Shown: positions 1 to 64,000 of the stretch, piece by piece
Layout of the letters: every line of letters begins with the position of its first letter
How positions within the stretch are numbered: position 1 is the first letter of the stretch
NCBI GenBank assembly: GCA_964016885.1
Contig: OZ024740.1
Coordinates: 277,264,001-277,328,000 of the forward strand
From: Eledone cirrhosa
Taxonomy: Eukaryota
Reading direction: 5' to 3'
Length of the DNA: 64,000 bases
The notes under the pieces: generated by a model
What the model was told of the DNA's origin: nothing
Seen by the model: the letters and a program-made list of their open reading frames with translations, nothing else
Databases searched by the model: none
Translations under genes and position numbers: made by a program

Positions 1-1260
1 AGGGAAACCCTCACCAAGATGGAGCGCGCGCTCTTCCAATTCCTTTGGAAGAGGCGGGCTCCTATGGTGAGGAGATCCATCTGCTGTCAACACCCTTCGA
101 AAGGAGGGCTGGGGATGCCGTGGCTAATGATGCGTAAACACGCATTAAGGCTACGGCACCTCTACGTATTCCTCACCGGACAACCGGTGTGGGCCTCGTT
201 TGTGAGACGAACCTTTCCCAGACTCGTCTCACTCACCGAGCTGCAATCCTGGGTCAAGCAAAGACCGAGAAAACTGGGCGCCTGGCACACTGAGTGTGCC
301 CAGGCGCTCACCGCCCTCTGGCAGGCGGATCCGGTTATCAGTGGAGACTCCACCGCAACATTCTATAGAGGGCTGGTACGCAGCAGGTGCGACGACGCCC
401 TCGGAGAAGCCCTAGACATGGAGGAGGACGAACTGGCCAGCCTGTTCGGTAGGACATTCAGCCCGGCACCTATGGACAACTTCGAGAAGTCCCTGGCCTG
501 GCAGTGCTACCGAGGGGCTTTACCCGTTCGAGAAAGGCTCTACAGACACGGGCGCCCGGGTAGGGACCCCGCCAAAAAGATCTGTCCCAGATGCGTGTGC
601 GACGAGGAAACCGTTGCACACGCATTGGTACACTGCTCGGGCGTAGCCGATCTGTGGGGCTATGTCGAACAACTGCTGTCAAGGGTGGGACCGATCCGGT
701 TGACCACCGAGTCTATTGTAATGATCAAGCCGCCTCCCCCCTTCAAAGATGAAGCAGAGGCGGTGTTTCTGTGCGTAATAGCCATGGCGAAAGAGGTTGT
801 ATGGTGGACGCGTCTGAAAGGACTGAGGTCAGGCACCTTTCTCTCTGGCCAACAACTGGTCCGTTTCTTCCGATATCATTTCGGAAGAAGGATCAGGATG
901 GAGAGAGAGGTGCTGCACCCCAGCCGTTTCTATGAAAGATGGGTGAAAGTGGCGAGAATGGCCCGTGTGAATGGGCCTTCACTCTACATCAGACTATAGG
1001 TGAGGAAGATGAAAGACCAAGGGAGCACCCCTTCTCTGTGCTCCTGAGGAGAAGGGTTGCACACTTTTTTCGGGGGTGTGTGCGACCCCCCAAGGCGCCT
1101 CCTCTCTATTGAGGATTTTGTTAAAAATTTTATTTTTTGTTATATCTTATTTTATTTTTATATTTTGTTATTGCCTCCTCCTTATTGAGGACGCCTTTTT
1201 GTGTAAACTCCCCCCTTTGTACTTGTCCCACTTTTGATGCCCTAGTGGCAAATAAAAGAA
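1..1260 (+). mobile_element. Tx1/L1-clade LINE, 3' part (copy A), runs off the window start
   Basis: The ORF2 C-terminus is followed by a 3' UTR ending gtggcaAATAAAagaa and then (ATCT)n at 1263-1318. Confidence 0.9.
19..999 (+). CDS. C-terminal part of Tx1-type LINE ORF2 (post-RT region and zf-RVT CCHC finger)
   Basis: Motifs FLWK..., KGGLGMP and CPRC...ETVAHALVHC. The frame is open for 326 aa and the true start lies upstream of the window. Confidence 0.85.
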   Translation: MERALFQFLWKRRAPMVRRSICCQHPSKGGLGMPWLMMRKHALRLRHLYVFLTGQPVWASFVRRTFPRLVSLTELQSWVKQRPRKLGAWHTECAQALTALWQADPVISGDSTATFYRGLVRSRCDDALGEALDMEEDELASLFGRTFSPAPMDNFEKSLAWQCYRGALPVRERLYRHGRPGRDPAKKICPRCVCDEETVAHALVHCSGVADLWGYVEQLLSRVGPIRLTTESIVMIKPPPPFKDEAEAVFLCVIAMAKEVVWWTRLKGLRSGTFLSGQQLVRFFRYHFGRRIRMEREVLHPSRFYERWVKVARMARVNGPSLYIRL

Positions 1261-1278
1261 ACATATCTATCTATTTAT

Positions 1279-1318
<40 letters not shown>

Positions 1319-1319
1319 A

Positions 1320-1443
1320 TTTGGGAAAATCGACTAACTTTTAAATTCCATCTGTGATAACATTTTACACGTTTTTATTGTATGTAAACTTCCCCCTTTG
1401 TATTTGTCCCCTTCTTTTGTGCCCCTGTGGCTAATAAAGAAAT
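1320..1443 (+). mobile_element. Very short 5'-truncated Tx1 3' end (copy B)
   Basis: tgtaaacttccccctttgtatttgtcccc...gtggctAATAAAga is homologous to the copy A end and is followed by (ATCT)n. Confidence 0.75.
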
Positions 1444-1667
1444 ATATCTATCTATCTATATATCTTCGTGGTTGATAGACGTGCATTACTTCGCTCCGGA
1501 TTTTTACGGATTATTGTTAAAAAAAACTGTGAGTTCATTGTTCAATTTGTTAGTATTGTTTAGATTAACCCCTTGTCTGGGCCTTCAAACGTTGAGTTAA
1601 CTAATGTTCGCCCCTTTTTGGGGCGAAATTTTCATCTCAAAAATCTGTGTAGACTTGGTAGTCAATA

Positions 1668-3444
1668 ATGGATCCCATTTCAACCTCGCACACTGTACTG
1701 AGTGCCACTCCCACTAAGAAAAGTGGTGGAGGGAAGGTAGGAGTACAAAGCTTGCAGCCTTCCCCCCTCGCCTTATCGAAAAACGTTGTAAATATTGCAA
1801 CCACGGAACCAAACCCGGTAAATAATACCAGCACCAACAAGAAGAATGACAATAACACCACAACCAACAACTGCAACAATAACAACACCAAGGAAAATAT
1901 GAACAACATCAACAACAGTGACAACAATAACAGCAACAAGAAAGACAACAACACCAAAACAACGTTCGCACAAACTGTAAAAAAAACAGATCTATACACG
2001 CCAATTGACATAACTAATGCAAAACAACTACTACAAGACGCAAAACAATACGTGACTATTGGACAAAACGGTGTTTTTAGGATCAATTCTCCACAGGTAT
2101 TGCGTAGAGAGGTTGTCCTGAAAACAGTGGTTTTCAGGACAATATCTGACGAAACTAGAAAACCAGCTCAATTATCACAAAATGAAATTGAGCTGGTTCT
2201 AAAAGATGCGATGAAGGACATAACCTCATCCAAAAAGGAAAACTGTTTGGTAGCATTTCGGTGAATGACCAGCCAACGGCACAAAAATACGCTGTATCAC
2301 CCATTGTGTCCCCCGTTTCACCTTTTTCCCCACATACAGGGGAAAAAGGACACAAAAAATAAAAATTATGAGTATCACACCAAATGTAAATATTTGGTGG
2401 ATACTATGTGGATTCATTGATTTTGATGAAGACAGGATAATCTCAATAGGAAAGTCCTTCGGAGGTGTATTTAGTGGGTCTAGCGTAGAAGTTCTGGTGC
2501 AAATGAGCCCAGAACGAATAGCTAATATCCCACAACGCGTGCCTCTGGACGGGCTAACCAATATAAACATTTCAGTAGAGGGTAGGCGGCCGTCATGTTA
2601 CCACGGCTTAAGCAGGGGTCACCTGAGGGCTGCCTGTCCTCAATTAATGAGTAAAAAAAAAAGGCTCTTCTGCCAACCCCGAACACAACAACACAACCAC
2701 CACCACGACAACAACAACAACAACCATAACAACACGGAAAAATACCAATTCAAGACACTGTCCCACCCAACCCCTCCCCACCTAAAACAAATACAAAAGC
2801 AACGACAACAAAACACCAAAATATACCCCTCCCCAACAACACGGAAGAGGACTCCGTATCAACGCCACCCAGTGACGACGAGGGAGAACCCTTCCAACAG
2901 GTGAAAAGGAAAAAAAGAAGGCACCACATTAACAAAAGTGCAACAAACACACAACCACCAGCACAATCATCACAAACATCACAAGCAAAAAAACCCACCC
3001 CTCCGAAAATATGACACATACAACAAAACGCAAAACACGCACAAGAACAACAAACAAAAACAAACACAACACAACAAAAACACTATACATACATTAACAA
3101 GAACAATAAAACTGATGAAAGCAATAGACAATAACCCTTCGGTGGAAACCGAAGGGATCACTTTCACCTACGTAGCGGGCAAACCGCACCTAAAGATGAT
3201 TAAGGTCCCAATGGATACCTATATAACACTGAAAAAGAACCATCCAATGGATGTGGGGGCCCCCTGCACCAAACCAATTAACCGCGTCCTATTGAAATAT
3301 TTCCCCACCCCCACCCCACCAAACACCACAACCCCACCACACACTGATGTCCTCACCCCACCACAAACCACCACCCCACCCAACAACCCTTCCAACACCC
3401 CCATGGAAATTGTGCAGCATTGTCCCCAGGAGACGAAGAGGTAA
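1668..3444 (+). pseudogene. Tx1 ORF1 (gag-like), frameshifted
   Basis: Pieces 1668-2264, 2368-2904 and 2938-3444. Degenerate zinc knuckle GRRPSCYHGLSRGHLRAAC and Asn/Thr-rich low-complexity tracts. Confidence 0.7.
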
Positions 3445-3485
3445 GTAATTTCTTTTCCTCTTCCTTTTAACTCTTCAGCACCAAC

Positions 3486-5534
3486 ATGGCCAATATATGA
3501 GTTGGATTTGTGAATGCGCGCGGCCTGGGGATGTCCTGGAAACAGGGCAAACTCTTAAATGACCTCAGGTCGCACAGAGTGAATGTAATGGCTATTTGCG
3601 AGTCCAGGATTAGCAGCGAGCGCCAACTGGCCCCCATCTTCGACGACTTTGAGATTTACGCATCTCTCTGTCTGCCGGAGGGTGGGTTGTCGTTCTGCTG
3701 CGAAAACACCTGGGCCTTTCCACACAGAAGGTACACCTGGACCGGGAGAGTCGACTGGTGGTTCTAGACGTCGGCAGTAGTGAAGGTGGAGCCTTCAGGC
3801 TGGTGGCAGCATATGCCCCATCTGGGACACCGCGACCGGACTTCTTCCGACGCCTAGAGATTTTTCTGGGAACGTCTCGCTCCTTTCTTTTAGTGGGGGA
3901 CTGAAATGGTATCCTGGATGCACGTTGGGACTATGTAGGGGCATGCCCCGATAGAGGGGGGGGTGTAACATCCTCAAACGGTTAATCGGCCGATTTGATC
4001 TGGCCGATAGATATCGACTAGATTTCCGACTGTGCCACTGTGGACGTGGACTAATCGTAGTGGAACATCTAGGTCGTATCTAGATAGGTTCCTAGTTAGA
4101 AATAAGGATAGGGACATATTAAGATGTCCACAAATGTTCATGGTTGACTATTCGGATCACAAGTTGGTGACCGGAGTGGTCAACCTTGCTAGAACCCATA
4201 GACAAGGACCCGGTTACTGGAAGCTAAACTTGTCCTTACCGACAAACAAAGCTTACAGTAAGCGGATTAGCACTCTAGTTAAGCAGCGGTTGACGGGGGA
4301 AATTATCAACAGCAGGTGGTGGGGATTCTCAAGAGAGAAATTAGAATAGAATCGATAGGTTTTAGTCAGGAATTAGCATCAGATAGGAATAGAACTGAAA
4401 GGGAATTGATAGATAGAGTAGAAGAGGCGATTACGAGTGGAAACGTGGCCGGCGTGCTGGCGTCAAGAACGGTCCTAGACCAGTTCTTTGACGCGAAGCA
4501 CGAGGGCTCCGTTGTCAGGAGTAAAATACGTGCTCTGGGTAACGAGGGAGCCAAAGCTGTTAGCTGGGCCCGAGTGACAGAGGCAAAAAGTGGCAACAAG
4601 TCCACGATTCGGTCTTTGAAGGACCAAGACTGACGCGTGATCCTTGAACCTGAGTGGATGTGCGCAGCCTTTCAACGGCGCTTTGCACGACTGTCCGGGA
4701 GGGGCAGCGGGCCGGGTGAGGCCATGGATTTCGGTCCATACCTCGACGGTCTGCCGAGGCTCTCGGACGGGGAGGCGAAGTCCTGCGAAAGGCCGATTTC
4801 AGCGGCTGAAATAGGGGAAGCGCTGAGCCAATGCGGCAAACGCAAATCTCCGGGTCTCGATGGTCTACCATACGAACTTTATGTAGCGATGCCGGACTTG
4901 TTCTCCGGTCTCCTCGAGGCGGTCTACTGCAACTGGCAACAGAACGGGAGAATTCCCAGTTCTGTGACCAAGGGCGTAGTCACGCTGGTGAGGAAAGACG
5001 AGAACAAGGGGATGACATAGATAACTTCAGGCCCATAACTCTGTTATACACAGAGTTAAAGATTTTGGCCAAGGTGTTAGCGAAGAGGTTGGCGCTTGTC
5101 GTCGGGAACCTGGTGGGAGAAGCGCAGACATGCGCAATCCCGTCCAGGTCCATACACGGCAACCTCCACCTCATGCGATATATCGTAGAGAGGGTAGGGA
5201 ACGAACCCGGCTTTGGTGGGGCCCTGATCAACTTGGATCAATCTAAGGCGTTCGATAGGGTCGACCATCGTTACCTGGATGCGGTGCTCGCGGCGGCAGG
5301 CTTCGGACCCGTTTTCAGGGGCTGGATTGCTGCAATGCACAGCAGCAACAACGGCTGAGGTCAGAAACCTTTCTCTCCGGCCAACAACTGGTCCTTTTTT
5401 TCAAGTACCACTTTAGAAGAAGGATCAGAAGGGAAAGAGAGAGGTGCTCTACCCCAGCAAGTTTTATGAAAGGTGGGTGAAAGTGGCGAGAATGGCCCGA
5501 GTGAATGGGCCTTCTCTCTATATCAGCCTGTAGG
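3486..5534 (+). pseudogene. Tx1 ORF2 (APE endonuclease-RT) with multiple frameshifts and a deletion
   Basis: APE and RT motifs are spread over ORF fragments 3510-5358. RT domains 4-7 are missing. Confidence 0.85.
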
Positions 5535-5762
5535 TGAGAGAGGAGAGGAAGGGAGAACCCGCTCTTTCTGCTCCTGAAGAGGAGGGTTGCACATTTTTTT
5601 CGGGTGTGTGTGCGACCCACGCCAACGCCCCCTCCCCATTGAGGACTTCGATTGTTAAATTTAATTTATTATATGTTTTTTACACGTCTTATGAAATGTA
5701 TGTAAACTCCGCCCCTTGTATTTGTCCCAATCTTTGATGCCCTGGTGGCAAATAAATAGAAA

Positions 5763-5810
<48 letters not shown>

Positions 5811-6288
5811 GGAAAGGCGGTTTTCCTATGTGCTATGGCTATGGTGAAAGAGGTTATATGGTGGACGAGGTTAAAAGAGCTGAGGTCAGACACCTTTCTC
5901 TCGGCGAACAACTGATTGTTTTTTTCAAATATCATTTTGGAAGAATAATCAGGATGGAGAGAGAGGTGCTGTACTCCAGCAAATTTTATAAAAGGTGGGT
6001 GAATGTGGCAAATATGGCCCGAGTGTTTGGGCTTTCTCTCTATATAACCCTGTAGGTTGAGGAAAAAGAGGAAGAGAGGAAGGGAGTACTCACTCTTGGT
6101 GCTCCTGGAGATGAGGGTTGTACATTTTTTCGGGGTGTGTACAACCCCTGTTTAACGCCTTCCCCCTATTGGGGATTTCAATTGTTATTTGTTATTTTAT
6201 TAATAGTTTTATTTTCATATACCTGTATGTAAACTCCCCATTTGTATGTGTCCCCTTCTTTCGTGCCCTTGTGGCTAATAAAGAAATT
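5811..6288 (+). mobile_element. 5'-truncated Tx1 3' end (copy D)
   Basis: Starts immediately after the (ATCT)n of copy C. Encodes ...FFKYHFGRIIRMEREVL...SLYITL*, has the same 3' UTR and an (ATCT)n tail. Confidence 0.85.
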
Positions 6289-6322
6289 TATCTATCTATC
6301 TATCTATCTACCTGCCTATCGA

Positions 6323-6367
<45 letters not shown>

Positions 6368-6395
6368 TTAATATATATCTGTGTGTGTGTGTATA

Positions 6396-6498
6396 CAGGG
6401 TACCCCATAAAAACTATACACACTCACTTCAACAGCATTCTACTCGATATTGCCTTTACAGATAATCAAAGTCTGTATACATTTTTGATGACATCCTG
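6396..6498. mobile_element. Possible Tc1/mariner-type MITE
   Basis: ta|cagggtaccccataaaaactataca ... tgtatacatttttgatgacatcctg, with imperfect TIRs. Confidence 0.35.
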
Positions 6499-6759
6499 CA
6501 TATATATATATACATATTAGGTATTAATTTAACAATGAAAATAATAACAACAAATCGAGTTATTTTACCTATTCATATCATTTTATACGATCGTTTCGGA
6601 GGGTTGATCATATTGACATATTGTCTGATCTATACCAGTTATATAACTGTATACTATCAGACTTCATATATAGGTTCGATCAGACCGTCTTCTTCGGAAA
6701 CACATCAAGAAAACACCAAGGGTAGACCACACTAAGAAAAAAAAAATTATATATATATA

Positions 6760-6945
6760 TTAAAATAACAGATTAAAATTTAAGCAAAGAATCGCTGCTT
6801 TCACCCTTAACGGGATCTTGCTTAAACTTTAATCTGTTATATTAATAAATATTTGCTTTACGGTTCTTATATATTTGATATATATTTATCCTTATCGAGC
6901 CCTCTTTGGATTTTAGTCTTCAGATTTATTATATTACTATACATA
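6760..6945. mobile_element. Fold-back PLE terminal (pLTR) fragment; same family as 15000-15200 and 33145-33230
   Basis: ataacagattaaaatttaagcaa ... ttgcttaaactttaatctgttat inverted arms next to (TA)n. Confidence 0.65.
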
Positions 6946-6949
6946 TATA

Positions 6950-7130
<181 letters not shown>

Positions 7131-7662
7131 ATATAACACATAAGATTTTAACAACACAATTATAATTATGTATTTATTATATATTAAAGAAAATACAAAT
7201 GAAAGAAGGATTATGCAGCAGCAGTTATATATCTACCCGTTGAAACATTTGTGACTATTCACATTTATAAAATAATATATATTTCTAAAAGACAAACAGA
7301 AAGACAGATAGATGTCAGTTAGATAGACACTAAAACAGATACCTCTCACGTACATAGTAGTTGCCTGGATGCAGGTAGAATAATTACCAACTTTTATTTA
7401 CCAAAGTCTAGTTGACTCCAATTTAATTAAATGTTGTCCGTAATTACTTGGGCCCTAATTTCTGGCATTATTTTGCCTAAGGGCGATTAAAACGGAATGA
7501 GATTCTTCTAATTAACGTCTTGTTTAAAATATAAATTCCCTTAGGCTAGCTATGTTTTTATTGTAGTTATTTGTAATTAATTGTTATATCACCATACCAG
7601 TGTACAAATACTTCATATATAGAATAGAGTGCATGTGACACTTATAAGAAATACAATGTACA

Positions 7663-7724
<62 letters not shown>

Positions 7725-7736
7725 TGTGTGTGTGTA

Positions 7737-9443
7737 CAGTAATACATCGGTTAACACTCTAGATACGCGTTTAAAAATACAGCTCTAAATGAAACGGCAG
7801 TAATATAGCATAAATAGAGCTATATTACCTTCATAGGCTATTTATACCAGTAATACGAACATAAATAAAGATTTAGACATCGCCAAACGACCAAAAAAGC
7901 ACAAGCTTATCGCACTTTTCAAATGTATATTAATTTGACATGACCTCACAATCTGTGACCTACAGTTATGATAACATTAAAAAGAAAGAGTTTAATTAAT
8001 TAAGATCTAATGTTATAATAAAATGCTGATGTGGTTAAATGGATTAACTTTAATGACGAGTACCTGTTCTCCTTATATTCGTTTGGAAAGCAGTAAAGAT
8101 GAATGGAGTAAAAGTTACTGTATCTGACAGACGAGGCTGCACCTTGGTAAATTCTCTAAGAAGCTATCAAATATCATGTATGTAATCTTTAGGTCTTCTC
8201 ACACGAATCAATTCATGGCTATCATATCGGCTGGTGTATGATTTCATTTCAGTAGCAAATATCTTTTCTACTCTTCTCTGGTTATATGGTAGTTTCTTCA
8301 GAGCTCATTCGTGATGCTTCGCTAATCTAAGCCCTACAGCCCCTCAACAGATGGAACGTTACTATATGACTATTAAATCTTCCAGATCGATATTTTGCAT
8401 TCTTCCTACATTGGTTAGATCAGCAATGTCACTGATTACCCGCCCTAACTGGTACAATTTCTACTTCAAATTCTAGCAAATCATTATATGCTTCGAGCTT
8501 ATAGCTTCTTCCAAACTCTCCTTATGCAATTCTCGACTACTTTATCTCCAGCTCTTTTGTAATTACCGATGACAATTTTACAAAAGTTCATTGATAAATT
8601 GTTTGTCTTGGTGATTTACTTTTTATCAAATTGTTTGAAAGAGCGAAGATGTAGCTGGCCTTGATATTACAAATTACTGGCTGATTCATGAAGGTAGGAA
8701 GTGACATCTAATGCCAGGAAAACTACTTCGACAGAAATGCAAATCTCAAGGGTATAATATACTAGGTGAAACCTTGAACATTATTAATCATCACTAGTGT
8801 CTAAAATTATGTTCTAGGGTCTAGAAAATACGCCTGTGTCATAAAACCCTTTTGTGTTGATTTCCAAATCACAGGCAGATGCGTTTATGATATTTTTCTC
8901 GTTAACCTTTAAGTTTCTGAATTGTAGTATAAACGGTCTGTTCTGACTTCGGAAGATGAAAGTGTGGGATTGAACACTTTTCCAGAAAATACTTTTTTCA
9001 CCTACCTAGAATACAAGTTGTGGGTGGTAGATGCCACATGAAATGTTACTCTTAAGAATCTGGGGAAATTTGTTTTCGCTCAAGATATTTAGAACTGCAA
9101 CTACTCAAAACAGAATTTTTTCCGTTATATTAGCTTACTGTGAATGCTTCTAGATTTTCCGCATGAGCCTGTTGCCATACCACGTGGTTTTACATTACTA
9201 AGGCAGTATTTTTTTATAGTTTAGACCAGCTTTCAGTACATAAATTGGAAGATATTTTCGACTCAAGTTAAATAAATTGTGAACATTTCCAGGAATATAC
9301 ACGAGTACGTATCATGATTTCTTACATATTAGCTAACAACCTTCACAATAATATAGTGCTATCCCACTTAACATATTATCTCTATGAAAAAGCGCAATAG
9401 CATATTAGCGTGAAACGAGGTAGCGTTAAGCGGGTTGTTGCTG
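7737..9443 (-). mobile_element. Ancient Tigger/pogo-type DNA transposon fossil
   Basis: Imperfect TIRs: ta|cagtaatacatcggttaac at the left and cagcaacaacccgcttaac (reverse complement) at the right. Minus-strand remnants LPVIWKSTQKGFMTQ (~8835-8880) and VEVVFL..TS..MNQPVICNIKASY (~8650-8735) match the pogo DDE transposase consensus. Confidence 0.7.
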
Positions 9444-9495
9444 CATAAGCTGTACATGTGTGTATGTATATATATAAGAGATGTATATATATGTG

Positions 9496-12400
<2,905 letters not shown>

Positions 12401-12476
12401 GATAGATAGATAGAGAGATAGATATGCGCGCGCGCGTGTGTGTGTAGGTATGTGTGTGTGTGTGTGTGTATGTATG

Positions 12477-12507
<31 letters not shown>

Positions 12508-12643
12508 GTGTGTGTGTGTATGTATAATGTATACACATACAAATATGAAACTATGTCAATGATTTGGGGTGTAGAGTATCGAGGTTTAAGTACGAAATTC
12601 TAGGCCCTTGACTTCCTGATGTATCGTTACAACTATAGTATAC

Positions 12644-12694
<51 letters not shown>

Positions 12695-12897
12695 GGAACG
12701 AACGATCGACTTTCGTCAAATCGGACCGGCGAAACAATGTTTCCGTTGGTCTTTCCAATTGCTAATACTATCTATCGGTCGCAACTCCAGGTAGAAGGAG
12801 CAACGTGAAATAAAGTTCGATTCCTGTCCAGGAATCAAACTCACAACCTTACGATTGCGAATCCAATTCTCTAACCACACACCTTCATATATATATG

Positions 12898-12964
<67 letters not shown>

Positions 12965-12967
<3 letters not shown>

Positions 12968-13275
12968 ACTTCAAAATATTAATAAATATAGACATTCATG
13001 TGATCAAATATATTTTATTATACATATTTCAGAGGTACTGAGCAATTTCAACATAGTCAAGGTATGTCAGGCATCAACTTATTTTATCTGATGAGGACGT
13101 ACTGTTGAAATAGCTCAGTACCTCTAATAAAATATTTTTGATCACATGAATGTCTATATTTATTAATATTTGTAAGTAATATTAATAACTCCAGAAAACC
13201 CACTTGTAGAGTGCTTCTAATCTATTGTGAAACGTTATTCATTGATTAATTCATTGAACCTTGTTAAACTTTTAA
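12965..13275. mobile_element. Fold-back PLE pLTR fragment; family of 39985-43002 and 60250-61620
   Basis: Inverted arms caaaatattaataaatatagacattcatgtgatca / tgatcacatgaatgtctatatttattaatatttg surround a partly deleted hammerhead; adjacent to (TA)n. Confidence 0.7.
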
Positions 13276-13391
13276 TTACTCACTCATAACTTTGAATCAC
13301 CCTCAATAAAATATTTTTTCCACTATCCAGCGAACCTCAACCGTTAAGGTTGTCTTTATGCGGGTATGTCAATATTTATAAAACAAATTTG

Positions 13392-13457
13392 TATTTTATC
13401 TGATGAAAGCGCACCAAAATTTTCCTTGGTTGCCCTTGAAATATATATAATAAAATA
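13392..13457 (+). ncRNA. Minimal type I hammerhead ribozyme motif (PLE-associated)
   Basis: tattttat-CTGATGA-aagcgcaccaa...ttggttgccctt-GAAA-tatat-ATA-ataaaata. Stem I has 8 bp, stem II is imperfect, stem III is very short. Confidence 0.7.
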
Positions 13458-13591
13458 ATTATGGTTTTATAATTATAGTTTCCATTTATTAATATATTGA
13501 ATATTTACTCCACTAAATTGTTGAGTGCTTTATATCAGTTATAAAAAGGTTTAAGCTTGTTGAATCCCAACAAATTAAGTATAACCTCTGC

Positions 13592-13659
<68 letters not shown>

Positions 13660-13842
13660 CGTAAACAGAAATAACAACACATTCGGTACAGTATATGGAA
13701 GGGATATACTAATATACTAGGTTAACGCTTCGTATACATATATATATATTAATAAACTATAATAAAGTAAGGAGTGCGGGACTGCATCCAGATTATATTT
13801 TTTATCCCGTTTGTAAAATAAGTTGGATTACTTTGAATAAAT

Positions 13843-14180
13843 AATTATTTCTACTTTTGGCACAAGACCAACAATTACCCAGTACATTATTGGTACTTTA
13901 TTTTATCGACCCCGTAAGGATGAAAGGCAAAGTTAACCTCGGCGGGATTTGAACTCAGACCGTAGAGGGACGTAACTATGCTAGAAAACATGACGCCCAA
14001 CCCTCTACCGATACTGCCAATTCACCGCTCTTTGAATAACTAATTATTTCTACTTTTGGCACAAGGCCGACAATTATCCCAGTGCATTACTGCTACTTTA
14101 TTTTATCAACCTCGTAAGGACGAAAGACAACGTTTAATTTCGGCGGGATTTGAACTCAGACCATAAAGGGCCGTAACTCT
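13843..14180 (-). mobile_element. Two tandem copies of a tRNA-derived SINE
   Basis: A box TGGCAGTATCGG, B box GAGTTCAAATCC, core gcctttcatccttacggggtcgataaaataaagtacca, and an (ATT)-rich tail. Confidence 0.9.
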
Positions 14181-14860
14181 TTGAATAAATAATGAATGAA
14201 TATTACATAATTTATCTACTTAATTTCGTTATTCTTGATTAAATATATATAAATGTGTTGCTTATTTTAAGATTCACTTCTTTAAAATGTTCAAATGTCA
14301 ACATTTCCGGTTAGCGATCGCGTAAATATACATTCATATATTTCCGTCACTAATTTTCCTCTAATGCAGTTTATATATACTATCGTCTTTTTTTAATGTA
14401 TCGTGGATTACGGTACTAATTATAGAAGACAGTGTAACGCAGTCTTCGTTCAATTTCTGTGTATATTGTCAATTACGATTTTATTTGTTGTATCATATCT
14501 AATTGCATATATACTTGCGTATAATGTCACTATGCACACTATACATGCTAGCAGAAAACCACTCGAAGGGTGGTTTTTCTGCTAGTATATATAATGCAAG
14601 AAGCAAAGAAAATATCAGTGATACGAAAAGATTTCCTGGTGGAAGTTCAGGTAAACTCCGGGTGTATATCCAGTTTCAGGGTGAAAATCCAATTTGAAAA
14701 TCCAACGATCTAAAAAAATATATCATACACAAAACACCAATATCAACAGTTTTCCAAGAGATGGCAATATGAATGAACCTGTTATTTATCCCTAAAAAAC
14801 TTCTTTTTTTTTCCAATTCCACCTCACCCGTCACTTCAATCTTCCTAATTTATCATTCTT

Positions 14861-14896
14861 TCTTCTGATGAAGGACTAGCGTCCGAAATGTTAAGA
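14861..14896 (+). ncRNA. Minimal hammerhead motif in a PLE-type repeat (14730-14980; second copy 59880-60120)
   Basis: tctt-CTGATGA-a-GGAC-tagc-GTCC-GAAA-tgtt-aaga. Confidence 0.65.
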
Positions 14897-14999
14897 CTCT
14901 CTTCCTGCTATTTGAAGCGTTAACCTAATCTATTCCTTCCATATACTGTACCGATTGTGTTGTTATTTCTGTTTACCTTTTACATATATATATATATAT

Positions 15000-15200
15000 A
15001 TTAAAATAACATATTAAAGTTTAAGCAAAGAATCGCTGCTTTCACCCTTAACGCTAAGAGTGAAAGCAGCGATTCCTTGCTTAAACTTTAATTTGTTATT
15101 TTAATATATATATATATATATAGGGTTTTTATATATTTGATATATATTTACCCTTATCGAGCCTTCTTTGGATTTTAGTCTCTAAATTTATTATTATTAC
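15000..15200. mobile_element. Fold-back PLE terminus; near-perfect ~105-bp palindrome at 15000-15105
   Basis: ttaaaataac...gctgctttcacccttaacgctaagagtgaaagcagc...gttattttaa within (TA)n. Confidence 0.7.
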
Positions 15201-15293
15201 TCTGCCTTTCATCCTTACGGGGTCGATAAAATAAAGTACCAGTAATGCACAGGGTAATTGCTGGCCTTGTGCCTAACGTAGAAACAATTATTA
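15201..15293 (+). mobile_element. 5'-truncated tRNA-SINE
   Basis: Core and 3' tail of the same SINE family. Confidence 0.85.
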
Positions 15294-16100
15294 CTATATA
15301 TATATGCACTACTTTACGTATTGAATTCTGTTTCATTACTTTCCGATTATACAACCAAGGCTCCTTGGGGTTGCGGGTGCATGTGCATAAACATATTTTG
15401 AAAGGAGCCAGTGCATCACACTAAAGTATCGAAAAGCCATGACTTCACAACCACATTATATCCATTTATATCATTATTGTGATCATCTCACTATCTCAGT
15501 CAGATATAGCATAACTGAAAATTCGTTCTGTGTTCTATTACTTCTGAGTCATTCAATATACATCGGTATTCTGTTTGCAGCACACATCGGTTCAAAATTA
15601 ACGAAAATTCTCCTGGGTTAAATTTATGAAGCAAAAAAAAAAAAAAAATGAAAAATCTGCGTAAGAACTATTAAATTAAATCACGTTCAGTTTATGGAAA
15701 ACAGCGCAACAACTAACAAATTGCCATAGTATGATTGTTAAACTTGTATATGTCTCTAGGCTATATCTCTCAGCGCCTCATTTTTTTACTGCAAGACTAA
15801 AATATCTTTAAATATGTTTACATATATCGATCTTAATTTAACTCAGCGTTTTACTAGCTAGCTCGGGTTCGCTAATCTAATCTAATTTAGCTAGTCTCGA
15901 AATAATATTAGCAACTACACTCAAACGATATAAGAAATAATATATGAAGTAATGTTTGTTCGTTGGGGAAATAAATGAACAGCTTTTCTTCATAACAGCG
16001 GCTACTGCTGGATACAGTTATTGTCCGGTGTTAACCCGAGATCAAGCTTCATAATGCAAATACGATCAAGGTCGTTCCAATCTTTGACCACACCATCTTT

Positions 16101-16534
16101 CACTTCCATATTTGCATAAGTTAAACTACCTGTACTGAATGTATGATGGTGATAATAGAGTTTAAGTATAAAGAAACAGTAGAATAGTTATGGCCTTAGG
16201 TTAACCAATAACTTTTTATTCAGGTGTAATGTGTCCGAACACGGAAGAGCCGAACTTCCACTGTTATCGCCTCCATCTCAACTCGCCCTCTTCATCTCTC
16301 TGTATTGTGAGCAAGTGGGGTCCCACGTGCTGGCCGTGCCACAGCCCCGGCGGACAGAATGGAGAAGGCGTTTCCCCGGAGGATGGTAAGGTAGATACGC
16401 TGGAAGAGCCATTCCGTCTCGCGAGGCTCACACCTGCTGCTGGCCAGCTCATCGCCTATGGTGGTGAGTAAGGAGGTAGCTCTAGGGCCAAGGACACCAG
16501 AAGTCTCCACTACCAAAGGCACGACCGCAAACAT
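16101..16534 (-). mobile_element. 3' fragment of a CRE-like (REL-endonuclease) non-LTR retrotransposon with a 30-bp TSD
   Basis: FAVVPLVVETSGVLG...WLFQRIYLTILRGNA is the typical CRE-clade C-terminus. Identical 30-mers lie at 16071-16100 and 16535-16564. Confidence 0.75.
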
Positions 16535-16734
16535 GTCGTTCCAATCTTTGACCACACCATCTTTTACTTGTGTAGCTTATCTTGGATTACATTATCCAAT
16601 GTATCTTTCACGTTTCATGATTTTAGCTCAGAAGTTCAGTCAGCTGCAAGATTTGATGCCGAATTTTAAAATTGAATTTTAAGAATACAATGAGTGTCAT
16701 GAAAAATGTGTTATTGCTAATTTTGTTTCCTACC

Positions 16735-17210
16735 TAACTTTCTTCCTCTCCCTTTTACTTCCTACCTTCTTTTCTTCCTTTCTTTCTCTTTCTCTTCATT
16801 CCCTCCTCCCTCCCTTCCTTTCTTCCCTCCCTTCTTTCACCTCCCTCCCTTTTTCGCTTCCTTCCAGCCTTCCTTTCTTCCTGTCTCAATTACTTCCTCC
16901 CTCCCTTATTTCCTTCCTTCCTCCTTTTCCCTCCCTCCTCTCTTCTTCCATTCCGTCCTTCCTTCCTCTCCCTCCCTTCCTCTCCCTCCCTTCTTTCCTT
17001 CTTTCCTTCCTCTCCCTCCCTTTTCCCGTTCTTCTTTCCTTCTTTCCCTTCTTTCCTTCCTTTCTCTCCCTTCTTCCCTTCCTTCCTTCTTCTCTTCCTA
17101 CCTACATTCCTCTCCCTCCCTTCTTCCCGTCTTTCCTCCCTCCCTTCTTCATTTCCTACCTTCCTCCCTTACTCTTCCTTCCTTCTTTCCTCTCTTCCTT
17201 CCTTCCTTCC
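16735..17210. repeat. Degenerate (TTCC)n/(CT)n polypyrimidine tract
   Basis: About 475 bp of almost pure pyrimidines. Confidence 0.92.
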
Positions 17211-18307
17211 TGATACGGCCATAAGGCCACTGTCATTTGGTGACGTCAATCTCTTGCTACAGCTGATTTCTTCCCAAGAGATAGAACATTGGTGACAGAT
17301 TACATCAGAATATTTCTGATAAATCTCACTCTAGAGAATCTTAATATTAACGCCGACGCCTTATTTGTGACAGGTAATAGACCACATAACGTTTTCCACC
17401 GCTTGGGATAATTTCCACCAGCGCTTGGGATAATTTCCGCCAGCGCTGTTTAAAGATTTAATAGTCGCAGGAAATTATAATATTTTTTATTTATTTATAC
17501 AAATTTGTATAACATTATGATCATTTGAGGTTCAGTAATAGGCCTTAGGCGGCTGCCTATGGTAGCAGTGACCTTGCTTCCAAGGAACTAAAATTTAAGA
17601 TTGATGATAATACGGTGAAAATACTTGGAATATTTGGAATCGGCGTTCATTATACAAAATCGAATAGTTCTAACTTACAAGGGAAGAGGATGTTTTAGTT
17701 GTTAGGGTTCTGTAATCATCTGACAAGACAGGAACGCAAGTTTTACAAGGGTGGATGTACACCTAAAAGTTGTTACATCTGGAATGACCTCGATGAGATT
17801 TGAACTCAGTGAACAGAAAGCCGAAACGAATACCGCAAATCATTCTATCCAACGTTGTAACGACTCTGCCAATTTGACGCATCATAAAACCTCAAATACA
17901 ATTTTACTCCCCGAGAAAAAAATGCTACTTTTCAAAATATTGTACTAATTTGCACAATTACTCTGAATGAATTATTTTATCTTAATCAGTAAATTTTTCC
18001 AGTATATGTTGCAGTGCTTGGAGTTGTACAATCTTCTTACTTTTCTGTCTTGAGCTAAAAATTACAAATTTCAATAAAATTTACTCCGAAATGATGCAAA
18101 ATTCAGTTAGCTAAATGTAAAATCATAAACTACGATTTTGAATGAAAGAGCGAGCGCAGACGCTCAGACATTTCTAAGTATTGAGACTATATTGGCATAA
18201 GTAATGCGCTACATGGTATTCGAGTGGACTGAATCAATATCGAATTTCTAGTTGTCCACGAATCATGTGGTTCTTTATATCTTTTAGGTATGCATTCTTA
18301 TTATATA

Positions 18308-19287
18308 AGGCGACGAATTAGCAGAGTCGTTATAACGTCGGATAGAATGCCTCACGGTATTCATTCCGATTCTCTGCCTTCTGAGTTCAAATCCCGCCGA
18401 GGCCATATTTGGCATTCATCATTTCGAGGTCGAAAAAAAGAGTACCAGTCCAGGACTGGAGTCAATTCGTCTTCTATACATCTTTCTCACTTTCTATCCT
18501 TCTCTGGAAGAAATCTGCTGTGTTCAGACCTGGAGAGGGATGGGCTAAGAAACATCGTATATCATTACGGCACCCCTAAGACTCCATCATGAGTTACGGG
18601 ACCATACTATACCATTATTATTATTAGAAACCTAAGGGCGGTGGATTGGCAGTATCGGTAGAGGGTCTGACGCCATGTTTTGCAGAATAGAGTTATAGTC
18701 CTTTATGACCTGAGTTCAAATCCCGCCTTTGCTTTTCATCTTTACGAGGTCGATAAAATAAAGTACCAGTCATGCAATGGGTCGATTTAATCGACTTTCC
18801 CCTCCCCCCAAATTGATGGCCTTGTGCCTACATAAAAAAAAAAAACATTATTAGAAACCTAATGGTGGTGGATTAGCAGTATCGGTAGAGCGTTCATCAT
18901 AATGCTTTGTGGCGCATATTTGCGTCCCTTTACACTCGAATTTCAAATCCCGCCGAGGTTAGCTTTGTCTTTTATGCTTTCGGGGTTGATAAAGCAAAGT
19001 ACTCAGTAACGCACTGGGGTTTATTTAATTGACTTTCCATTCCCCCAAATTGTTGCCCTTGTGCCTGAATCAGAAGCCTTTATTAGAAATCTAATAATAT
19101 TGTTTCTAATTTTGGCACAATGTCAGCAATTTCCCTAGTGCATTACTGGTGCTTTATTTTATCGACCCCGTAAGGATGAAAGGCAAAGTTAATCTCAGTG
19201 GATTTGAACGCAGAACATAAAGGGCCACAACTCTATGCTGCAAGGCGTGATGTCTGACACTCTACCGATACTGCCAAAGCACCGCCC
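18308..19287. mobile_element. Cluster of four tRNA-SINE copies (18308-18470 +, 18637-18846 +, 18864-19080 +, 19100-19287 -)
   Basis: Each has A/B boxes and the core. The last three are separated by repeats of (at)tattagaaacctaa. Confidence 0.85.
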
Positions 19288-20238
19288 TAGAAACCTAATA
19301 ACAATAGTAAGACGTAAAATAGAAAAATACCCGACACACAGAGATATATGTTTGTCCTGGGTTTATCACAAACTACGTATTCCATTGGATGAATTTAATC
19401 ATATATTTCGCAGGGAAATATTGCTCGTTGTCTTATATATGTTCCATAAACATCTAGAAAATTGAATTTTGTAAAAATACGCCGGGGAATCAAAATAAGA
19501 TTTGAATCATTAATTTATTCTGGCATCACTCTGATATTTGCATAAATAAAATTAACTTTAATTTCAATTCCATTTAGCGCAACGCGTTGAAAGTATGATA
19601 AAGGGGCGTAACCCTTTCTAGAGTTTTCTCCCTTGTCAGTAAATTTACGAAGTATTTTTGATAAAATCAAGTAAAATAGACTACCACCATCGTAAAAGCC
19701 TAGAACGTGTGTGGACTACAAAAGATACATTAAGCAGTTGATAGCCTCGTTATAAAAAGCAGCCAAAACCTTTTAAATCACACGCTACCGGTTCTTGAAG
19801 CGATGGGTACATTACACAGGTAAGCTTCTTGATATTCTAAAAGGCTAAAATGGATTTGATCCATAAGTCTGCTCAATCAAAGCTGCCCTGGGAGTAAACA
19901 ACACCTGGACTCCGAATAAATGAGGATGCCTCTCTGTTATCACACTATCAGCAAGGCAAAGCTAGAAAATCCTTCCCATGTCTTACTTATATCTTGATGT
20001 AAAACACATTGGATATTGCAACACTGAGTATGTTATTTATTTAGGTAAGGTGAGAAGTTCATTGCAAAAATGTATTTTATCTTCCCGACCAGTGCTGACC
20101 TGGGCGTAACCAGTCCAAAAAGTGATGATGTCCAGTATGTCACTCAAACCACCTTCCAACTGACACTTATTACATTCAAATTTCTTTCCGCATGTATATT
20201 ATTGTTGGTCATTTATCTACAGGCAAAATATGAGAGTA

Positions 20239-20750
20239 TCTTCTTCTTCTTCTTCTTCTTCTTCTTCTTCTTCTTCTTCTTCTTCTTCTTCTTCTTCTTC
20301 TTCTTCTTCTTCTTCTTCTTCTTCTTCCCGAGAGGGTCGTGGGGGCAGAGTCCTCAAACATCTCCTTCCAGCGGGACCTGTCAAAAGCAACTGTCTCCAA
20401 CTAACCCGGCTGGATCCTCAAGTGAAACCAGCTGAGGGCATTGTTGTTATCCAACCATCTTGCTCTGGGTCTACCCCCCCCCCCCCCAAAGTCTCCTGCC
20501 AATTGGTTTTGCCTGTAAAATCTTTCCAGCCATTATTTCCTGAGACATCCTAACCACATGCCCACAGTATCGGAGCTGTGATCACTAATTTCGGAGAAGG
20601 AGCGACTCTATCTGGAGTGACTCTGAACCCCGAGCTACGCACTTTATCGATTAACTTTACTCCAAAGACCCTCGAAGGAACCCCATTTCGCCAGCTTATA
20701 TTCGTGATCGTTTTCTTCCGGTCGTTACCATAGGTAAGGTTTGGCACGAA
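20239..20750 (-). mobile_element. RTE-clade LINE 3' fragment ending in (GAA)n
   Basis: Minus-strand GHVVRM...GRPRARWLD...DRSRWKEM, followed by (GAA)n at 20239-20326. Confidence 0.65.
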
Positions 20751-21750
20751 TACCGAATATACCTAGTTTGGATTATATGCCCACCTCTCTTCTGATTACC
20801 GAATGCTGAAGCAGGCGCATTATCCCAGACACCGTCCTGATAGCAGGTGTGTAGGAGAACTTCTTATTGCGAAATCGATGGATAGTCTACCAGAACACTT
20901 TATTTGCTGGTCTGAAGTCGAATTCCACCTTAACCCCAAGGAGATCCTTCCTTGATGAAGCCACTGCAGCGTTAGATGTAGTTAAGACTGGGTCATATAT
21001 CCTGATGAGAGATTTCAATACACATATTGATATGGAGAGATATGATTGGAAGGAATGGTGACCCCGATCTAAATACGAATGGAGAGTCTCTACCTGTTTG
21101 ACCGAAATCGTAACAATAACAACCAATCCACGCCAAAAATCTCGTAAAAGTCTTGGCATTTGATAGTTTCAGTTATATGACTAAATAAACCCCTGAATGT
21201 TCATGGTCGGAACACTAATTATTGTTTAATGATTATATAGCTTTATCCACACGTAAAGACAAATCATTTAAAAACAACATACTCCACAATAAAGGGCAGA
21301 TATAGTTTCTGGCTCCACTACTCATATATGGCGCCAGAATTAACTGCATAGGTCAGAGTTGGTATACTCACAAGTCACCCGGCTGTTAGAAAGTGGTATG
21401 GACTGGCTTCCATTGGGAAGGAGAATTTGTCTCTTGAAGCGTACGCTAAAATAAATATTTCTTTGGGTGGTGCAAGTTTATGCACCAAACAGAGTCAAAT
21501 TATTAATAGAAACCCAAAAATGCTTGTGCCATCTGATCAGTGATCTGGTTCGTTATGTAGAAAGAGAGCAAGGAGGAACTAGATAATATGTATTCAGTGC
21601 AAGCAATGTGTACACAAATTGTCTAAGATATCTCCGGCGTATTTCCAGATAAGATAGATACCCATTTAGAATTAGAAATATATACGAAATGATGTATCGT
21701 AATATATTGTATATAATTTCGTATGCTTAGGTTCACTTACAATGATTGGC

Positions 21751-21876
<126 letters not shown>

Positions 21877-22045
21877 GCCAATCATTGTAAGTTTGAATCT
21901 GATGTGAGAAAAACCACAGACCCTCCATCTCAACTCTACTTTTGAAAAGCAGAAGAACTGCAAAACCGGTAAAGGAACCAAATAAATATATATATATATT
22001 TTTAAATAAGGCTCCAGTTGCATTTTCGATTTCATCCTTTTTTTT

Positions 22046-22118
<73 letters not shown>

Positions 22119-22121
<3 letters not shown>

Positions 22122-22435
22122 TGGCGGACTGGGTCTAAAATTACTGGTTGCCAGGAGGATAAGAAGGGGCCTACCTACATATAGAATGCTATCATTTAAT
22201 TTTTATAATGAATAAATAACATTTTTTTTAAATATATAAGTGGAAACAAAACAGTGCAATCACATTTTTGCGGAAAAATATCTTACCTTCTCCAATAAAA
22301 AATATTATGTATTTTGCGAAATCCAGAGTCTTTCAATAATGACCTTTGGTCTTTCACACTCACTCAATATATATATATATATACCTAATAAACCTTTATT
22401 TGTCTGCCTCTCTGTTTTGTTCCCGTCCAAATTTG

Positions 22436-22514
<79 letters not shown>

Positions 22515-22923
22515 CAGGGTGGCCCAAAAGTGACACAGCGGTCGGAACTGTTTATAATTTTTTATTTAATTTTTCATGGGTAATTTAGAGGTGTGACAAG
22601 TATTGACAAGTGCAAAATAATTTCCATTATGTCCTTTAAGTTGTATCAAAATGTTATACATCAATCTGTACAATTCAGTAAGTTAATAAATACTAATATG
22701 GTAGTGCGTGTATATGTGTGCATGTACATGTGTATATAGAGATTCATATACATGTAGACATAACATGCTTTCAACTTGTACAAAAATCCCTAGGAATCTA
22801 ATTGACATTGTATATATATATATATATATATATTGTTATACTTGGGGAGGGTCATATTGTTGTAATAATATTGCCAAAAATAATAACAGAACACACTCAC
22901 TGTTTAGTTGGTTTTCGCTTCTG

Positions 22924-22981
<58 letters not shown>

Positions 22982-23465
22982 GTGTATAGCCTGCCCGCCC
23001 AGCTAGTGGGATGGCGTTATCTTATGACTAAAACAGCACGACGTGCTGTGACCGGCGACGCCGAATGGACGCCTGACAGGCTGGTCGGTCAATGTGATCA
23101 AGGTAATATATATATATATATATATATGCTTGTGTGTGTGTGTCTATATATGTATGTTTACATGCATGAATGAATACACTAAGCTTTAGATTTACAATGT
23201 GCAACCACTGATTTCAGCTATTTGCACTATCATATATTTTGGTTTCTATTAATTCCCCGGGGAAGTGGTTGACCAAGTGCTTTACTTAATTGTTTTTTTT
23301 TTTGTTTTTTTTTTTTTCAATTAGACTTTCTCTTAGACTTCAGGTATTTTTTGAAAGCAAAACATTGGCCCCTAAAATACTACAGTGGCCCCTGCAATGC
23401 TACCATGGTCCCCCTGGGGCCTATTTGTCATTGGATAACCTGGCAACCTGGCCAGTCCGCCACTG
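22119..23465. mobile_element. Non-autonomous DNA transposon (hAT-like), with nested insertions
   Basis: Perfect 14-bp TIRs cagtggcggactgg (22119-22132) and ccagtccgccactg (23452-23465). The TSD is not clean because the flanks are TA/CA repeats. Confidence 0.65.
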
Positions 23466-23594
23466 CACATACACATACGCGTCAGCGTGTTGAAAAAACC
23501 CTAGTGTTTTTAAAATGCACAAGGTACGTCGTATATTATGATGACACTCCCAAGACTTCACCATTAGTTGATGCTACAAAGAGGAAATTCCTTG

Positions 23595-23815
23595 ATTGAG
23601 TTGTATATTGTGTTCTTCAGTAAAATACTTCATTTCACGTTGCTCCTATATACTCAGCTGAAATCGAATACCAGCAATAGCTGGAGTGGGGGGGGGGTTT
23701 AACCCTGCGATGGACTGGCGCCGTGTCCAGATAGGAGTCTTGTTCTCTCAGTCGCTTCATGGCACGGAAACCAGGATAAGCACTAACCTGATGACCGCTC
23801 GGGTTGGAGATAGAC
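23595..23815 (+). mobile_element. Second SINE family (CORE-like), decayed
   Basis: atttcacgttgctcc..actcagctg core-like segment and a ccctgcgatggactggcg...tcgcttcatg..cggaaacc.ggataagc tail. Confidence 0.5.
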
Positions 23816-24099
23816 ATTAGACAAAGAAGAAGGAAATAAACTTTTTCTCCAAAATTAATCTTGTATTTAGACAAAACTAATTTACATGAAGATCTGATGA
23901 TAGTTGCTCACTTTTCGATAAGTTTTCTTTTTGTTTTATGTTATTGTAGTTCTCTTTTGTTTAGTCTTGGCTGTTCCTTTGACAGTTAAATGCCTACTTA
24001 TTGAACATTACAGAACCAGTGACGTTAGGTCAGGAAATAGGTCGAATGTGTGTGAACTTTGTTAGGAACAAAGCTGCAATTAACTGTTCACTTAAATTC

Positions 24100-24194
24100 C
24101 AGAATTATTATTAATGTCACTACTATTAGTATCATTAAAAGGATTATTATTATTGTTGCTGTTGATTTTGTTGTTGTTGTTGTTGTTGTTATTG

Positions 24195-24244
<50 letters not shown>

Positions 24245-24590
24245 GTTATTATTATCATTACATCAGTGGCCAGTGATGTGTAAGGCCGGACGTGGCAGGT
24301 TTTATTGTGCAAAGCTGGACAACTGACCTGTGGTTCTCTATTTTATACACCAATAAAACTTTCTAGTTTCCAGCCCTCCACTAAATAGCAAACAACGCTG
24401 GTTTGCCATCATCGTCATCGTCATCATTATCATCATCATCGTCATCATTACCACCATCATCATCCTTTACAATGGTCACCACCATTATTTTCTACCATCA
24501 CTATCACCAACATGATACTTATATCAACCATCAGTATCATCGTCACACCAACCACCACCACCACCACCACCACCACCACCACTATATTAT
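24100..24590. repeat. Compound (GTT)/(ATT)/(ATC)/(ACC) trinucleotide repeats
   Basis: Direct reading. Confidence 0.9.
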
Positions 24591-24776
24591 CGAATTGGCA
24601 GTATCGGTAGAGGGTTGGACGCCATGCTTTCTAGCATAGTTACGTCCCTTTACAGTCTGAGTTCAAATCCCGCCTAGGTTAACTTTGCCTTTCATCCTTA
24701 CGGGGTCGATAAAATAAAGAACCAGTAATGTACTGAGTAATTGCTGGCCTTGTGCCTGAAGTAGAACAATTATTAT
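24591..24776 (+). mobile_element. tRNA-SINE
   Basis: A box, B box, core and tail. Confidence 0.9.
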
Positions 24777-25177
24777 CAAGGTCATTACAACTATACTCAT
24801 CATTACAATCATTGTCCTCGTTGTGACAGCCACCATATAGTTCTTACCACTACCGCCACCTATTGACTGTCACTCAAATAGATTACCAAGAAGAAGAAGG
24901 GGAAATTTTCAACCGATTTAAAAGTTAAAGAAAGAAAAAAAGGGAAATATTTAATAAATTTGAACTTTGAAACGACAGCATCTGTAACAGTAACAAGATT
25001 AACAACGACAATAATAACAACAAGAACAACAACAGAAATACAGGATTATCCAGAATTCAGTACGTACAGATGAGAAAGAAGTTTACATGTCAGTTAAACA
25101 GTTTAATTTTGTTAATCAAAAATATTCTAACTATTGCAGTTCGGTTTTTTTTTTGTACTTGTTTGCAGGAAATACAT

Positions 25178-25642
25178 AAACCATAACTATATTATCAAAG
25201 TTATATCTACATTATAAAACCCATAACTACATTATCAAACTCATATCTACATTATCTAACCTATATCTACATTATAAAACCCATAACTACATTATCAAAC
25301 TCATATCTACATTATCAAACACATATCTACATTATCAAACACATAACTAAATTATCAAACCCTTAAATACATTATCAAACCCTTAACTACATTATCAAAT
25401 ACATAACTAAATTATCAAATATATTACTACATTATATACATACACCATAACTATATTATTAAACCTATATTTACATTATAAAACCCATAACTACATTATA
25501 AAACCCATAACTACATTATCAAACTCATATCTACATTATCAAACACATATCTACATTATCAAACACATAACTGCATTATCAAACCATCATCTACATTATC
25601 AAACCATTAACTGCATTATCAGACCCTTAACTACATTATCAA
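25178..25642. repeat. 20-bp minisatellite, consensus AAACCCATAACTACATTATC, about 23 units
   Basis: Units are in direct tandem with no unique spacers. Confidence 0.92.
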
Positions 25643-26899
25643 TCGTGTCCTTTCTAATTTTCTGAGTATGGTGTGATTTGTAGGTGATTTGACTGCTATT
25701 TATAGCAGATAGAGTGACTACTTAAAATCATCCTCGTTGAACCCTCAATTAAACCACGTATAAATAGAAGGATGTGACTATGGGAGTTGACATTAAATAC
25801 CGACTACGTACAGAAGTGAATTAAATTTATACACACTTTTTTTCATTTCGAAACACATCACATTGTTACTGTGCCATTATGAATATTGAATTTTCATTAT
25901 CGATTTTTTTTCCTTAATCCCTCATGAACAAATATATTCGTTTCCTCTACTCAAACACAGAGTCCCTCTATCTTGACAACGAGGAGCCGCAATGTGGCCG
26001 TTCTCAGATAATACACTACTGTGTAGGAAGGGAACGTTAGGTAATGTAATTCTAAATTTACTATGTCTGAATAAAAGACAGAATGATCACGGTTGCAACG
26101 ACTTTGAACCATGAAGTGCGAGCAAATATGGTATTCGGAATTTGGGGGGGCTGCAGTGTAAAATACAGTATAATGCTTTCAACCGGAATTGTCTGTCTCA
26201 CGGATTCGTTTATAACCAAAATACTCACGTTGCGTTTTTTGACAATTGCCGATTTGCAAAAATTGAGTTCTCAGAAAGCCGAACTTATGGCAGATGATAT
26301 AGCATATTAGACACCAGTATCGACTTAACACTTATTTTATCGACTGACTAGATATAACATCAATACGCAATTAAATAATACAAGGCATTTAATCCATGGC
26401 AATATCAAATCTGTCATTCATCGACCACTATAAACAAATAAAAGGAAATCTGTTTCCACATAACACTGCTTGACTATTTATTAGTGTCTCCAGAAAATGT
26501 ATCTCTAGCTCGTAGTTTATTTCAACAATTACGTTGTAACTATGGCTTAGACATGTGAGGCCCGAGCTGTTCAGTTCACTGTAAACGAATACCATAATTA
26601 ATTAACCATATCTCTACAGCGCCAGAACAGTGTAGATAAAATTATGGAGTACTTTGATAACTTGCAGTGCAAATTTCAAAAACATTTAACCTCCAATATG
26701 TCTTTCCCAGAAGGTTAGTCTTCACTAGTTCGTCACTGCTTAAGTTATTTCCTGTTGCCGCGAACTTGAAACTAATCAAGCTGAATACGTTCAATTATTT
26801 ATCAGACTGGGTAAATTAAGACACAAGAATTATTATTTCGGGCGACGTGATTAGTTTATACACAGATATTTCATACATTATTACATATTGGGTCAACAG

Positions 26900-27590
26900 G
26901 TACCGATTTGAATTACTGGACCGTATGAAAATAAATATCGTTATCGAAGATCTCAAGTTTATTCTATGAATGTTCGATGAATGCAATAACCGTCAAATAT
27001 CAAGAACAGTCATAAGAACTAAAGTAGCACCAACATAAAAAAAATCTGGTTATGGGTCAACACGAAAAGAACATGTATGATGAGCCACTAAAAATGTTGG
27101 AGTTAATTTTAATTCATACCTAAAAAAAAAAGATTGGAAAAGATATCTTGATCACTGTTTCATGTTATGGAACGAAAGAATAGATAAACTAAATGAATTT
27201 AAAAATATTATCAATCGCGTAAGTACAATATTCAATTCACGATGGAATTTAGCATTGAAGAACTCTTCATTTTAAACAAAGATAATAGATGAAGGGATTG
27301 AAACGGATATAGATTATGAACCAAAAAACACAAAATGACTCTTACTATTCAGACATTCCCTCCCTAAATAGATACAAACACCTATTCTTTTTACTTTGGC
27401 GAAACAAATATGCTCAACTGTTTCCAATATGGCAATACGAGACCCAAGACTGACAGAATTACAAACTATCTTCATCCTCCGAATATTTTCCTCCATTTTG
27501 TAAAATGGGGAATAGAAAGCGAAAAGTATGAACATTCAAGATTTATAAACGGTAAAAAATTATACCAATCGTAAACATATTTTCATTCAT
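26900..27590 (+). pseudogene. Highly decayed Penelope-like RT fragment
   Basis: IQFTME...IETDIDY.P...HSLPK.IQT....LAKQIC matches the PLE RT C-terminus/thumb. Confidence 0.55.
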
Positions 27591-27597
27591 ATCAACA

Positions 27598-27673
<76 letters not shown>

Positions 27674-27732
27674 TATATATCCATATATATATATATATGA
27701 TATATATATAATACGTAACGTTATTATGTAAG

Positions 27733-27811
27733 AAGCTGTCTGATGAGATCATGGCACTAGGTACGCAGAATCGCGTGGCAGCTGTCTTATCGAAATATGT
27801 ATCACAGCCTT
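27733..27811 (+). ncRNA. Type I hammerhead ribozyme motif with a long stem II region
   Basis: aagctgt-CTGATGA-GAT...ATC-GAAA-tatgt-ATC-acagc(c)tt. Confidence 0.65.
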
Positions 27812-27919
27812 ATCAATAAAGGACGCAACATCAGAAACTAATTCACATTTTCTTAATCTATATATAAATATATCTATATATACATATATATGGATTTTAG
27901 TCTTCAAATTTATTATTAT

Positions 27920-28522
<603 letters not shown>

Positions 28523-28777
28523 AGGTTCGTTACAATGACTGATAGTATTCTTCGCGGTTTTCGTTCTGGCTCTCTAAACTCTGTGTTTAAATCCAGCCGG
28601 GGTTACCGCTCTCTCCCTCTAGAAGAAATTGGCAGCCAAATCGTGATGGACTCCGCCAGTTTTAAATGCGTAATACATGCTTCTTTCTCTAAGGCTCCCC
28701 TGCAATTCCATCAGAATATATATATATATATATATGTGTATGTGTGTATGTGTATGTGTATGTGTGTGTGTGTGTGT

Positions 28778-28838
<61 letters not shown>

Positions 28839-29248
28839 GTTAAAAAATGAAAGAATAAGACAAGGTGAAGTTAGCACATTGTTTTACGATCGTTCCGTGG
28901 CAGTTATGCAACGCCATGCCATTAGCCTAAAATACGACATCGTTACTGCTATCTGTCCTCAGAAACAATGAGTGTTTATAGTTTTAAGTACCCGACGATA
29001 TAAATAGGCAGGTATTTCCTGAAAAAATATATTTCATACTGCATTGAATCCTAAAATGGTTATAATCCTATCTTGATAAGGTAAAACACTGATGTCTGTA
29101 TATATATATATATATATGATAACGTGATATTCCTTGTTCGATCATTATACCAAAAGCTTATTGTTTTAAGCAGACAGTATTACTAATTTAGGTGTCGGAG
29201 AAACCCTGTACTGGATTTTACCAATTCCAAGGGTCCAGCTTTGTTATA

Positions 29249-29289
<41 letters not shown>

Positions 29290-29492
29290 TCATGGAAATT
29301 TGGGACTTGATTCTTTCTTCCTCACTTTTCGTTGCTTCATCATCTTTGTTTGTTTACACTCTCGTGTCCCCTTTATTTACGTGTCCCAACGACTTTTTTT
29401 AGCCGTTGCTCGCACCAACCGGAGGTATATGGTCTTTAAAGCGATGAAATACCAATGATGGTTGGAAGATCACTGATGAAGGACTAACTTCA

Positions 29493-29544
<52 letters not shown>

Positions 29545-29546
29545 TA

Positions 29547-29579
<33 letters not shown>

Positions 29580-29584
29580 GATTA

Positions 29585-29626
<42 letters not shown>

Positions 29627-29886
29627 TATATATGTATATATATATGATTATATATGTATATATATATATATATGATTATGTCATTTATTTTGTCTGACCT
29701 GTTTAGCTTGACTTGTTTTGGGGCTTAGGTGGTTTAATGGCTTCTTGACCGCCTTCTCAGTTTCTATGGCCTTTATAACCTATGTTTATTGCTCTGGTCT
29801 TTTAGCCCATGGAGCGCTTGCCAGCATGACTCGGAATTTGCATTACGTTTCGCTTTTTCTACCCGCCGAAATGCGATTCTCGGTGA

Positions 29887-29958
<72 letters not shown>

Positions 29959-30075
29959 AAATAGAAATGGCTTTATATATTAAATATTTATAGCCTGCTA
30001 TGTATTGAGTATCTTACTTAATGTGGTTACACCCAATTGAACCCTGGATACATACACACACACACACACACACAA

Positions 30076-30147
<72 letters not shown>

Positions 30148-30219
30148 TATGATCGTCGGCATATCCCTGATGAGGGACTCATTTTATTACATGTTATCCA
30201 TGTGCTACCTGCAGTATTT

Positions 30220-30735
<516 letters not shown>

Positions 30736-30966
30736 ATGGTTACCACAAAACCTCATTTTTAATTCTCGCTCTCTCTCTCTCTGTATTTATATGTGTGTAT
30801 ATATATATATATATATTAATACAATATTAATACAATAACAGAGATAGTTTAAAGCTAATCTCTGACTGGTAACCATCTCACTCAACAAACATTAGGTTAT
30901 ATTTTAATATAAACCCAATTTAAGTGTTTGGGGTGCTAACAATATGTATTATGTGGAAGAGCCAGT

Positions 30967-31074
<108 letters not shown>

Positions 31075-31326
31075 AAAGAATAGTGGTGTAACACACAAGT
31101 TATTATATATTGGTAAACGGAATAGAAAATGCTGACAAATTGTTCACAGTTGAAAAATGGTTTAATTAGGAATAAAAGAGTATTAGTGATTGTATGGGTT
31201 AGTATTCAGTTGTGGTTTTAAGTTTTTAAGTTTTTACCGGTTGCGCATTTCTAAATGCTTTTCAAAAATAATTTTGAGATAGAGTGTCCGTGTTGTTTGC
31301 TCTGATCAGATCTTCTATTCCGTTTA

Positions 31327-31389
<63 letters not shown>

Positions 31390-31919
31390 GGGTGTGTATG
31401 ATTGTGTATAGAAGATTTTATTAATGAAAGGAATTCCAACTTTGTCTGATTTACTCGTTTTATTTACAATCCTTTAACATTATAATGATATTAGAATGAA
31501 ATAGCATGGTAGAATATTAAATGTTAAATGTTAAATGTGTATGTATACATGCATACCTTTAACTAGTGATTGGCAGAGGGGTGGAACTGTATCTAAATGC
31601 CTAAATACATACATCAAGAAAATCTATTGTCGTGTCATACAAATAGGATGGCTATTATTTATTTGGGCGGTGGGAAGTGTTTCGTTGTGTTTCTGGTTGC
31701 GTGATTCTGCTTTGTAAAAAGTACTTTAACATTAGCAGCTGTAACTGCCGTCATTACGGCTACCAAATAGATTGTGCTTAACGGCCAAAACATTCTATGG
31801 TGTTCTGTATTTCGCTATATAGTTCATACTATTGCCGATAAATGACATTCTTGAATGCTGATAGATAGTATTCGTCTAAAGTTGAAGCTTATTTTTCTCG
31901 TCGTTGCTTTGGTGTTGAC

Positions 31920-31920
31920 A

Positions 31921-31954
<34 letters not shown>

Positions 31955-32052
31955 TTCTTCCTCCCCCTCCTCCTCCTCCTCCTCCTCCTTCTTCTTCTTC
32001 TTCTTCTTCTTCTTCTTCTTCTTCTTCTTCTTCTTCTTCTTCTTCTTCTTCT
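31920..32052. repeat. (CTT)n/(CCT)n repeat
   Basis: Direct reading. Confidence 0.95.
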
Positions 32053-32338
32053 ACATCCTGATCGTGACTATGATGACAGCAAGCGGGCAGATTAATTGGT
32101 TAGTTCATAGTGAAATATTCAGTGGACATAACACGAAAACTACAACATACAGAATTGTTATTAGAAACATCACTTATACAAAAATGTAGCTGCATGTGAA
32201 TGGATGCAAATTATTCCACGAAAGTTCAGGTGAGTTCATGAAATGTCGGAAAAATATGATTTGTATTCGAGAAAATTTTCTATTTGTATATATTTTCATT
32301 CGTAGGAGGGAATAATTTACTGTATCCATCAGGTAAAT

Positions 32339-32407
<69 letters not shown>

Positions 32408-32413
<6 letters not shown>

Positions 32414-33057
32414 GGAAAAAATGAAACGAAATTTCATTTCCCACTCTTAGTACGGCTGTTACTTAAATATAAGTATGTACACGTACATACATATATGTAT
32501 ACAGACGTACAGTAGTATGTATATATATATACATACATGCACACACATATATATGTACGTATGGATTCACCGAACATTTATTATAATGCTCGGTGTGTTT
32601 GTAAACAAACATCCCGTATTAAGCCGTAGTGTCCAGCAACCATCGTTGCTCGTTTGTTCAACACTGACAAAGGAACGCTGTACTAGTTTCAAGCTTATTA
32701 GCTATCGTCAGCAACGTATACCTTCCTGCCAGATTGTTGAACGTATATACTTACCTTATGCATATTAACGGCTGAGTAGCCCAATTTGCATATCGAGTGG
32801 GTTAATCGGCCGGGTGCACCGAAAACGATAAACGGAAAAAATGAAACGAAATTTCATTTCCCACTCTTAGTACGGCTGTTACTTAAATATAAGTATGTAC
32901 ACGTACATACATATGTGTATACAGACGTACAGTAGTATGTATATATATATACATGCATACATATATATATATGTACGTATGGATTCACCGAACATTTATT
33001 ATAATGCTCGGTGTGTTTGTAAACAAACATCCCGTATTCAGCCGTAGTGTCCAGCAA

Positions 33058-33061
<4 letters not shown>
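32408..33061 (-). mobile_element. Partial-tandem PLE pLTR: ~230-bp direct repeats (32408-32642, 32828-33061) around a hammerhead
   Basis: Near-identical direct repeats, with (TA)n on both sides. Confidence 0.7.
32675..32717 (-). ncRNA. Canonical minimal type I hammerhead ribozyme
   Basis: Minus strand: acgttg-CTGACGA-t-AGCT-aata-AGCT-t-GAAAC-ta-GTA-cagcgt. All three stems pair. Confidence 0.8.
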
Positions 33062-33128
<67 letters not shown>

Positions 33129-33945
33129 TATATTTATTTATTTATTAAAATAACAGATTAAAGTTTAAGTAAAGGATCGCTGCTTTCACCCTTAACGGGA
33201 TCTTCTGAAACTAAAAAAATTCAATCTGTGAACGCAGAAGTAAATATTTCGAAAAACGTTGCAACCGAAGGAAGACAAGTAGACGATACTTTGGATTGTG
33301 GAAATGTTCCCTGGCAAAGAACGGAAGAAAACGAAGATAATACGTCATTATTTGGAGCGATGAAAACAAGTACACGCAAGGACAAAACCACGTTTATGGT
33401 ATAAATGAAGTCGTAGAATAATACTCTATTAGGTGGTTCGTGTAGACGTTCTCTGGCAATGAACGAAAAAAAACGAAGATAATACGACATTAAGTGGTGC
33501 GATGAGAACAATTACACGCAAAGACAAAACCACATTTATGGCATAACTGAAGTGGTAGACTAAAATTCTATTTAGGAATGATTCTCGGCTTCAGTGTTAA
33601 GAATAATGTAAATAAATTACAGAGGTAATTGAAATCAACAAAAATTAGATGTATACATGCACGCATCCATATACGTACATACACATGCATACGAGTAAAC
33701 ACCCGCCATGGGTATACAAATACAAGCACGTACACAAAAAAACACGCACGCACATACAGAACCCACGCAACGCATGTACCCGCACACATACGAACGTATA
33801 CACCAAATACACATAAAAATATATATTTTAAAAAAAATATATATATATGTGTGTGTTTGTGTGCGTGTATACATATAATTATGTAAACGTATATAAATAT
33901 ACACACATAAATACGTATATAACGCGCGCACACACATCTTAGTCT

Positions 33946-36942
33946 TAGTTCCTCCAGTCCCTTGTGGAACATTGGGCGACGAGCTTCCTCCACTTGATCC
34001 AGTCACTGGCGGCCCTTCTAGCATCTCTCCAGGTAATTCCCATCTACCGCAGGTCCTCCCTGAATGTGCTCCGCCATGTTTTTCGTGGTCTTCCCCGTTC
34101 TCTCCTGCTACCTTCTGGTACCCAATCCATGGCAATATGAGCAGGTCGATCTGCCGGAAAACGAAGAATGTGGCCCGCAAACTGCCGTCTCCTTTCCGGA
34201 CAATGACCCTTAAACTCTCCAATCCTGACCTCCTCATCACTTCCTCGTTGCTAACTTGGCCTCTCCATGAAATTTTCAATATGGTCCGAATGCAACGACG
34301 GTGGAATACATCAAGCGTGTTACATACACTTTCCGCACTCTTCCATGTCTCACAGGCATATATTGCTGTTGGTACTACAATGGACATGTAAACACGGAAT
34401 TTGACGGCGTTGCCGATGGAACACCTGGCCCATACCGGACGGAGTCGCTGGAAGACCGCCGCTGCTTTTCCCAGCCGTGTGCGCATATCCATCTCAGCAT
34501 CCCCATCGTCAGAGATGTTGCTGGAAGGGGTTTACACATTCAATGTTACGCTGACCAACTATGATGGGAGGATTTGGACGGTCACCTTTCGACATGGCCT
34601 TGTTTTTTTCACAACTGATGCGCAGGCCAACTTTCTCTGCATTGTCATTTAGAACGTTTGTCATCTCTTGCAGGTCTTCTAGGGAATGGCCTATCACTGC
34701 GATGTCATCGGCAAAGTCCAGGTCGCTTAATCTCCTTCCATCCAAACTGATGCCAAAACGAGGGTCACTCATTGTCTTCTTCATGATGAAATCGATGACA
34801 ATGAGAAAAAGGAAAGGCGAAAGGATGCAGTCTTGTCGAACACCCGTCAAGATGTCAAACATTTCCGTGTTTTCGTCCTTTGTCCTAAAGCAGCACCTGG
34901 AATGTCGGTACAGCGACCTGAAGATGTTAATATATTTCTCTGGGACACCGTAGAGTCTTACAATCTTCCACAATGACTCCCGATGAACACTCAAAAGCTT
35001 TCCTGAAGTCAATGTAGTTGACAACAATGAACCTGCAGAACTCCCGACATTGTTCAATGATATTTCGGAGAGTGAAGATCTGCTCTGAACAAGACCTTCC
35101 ACTGCGGAAGCCAGCCTGTTCGTCTCGAAGATGACGATCTACTTCTGCACTCAGCCGGTTCAGGATGACTGTGCAGAATACCTTCCCTGGCACTGATAGC
35201 AACGTGATCCCTCTCCAGTTGTTGCAGTCTCTGAGACAGCCCTTCTTCAGTAGTGGTACAATCACTCCATGTCCCCAGTCCTCCGACACCTCCTCTTCTT
35301 GCCAAATCACATTGCATAAATGGGTAGCTGCTCCTCTATTACATCCTTGCCGTGCTTCAGAAGCTCTGCAGGAATCTCATCCAGCCCTGCCGCTTTGTTA
35401 TTCTTTTGGCAGCGGATGGCCTTGGCCACCTCAGCTCTTGTGATGTCGTCTAGTCGTACATCCAGCCGGTAGCTCGCTTCCTCCCAGTCAAGCTCGAAGA
35501 ATGTGTTGGGGGATGGTTGATTGAGGACGTCACGAAAGTGTTCGTTCCACCTCTGGGTCTGCTCTTCACTGGCATCCGACCATCTTTGCTCTTGATTGGC
35601 AAACTGCTTCCACTTCGTCCCCCAGTTAGCTCTCTGACGATCCGGCACAGCGTCTTGGAATCATTTCGATCTGCTGCCACCTGTGCCTTTGCAGCCCGAT
35701 CTTCTAACCACTGGAGCTTGTCTTTTCGACAGCTCTTCTTTACTTCCTTGTCAAGACGTCTGTACTCTTTGTCCACTTCCTTCCCTTGCTGTCGAGTTTT
35801 GGTTTGATCTCTTTTGTTCTTAACATTCTTCCTCTCGTCAATGAGATTCCATGAAGTACTGCTGATCCACTGTTCCCGGTTGGTCCCCCTTCTGCTACCA
35901 ATAACTACATCAGCACTCGCCCTGACCGCCTGAGCAAACATCTGCCACTGGTCTTCACGGTTCTGTGTGTGATGTAGTTCTTGGAACTTATTCCTGATCT
36001 CTAGGTAGAATCCCTCTGACGTGCCTTGGTCTTGCAGGCTTGCGACAGCATATGGCCTCATGGTCTTATTTTCTTTGTTCTTCTTCAACCTCAAGCGGAC
36101 TTTTCCAACCACAAGATGAGGCTCAGATATACGTCTGCCCCTCGGTAGGTGCGAACATCCAAGAGAGAGGAACGCCACGTCGTGCTAATGCAGATATAAT
36201 CAATCTCATTCCTGGTGTTGCCATCAGGGGAAGTCTATGTCATCTTGTGAATCTGCCTATGGCTGAAGAATGTATTCCCGATGGAGAGGTTGCTGATACT
36301 GCTCAGGGACAGCAACCGTTCCCCGTTGTTATTGGTGGAATCAGCTGAACCGTGGGGGCCAATGGCTGAATGCATTTCTCTCCTGTCTCCATCTAGCTTG
36401 GCATTGAAGTCACCAATCACCATCCTAATGTCTAACCTGCGTGTTTCTTCTAGGACATCCTGTAGTTGGATAAAGAAGCTATCCTTATCTTCATCTGAGG
36501 CAGCTTCAGTCGGGGCGTAGACTTTCACTACGGTCACCTTGGCTAACCTTGTGCTCAATCTGGCAGTAATAATTCGTTCACTCACTGGCCTCCATCCCAC
36601 AAGAACCCGTGATACATCTCCGGTGAGGATGATACCAACTCCGTGGACATGGTGGTCATCATCACCGGAGTAGAGAATAGTCATGTCTCCGCTGTCGAGT
36701 CGTTCCCGTCCTGTCCACCTCGTCTCGCTGATGCCCATGATGTCAAGGCGATATTCTCCCATCTCTTTCAGCACCTCCTTCATCCGCCCGTTCCGAAATA
36801 GCGTGCGGACATTCCAGGTGCCTACTCTTGAGTTTGATTTGGCCTCATTTCGGCTTTGACCCGGCCCCATCATAGGTGCATCCAGGGATGACGTGTCTTC
36901 TCTTTTCCGCCGCTGGGTATCAAAATGGTTTTTTCTTGTCAT
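33946..36942 (-). pseudogene. RTE APE-RT polyprotein with several frameshifts
   Basis: Fragments 36235-36942, 35450-36178, 35307-35648, 34927-35310, 34509-35102 and the 33946-34492 region. Confidence 0.88.
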
Positions 36943-36989
36943 TTTTTTAGCGGTGAAAAGTTTTTACGGGGTAGGGCTGCTAACCCCAA

Positions 36990-37042
36990 GCCCCAACCAT
37001 CCTCCTTTCTCAACCAGGCTTGGGACCGGCTAAGGCGGAGTT
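36990..37042 (-). ncRNA. Twister ribozyme, 3' cleavage product, at the RTE 5' end
   Basis: AA-CUCC-GCC-UUA-GCCGG-UCCCAAGC-CUGG-UUGAGAAA-GGAG-GAUGG matches the type P1 twister layout: P2 CUCC/GGAG, P4 CCGG/CUGG and the conserved loop UCCCAAGC. Confidence 0.85.
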
Positions 37043-37339
37043 CACACATACCTACATGTAAATACACATATGTTCGCTAAACCAACGTCAACCAAAACAC
37101 AAAGTACACGTATACACACACCCTACATATGTACGAACCCGCATACTCACACAGACACAAAACTCACGTATACTCATAACCATATGCACATGTACCAGTA
37201 GATATAATATAATATATACGCCTATAACATATACAAACAAATATACGTACGAGAAAGTATACGTACCTTCACAAAACATGCAGGTAATATATACTTACCT
37301 ATACAAATAAGTAATGGTATAAACATAACGTATACTTAG

Positions 37340-38576
37340 CTACCACATCAAGACATAAAATATCCGCGTATAGTTCGTACTATCCGTTAGGGTATAATCT
37401 GGGGCTAGGGTATAATACAGGAAAGTTTTGTGCAATTTATGTTTACAAGCCGAAATTGTCTCAGGTTTTTTTGTTTAAGATGTGGTCTTTGACGTAGAGT
37501 ATTTCCAGGGCCTCACCGGCGCAGAGGTCACATGGTCTTTTATTTCCGTTATACAATCTAGCCCTAGCTAGGATCTCCCAGTGTAATTTATATTGGGTGT
37601 GGTTGTCTTTTAGACTCCAGATATAAGCTGAAAGTGACGTCATATTCCTTCTTAAAGGGTTAAGAAAAGAATGGGTATGCATGTAAAGAAGCTGTTTGAA
37701 TCTATTGGCGGTTAACCCTATGTAGGCCCTACGGGACGTGGGTGTTTCAACCTTACATTTGTAGACAATGTTACTAGAGAGGTATTTCCCGGATAGGGTC
37801 AGTCATCCCGATTCCTACAATTACAGTTAGTACTAGGTTCAGGGTTGCACGTGTTCCTACGGCTAGGTTATTTAGCTAAATTTGAAGCTGTGATGTTATG
37901 TGCAGGGTTAGGAGTCGTAGAGTAAAAAATGTTAATGGAATTTCTGTTAAAAATGTTACTATATTTATGTGCTGGGGGGGAAAATGCTTCATAATAAGGG
38001 AGAGAAAGATCTTAGCTAATGGTGTGGTCACCTCCATATTATATGGTGGGTTATACCATATAATGCGTCGGAATCTATTTTTCCTAGGTCTATTCTCATA
38101 CTCTGTATATGCTACCTTATCGACAAATCCACTCCGAGCAAGAGCTTCGTTGTAATATGTAGAATGGTCGGTGAAAATATGCTCGTTTGTAGTTAGACGG
38201 GAAAGCCTCAAAGAAACGTTTCTTACCAGGTTCTTGGTTATGCTGGCAGGATGGTTAGAATGCTTACTTGTGTAATTAAGCGTATCATTCGGCTTTCTAT
38301 ACGGGTAGTGCAAGCCATTCAACAAATTCAGGGTAACTTCGCGGTAATTAACAACCGAGAGATTAGCCTCAACCTGTATGGAGAGGTTGAAGCCTTTAAA
38401 GAAGGCTGTGCGTTTTTTCTGAACTTGTCGCAAGCACGTGAGCCGCACTTTATCATGGTCAAAAGACTGTCATCATGGTACAAACCACCGCCCACGTTGG
38501 GGAATTCTTCCTTGATAGAGAAAAGATGGAAAAGTCTGATAGATCAGTAACCTCCGCAGAATCGGTGGCGCCCATA
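37340..38576 (-). pseudogene. PLE RT and GIY-YIG endonuclease, frameshifted
   Basis: ORF fragments 38459-38653, 37876-38448 and 37461-37682, plus the intervening frame. Confidence 0.8.
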
Positions 38577-38673
38577 CTCACGCACATACAGAACCCACGC
38601 GACGCCTGTACCCGCACACATACGAACGTATACACCAAATATATATATAACATTTACCTGATGAATACAGTAC

Positions 38674-38711
<38 letters not shown>

Positions 38712-38773
38712 AAAAAGTATGACCCCGACGGCAGAGCTCAAGCCGTTTCGACGGCTAATATATATATTATATT

Positions 38774-38863
<90 letters not shown>

Positions 38864-38866
<3 letters not shown>

Positions 38867-39869
38867 AAATTAAATTAAGGGTGTCATATCAGAGAGACAT
38901 GCACAATATCCACTGTTGAATATGCTCCAAGATTCCAATGAATAGATCCGAGCATTTTATATCAACTAGAAATTGATTGACATATATATATATATCTAAA
39001 ATAAACATATGAAACAATCACAGGGAATAATTTTTAAACGTGTGTAAGCACACATAGCTAGGTAGGTAACTAATAAAAGTTTAACTAGAACTTTAAAAAT
39101 AGATACCTTATAAATTGATTAATCTTCCTTGTATATATTTCATTAAAGAAATATATTTCACCATCAATCGATCGGTAAACCACAGTAGCCAAATACTGGA
39201 TTTTCAACAAGGGAGAAGATTTAACTATCTGTGTTTACACAGCAAATTCAAATCTGCGAATGACTAGCAGCACGTGTAGCATTTTTTTAAAATACACGCA
39301 TCGTACCAGCTTCATCCCAGTGGCGTGAATAGGGTTATCGACAACTAGAAATAGCAGCCGAGTCCTTTCAACTGAGTTAGCTCTACAATTAAGTGGCCGT
39401 ATATATATATCCAAAATTAAATTAAGGGTGTCATGTCAGAGAGACATGCGCCATATCCACTGTAGAATATGCTCCAAGATTCCAATGAATAGATCCGAGC
39501 ATTTTATATCAACTAAAAATTGATTGACATATATATATATATAAATATATATATAAAATAAACATATTAAACAATCACAGGGAATAATTTGTAAAGTGTG
39601 TAAGCACACATAGCTAGGTAGGTAACTAATTAAAGTTTAACTAGAACTTTAAAAATAGATGCCTTATATATTAATTAATCTTCCTTGTATATATTTCATT
39701 AAAGAAATATATTTCACCATCAATCGATCGTGAAATATATACAAGGAAGATTAATCAATTTATAAGGTATCTATTTTTAACGTTCTAGTTAAACTTTAAT
39801 TAGTTAGCTACCTAGCTATGTGTGCTTACACACCTTTACAAATATTATTCCCTGTGATTGTTTCATTTG

Positions 39870-39960
<91 letters not shown>

Positions 39961-39980
39961 AATCAATTTCTAGTTGATAA
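38864..39980. mobile_element. Tandem plus inverted repeat unit, probably PLE pLTRs
   Basis: Direct repeats at 38864-39174 and 39412-39730, followed by an inverted copy at 39731-39980, all within (TA)n. Confidence 0.65.
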
Positions 39981-40130
39981 TATATATATTTAAAGGTTAA
40001 ACAAAGTTTAATGAATAAATCAAAGAATGAGTTTTACAATAGATTGGAGGCACTCAACAGTGATGGTTTTCCGGAGTTATTAATATTAATTCAAAATATT
40101 AACAAAAATAGACATTCGTGGGATCAAGTA

Positions 40131-40197
40131 TATTTTATTATACATATTTCAGAGGTACTGAGCTAACTTCAACAGTACGTCCTCATCAGATAAAATA
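40131..40197 (-). ncRNA. Type I hammerhead motif in the 3' pLTR
   Basis: tattttat-CTGATGA-ggacGTACTG...CAGTACctct-GAAA-tatgt-ATA-ataaaata. Confidence 0.7.
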
Positions 40198-41179
40198 AGA
40201 TGATGCATGGCATACACTGACATAGTAGATGGTTAAGATTCAGTCATGGTAGTGAATAAGATATGACAACACTCAATATTTATATACCTTAAGATTGAGA
40301 CATGAAAACATTTACATATAATACAGAGGGTGCGTGTGAGAAAGCTTAAGAATACATAATAGCAATTTACATAACTGTTAGAGATTCAAATAATTTAAAT
40401 TATTGAAGAAAGAAGAAAGAAAGAAGAAAGACAGAGAGAAACAGATGAGGAGAAAATATAGTTACTAGAAGTATAGAAAGCAAAAGAGAATTGATCAAGG
40501 ATAGAGAGACAAGGAGTAATAATGTTTATAGTATAAAGCATAGGGAGGGAGGTTTGTATTGTCGTGGATGAATAGGGTGTGATTAGATAATGCAAAATTT
40601 ATATGTATCTATACAAACACATGAATATACATTTAGGCATAGCTTTGTGAAAGAGTAAACTCAAATCTTTGAATTATCTAGAAGTATCCATCAATCTAAA
40701 TATTAAATATATCTGGGTGTAATTATATGAGGGTTTAATTTCGAGTCCTTAGTTAATTAGAAATATACTAACAATTAATTATATACACTATATATATCCA
40801 AACATATCCGGCTGACCGTTAAATTTCAAATCATTTATGTTAGTTTAGAACAAGGAATTAATCAAAATGTATAATATTTCAGGCTATAAAAGTTTATAAA
40901 TATCAATATTAATATTAAAGTATACTATCATATTTAATTTATAAAATCATATTTAAAGTATTTGCAAACATGAGAAGGAATACTTAATATTTTCATCCTC
41001 ACTAAGGTAATCCATATTAAATTATATTATCTTATATTATATTAAAAACAATTTTCTTTTATATTGAAATAATTCACATTATATAATTTAGAAAATAATT
41101 ACAGTTATAACTTTAAAAATTAAAAATTAACAATTAGAATGCCTTAAAGTATCTAAAGGCCTTATAATTAAACTTAAAA

Positions 41180-41314
41180 AAGGGTCCTTTACGATCTGAG
41201 TTCAAATCCCGCCGAGGTTGACTTTGCCTTTCATCCTTACGGGGTCGATAAAATAAAGTACCAGTAATGCACTGGGTAATTGCTGGCCTTGTGCCTAAAG
41301 TAGAAACAATTATT
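41180..41314 (+). mobile_element. tRNA-SINE, 5'-truncated
   Basis: B box, core and tail. Confidence 0.88.
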
Positions 41315-41894
41315 AAACTAGATATATGCATTTGTTTAAATATATATACAAAGAGCATATTGTCTAAAGTTCAAGACGATATTAGTCAGTTATACATAAC
41401 ATAATATAATATAATATAATAAATAAGTTACTGTTAATATTGTTAAAAATTAAGGTTATTATATTAGGATCATGTAATACATATATACTATAAATATACA
41501 AATCAAACTTCATGAATCATAAGAATAAGAACCAGATTCAAAGTAAAAATGTAAATTGTTTGCGATCATAAAAGTGCCAAATATCTAAGCTATATAATTT
41601 TAAAATACAAGAAAATGTTTTCAAGGATTTATATTGTAGTATAATATCATATTTAAAGTGTCTGCAAACATGAGAAAGTGAAAAGTTATGATTTTCATTG
41701 ATCCGAAGGTAATCCGAATTTAATTAAATTAAAAAATGATAATCGTTATATAATTTAGAAAATATTTAACAATTATAACACTAGAATGTCCTTAAGTATC
41801 TAAAGTACTTATAAATGTAGCTAGAAGCATGTTATTATACTAGATATACACATTTGTCCAAATCTACATATTAGTGATCCATATACATATAATA

Positions 41895-42085
41895 AATAAT
41901 TGTTTCTACTTTAGGCACAGGGCCAGCAATTTACCAGTGCATTACTGGTACTTTATTTTATCGACCCCGTAAGGATGAAAGGCAAAGCCAACCTCGGCGG
42001 GATTTGAACTCAGATCGTAAAGGGACGTAACTATGCTGGAAAGCATGGCGTCCGGCCCTCTACCGATACTGCCAATCCACCGCCC
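41895..42085 (-). mobile_element. tRNA-SINE, full length
   Basis: A box, B box, core and tail. Confidence 0.9.
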
Positions 42086-42890
42086 GGGATATATAATACA
42101 TATAATAAATAATAAATACAATCATTGTTAATAAAGTTATAATTGAAGTTTTACATCAAGTTAAGTGAAAAAAGTTTGTCGACTGGGATCGTGTGCGACG
42201 CATATACCATAAATATATATTTATAAATATAAATATAAATATATAAATCAAACATCCTGAATCGTAAAACTAACATACTGCAAAAGAATAAATACACAAA
42301 TACATAAATGCATGAATGATTTACGGTTATATTAAACAAATATACAAGAATCTCAATCAAATTAACTGTATCTACACAATCAAATGATATGCATATTCAT
42401 CAAGAGATCATGTTAACAATCTATATGTTTATATACCTATATAGAACCCATTAATCTAACATTAATCTTATCTTAAAAGAATAAAAAATAAAAAAATTAT
42501 TATAAGGTTTTATAATCTGTTATAACGTTTTACGCATTCAGTTGATAAGAGACGTCAACAAATTAGAACCTATTTATTTAGTGTTTTTTCCTGACTTTTT
42601 TTGCGAGGCTTGGAATGTAGAGGAAGCTTTATGAGGGCAATTTGAGAATAATTCACTTTTTTTGTTAATTAAATTTTCATAATTAGTAATTATTAATAGG
42701 GTCTCCATGGTACAGAGATTGCAGTTAGGTGATATTGAAGAATTCAAGTAGATTCGCCTATTACACAGTTTCGACCAAGAAATCATGGCTCAATCTTAAG
42801 GTATATAAATATAGAGTTTTGTCATATCTTATTCACTACCATGACTGAATCTTAACCATCTACTATGTCAGAGTATGTCATGCATCATCT

Positions 42891-42957
42891 TATTTTATCT
42901 GATGAGGAAGTACTGTTGAAGTTAGCTCAGTACTTCTGAAATATGTATAATAAAATA
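42891..42957 (+). ncRNA. Type I hammerhead motif in the inverted pLTR
   Basis: tattttat-CTGATGA-GGAAGTACTG-loop-CAGTACTTCT-GAAA-tatgt-ATA-ataaaata. Confidence 0.78.
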
Positions 42958-43008
42958 TACATCGTCCCACGAATGTCTATTTTTGTTAATATTTTGAATT
43001 AATATATG

Positions 43009-43086
<78 letters not shown>

Positions 43087-43878
43087 CAATATCGGAGAAA
43101 GTTAGTAGCGATACTCCAGCCAAATTCCAACTCACTCAACAAACATTAAGAAATAAGTGATTATATTCCCAATTATACGTTCGGGGTGCTAACTAAAAGT
43201 ATTGCGTGGAAAATTGGCTGTATTATTTCATATGAGACATATCTAATATACGGTACGTTATTCCGGGTTGAATCGGAGGTAACCACAGTAAGTACTCAAT
43301 ACATAGCAGAGTATAAAAGTTATAATATAGATGAGATTCTACAGGACTAGAACTGTTTCATTCTTTAGAAATCATCAGTAATCTGGGTATCAAAAAATAA
43401 ATATGGTATTTATAGGTCTCTTCAGGTGGTAGGAGAGGGTATGGAGTGGGATGGGTAGAGGTCATTGGTTGATAGAAAAGGGAATTCATTAAAAGCTAAT
43501 TCTTTAAAGCTATAATTTATATTTAGAGTAACAAAGGCAGAAAGAATTATATAAACAAGTTCAGATTGGCGTGCCACTCCTTATTTTTAAGTTTCTCTTA
43601 AGCTAACAATGCTTATATTTCAGGTGTCTATAAGATCGTTGGGGGTCAGTCATGGTTGATGGATTTAAAGAAAAGAGAAATTCTTTAAAAGCTAATTCTT
43701 TAAGGTTCTACTTAGAGTGACAAAGGCCTAGAGAATGCTATAGACCAATTCAAAATATTGAGTGCCTATCATACCATTATCGTCAAGTTTCTCTTAAGCT
43801 ATATTCCAGGTGTCAACAGACACATTCACAAACACACACGCCCCCCCCCCCCACACACACACATACATATATATATAC

Positions 43879-43974
<96 letters not shown>

Positions 43975-43977
<3 letters not shown>

Positions 43978-45437
43978 AGGGTGTTAAAGTTTGCTTGAAG
44001 CATTGTGAAATGTGTAAAATACGTAGTTAAGAAAGCCACAACAATGCAGAGGGAAATCTCGAGGTAGGAAGTGAATGATAGATAGGAGAAACAGGTGAAA
44101 GTGAAAATTGAGAGAGACAAAGATGAAAACAAAACAAAGGTAGAAGGGTTACCGTAGTAGAGATTTAATCCCAATATTTCGGGCTCACGCCCATCAACGG
44201 GGGAAAGTTCCAAAAGGGGGGGAACAGGCCAAGCGGAGAAAGTTGTGATGTCGTTAAGACAGGAATGCCGTTATGGGGAGAAAATTATTTAAAATTTAAA
44301 CGAGGGAAAGAATGCGCGTGCGCGTGATAGGCTGTGGCAAAAGCTACTGACCAAATGGGTTAAATCAAGAGGGTGCGCTAGCGTGTGAAAGCCGTAAAAT
44401 ATGTGTGTGTAAATATATATGTGTGTGTAACTGTGTGTGTATAAGTGTAAGTGTGTATATGTGTGAGTGTGTGTGTGTGTGAAAGATAGTGGGCTGTAGA
44501 AGCTGGAAATCAAAGGGTGTGAAAGGTGGTAGGTTGTAAAACATGTGTGCGTGTATAAATATAGATGTGTGTGTGTAAGCGTATGGGTATACATGTGTGT
44601 GTAACTGTGTGTGTATATGTGTGAGTGCGTGTGTGTGTGAAATATAGTGGGCTGTAGAAGCTGGAAATCAAAGGGTGTGAAAGGTGGTAGGTTGTAAAAA
44701 CATGTGTGCGTGTATAAATATAGATGTGTGTGTGTATGCGTATGGGTATGCATATACGTGCGTGTGTGTGAAGATAGCAGGCCGTAGGCTGTGAATGGTC
44801 ACTATGGTTAAGTTAGCCATGTCAGCTCATTTCTCTCAGCCCGGTTGTTAAGTGGGGGTCTGAGGTTCTTAATAACAAGTGCTTCCTTTATCCTTAAGGG
44901 TCCGATGCTGCGTTCAGTCGCTAGGACTGTGACCAAGGGTCTACCCTGTGGGTTTCCGCATTTAAGGATGTGTTTACGGAAGGAAGATGCGTTGGTCTTG
45001 ATATGTTCCTTGATACGAACATGTAGGGGTCGGATGGTGCTACCTATGTAAAACTTGTTACATTTATCGCATTGAGTCTTATATACAACATAGGTGTGTA
45101 GGCAATCTGCCCCCCGTATCGGGCAGTTGCTGAGGGAACACAGCCTATCACGCGCACGCGCATTCTTTCCCTCGTTTAAATTTTAAATAATTTTCTCCCC
45201 ATAACGGCATTCCTGTCTTAACGACATCACAACTTTCTCCGCTTGGCCTGTTCCCCCCTTTTGGAACTTTCCCCCGTTGATGGGCGTGAGCCCGAAATAT
45301 TGGGATTAAATCTCTACTACGGTAACCCTTCTACCTTTGTTTTGTTTTCATCTTTGTCTCTCTCAATTTTCACTTTCACCTGTTTCTCCTATCTATCATT
45401 CACTTCCTACCTCGAGATTTCCCTCTGCATTGTTGTG
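43975..45437 (-). mobile_element. 5'-truncated PLE with an inverted pLTR
   Basis: 45141-45437 is an essentially exact reverse complement of ~44016-44335. A GIY-YIG domain lies between the arms. The flanks are (TA)n. Confidence 0.85.
44808..45141 (-). CDS. PLE GIY-YIG endonuclease domain (open frame, no start codon; missed by the ORF track)
   Basis: CSLSNCPIRGADCLHTYVVYKTQCDKCNKFYIGSTIRPLHVRIKEH...LRIKEALVIKNLRPPLNNRAE. Confidence 0.8.
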
Positions 45438-45452
45438 GCTTTCTTAACTACG

Positions 45453-45592
<140 letters not shown>

Positions 45593-45747
45593 ATATATAT
45601 ATATATATATGTGTGTATATATATATGTAAGTGTATATGTGTATGTGTATGTGTGTATATATGTGTGTATATATATATATATATATGTATATGTGCGTAT
45701 ATGTATATATGTGTGTGTATGTGTATGTATATGTATGCGTGTATGTA

Positions 45748-45792
<45 letters not shown>

Positions 45793-45934
45793 ATATATAT
45801 ATATATGTATGTATATATGTATGTATATAAGTATATGTATGTATATATATGTGTGTCTATGTATGTGTGTATATTTATGTGTGTGTGTATGTATGTATAT
45901 ATATATATATATATATGTATATGTGTATATATGT

Positions 45935-47150
45935 GTACTAGAGAGACACATACAACACTTCATCCACCGTATGCAGTTCTCTGGCTACAATCAGAGAGAC
46001 AAAATCAGAGTATATAGAGGAGCCAGAACCAAATGGAAAAAAATGGTAAATAATGACATAAATGGGACCTGCCCCTTGTATAGGAGCAAATTTTGGAATA
46101 GAATAGAAAGAACTAGGAACAAGGCTAATTGAATAAACTCATGGTATGATAGCAATAAATACCAGAGTGTAATGTTAATCGATACAACCCCTAGAGGTGA
46201 ATTAGCTTACAAATTTAGAAGCGCCCTAAATAAACATAAACTCAATATTAAGATAGTAGAAAGACCAGGTACCTCCGTAAAAACACTTATTAGCAAGACA
46301 TACCCTTTTCAAAGACCCTCATGTATGGATAAGAAATGTATAACCTGTAAAATAAGCCCCCATATTAACTGTAAAACTAGAAATGTAGTGTATAGCATAA
46401 GATGTACTGAAGGACAATGTAGAGACAAAAATATAGTGTACATAGGTGAGACAGCTCGTAGTGTAGGGGAACGGATAAATGAACACTGGCGAGACCTTCA
46501 AGATAATAAAGAATCATCTGTACTCTACCAACATGCTAAAATAGAACACAAGGGTAAATTAGAGAACATAGAAATAAAAATAGAATCTACACACAGAAAA
46601 GACGCAATGTTTAGATAAATTACAGAGGCAATAAACATAAAAGAATTACAACCAAAATTAAATAGAAAATATGAGTGGAACAGCAACATCACAACTTACA
46701 ATTAAGGACAAAATGAAAACACACACACACATAGAACAAACAACCAACCAGTAACATGTAAATAAACAAATAAATAAATGAACATAAACACACACAGACA
46801 CCCGGATGTGGCGCATGCGCAGACTGAGCACACAACACACACACAGAAACAAAATGGCGTAGGACAGAACAAAGGAGAGGCACAGAAACAAAGAAAGGAA
46901 TCCGCAGTCACTGAAGAGGTCACAGAGTGTGTGACGAAAGAACTATGACTATATATATAAACAACTATCTGGTTGTGGAACCAACCAACCAACCAGAAAT
47001 TTATAAATTTATAAATATATAATAAATTGAAGTGAAAGCAACTGGTGCGTGTGTTTCTTATTGGCAACATGACCCTCCCAAAGTATAACAATATCGGTTT
47101 CAACACACGATTTCAGATAAAGAATCTTGCTAAACAAATTCAGAAACGAA
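45935..47150 (+). mobile_element. 5'-truncated PLE (Neptune-like): linker, GIY-YIG and pLTR
   Basis: MQFSGY..., KIVERPG, CKTRNVVYSIRC..YIGETARSVGERINEH, followed by a hammerhead. Confidence 0.82.
46906..46950 (+). ncRNA. Minimal type I hammerhead
   Basis: agtca-CTGAAGA-g-GTCACA-gagtg-TGTGAC-GAAA-gaa-CTA-tgact. Confidence 0.72.
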
Positions 47151-47184
47151 ATATATATATATATATATATATTGCTGAATACAA

Positions 47185-48052
47185 GAAATGTAAATCTGAG
47201 AAATGTAAATATTCGATTCGTTTGTAATTATGCAAACAGCCTCTTAAGCCACGTGAGCTCTTGCTCTTGTGTTGGCATATAAAAAAAACGGCAGACACTA
47301 ATGTTTCTGGGTTATTACCCTTCATCAGCACTGTATACTGTTTAGCTGCCAATAGTCAGAGCTAGTGAAACTATATGATATTTTTGGGAATATACAGTGA
47401 CTGATCCGCCTGATTTGCATATTAGCATACTGCCTGATCAGTCAGATCTCCAAATTAACAGACACACTGATCAGCGCTCTTCATGGCTGAATACCAGAAA
47501 TGTAAATCTGAGTTTTTCGTATATTAATAATAATAAGACATGTGAGTAGAATGACCCCGTCATGCTTGCTCTTGTGTTGGCATATAAACATAACGGCAGA
47601 CACTTAGGTTTCTGGGTTATTAGCCATGTCGAGCGATATAACTATTTGTTAGTTATTTGAATATGGCAACGCCGGCCATTTATAGTTCCTATATATAAAA
47701 CTAACTGGCCTATCTGCTGATATGCAAATCTGGCTGATCAGTTAGTCTGCTAATATGCAGATCTGACTGATCAGGCAGTCTGCTAATATGCAAATCAGGC
47801 CGATCAGTCACTGTATATTCCAGAATATATCCTATATTTTCACTAGCTCTGACAGTTGGCAGGTTAACAGTATACAGTACTGATGAAGGGTAATGACCCA
47901 GAAACATTAGTGTCTGCAGTTCTGTGTATATGCCAACACAAGAGCAAGAATGACGAGGACATTCTACTCACAGGGCTTAAGAGGTTGTTTGCATAATTGC
48001 AAACGAATCAAATATTATCATTAATATTCGAAAAACTCAGCTTTACATTTCT
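47185..48052. mobile_element. Complex fold-back repeat with hammerhead-like cores
   Basis: 47185-47470 is inverted relative to 47720-48052, with a third partial copy at 47495-47625. CTGATGA-a-GGGT-aatg-ACCC-a-GAAAC-attagt-GTC occurs at 47880-47915, and its reverse complement at 47293-47328. Confidence 0.65.
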
Positions 48053-48395
48053 TATATATATTATTAAATGTATTCTTAAATATACATTACTGAATAAAGT
48101 GACAGGAGGCCGGAAAGTTGAAATTCTTTAAAAATTTTATTTTTGCAGACACTATATATATTTCAATCGCTTATATATATATCGACTAAATCGATATGAT
48201 TAAAAGGGGTGTCCTAGCACCAGTCCGATGACTGGACCCATTAAATATGGGAAAGAAAGAAAGTGAAATAGAGGGAACAGACTTTATTTATACTGAATTA
48301 TCCCTAAAACCTTACATTGGTTTCAGATCATTTGTTTTCTTCAATATATCAAGATTTCTCAGTAAAGTCACATACTATCATGGATTATTTGTATA

Positions 48396-48658
48396 CAGGC
48401 GCCTCGTTTGCCTTTAAAATATGAGGGGGACAAACCAACATATTTGATTCTTAAAGGAACATGTTAGTATTGCTTATGGTGCCTTTCCCGGACCCTATCG
48501 CATTTGGCGCTAATTAAATTTTATATATAAAGTTCAGATATAAAAAAATAAGCTGAAAAAGAATTTATTATATCAAATAAACAAAAAAATAAAACATAGA
48601 CGCTTGAAAAAGTGGATGGGGGGTTGTCCCCTGGTACCCCCTTGAAACAAGGCCCATG
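48396..48658. mobile_element. hAT-type MITE
   Basis: 8-bp TSD tttgtata at 48388-48395 and 48659-48666. Imperfect TIRs caggcgcctcgttt and catgggccttgttt (reverse complement). Confidence 0.65.
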
Positions 48659-49790
48659 TTTGTATATATAGTTGTTTAGGCATCCTTTTGGAAGCAAAAA
48701 GATTTTGCAAGACACTCTGATAGATCGGTGTAGGAAAGCAGTTTTTTTCATCGCGGCTCATTCTTTGTGTATGTTCTTTTCATTTGTTGATTTCTAAATG
48801 ATGTGTTAAGACTTGGTGTACGATTCTCGTCGTTTCATTTTCTAATTCGTTCGTTGACTATTTTCATTAGTCGTTTACACTATTATGACTTCGTTGCTAT
48901 TTGTTTCTTCTGTTTATGTTTTGATTATTTTTTCGATTGACTTACCGCTTTTATTTGCTGATCTGCGCAGATTAGGCTCTACTGGGCGATGATTTTGTAT
49001 TCATATCCTGTTTATCTCAACTTGATTATCTTCATAACGCTTTTCACAGCATAGTTCAATAGTTTTCTCTTAAGCGCTTGTTGATAACGTAATCGCATCA
49101 TGTTTGCTTACGCATTTTCTTAAATACTCCTCAATCTTTTTTAGAAATTGGTTCCACGATAAACTAACACTAAATATAAGATAAGAGAAAAGATGACACC
49201 ATGGCCATGTCGGATGGAATAACGTGTCGGATGCATGCAACCAAAGAACTATAATGGCTGCGATTAACAAAACAGCTCTCCGACACCGACCTATCAGTGT
49301 CCTTTTATATCTTTACACAAATATGCTTAAACCACTATATATACAAATAATCCATAAAAATATGTGACAATACTGAGAAATAATACCGGAAGCAACAGCA
49401 TCGACAAAATCAGTGGGTACCATTATTCTCTAACTTCTCAACATCGCAAGCTCAATATATAATTCTAGTAAACATAACATACTCCTGTAGCAATAATTCT
49501 AGAAATATCCATGCTACAAGAACATAGAAAATACACAATTCCAAACTATACTCAAATATCGCTTGACTGGTTCTTTCAAAATTCCAGCTGTCTTAGAACA
49601 TTTATATGTGCCTATGTAAGCGAATTGACTTCGTGGTATTTGTTCCTGCGCTGAGTACAAATACCGACGCTGCTTGTAATCTGAAAGGCGAGGAATCCTC
49701 TGCCAGGGATTTCTTCCAAACAGATAGTATGGAAAGACCAATGAAAACATTGATCCCTCAGTCCGATTTGGAAATTCAATCCCCCCCTCT

Positions 49791-49885
<95 letters not shown>

Positions 49886-49986
49886 TATATAACAAAGAGG
49901 ATGTAGTAACATACCAGGTGGATCATAACGCATCAGAGTACTCCATACTTGCCGGAGCTCAGCCATCGGGGTCCTGACTCTTTTCC

Positions 49987-50056
<70 letters not shown>

Positions 50057-50743
50057 ACTATACAAAACATTTTTGTACACCGACTTCCTGAGCACATAAC
50101 TCCTCAATGGAAAGGCGCGAAGATTTACGAAGGAGAGGAAATAGACAAGATATCGTTATTGGTACAGCAAATTATACATCTTATACGAAAAGAAAAATGC
50201 ATAGAGAGTATATAAGCAGTTAGAACAACGACCTGTCACTTACTTTGCATTAGCAATTCATTGTTCACCAGTACATCCAGACAGCTGTTTCTAACTCCGA
50301 CAAAAATGCTATAATTACCACAATTAAATGGACAATTGCCAAGCCAAAACTGGAGCTTTCATCGGTGGGCTAAACTTAGACAATTAATCAAGTAATCAGT
50401 TAATCAATAATAAATTAATTAATCCTCAAAATATACAAGACGTCCATGAATAAGTGTGAGACAACGCACCACCATATGAATGACATATTTTCATAAAATA
50501 AAAACATATAAAAACCCCCAGAAGAGAGGCCATGCACATATAACCGGTGAAAATTTGAAATGATAACCTAGTAAGCTTGTATTAATGTAACCCAAGCACA
50601 AACTATTTACAAATTAAGTTCCTATTGACTTGAATTTTTGCTCTATGTTTATTCAGTGTATAACATTTATTTATTATTTATGCTTAAATACATATATACT
50701 TAAAATTATAGATATGTGATATACTTAGATATATAGAAATACA

Positions 50744-50932
50744 TAATTGTTTCTCCTTTTGGCACAAGGCCAGCAATTATCCAGTGTATTACTAGTACTT
50801 TATTTTATCGACCCCGTAAGGATGAAAGGCAAAGTTAACCTCGGCGGGATTTGAACTCAGACCGTAAAGGGACGTAACTCTATGCTTCAAAGCATGGTGT
50901 CCGACTCTCTACCGATACTGCCAATCCACCGT
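50744..50932 (-). mobile_element. tRNA-SINE, full length
   Basis: A box, B box, core and tail. Confidence 0.9.
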
Positions 50933-50981
50933 CCACATAGAAATACATAATGATATTCATACATATATAGATATACATAAT

Positions 50982-51016
<35 letters not shown>

Positions 51017-51125
51017 GTAGAATAATCGAGAATCGGAATATCAGCCCACGAAATCACGATAAACAATATCCGACATGCGTGGCAGAGGGCTCAATAATTT
51101 GGATAAATCAGAGCTATAACTATCG

Positions 51126-51183
<58 letters not shown>

Positions 51184-51444
51184 CTGTGTGTGTGTGTGTG
51201 TGTGTGTATAATATATATATATGAGTAGGCATGATTACAATTTATACATACATATACATACATGTGCATGTATGCACAGATACATACAAATTTACGCCTA
51301 CAGACATACACCTACATACATACACACATATGTATACATGCACAGATACATACAAATGTACGCCCACATACATACATATATACCAGCATGCATACACACA
51401 TACATACATACATACATACATACATACATTCATACACACACTAA

Positions 51445-54400
51445 ATACATAATTCATTTTACAAGGATTTGCTACAAACAGCATGGCTGAACACAACATC
51501 AACAAAAAATTAAGGAAGTATCGAAGACAAATAACAAGGAAGGTAATCAAACTATATTCAGTTGTAGCTACAGAAGAAACCGAAATTATAAATCACATTT
51601 CTCTTGGAGTTGCGAACTTAATAATGATTTATTTAATTGTTATAAAATGGCAAAAAACAATCCCTCCATTGGCTATATGAATAGAATGAAGCTACACTGG
51701 GATGAAATACACCCAGAGCTAAATTATTTCACAGCGAAACAATTACGCCAACAAGCGACGTTTGTTGAACGTAAAAATAAGATAAATATTATTAATTGTA
51801 AGTCCCCCACAACAAACATGTTATCAACAACACGTGCTACAGGTCGCCATGCTACTAGACTTCCTAGCAGCCAGGTCGAACAGCGCCTTGAAACAACTAT
51901 GCCTGTAAGAAACTTGACACCACCTGTACCATCTAAGTCTACCTCGAATGCTGGGGAAAACACTATCGATAATAATAATAATCGAAGAAATAATAATAAT
52001 AATCGAACAAATGTGACACCACGTATACCATCCGAGTCTACCTCGACTGTTGTGGAAAATACTATCGATAATGATAATCAAAAGTACAAACAATTGAAAA
52101 TTTCCCTCAACGAAATCTTCCAGAGAGAAATTGACCTCATGTATAAATATTTCTCTTGTTGAACGTGTTAAAATGACAATGGTGAATAAAAAACCAAATA
52201 ATGAAATACTACGTGTTATTGATGAAATAGGGGATGAATATTTACGACGGATAAAAACCCAACATTTTGGCAAATCAACGCCTGTTTATATGCCTTAGCA
52301 ATGTCAGTGAAGCATTATCTTGGTAATAGCAGAGATATTAACAAGAACAAAACACCACCAAAAATACCATCATATATAACTAAAATAGAAAAAAAAGATT
52401 GCTGACCTACGAAAAAATATAGGACATCTGACAATGCTCCTTACATGCAAACAAACACAAAAAAAACCTCACTCCTCACCAAACAATGAGTGAAAAATAA
52501 AATAGAGACGATGTTTGGTAACAGTAGAACCAGAACTCTCCAATATAAGCTGATCCCCCTCAAACAAGAATTGAGAGCTGTTATCGAAAAACGCTGATAC
52601 CTGAAGAAGGTAGATGAGAGAAAAGTGCTAAATAAAAGATTCAGACGAAACCAAACATCAGTCTATAGAGATATGAAGGGCAAAATAATAAGTGTCACTG
52701 AGGCCCCATCCCAGAAAGACATAGATTCCTTTTATAGAAAAATATGGGGTGAAAAGAAGAATTTCAACCAAGATGCAGTGTGGCTAAGAGAATTCCGAAA
52801 GAACTATTGCTCCTACACTACAAGAAAAACATACGAAATAAGTGAGGGTACCCTTGAGACTGTGATAGGAAAACTCCAAGATGAGAAAACACCAGGAAGA
52901 GACATGATTGTCGGCTACTGGTACGAAAAACTAATATTCTATCGGAGGTATCTTACTGACCTCTACCAACAAGTTCTTAAGAGAGATACACTTATACCAG
53001 AATGGTTGACATTAGCAGAAACATTACTGGTCCCCAAGAACAAAGACACCCACTTGGCAAAAAACTACCGACCCATTGCATGACAGAACCTGATGTATAA
53101 GATGTATACAGCCTGCCTGAACCTATTCCTCCAAGATCACTGTGAATATAATAACATCATCACAGATGAACAAGCAGCTGGAAAGAAAGGGGTTTGGGGA
53201 TGTGCTGAACAACTCTTAATCAACAAAACTGCGATGTCGGAGGTGCGACAACTTAGGAGGAATATGATTACAATCTGGCTGGACTACAGGAAAGCTTTCG
53301 ATTCTGTTCCCCATTCTTGGATGATAGAGGCCCTCCAACTTGCTAAAGTCCCAGACATTATTGTCAGAGCCATAGAGAGGCTGTCTTCTTCTTGGGCTAC
53401 TATCCTCAGGTTAAAGACAGAGAGGGAGGACTCTATTTTCACTGATAAAATAAAATATTGCAGGGTTATATTTCAGGGGGACACTCTCTATGTGATATTG
53501 TTCATCTTGTCATTAAACCCCTTGTCCTTTCTGCTCAAGAATTGTGAGGGATACATCATTGGCTCACAGGAGGACAGAAATACGAACCTAACCCATAATT
53601 TCTTTGTGGACGATCTGAAACTCTATGCCAAGTACATGGATGGGATGAAGAAAAATATTGACCTTGTTACAACGTTCTCAAAGTATATAGGAATGGAGTT
53701 TGGCCAAGATAAATGCTCATACATGACTGTAAAGCGGTGAAAAACAATAACCCAATCTAGCAACATTGTCATCAATGGTCTAACTGTTTCACCGATATCT
53801 GATGATGTCTGCTACAGATATCTGGGGATAGATGAGAACATATCCTATAATGGTATCTGTAATAAAGAACGCGTAACCAGTGAATATTGCACCCGATTAA
53901 GAAAGATTTGGTCATCGGAACTCTCTGCACAAAACAGCAAAACAAAACAGTGGCTCACAATGTGTTTGATGTGCCTGTCCTAACACCAACGTTTGGAATA
54001 CTCAATTGGACTATAGACGAAATCTGAGCAGTTCATGTTGGAACTCGAAAAGTACTAAACAACACCGGAAACTTCCACATCAGCAGTGACATAGACCGCC
54101 TTTACTTGAAACGTAAGCAGAGAGGCAGAGGCCTAACATCAGTCCAGACAACATTTGAATGTCGCATCATATCTCTCCGACATCTACGAACCTCGAAGCG
54201 TAGGAGCCCGTTTCTCGAGCAAGTATATCTGCATGAAACATATAAGATCATGAGAGTTGGGAAGGAACTCCTTGAGAGATATTCACTGTGTGATAATCAA
54301 AAACTGACACCCAGGGATGTCGCTCAGCAGTATCGCAGTGAATACATGGATGAAAAACTGCATGCCTATCAGCAAAAAATCATGGATGGATATGTTGCCA

Positions 54401-55400
54401 GGAAGCTCCAGAGTGAGGGTAATATTAATAAGGAAAGTAGTCTATCTTGGACCAACAACCGCTATATTGGCTCCCACTTTGAAGGATACGCTTTGCAATC
54501 CAGGAACAGGAGATTAGCACGAAATACCTGATTCACAAAAGAGATAGGGATGCAGGCAAAACACCTAGATGTGATAACAAGTGCAGACTCTGCAGAACTA
54601 ACATGGAGGATATCACCCATGTCATCAGCAGCTGTCCAAAGATGTCATCGCGGTACTATCTATCTATGAGGCATGATGTAGTGGCCAAAACACTGTACAA
54701 TGCAGTTCGTAAAAAAGATAGCCCCGATAATAAACACATTAAAAGCTACAACAATGTGGAAGACATCCATGTACATAATATGAAAGAGTACTGGTGGAAT
54801 ATTCCAGTAAAAACCCCAATAAAATGCAGGCATAACAGACCAGATATTATGATATGGGACAGGGAGAAGAAAACATGCACAGTAGTGGAAATTAGCTGCC
54901 CAACAGATGCCAATATAATATCAAAGATTAGTGAAAAGGAGAATATTTATGCAGAACTGATGAGAAATCTGAAGATACTCCACCCTGATTACACCTTCGG
55001 ATTTATGCCTGAGATTATTGGGGCACTTAGATATGTTAGTAACTGCCTCAATACAAATCTTGAGAAGCTAGGCTTCACAGGGACAGAAAGAACACAACTA
55101 GTTAGGAAATTACAAGTACAATCCATTAATGGAACAGTAAAAAAATGTAAAACATTACAAAAATTGTGCATCTAATAACTGCATATACACATGTACAGAT
55201 ACAAAGTATATACACATGCACACATACAATTCAAAACATCCACATCCACACATACAATAACATCCATATCTACACATGCATGCATACATATCTCCCTAGT
55301 TGATGTTGTATAAATTCCAATGAGAGAGACTTGTATCTTTGTTAGAAACCGACTCTCTCTCTATTGGTAAAACTTTGTGAAATTATAAAACCAGAAGAAC
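51445..55400 (+). mobile_element. Near full-length Dong/R4-clade LINE (RT plus REL endonuclease), decayed
   Basis: KNYRPI, WLDYRKAFDSVPHSW, IFQGD, FFVDDLKLY, CRLC..EDITHVISSC, RHDVV, NRPDIMIWD and VVEISCP. Flanked by (ACAT)n. Confidence 0.9.
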
Positions 55401-55784
55401 ATACATACAAATGTACGCCCACATACAGACATACATGCATGCATACATACATACATACATACTAATTTCTGTAATTGAATTTTATGTCACTATTCTTGAG
55501 CTATGATATGATATTGGAAACGTACGTCAGAGAAACATACAGCTTATCTCCGTTAAACATCATGACAAGAAAAGCCCATAAATATTCGATTTACTTCCGG
55601 TTGTTTACTACAATTGAGAAGCCATTCAATATAAAATCTCGGCTAAAGTGATTTCATATTGGATTTTAAATTTCTCACATCTCCTCACTCCATAATACAA
55701 CCACAGAAAACTGCAATAATAATAGTAATGATGATGATGATGATGATGACGACGACGACGACGACAACAACAACAACAACAACA

Positions 55785-55871
55785 ATAATAATAATTGTTT
55801 CTACTTTTGGCACAAGACCAGCAATTACACAGTGCATTACTGGTACTTTATTTTATCGACCCCGTAAGGAA
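55785..55871 (-). mobile_element. tRNA-SINE 3' half, truncated at the Dong/R4 fragment
   Basis: Core and tail only. Confidence 0.8.
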
Positions 55872-57575
55872 TGAGCAAATGTATGAAGTCCTGGGAAACA
55901 GAGTTAACATCAGGTGGAGACTCCTTGTGAGGCGTGAAGATCAAGAGAGGTATCTTCCAGGGAGATAGTTTGTCCCCTCTGCTGTTTGTCCTTCCTATCC
56001 GTTATATTGCGAAAAGTGAAAGCAGGATACAAGTTGGGAAGAGGAGAGCTTACTATCAACCACCTCCTCTTCATGGACGATCTAAAACTCTTTAGGAAGA
56101 GTGAGAAGGAGTTGGATGTACTTGTTGACACTGTCCGTATTTTAAACAATGATATATGTATGGAATTTGGTATTAATAAGTGTGGAGTCCTAGTGATGTA
56201 GAGGGGTAAATTGAGCAGAAGCAACGGAATCCAGGTACCAACAGGTGAGATGATAAAGGAAATTGACACTGAAGAAGGATACAAATATTTAGGTGTTCTG
56301 GAGGCAGATGACATCAAGAGCAATAAAAAAATGAAGGAATTGATAAGATCTGAATACATTCGGGAAGTAAGGAGCGTATTAAAATCACATCTAAATAGTA
56401 GGAATGTTATAAGTGCAGTAAATTCCCGAGATGTGTCTATTATTAGGTACAGTGCGGGAATTCTGAAATGGAATGCTGCAGAACAAAAATAAATGGATAG
56501 GAAGACTAGGAAGCTATTGACTATCTACATGTTCCACAAGAGGTGTGAGATCTGAAGGTGGAAGAGGTCTTATCAGCATAGAGGACTGTGTTCAGATGGA
56601 GAAAAACAACCTGCACACATATGTGACTGTCCAATGCTCAAAATTGTACTGAAAAAGAAGACAATAGACCAGGGGATGTCCAACGAGGAAATAACAACAA
56701 GGAGGAAGAGCAACCTTCATGAAAAATCCCTTCATAGCACCTTCTCTAAGAAAACGGTATTTAGAGATCCACAGACATGGAACTGGTTAAAAAGAGGCGA
56801 CATTAAAAAAGCTACAGAAGGAATGCTAAGGGCTGCGCAAGAGCAAGCCCTCAGAACGAAGTTGGTGAAACACCATATTTACAAGGAGGAGGCTAGCTCA
56901 CTGTGTAGGATCTGTGGAGAGAGAGAGAGGAGACTGTGGCTCACATTGTATCCGAGTGTAAACACCTAGCCCAGACTCACTATAAAGGCTGGAGACATGA
57001 TATGATAGGCAGGGTGATCCACTGGCATCTATGCAATAAAACAATTTACCACAATCTGAGAAGTGGTATGAGCATAAGCCAGAGGCGGTGATAGAACACG
57101 ATCAGGTGAAGGTGCTGTGGGAATTTAGGATACAGACGGACAAGAAATTAGAACATAATAGGCCTGACCTGGTGGTTTTGGACAAGGAAAAAAGATCGTG
57201 CCTGGTTTTAGATGTAGCCTTCCCATTTGACACGAGATTGCAAGAAAAGGAGAGGGAGAAAATTAACCGACACCAGGATTTAAAGTGGGAGTTCAAAAGG
57301 ATTTGGAACTGCCATGAAATCAAGGTCGTCCCGATTGTCATAGGCGCACTAGGTACTATCTCAAAGAGTTTCCAAGGATGGTTAAAGAAGATTAGTCCAG
57401 CCCCGCTTTTTGGAACTCTTCAAAAGGCATACTTGCTGGGAACAACAAGAACCCTCCGATACATCCTGAATGTCTGAGGCTGCAGGTAGCGGCTTGATAT
57501 TCATTTCAACAAACTTTCCAGTTAAATAACATCAATGACTGAGACTCAAATTGCAATAATAATAATAATAATAAT
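55872..57575 (+). mobile_element. Second Dong/R4 family, 5'-truncated, with a (TAA)n tail
   Basis: IKRGIFQGDSLSPL, INHLLFMDDLKL, YKYLG, CRIC, RHD, NRPDLVV and VPIVIGALG. A second 3'-end copy lies at 57925-58092. Confidence 0.9.
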
Positions 57576-57670
57576 GGTAAAAGCTTTATCTTACATAATT
57601 ATCTCACATAATATCAAATCTATGAGATATTTTGCAATTATTTATTTTTAGAACGATTTTTTGAGAACGA

Positions 57671-58316
57671 TTCTGAGTTCAAATCCCGCCGAGGTCAACT
57701 TTGCCTTTCATCCTTACGAGGTCGATAAAATAAAGTACTAGTAATGTACTGGGTAATTGCTGGCCTTGTGCCAAAAGTAGAAACAATTATTTATTTTGAG
57801 GACAATATTTTAACATGAGTATTAGTGGCTCGTTACAGCTGGTTTGAGCAAAAAGAGGTGAGAGAATTCTGGCCGGATATGGCATGTTTAAATGTCAAAG
57901 GGTTAAAGAACATTAGTGCAGCCTTTTTTTTGGAACATTTGAAAAGGCATACTTGCTGGGAACATGCTTGCTGTCATTCTTACTCCGACACGTCCTGAAT
58001 ATCTGAAGCTGCAGGTGGCGGCTTGATGTTTATTTGAACAAACTTTCTAGTTAAATAACATCAATGACTGAGACTCCAAGAAAAATAATATAAGAGTTGT
58101 TTCTACTTCAGCCACAAAGCCAGCAATTTGAAGGGAAGGGGAATGTCGATTAAATCGACCCCAGTGCATTACTGGTGATTTATTTATCGACCCCGTAGGG
58201 ATGATGAAAAACAAATCTAACCTCGACAGGACTTGAACTCAGAACGTAAAGGCCCATAACTCTATGCTTGCAAAGCATAGTGTCTGATGCTCTACCGATA
58301 CTTCCAATCCACCGAC
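57671..58316. mobile_element. Two tRNA-SINE copies (57671-57790 +; 58097-58316 -, long form)
   Basis: B box, core and tail. Confidence 0.85.
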
Positions 58317-58339
58317 TTATGATAATAATAATCATAACA

Positions 58340-59120
58340 ATGCTCTCTTTATTAGCCTTCACAGGGCTTACATTAAGAGGACAATAAGATGGTACAGTAC
58401 GGTACAGTGTGGGCTTTTTGTGTGATGGAAAGTTTCATAAAATAACTAAAAAATAAACGTTGAAAAAAATCAAACATTACAAGTGTAACACGTGGAGAAA
58501 GCCCACAAAAACCACGGTAACCTTGACCGCTAGGGCATGTGCCGTCTCTCAGTTGTCCTCCTCCAATTTACTGTCGCATATTTAGAGCAATTCCATTTAT
58601 TCGGGCCATGATCACCTCTCCCTCCCACCTTTCAACAAGCATGTTGGAAGGCAGCATTTCCCTCTCCACCCTGATTTTTCTCATTAGGTGAAACCTGAAA
58701 ACTTTAATCTGGGGTTCACCGAAGAGGAAAGGGCATGTTTGCAACGCTTTCAGATGTGTCCCACACACGACTCTTTCGCCATGGCCACGAGGCAGATAAA
58801 AACTGTGCGTTCTTCCAGCCTGGAGGAATGCGGTGGGGGAACCTTCACTATAGACTCAGCTGATAGCCGAATCTGTTCCACACGTGACGGCAGGTGTTCG
58901 ACATAAACACACAAGTCAGAAATACTCGGACATTCGATGAGTGCCTGCAGACCTTATCTTGAATTGGTAATACTCCGTGGTAGCACTGACAGGCCAGGGA
59001 TTTCTGAAAGTTATCTATGGACGCTGGACCGAAACTCCTCTGCAAAAAAGCGGCTAGTTGATTTTTGTCTCCCCAAAAACTTTGTCGTTTTCACTCGTCA
59101 CTAAAACTTCTATAGAAGTG
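58340..59120 (-). mobile_element. Older Tx1-type LINE 3' fragment (different subfamily)
   Basis: IDNFQKSLACQCYHGVLP and FHLMRKIRVEREML...ARING are homologous to copy A. It ends ggctAATAAAgag, but next to an (ATT)-like tract rather than (ATCT)n. Confidence 0.8.
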
Positions 59121-60012
59121 ATGCTGGCCAGTATTTATGACGGGGCAAAGTCGGTTAAATCGATCGCAATTCTTGACGGTCTATTTAACCTTAGAAGTAT
59201 AAATGGCGAAAATTAACCTCAGTGGGACTTGAATTCAGAATGTAAAGAGCCGAAAGAGTCTGCCAAAACATTTATTTACTTTATTATCTACTGAGTCGAA
59301 TTTCATGCATTATTCTGAGTTCAAATCCTGTTGTATTCTTATACTTAATCCATCACCCATTTTAATGTTGCAAGCTGTGTATTTCATGCTTTCTGCATTT
59401 TTAACAAACTTTCACTGCCAGCATCACAGAGGCCAGAATATCTTTCTAATATGTTGTAAAAGATGAAGAGTTTCAAGTAAACATGAATTTATTTCATCAA
59501 TAACACACTTGACGGTAACGTTTCTGGATTTTTAGTCGTTTTGAGAGAAGCTTAGTATTTAACTGCTGAGAAAAAATAAGCTATAAACTTATACGATTTG
59601 TTTTCTTTGGTTATGAATATCGGCCGATGATACTCATTTACATACAGAATATAAGCTGGCGGGCTCGAATTCATAAGCAATAATACGCACGTAGATCTAC
59701 ACTTACACACACAGCTCTGTACGGACCAACAACAAACACGTACATACACGAACACACACGCGCTCACACGCACACACACATGTCCACTCTAAATCCAAAC
59801 GGATTTTTTCGTTTTCAGAACCATATAAGACGCTTTTGATCACAGCCTTTCAAAAGAAGGCCAACTGAACTTCCTGCATCATAAACACTCCTATCAGCAG
59901 TTTTCCAAGAGATGGCGAAATGAACAGACCTGCTTTTTCTCGAAGACATTTATTTCGTTTCTGCCCTGTTCACTCTCCTATACCTTTCTATATTTTCTTT
60001 AATTTCTCATTC

Positions 60013-60050
60013 TATTTTCTGATGAAGGAGCAGTGTCCGAAACATTAATA
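60013..60050 (+). ncRNA. Minimal hammerhead motif (same family as 14861)
   Basis: CTGATGA-a-GGA-gcagtg-TCC-GAAAC-atta. Confidence 0.55.
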
Positions 60051-60192
60051 CCTTTCCTACAATATTATGCGCGAAACTAATATGTATTTTAATCGTCTGT
60101 TCTGTTTTTCAGCTTACTATTCGCATGCATATGCATATATATATATATATTAATATTCTGAATAATATATATATATATATATTAATATTCTG

Positions 60193-60254
<62 letters not shown>

Positions 60255-60297
60255 CAGAATATTAATAAATGAAGACATTCACATAATCAAAATATAT

Positions 60298-60362
60298 GTT
60301 TTATTATATATATTTCGAAGGTACTGTGCTGTTTTTTCAGTACGTCCTCGTCAGATAAAATA
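60298..60362 (-). ncRNA. Type I hammerhead motif in a PLE 3' region (60250-61620)
   Basis: tattttat-CTGACGA-ggacGTACTG...CAGTACcttc-GAAA-tatat-ATA-ataaaa. Confidence 0.68.
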
Positions 60363-60610
60363 CATGAATTGATGTATGACATACCTCAACGGTCTTGATG
60401 GTTCAATTCCAGTATTGGCAGTGATTTATTACAACAAATCTCAACATTTATATACCACAAATAATAACATGATAAACTTAAATTTAATGAAGAGGATGTG
60501 GAGCGAGATATAAGTATAAGGAGGGGGTGAGTATGAGGAAATGCAAAAAGAAAATAAATAAATACATACATAAATATTTAAATGCGTAAATATACGTGTT
60601 AGGGAAGAAA

Positions 60611-60697
<87 letters not shown>

Positions 60698-61619
60698 GAA
60701 GAAAGACGTAACGGCAAAAAAAGAAAGAAAGTGAAATGATGTGTGACCGTTGCTTTCAAATAGTCAAAAGTCAAATAGAAGCGACCAATTAAATACCATG
60801 AAATTTTTTTATATCTTTTGTATTTTGTTATGTTTAAGCTAATTATATTAATATATTATATCAAAATTAAACAATATAAAAATATTTTCTATAGTAATCA
60901 GAGCATAGTTTAATTCATATATTTATTAAATATTTGTTACAATATTCAAAAACATTTTTATCTTTAAAGCAAGTTTAAATATGTATAAGGATATTTACTA
61001 AAACCCATGCATATATCACCATCAGTATATATATTTTATATAATGTTAAAAATTATTATCTGAATTATTCTATTTCCATTATAAAATCATTTCAATTCAT
61101 TGGTTGTCATTTCATTACAGGATTAATTAGTAGTTGTATTTACTCTTAAAAGTATTATTATTTCGATTTTACTGCCGTAATTACATCTTATTATATATAT
61201 TTTCCCTTTAAGGATTATTCGTATATTATTAAACTGTATAAATCATGTTAAATATACATTAGCAATCCATTTGGACAGAACAAAATTATTTACGAAGAAT
61301 ATAAACAAAGGAAGATAACTCGTTTATCATATGTGAACATTTAAGATATTTAAGTACTTTGAAAGCCAAAAGATATTTCAAACCGCAAATTCAGAAACAC
61401 AATGACCATTCCAAATCCAAAGTTAGGATACTGAGTCTCATCATGAGATTAATTTACTATATAAAAACGATATACAATGTTTAAGGTATGGCAAAACGTT
61501 ATATATATAGCAATAATAATAATATTTCAAGAATTATTAATAGAAATATTTTCTTCGAAATTTTAATCTATTGTAAAACTAGATTCATTGAGTAATCAAT
61601 GAACCATATTAATCTTTGG

Positions 61620-61659
<40 letters not shown>

Positions 61660-61756
61660 TAAAGAAATTGTTTTGGTAAAAACAAGAGCAAGCAAGGAAA
61701 AGCTTCCAAAATTCGTAGTTTGTAGTTACGATGGAGATTCAGTAAAATAATGTTTA

Positions 61757-62229
61757 TACTTTTGGCACAAGGCCAGCAATTAACCAGTACATTACTGGTA
61801 CTTTGTTTTATCGATCCCGTAAGGATGAAAGGCAAAGTCAACCTCGGCGGGATTTGAACTCAGATCGTAAAGGGACGTAACTCTGTTGGAAAGCATGGCG
61901 TCCGACCCTCTACCGATACTGCCAAAGTATAATAATTGTTTCTACTTTAGGCACAAGGCCAGCAATTACCCAGTGCATTACTGGTACTTTATTTTATCAA
62001 CCTCGTAAGGATGAAAGGCAAAGTCAACCTCGGCGGGATTTGAACTCAGATCGTAAAGGGACGTAACTATGCTGGAAAGCATGGCGTCCGACCCTCTACC
62101 GATACTGCCAATCCACCGCCAAAGTATAATAATTGTGTCTACTTTAGGCACAAGGCCAGCAATTACCCAGTGCATTACTGGTACTTTATTTTATCGACCC
62201 CGTAAGGATGAAAGGCAAAGTTAACCTCG
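61757..62229 (-). mobile_element. Three tandem tRNA-SINE copies
   Basis: Units at 61757-61925, 61930-62120 and 62127-62229, joined by aaagtataataat. Confidence 0.9.
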
Positions 62230-62350
62230 TATAATAATGACATTAATAAAGATCTGGTGATACATAAATCGTTTATTCATTATAATTATTTCAAGAACCA
62301 TTGAAATGATTATAATGGGTAAACGATTTATGTATCATCAGTATTAATGT

Positions 62351-62425
<75 letters not shown>

Positions 62426-62437
62426 GTGTGTGTGTGT

Positions 62438-62505
<68 letters not shown>

Positions 62506-62772
62506 ATACATAAATACAAACAAACAAATAGCAGCAACGACTGCTTTCTTTAATCACTGTATTAATTGCTTCATTGATAAATTGACAAGCCTAATTCAAT
62601 GAAATCGACTTGTCAAGTGTTCGCAAGAATAGCAGTGGTTTTTACAGTTGACCCTGATTGTGTGGATGTCAAAGTTTGTAGCAAGATGTAGATTAGTTAA
62701 ATTTAAAACAATACTTGCATTCTACTTTCACAATCAGGGAATGGGTGGAATATGTATGGGATAACATTAATA

Positions 62773-62897
62773 TTACGGTCTGAGTTCAAATCCCGCCAAG
62801 GTTAACTTTGCCTTTCATCCTTACGGGGTCGATAAAATAAAGTACCAGTAACGTACTGGATAATTGCTGGCCTTGTGCCTAAAGTAGAAACAATTAA
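62773..62897 (+). mobile_element. tRNA-SINE, 5'-truncated
   Basis: B box, core and tail. Confidence 0.88.
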
Positions 62898-63001
62898 TAT
62901 TACAGGCTAGACGCAGGAGACGTTGGACATTGTCCAGGCTTGGTCTGGTCTGATGTTGCAAATTGCTTAGTAGAGTTTTCTCACCTTACTTTCTCTATAT
63001 A

Positions 63002-63215
63002 CGAGGGTCGTCTAAAACGTTCATAGCCTTACTATGAAGGATTGATGCTAGAGCTGGGAAATATTGCATGCATTAATTTCAGCCCTTCTTATTAATAACT
63101 ACATTGTTGCTTTCCAGGTACTATATTGAAAAATAAACCTCATTTGGTCATTCCATGAGAGTATCTTGGTCAGCCTATGAACGTTTCAGCCAGCGAACTT
63201 TTCAGGCGACCATCG
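63002..63215. mobile_element. Mariner-type MITE
   Basis: TA|cgagggtcgtctaaaacgttc ... gaacttttcaggcgaccatcg|TA. Confidence 0.72.
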
Positions 63216-64000
63216 TACATTCACAAGCAGGGTATGTACGAGATAACATTTAAAATCATATGTTGCGAACCCAAGGTAATGTAAGGAAAGCCGGGAATTG
63301 CCCAGGATTGCTCTGGTCTGATGTTGTAAATTATTTAGAATAGTTTTCCCTCCTTACCTTACATTGTTATCCTTGTTATTGATGTCTATTCTAGTGTTAT
63401 GATTGTTAATGTTGAATAATTGTATTTGACACAGAAATAAAATGAAATAAGTAGAAAGTATATTGATAATCTGTATTTTCTGTTGTAACACTTGATTATA
63501 AATTTAGCCCTTCAGTCGAAGAATGGTTAAATGGGAATATCAGGAAGTATGCTTTAGTTGAAAATATTATATTAAAAATCGATCAAAATATGCTAAAAGG
63601 AAAGACCAGGTGTCCCGGTTCTTTGTAGTATGTAAACATTATCAAACGTTTAATAAACAATCCCTGCAGTTAAGAAAAATGATCGTAAATAGTTAAAGTA
63701 CTTTATGAGAATGAAACCAGATTTGAACAGCTGATAATTTTTCACACAGAAATACATTAAACAACAAATCAAAATACCGTTTATTATTTATTTATACTTA
63801 AAACTGTGCACTTATATCTTACTAATTGAGATAATCAATCGATGGAGAAGGAGAGAGAGAAAGAAAACAAGACAGAGTCAAATTGTTTCAAAATAGTATT
63901 TAAGGGAAATATTAAAACGACATAGCTGAGTAGCTTTGAAAGATCAGATTAGGGAATATTCTAAAAACATACTTTGATTATAGTTAATATGAATTTCTTA

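What the first reader, a model, noticed from the sequence alone, without database searches (positions are those of the whole stretch)
36990..37049. RTE LINE whose first nucleotide is the cleavage site of a twister ribozyme
Seen: directly after the TSD, the minus-strand element begins AACUCCGCCUUAGCCGGUCCCAAGCCUGG..GGAGGAUGG. Known: type P1 twisters read P1-U^AA-P2-GCN...GCCGG-UCCCAAGC-CCGG...P2'-GAGGG-P1' and cleave at U^A; twisters are reported at the 5' end of the Schistosoma RTE Perere-3. Inference: the template RNA was the 3' product of twister self-cleavage, so the 5' P1 strand must be supplied by the insertion site. Here the flank gives ..UGUG|AA, and GAGGG is changed to GAUGG (pseudoknot T1), so this copy is probably inactive. 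Whether a new copy can release its own transcript would depend on the flanking DNA, a site-dependent licensing switch. I am not aware of this being described for cephalopod RTEs.
Basis: partly seen in the sequence, partly recalled or inferred. Interest (0 to 1): 0.75.

Follow-up and report, generated by a model that had tools for sequence, protein, structure and literature searches.

The report
Decayed twister-headed RTE retrotransposon copy
This is a broken copy of a jumping-gene family whose copies start at the base where a twister-type RNA is predicted to cut itself free, a set-up already published for a blood-fluke element; the proposed on/off switch set by the neighbouring DNA is likely weak, because the strand that would pair with the neighbour is predicted to be tied up in the element's own hairpin.

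Summary
A 3.1-kb RTE LINE (37042-33937, minus strand, 7-bp TSD) starts at the AA of a type-P1 twister (Rfam E 3.7e-6, below the gathering score). Of 32 family heads, 24 start at position 1-2 and none shares upstream sequence. Five inverted (twin-primed) copies also stop at position 1-3, away from host DNA, so the template RNA likely ended there. GAUGG and a P4 C>U are decay: the family majority is GAGGG (26/31). The idea that the TSD supplies P1 and licenses the copy is already Liu et al. 2021's model for Schistosoma Perere-3. This scan has also noted twister-headed RTE derivatives in other genomes. My data weigh against that switch. Flanks show no P1 complementarity (0/13 full stems). The P1' G's are predicted to sit in a covarying downstream hairpin, which RTE families without a twister also carry. 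Published assays find P1 dispensable. Against activity, cephalopod twister candidates tested in one screen were inactive. In passing: a single-copy, RT-dead RTE with a 1043-codon open frame and an intact twister (L077) may be a domesticated gene.

The parts
37043..37049 (-). 5' copy of the 7-bp target-site duplication; supplies the -1 base (G) of the cleavage site
   Evidence: sequence
37041..37042 (-). AA: first bases of the element; A37042 is the predicted general-acid adenine 3' of the scissile bond
   Evidence: Rfam alignment; role from PMC8501958 and PMC11662667
36997..37042 (-). Twister 3' cleavage product without P3: P2 (37040-37037 with 37005-37002), T2 GC (37036-37035), P4 (37029-37026 with 37017-37014, C>U at 37016), L4 (37025-37018), catalytic G 37001, T1 strand GAUGG (G>U at 36999)
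37006..37013 (-). 8-nt L2' strand with a U-GNRA-A insert (candidate minimal P5), typical of twister heads without P3
   Evidence: 18 of 20 short-linker heads match; 0 of 35 long-linker heads have a strand of 8 nt or more
36968..36996 (-). UUGG 'P1-prime' strand plus conserved 5'-UTR hairpin; the G's from 36994 are predicted to pair downstream, not with the flank
33945..36873 (-). Broken single ORF: APE endonuclease and reverse transcriptase, at least 4 frame changes plus stops
33937..33948 (-). 3' tail of two CTAAGA units, overlapping the stop codon
33931..33937 (-). 3' copy of the TSD (first A shared with the tail)

Best explanation
This is a broken copy of an RTE retrotransposon family whose copies begin at the AA of a twister fold, which likely cut the element RNA out of host transcripts, and that cut likely depended little on the flanking DNA. 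Shown: the 5' ends pile up at the AA, upstream flanks are unrelated, and this copy has private mutations and a broken ORF. Inferred: a source copy is read from a host promoter, the twister cleaves at N^AA, and the 3' product is translated and reverse-transcribed to its 5' end. The new TSD then gives a fresh -1 base. Predicted: the UUGG strand that the model assigns to P1 is mostly the 5' arm of a conserved RTE 5'-UTR hairpin, leaving at most two U's for the flank. Whether a new copy can act as a source would then depend mainly on read-through transcription and an intact ORF and ribozyme core, with the flank at most tuning the rate.
For: 20 of 32 family heads align from position 1 and 4 more from position 2; one further copy starts at 112. 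Upstream flanks show no in-register homology. Five twin-primed copies have an inverted piece ending at position 1 (4) or 3 (1), joined to element sequence rather than host DNA; two have visible TSDs. A contig from run X4 shows the same kind of joint at 37042. Only 1 of 13 host-flanked AA starts has G at -1, and that G belongs to the TSD, so there is no sign of the extra G that capped L1 templates leave (recalled). Flanks: 0 of 13 full 4-bp P1 stems; purine at -2 in 9 of 13 (background 0.51, p 0.27); in metagenome heads 17 of 33 (background 0.46). With the twister core forced, P1' bases pair with the flank at P of 0.04 or less and the G's pair downstream at 0.98 or more; freeing them costs 4.9-7.1 kcal/mol. 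The hairpin covaries: 5 of 9 pairs and 14 cells with double changes, 0 of 500 shuffles. The same hairpin is seen by eye in Perere-3 and in RTE families C and D, which have no twister. P1 is dispensable and any -1 base cleaves.
Against: No cleavage was tested here. McKinley et al. found none of their cephalopod twister candidates active in vitro, and I could not see which sequences they were. In this family CUUAG can pair with UUGAG and extend P4, which would compete with pseudoknot T2. A 5' pile-up alone also fits an internal promoter. The covariation set was 14 sequences, 10 of them picked by eye from 80 metagenome loci for having this hairpin. Among 10 RTE-linked metagenome heads, only 5 had +3/+4 firmly paired downstream, 1 half, and 4 not. 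ViennaRNA ignores pseudoknots and co-transcriptional order, and P1 could form before the hairpin is made. Daughter flanks are not under selection, so their lack of complementarity does not test source copies. Liu et al. saw rate differences among natural variants, and upstream P0 hairpins lowered cleavage to 0.40, so flanks can matter in other ways.
Confidence: 0.75

Rival explanations
1. Flank-supplied P1 is a real licensing switch: only copies whose TSD pairs with UUGG release their RNA and become sources.
For: The TSD does supply all bases 5' of the cut. Family A is star-like (about 1 shared against 23-68 private substitutions per 1.1 kb), which fits few source copies. The (TA)n target preference often restores U(-1) and A(-2): T at -1 in 8 of 13. 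Liu et al. report different rates among T-variants.
Against: P1 imperfections did not lower cleavage in the McKinley screen of about 2,600 natural twisters, and P1-less twisters cut at near wild-type rate. P1' G's are predicted to pair downstream. UUGGG precedes the same hairpin in family D, which has no twister. Few source copies is the norm for LINEs (recalled). The TA preference also holds for 5'-truncated copies that lack the ribozyme (17 of 33).
Confidence: 0.15
2. The twister is a non-cleaving relic here; an internal promoter starts transcription at the AA and the fold serves in translation or protein binding.
For: No cephalopod twister was active in the McKinley screen. A P4 extension could block T2. 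No copy in the genome reaches Rfam's gathering score.
Against: The 5' end matches the scissile bond to the base, in family A, in L077 and in the decayed L078-L080 heads. Catalytic A and G and both pseudoknots are intact in the family majority. There is no excess G at -1. Perere-3 heads with the same P2, P4 and L1 cleave in vitro and in yeast.
Confidence: 0.1

Closest known systems
T-variant twister ribozymes at the 5' end of Perere-3 (RTE clade), Schistosoma mansoni; Liu et al. 2021, PMC8501958 (read parts 1 and 3-7 of 9, supplement passages)
   Same: Single APE-RT ORF; element starts at AA; TSD abuts the cut site; same P2, P4/L4 and GAGGG-UUGG; short tandem 3' tail; same downstream hairpin by eye; the flank-sets-activity model is already proposed there.
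   Different: Liu et al. do not describe the P1' strand pairing downstream in the parts I read.
Type-P1 twister ribozyme (Rfam RF03160); McKinley et al. 2024, PMC11662667 (sections 32, 33, 35, passages); Gebetsberger and Micura, PMC5408937 (passages)
   Same: P2, P4, T1, T2, catalytic A and G are present in the family majority.
   Different: No encoded 5' P1 strand; scores below the gathering threshold; this copy has a T1 mismatch and a P4 wobble.
HDV-like ribozymes at the 5' ends of R2, L1Tc and RTE elements (Ruminski et al. 2011 not held; known via review PMC6765202 passages)
   Same: A 5' self-cleaving RNA releases a promoterless LINE from a host co-transcript.
   Different: Different ribozyme class; an HDV fold needs only one base upstream (recalled). 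Family C in this genome appears to use such a head in front of the same hairpin (weak Rfam hit).
Conserved domain in RTE 5'-UTRs (Kojima 2018, PMC5786205, passages)
   Same: A mid-UTR segment conserved across RTEs of many animals.
   Different: I could not see the paper's figure, so identity with this hairpin is untested; the passages give no structure and no link to twister P1.

Membership tests
type-P1 twister ribozyme | Covariance-model match | tested here: inconclusive
   34.5 bits, E 3.7e-6; siblings up to 49.8; gathering score 67.2 not reached
type-P1 twister ribozyme | Stems P2 and P4 with L4 UCCCAAGC | tested here: met
   one G.U in P4 of this copy
type-P1 twister ribozyme | Pseudoknots T1 (GGG with CCC) and T2 (GC with GC) | tested here: inconclusive
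   Both complementary in the family majority; T1 has a U-C mismatch in this copy; formation not modelled
type-P1 twister ribozyme | Catalytic A(+1) and G of GAGGG | tested here: met
   37042 and 37001; 19 of 20 and 29 of 31 heads
type-P1 twister ribozyme | Stem P1 | tested here: not met
   0 of 13 full stems; pairing with flank at P of 0.04 or less; published as dispensable
type-P1 twister ribozyme | Self-cleavage at N^A | not testable with these tools
   Indirect only: 5' ends
RTE-clade LINE | Single ORF with APE then RT | tested here: met
   (broken in this copy)
RTE-clade LINE | TSD and short tandem-repeat 3' tail | tested here: met
RTE-clade LINE | RT phylogeny groups with named RTEs | not tested
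   No tree with named references; homologues were mostly unnamed. Assignment rests on anatomy and UTR likeness to Perere-3
Perere-3-type twister-headed RTE | Full-length copies begin at the AA with the TSD adjacent | tested here: met
   24 of 32 heads at position 1-2; clear TSD abutting the AA in the window and L054; most others sit in (TA)n where TSDs cannot be delimited
Perere-3-type twister-headed RTE | Co-transcription with upstream host sequence | not testable with these tools
   No RNA holder listed

The most novel reading that the evidence does not exclude
In twister-headed RTEs the supposed P1' strand is really the arm of a conserved RTE 5'-UTR hairpin that takes the place of P1, making the ribozyme independent of the insertion site (contrary to the published Perere-3 model) and letting sister RTE families swap twister and HDV-like heads in front of the same hairpin. 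In this genome one such element (L077) has been domesticated as an RT-dead, endonuclease-bearing gene that keeps its self-cleaving head.
Probability: 0.3. Interest if true: 0.65.

Novelty: new member of a known kind. Interest (0 to 1): 0.38.

Why it matters
The finding itself extends a published flatworm mechanism to another animal genome and gives the twister ribozyme a second well-mapped LINE context. Twin-primed copies add evidence, independent of target-site joining, that the RNA ends at the cut site. The useful new point is a cheap test of a published claim. Assays that stop the RNA at UUGG omit the downstream hairpin, so a flank effect seen there may vanish in the native context. If L077 is a host gene, it would be a natural case of a ribozyme that separates a coding RNA from its promoter and cap.

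Tried and rejected
Rfam gathering scan of the window: no hits. Run search with L077: no RNA holder listed; the four runs laid are contigs of unrecorded kind from one study, possibly the assembly's own sample, and cannot show RNA ends. Testing 'P1-restoring flanks mark young lineages' was not possible: full-length copies are 88-95% alike, star-like, and all broken. GAUGG as an inherited, tolerated subfamily variant was rejected: the window and L049 share only 1 derived site. The idea that the hairpin is twister-specific was rejected: families C and D carry it without a twister. My automatic TSD finder mostly returned microsatellite matches, so only hand-checked TSDs are used. A single-sequence fold of the L077 endonuclease was unusable (pLDDT 36.5); the PDB search gave only exonuclease III. 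No close orthologue of L077 was found among the 7994 candidates scored (best 52%), which does not show absence. Literature: searches listed no paper on twisters at cephalopod RTE ends; one search found none on a downstream hairpin or GNRA insert; one search listed one unread cattle paper. Liu's supplement had no 'octopus' or 'cephalopod' (long files may be cut). McKinley's supplement could not be read and may hold this very motif. Ruminski 2011 is not held.

Full report
Observation. The minus strand carries a 3,106-base element from 37042 to 33937, bounded by a 7-bp duplication that abuts the first AA and the (CTAAG)A tail. Pfam finds APE and RT pieces. Against homologous proteins the copy has at least 4 frame changes plus stops. 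Rfam twister-P1 aligns over 36993-37047 with E 3.7e-6 but below its gathering score. The alignment places the cut between G37043 (in the TSD) and A37042. I did not test the host's identity.

Family. A search with the first 163 bases gave 37 matches in G000, and a 3' query had 271 candidates; both are lower bounds. I fetched 34 places and one. Thirty of these loci plus the window form family A, with 32 heads because L067 has two. Their alignments start at position 1 (20), 2 (4), 3 (1), 5 (2), and 7, 8, 15, 21, 23 (1 each). One further copy starts at 112. Starts at 2-5 mostly lie in (TA)n and are ambiguous. Upstream flanks share no in-register sequence. Of 33 further copies chosen by their 3' end, none reached the head in the stretch fetched. 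Full-length copies are 88-95% alike, star-like and all broken. The window differs from the majority head at two sites, C27U and G44U. Only 2 of 23 whole heads keep all 33 core bases.

Was the template cleaved? A 5' pile-up also fits a promoter, so I looked for further signs. The stop coincides with the scissile bond in family A, in L077 and in three decayed relatives. In five twin-primed copies the inverted piece ends at position 1 or 3 and is joined to element sequence, so target-site joining did not set that end. A contig from another sample shows such a joint at 37042. G at -1 occurs in 1 of 13 host-flanked AA starts; that capped templates leave an extra G is recalled. Against this, McKinley et al. 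found no active cephalopod candidate, and CUUAG can extend P4 against UUGAG.

Is there a licensing switch? The idea is published: Liu et al. say the TSD forms the 5' P1 strand and may make a Perere-3 copy active or not. The same paper shows that C, G and A at -1 cleave. McKinley et al. report no loss from P1 imperfections, and P1-less twisters cut at near wild-type rate. Here flanks are not complementary: 0 of 13 full stems in family A, and purines at -2 and -3 at background in both family A and 33 metagenome heads. That test is weak, because daughters' flanks are not selected. The structural point is stronger. With the core forced, the G's after GAGGG pair with a downstream C run at 0.98 or more and with the flank at 0.04 or less, in four copies tested. 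The hairpin covaries in 14 sequences, though 10 were picked by eye, and only 5 of 10 RTE-linked metagenome heads show it firmly. It is visible by eye in Perere-3. It also stands in families C and D of this genome, which lack a twister; D even has UUGGG at its base. So UUGG is better read as part of an RTE hairpin than as a strand waiting for the flank. Family A prefers (TA)n targets even without the ribozyme (17 of 33 truncated copies against 6-13% background), which often gives U at -1 as a by-product.

Breadth. A metagenome scan stopped at 120 matches. Of 80 loci examined, 11 had an RTE-like ORF downstream; many contigs were too short to tell. Heads without P3 carry a longer L2' with a GNRA motif (18 of 20), and none of 35 long-linker heads has a strand that long; these sequences are not independent. 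Earlier notes of this scan report twister-headed mini-RTEs in other genomes; they are unchecked leads.

L077. G000:C27:7637669-7640833 is a different RTE with no close copy in the genome. Its twister core matches the family A majority at 33 of 33 bases, and its frame is open for 1043 codons. Yet 25 of 96 near-invariant RT positions are changed, including two of the catalytic aspartate positions, against 0-7% in 22 homologues and 6-8% in two dead family A copies. Endonuclease plus linker show 9 of 95 (Fisher p 0.004). At the divergence implied by the RT, neutral simulation expects about 15 stops (0 of 300 runs had none) and leaves 33 bases untouched with P 0.014. A second allele has 14 substitutions and an in-frame 3-base deletion with no stop, but 10 of the 14 change the amino acid, which gives no sign of present constraint on sequence. 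Domestication or an RT-dead non-autonomous lineage both remain open. There are no expression or orthologue data.

Verdict. The feature is real and the cleavage reading is likely. It is a further member of the Perere-3 type, and the licensing switch is both published and, on this evidence, likely weak. Interest comes from the testable challenge to that model and from L077.

Noticed in passing
L077:201-3365 (G000:C27:7637669-7640833, +): Single-copy RTE with an intact twister core, a 1043-codon open frame, a dead RT and a better-kept endonuclease; candidate domesticated gene. Allelic differences are mostly nonsynonymous.
   Followed up: partly
L285-L289, L291, L292, L309, L310 (family C heads, e.g. 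L286:2437-2511, -): The RTE family closest to L077 (55-57% endonuclease identity) has an HDV-like head (weak Rfam hit, E 0.02) instead of a twister, in front of the same hairpin; suggests ribozyme swapping.
   Followed up: partly
L293-L306 (family D): RTE family with some nearly open frames (up to 1056 codons), the same hairpin, no twister, and two or three alternative long 5' UTRs.
   Followed up: no
window 37006-37013 (-) and metagenome loci such as L187, L191, L193, L195, L205: Twister heads without P3 carry a U-GNRA-A insert in L2' with GAGA, GCGA, GAAA and GGGA variants; candidate minimal P5.
   Followed up: partly
L152-L158; L067:276-470: Frequent 5' inversions and rearrangements; L067 has a doubled head with both units starting at AA; L056 and L081 have short twister-derived pieces at the junction.
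   Followed up: partly
L078-L080: Three much-decayed twister heads of another family, also starting at AA, with the hairpin; no family A body was found behind them.
   Followed up: no
window 32420-33080: A direct duplication of roughly 220-250 bases between TA tracts just downstream of the element, seen by eye.
   Followed up: no
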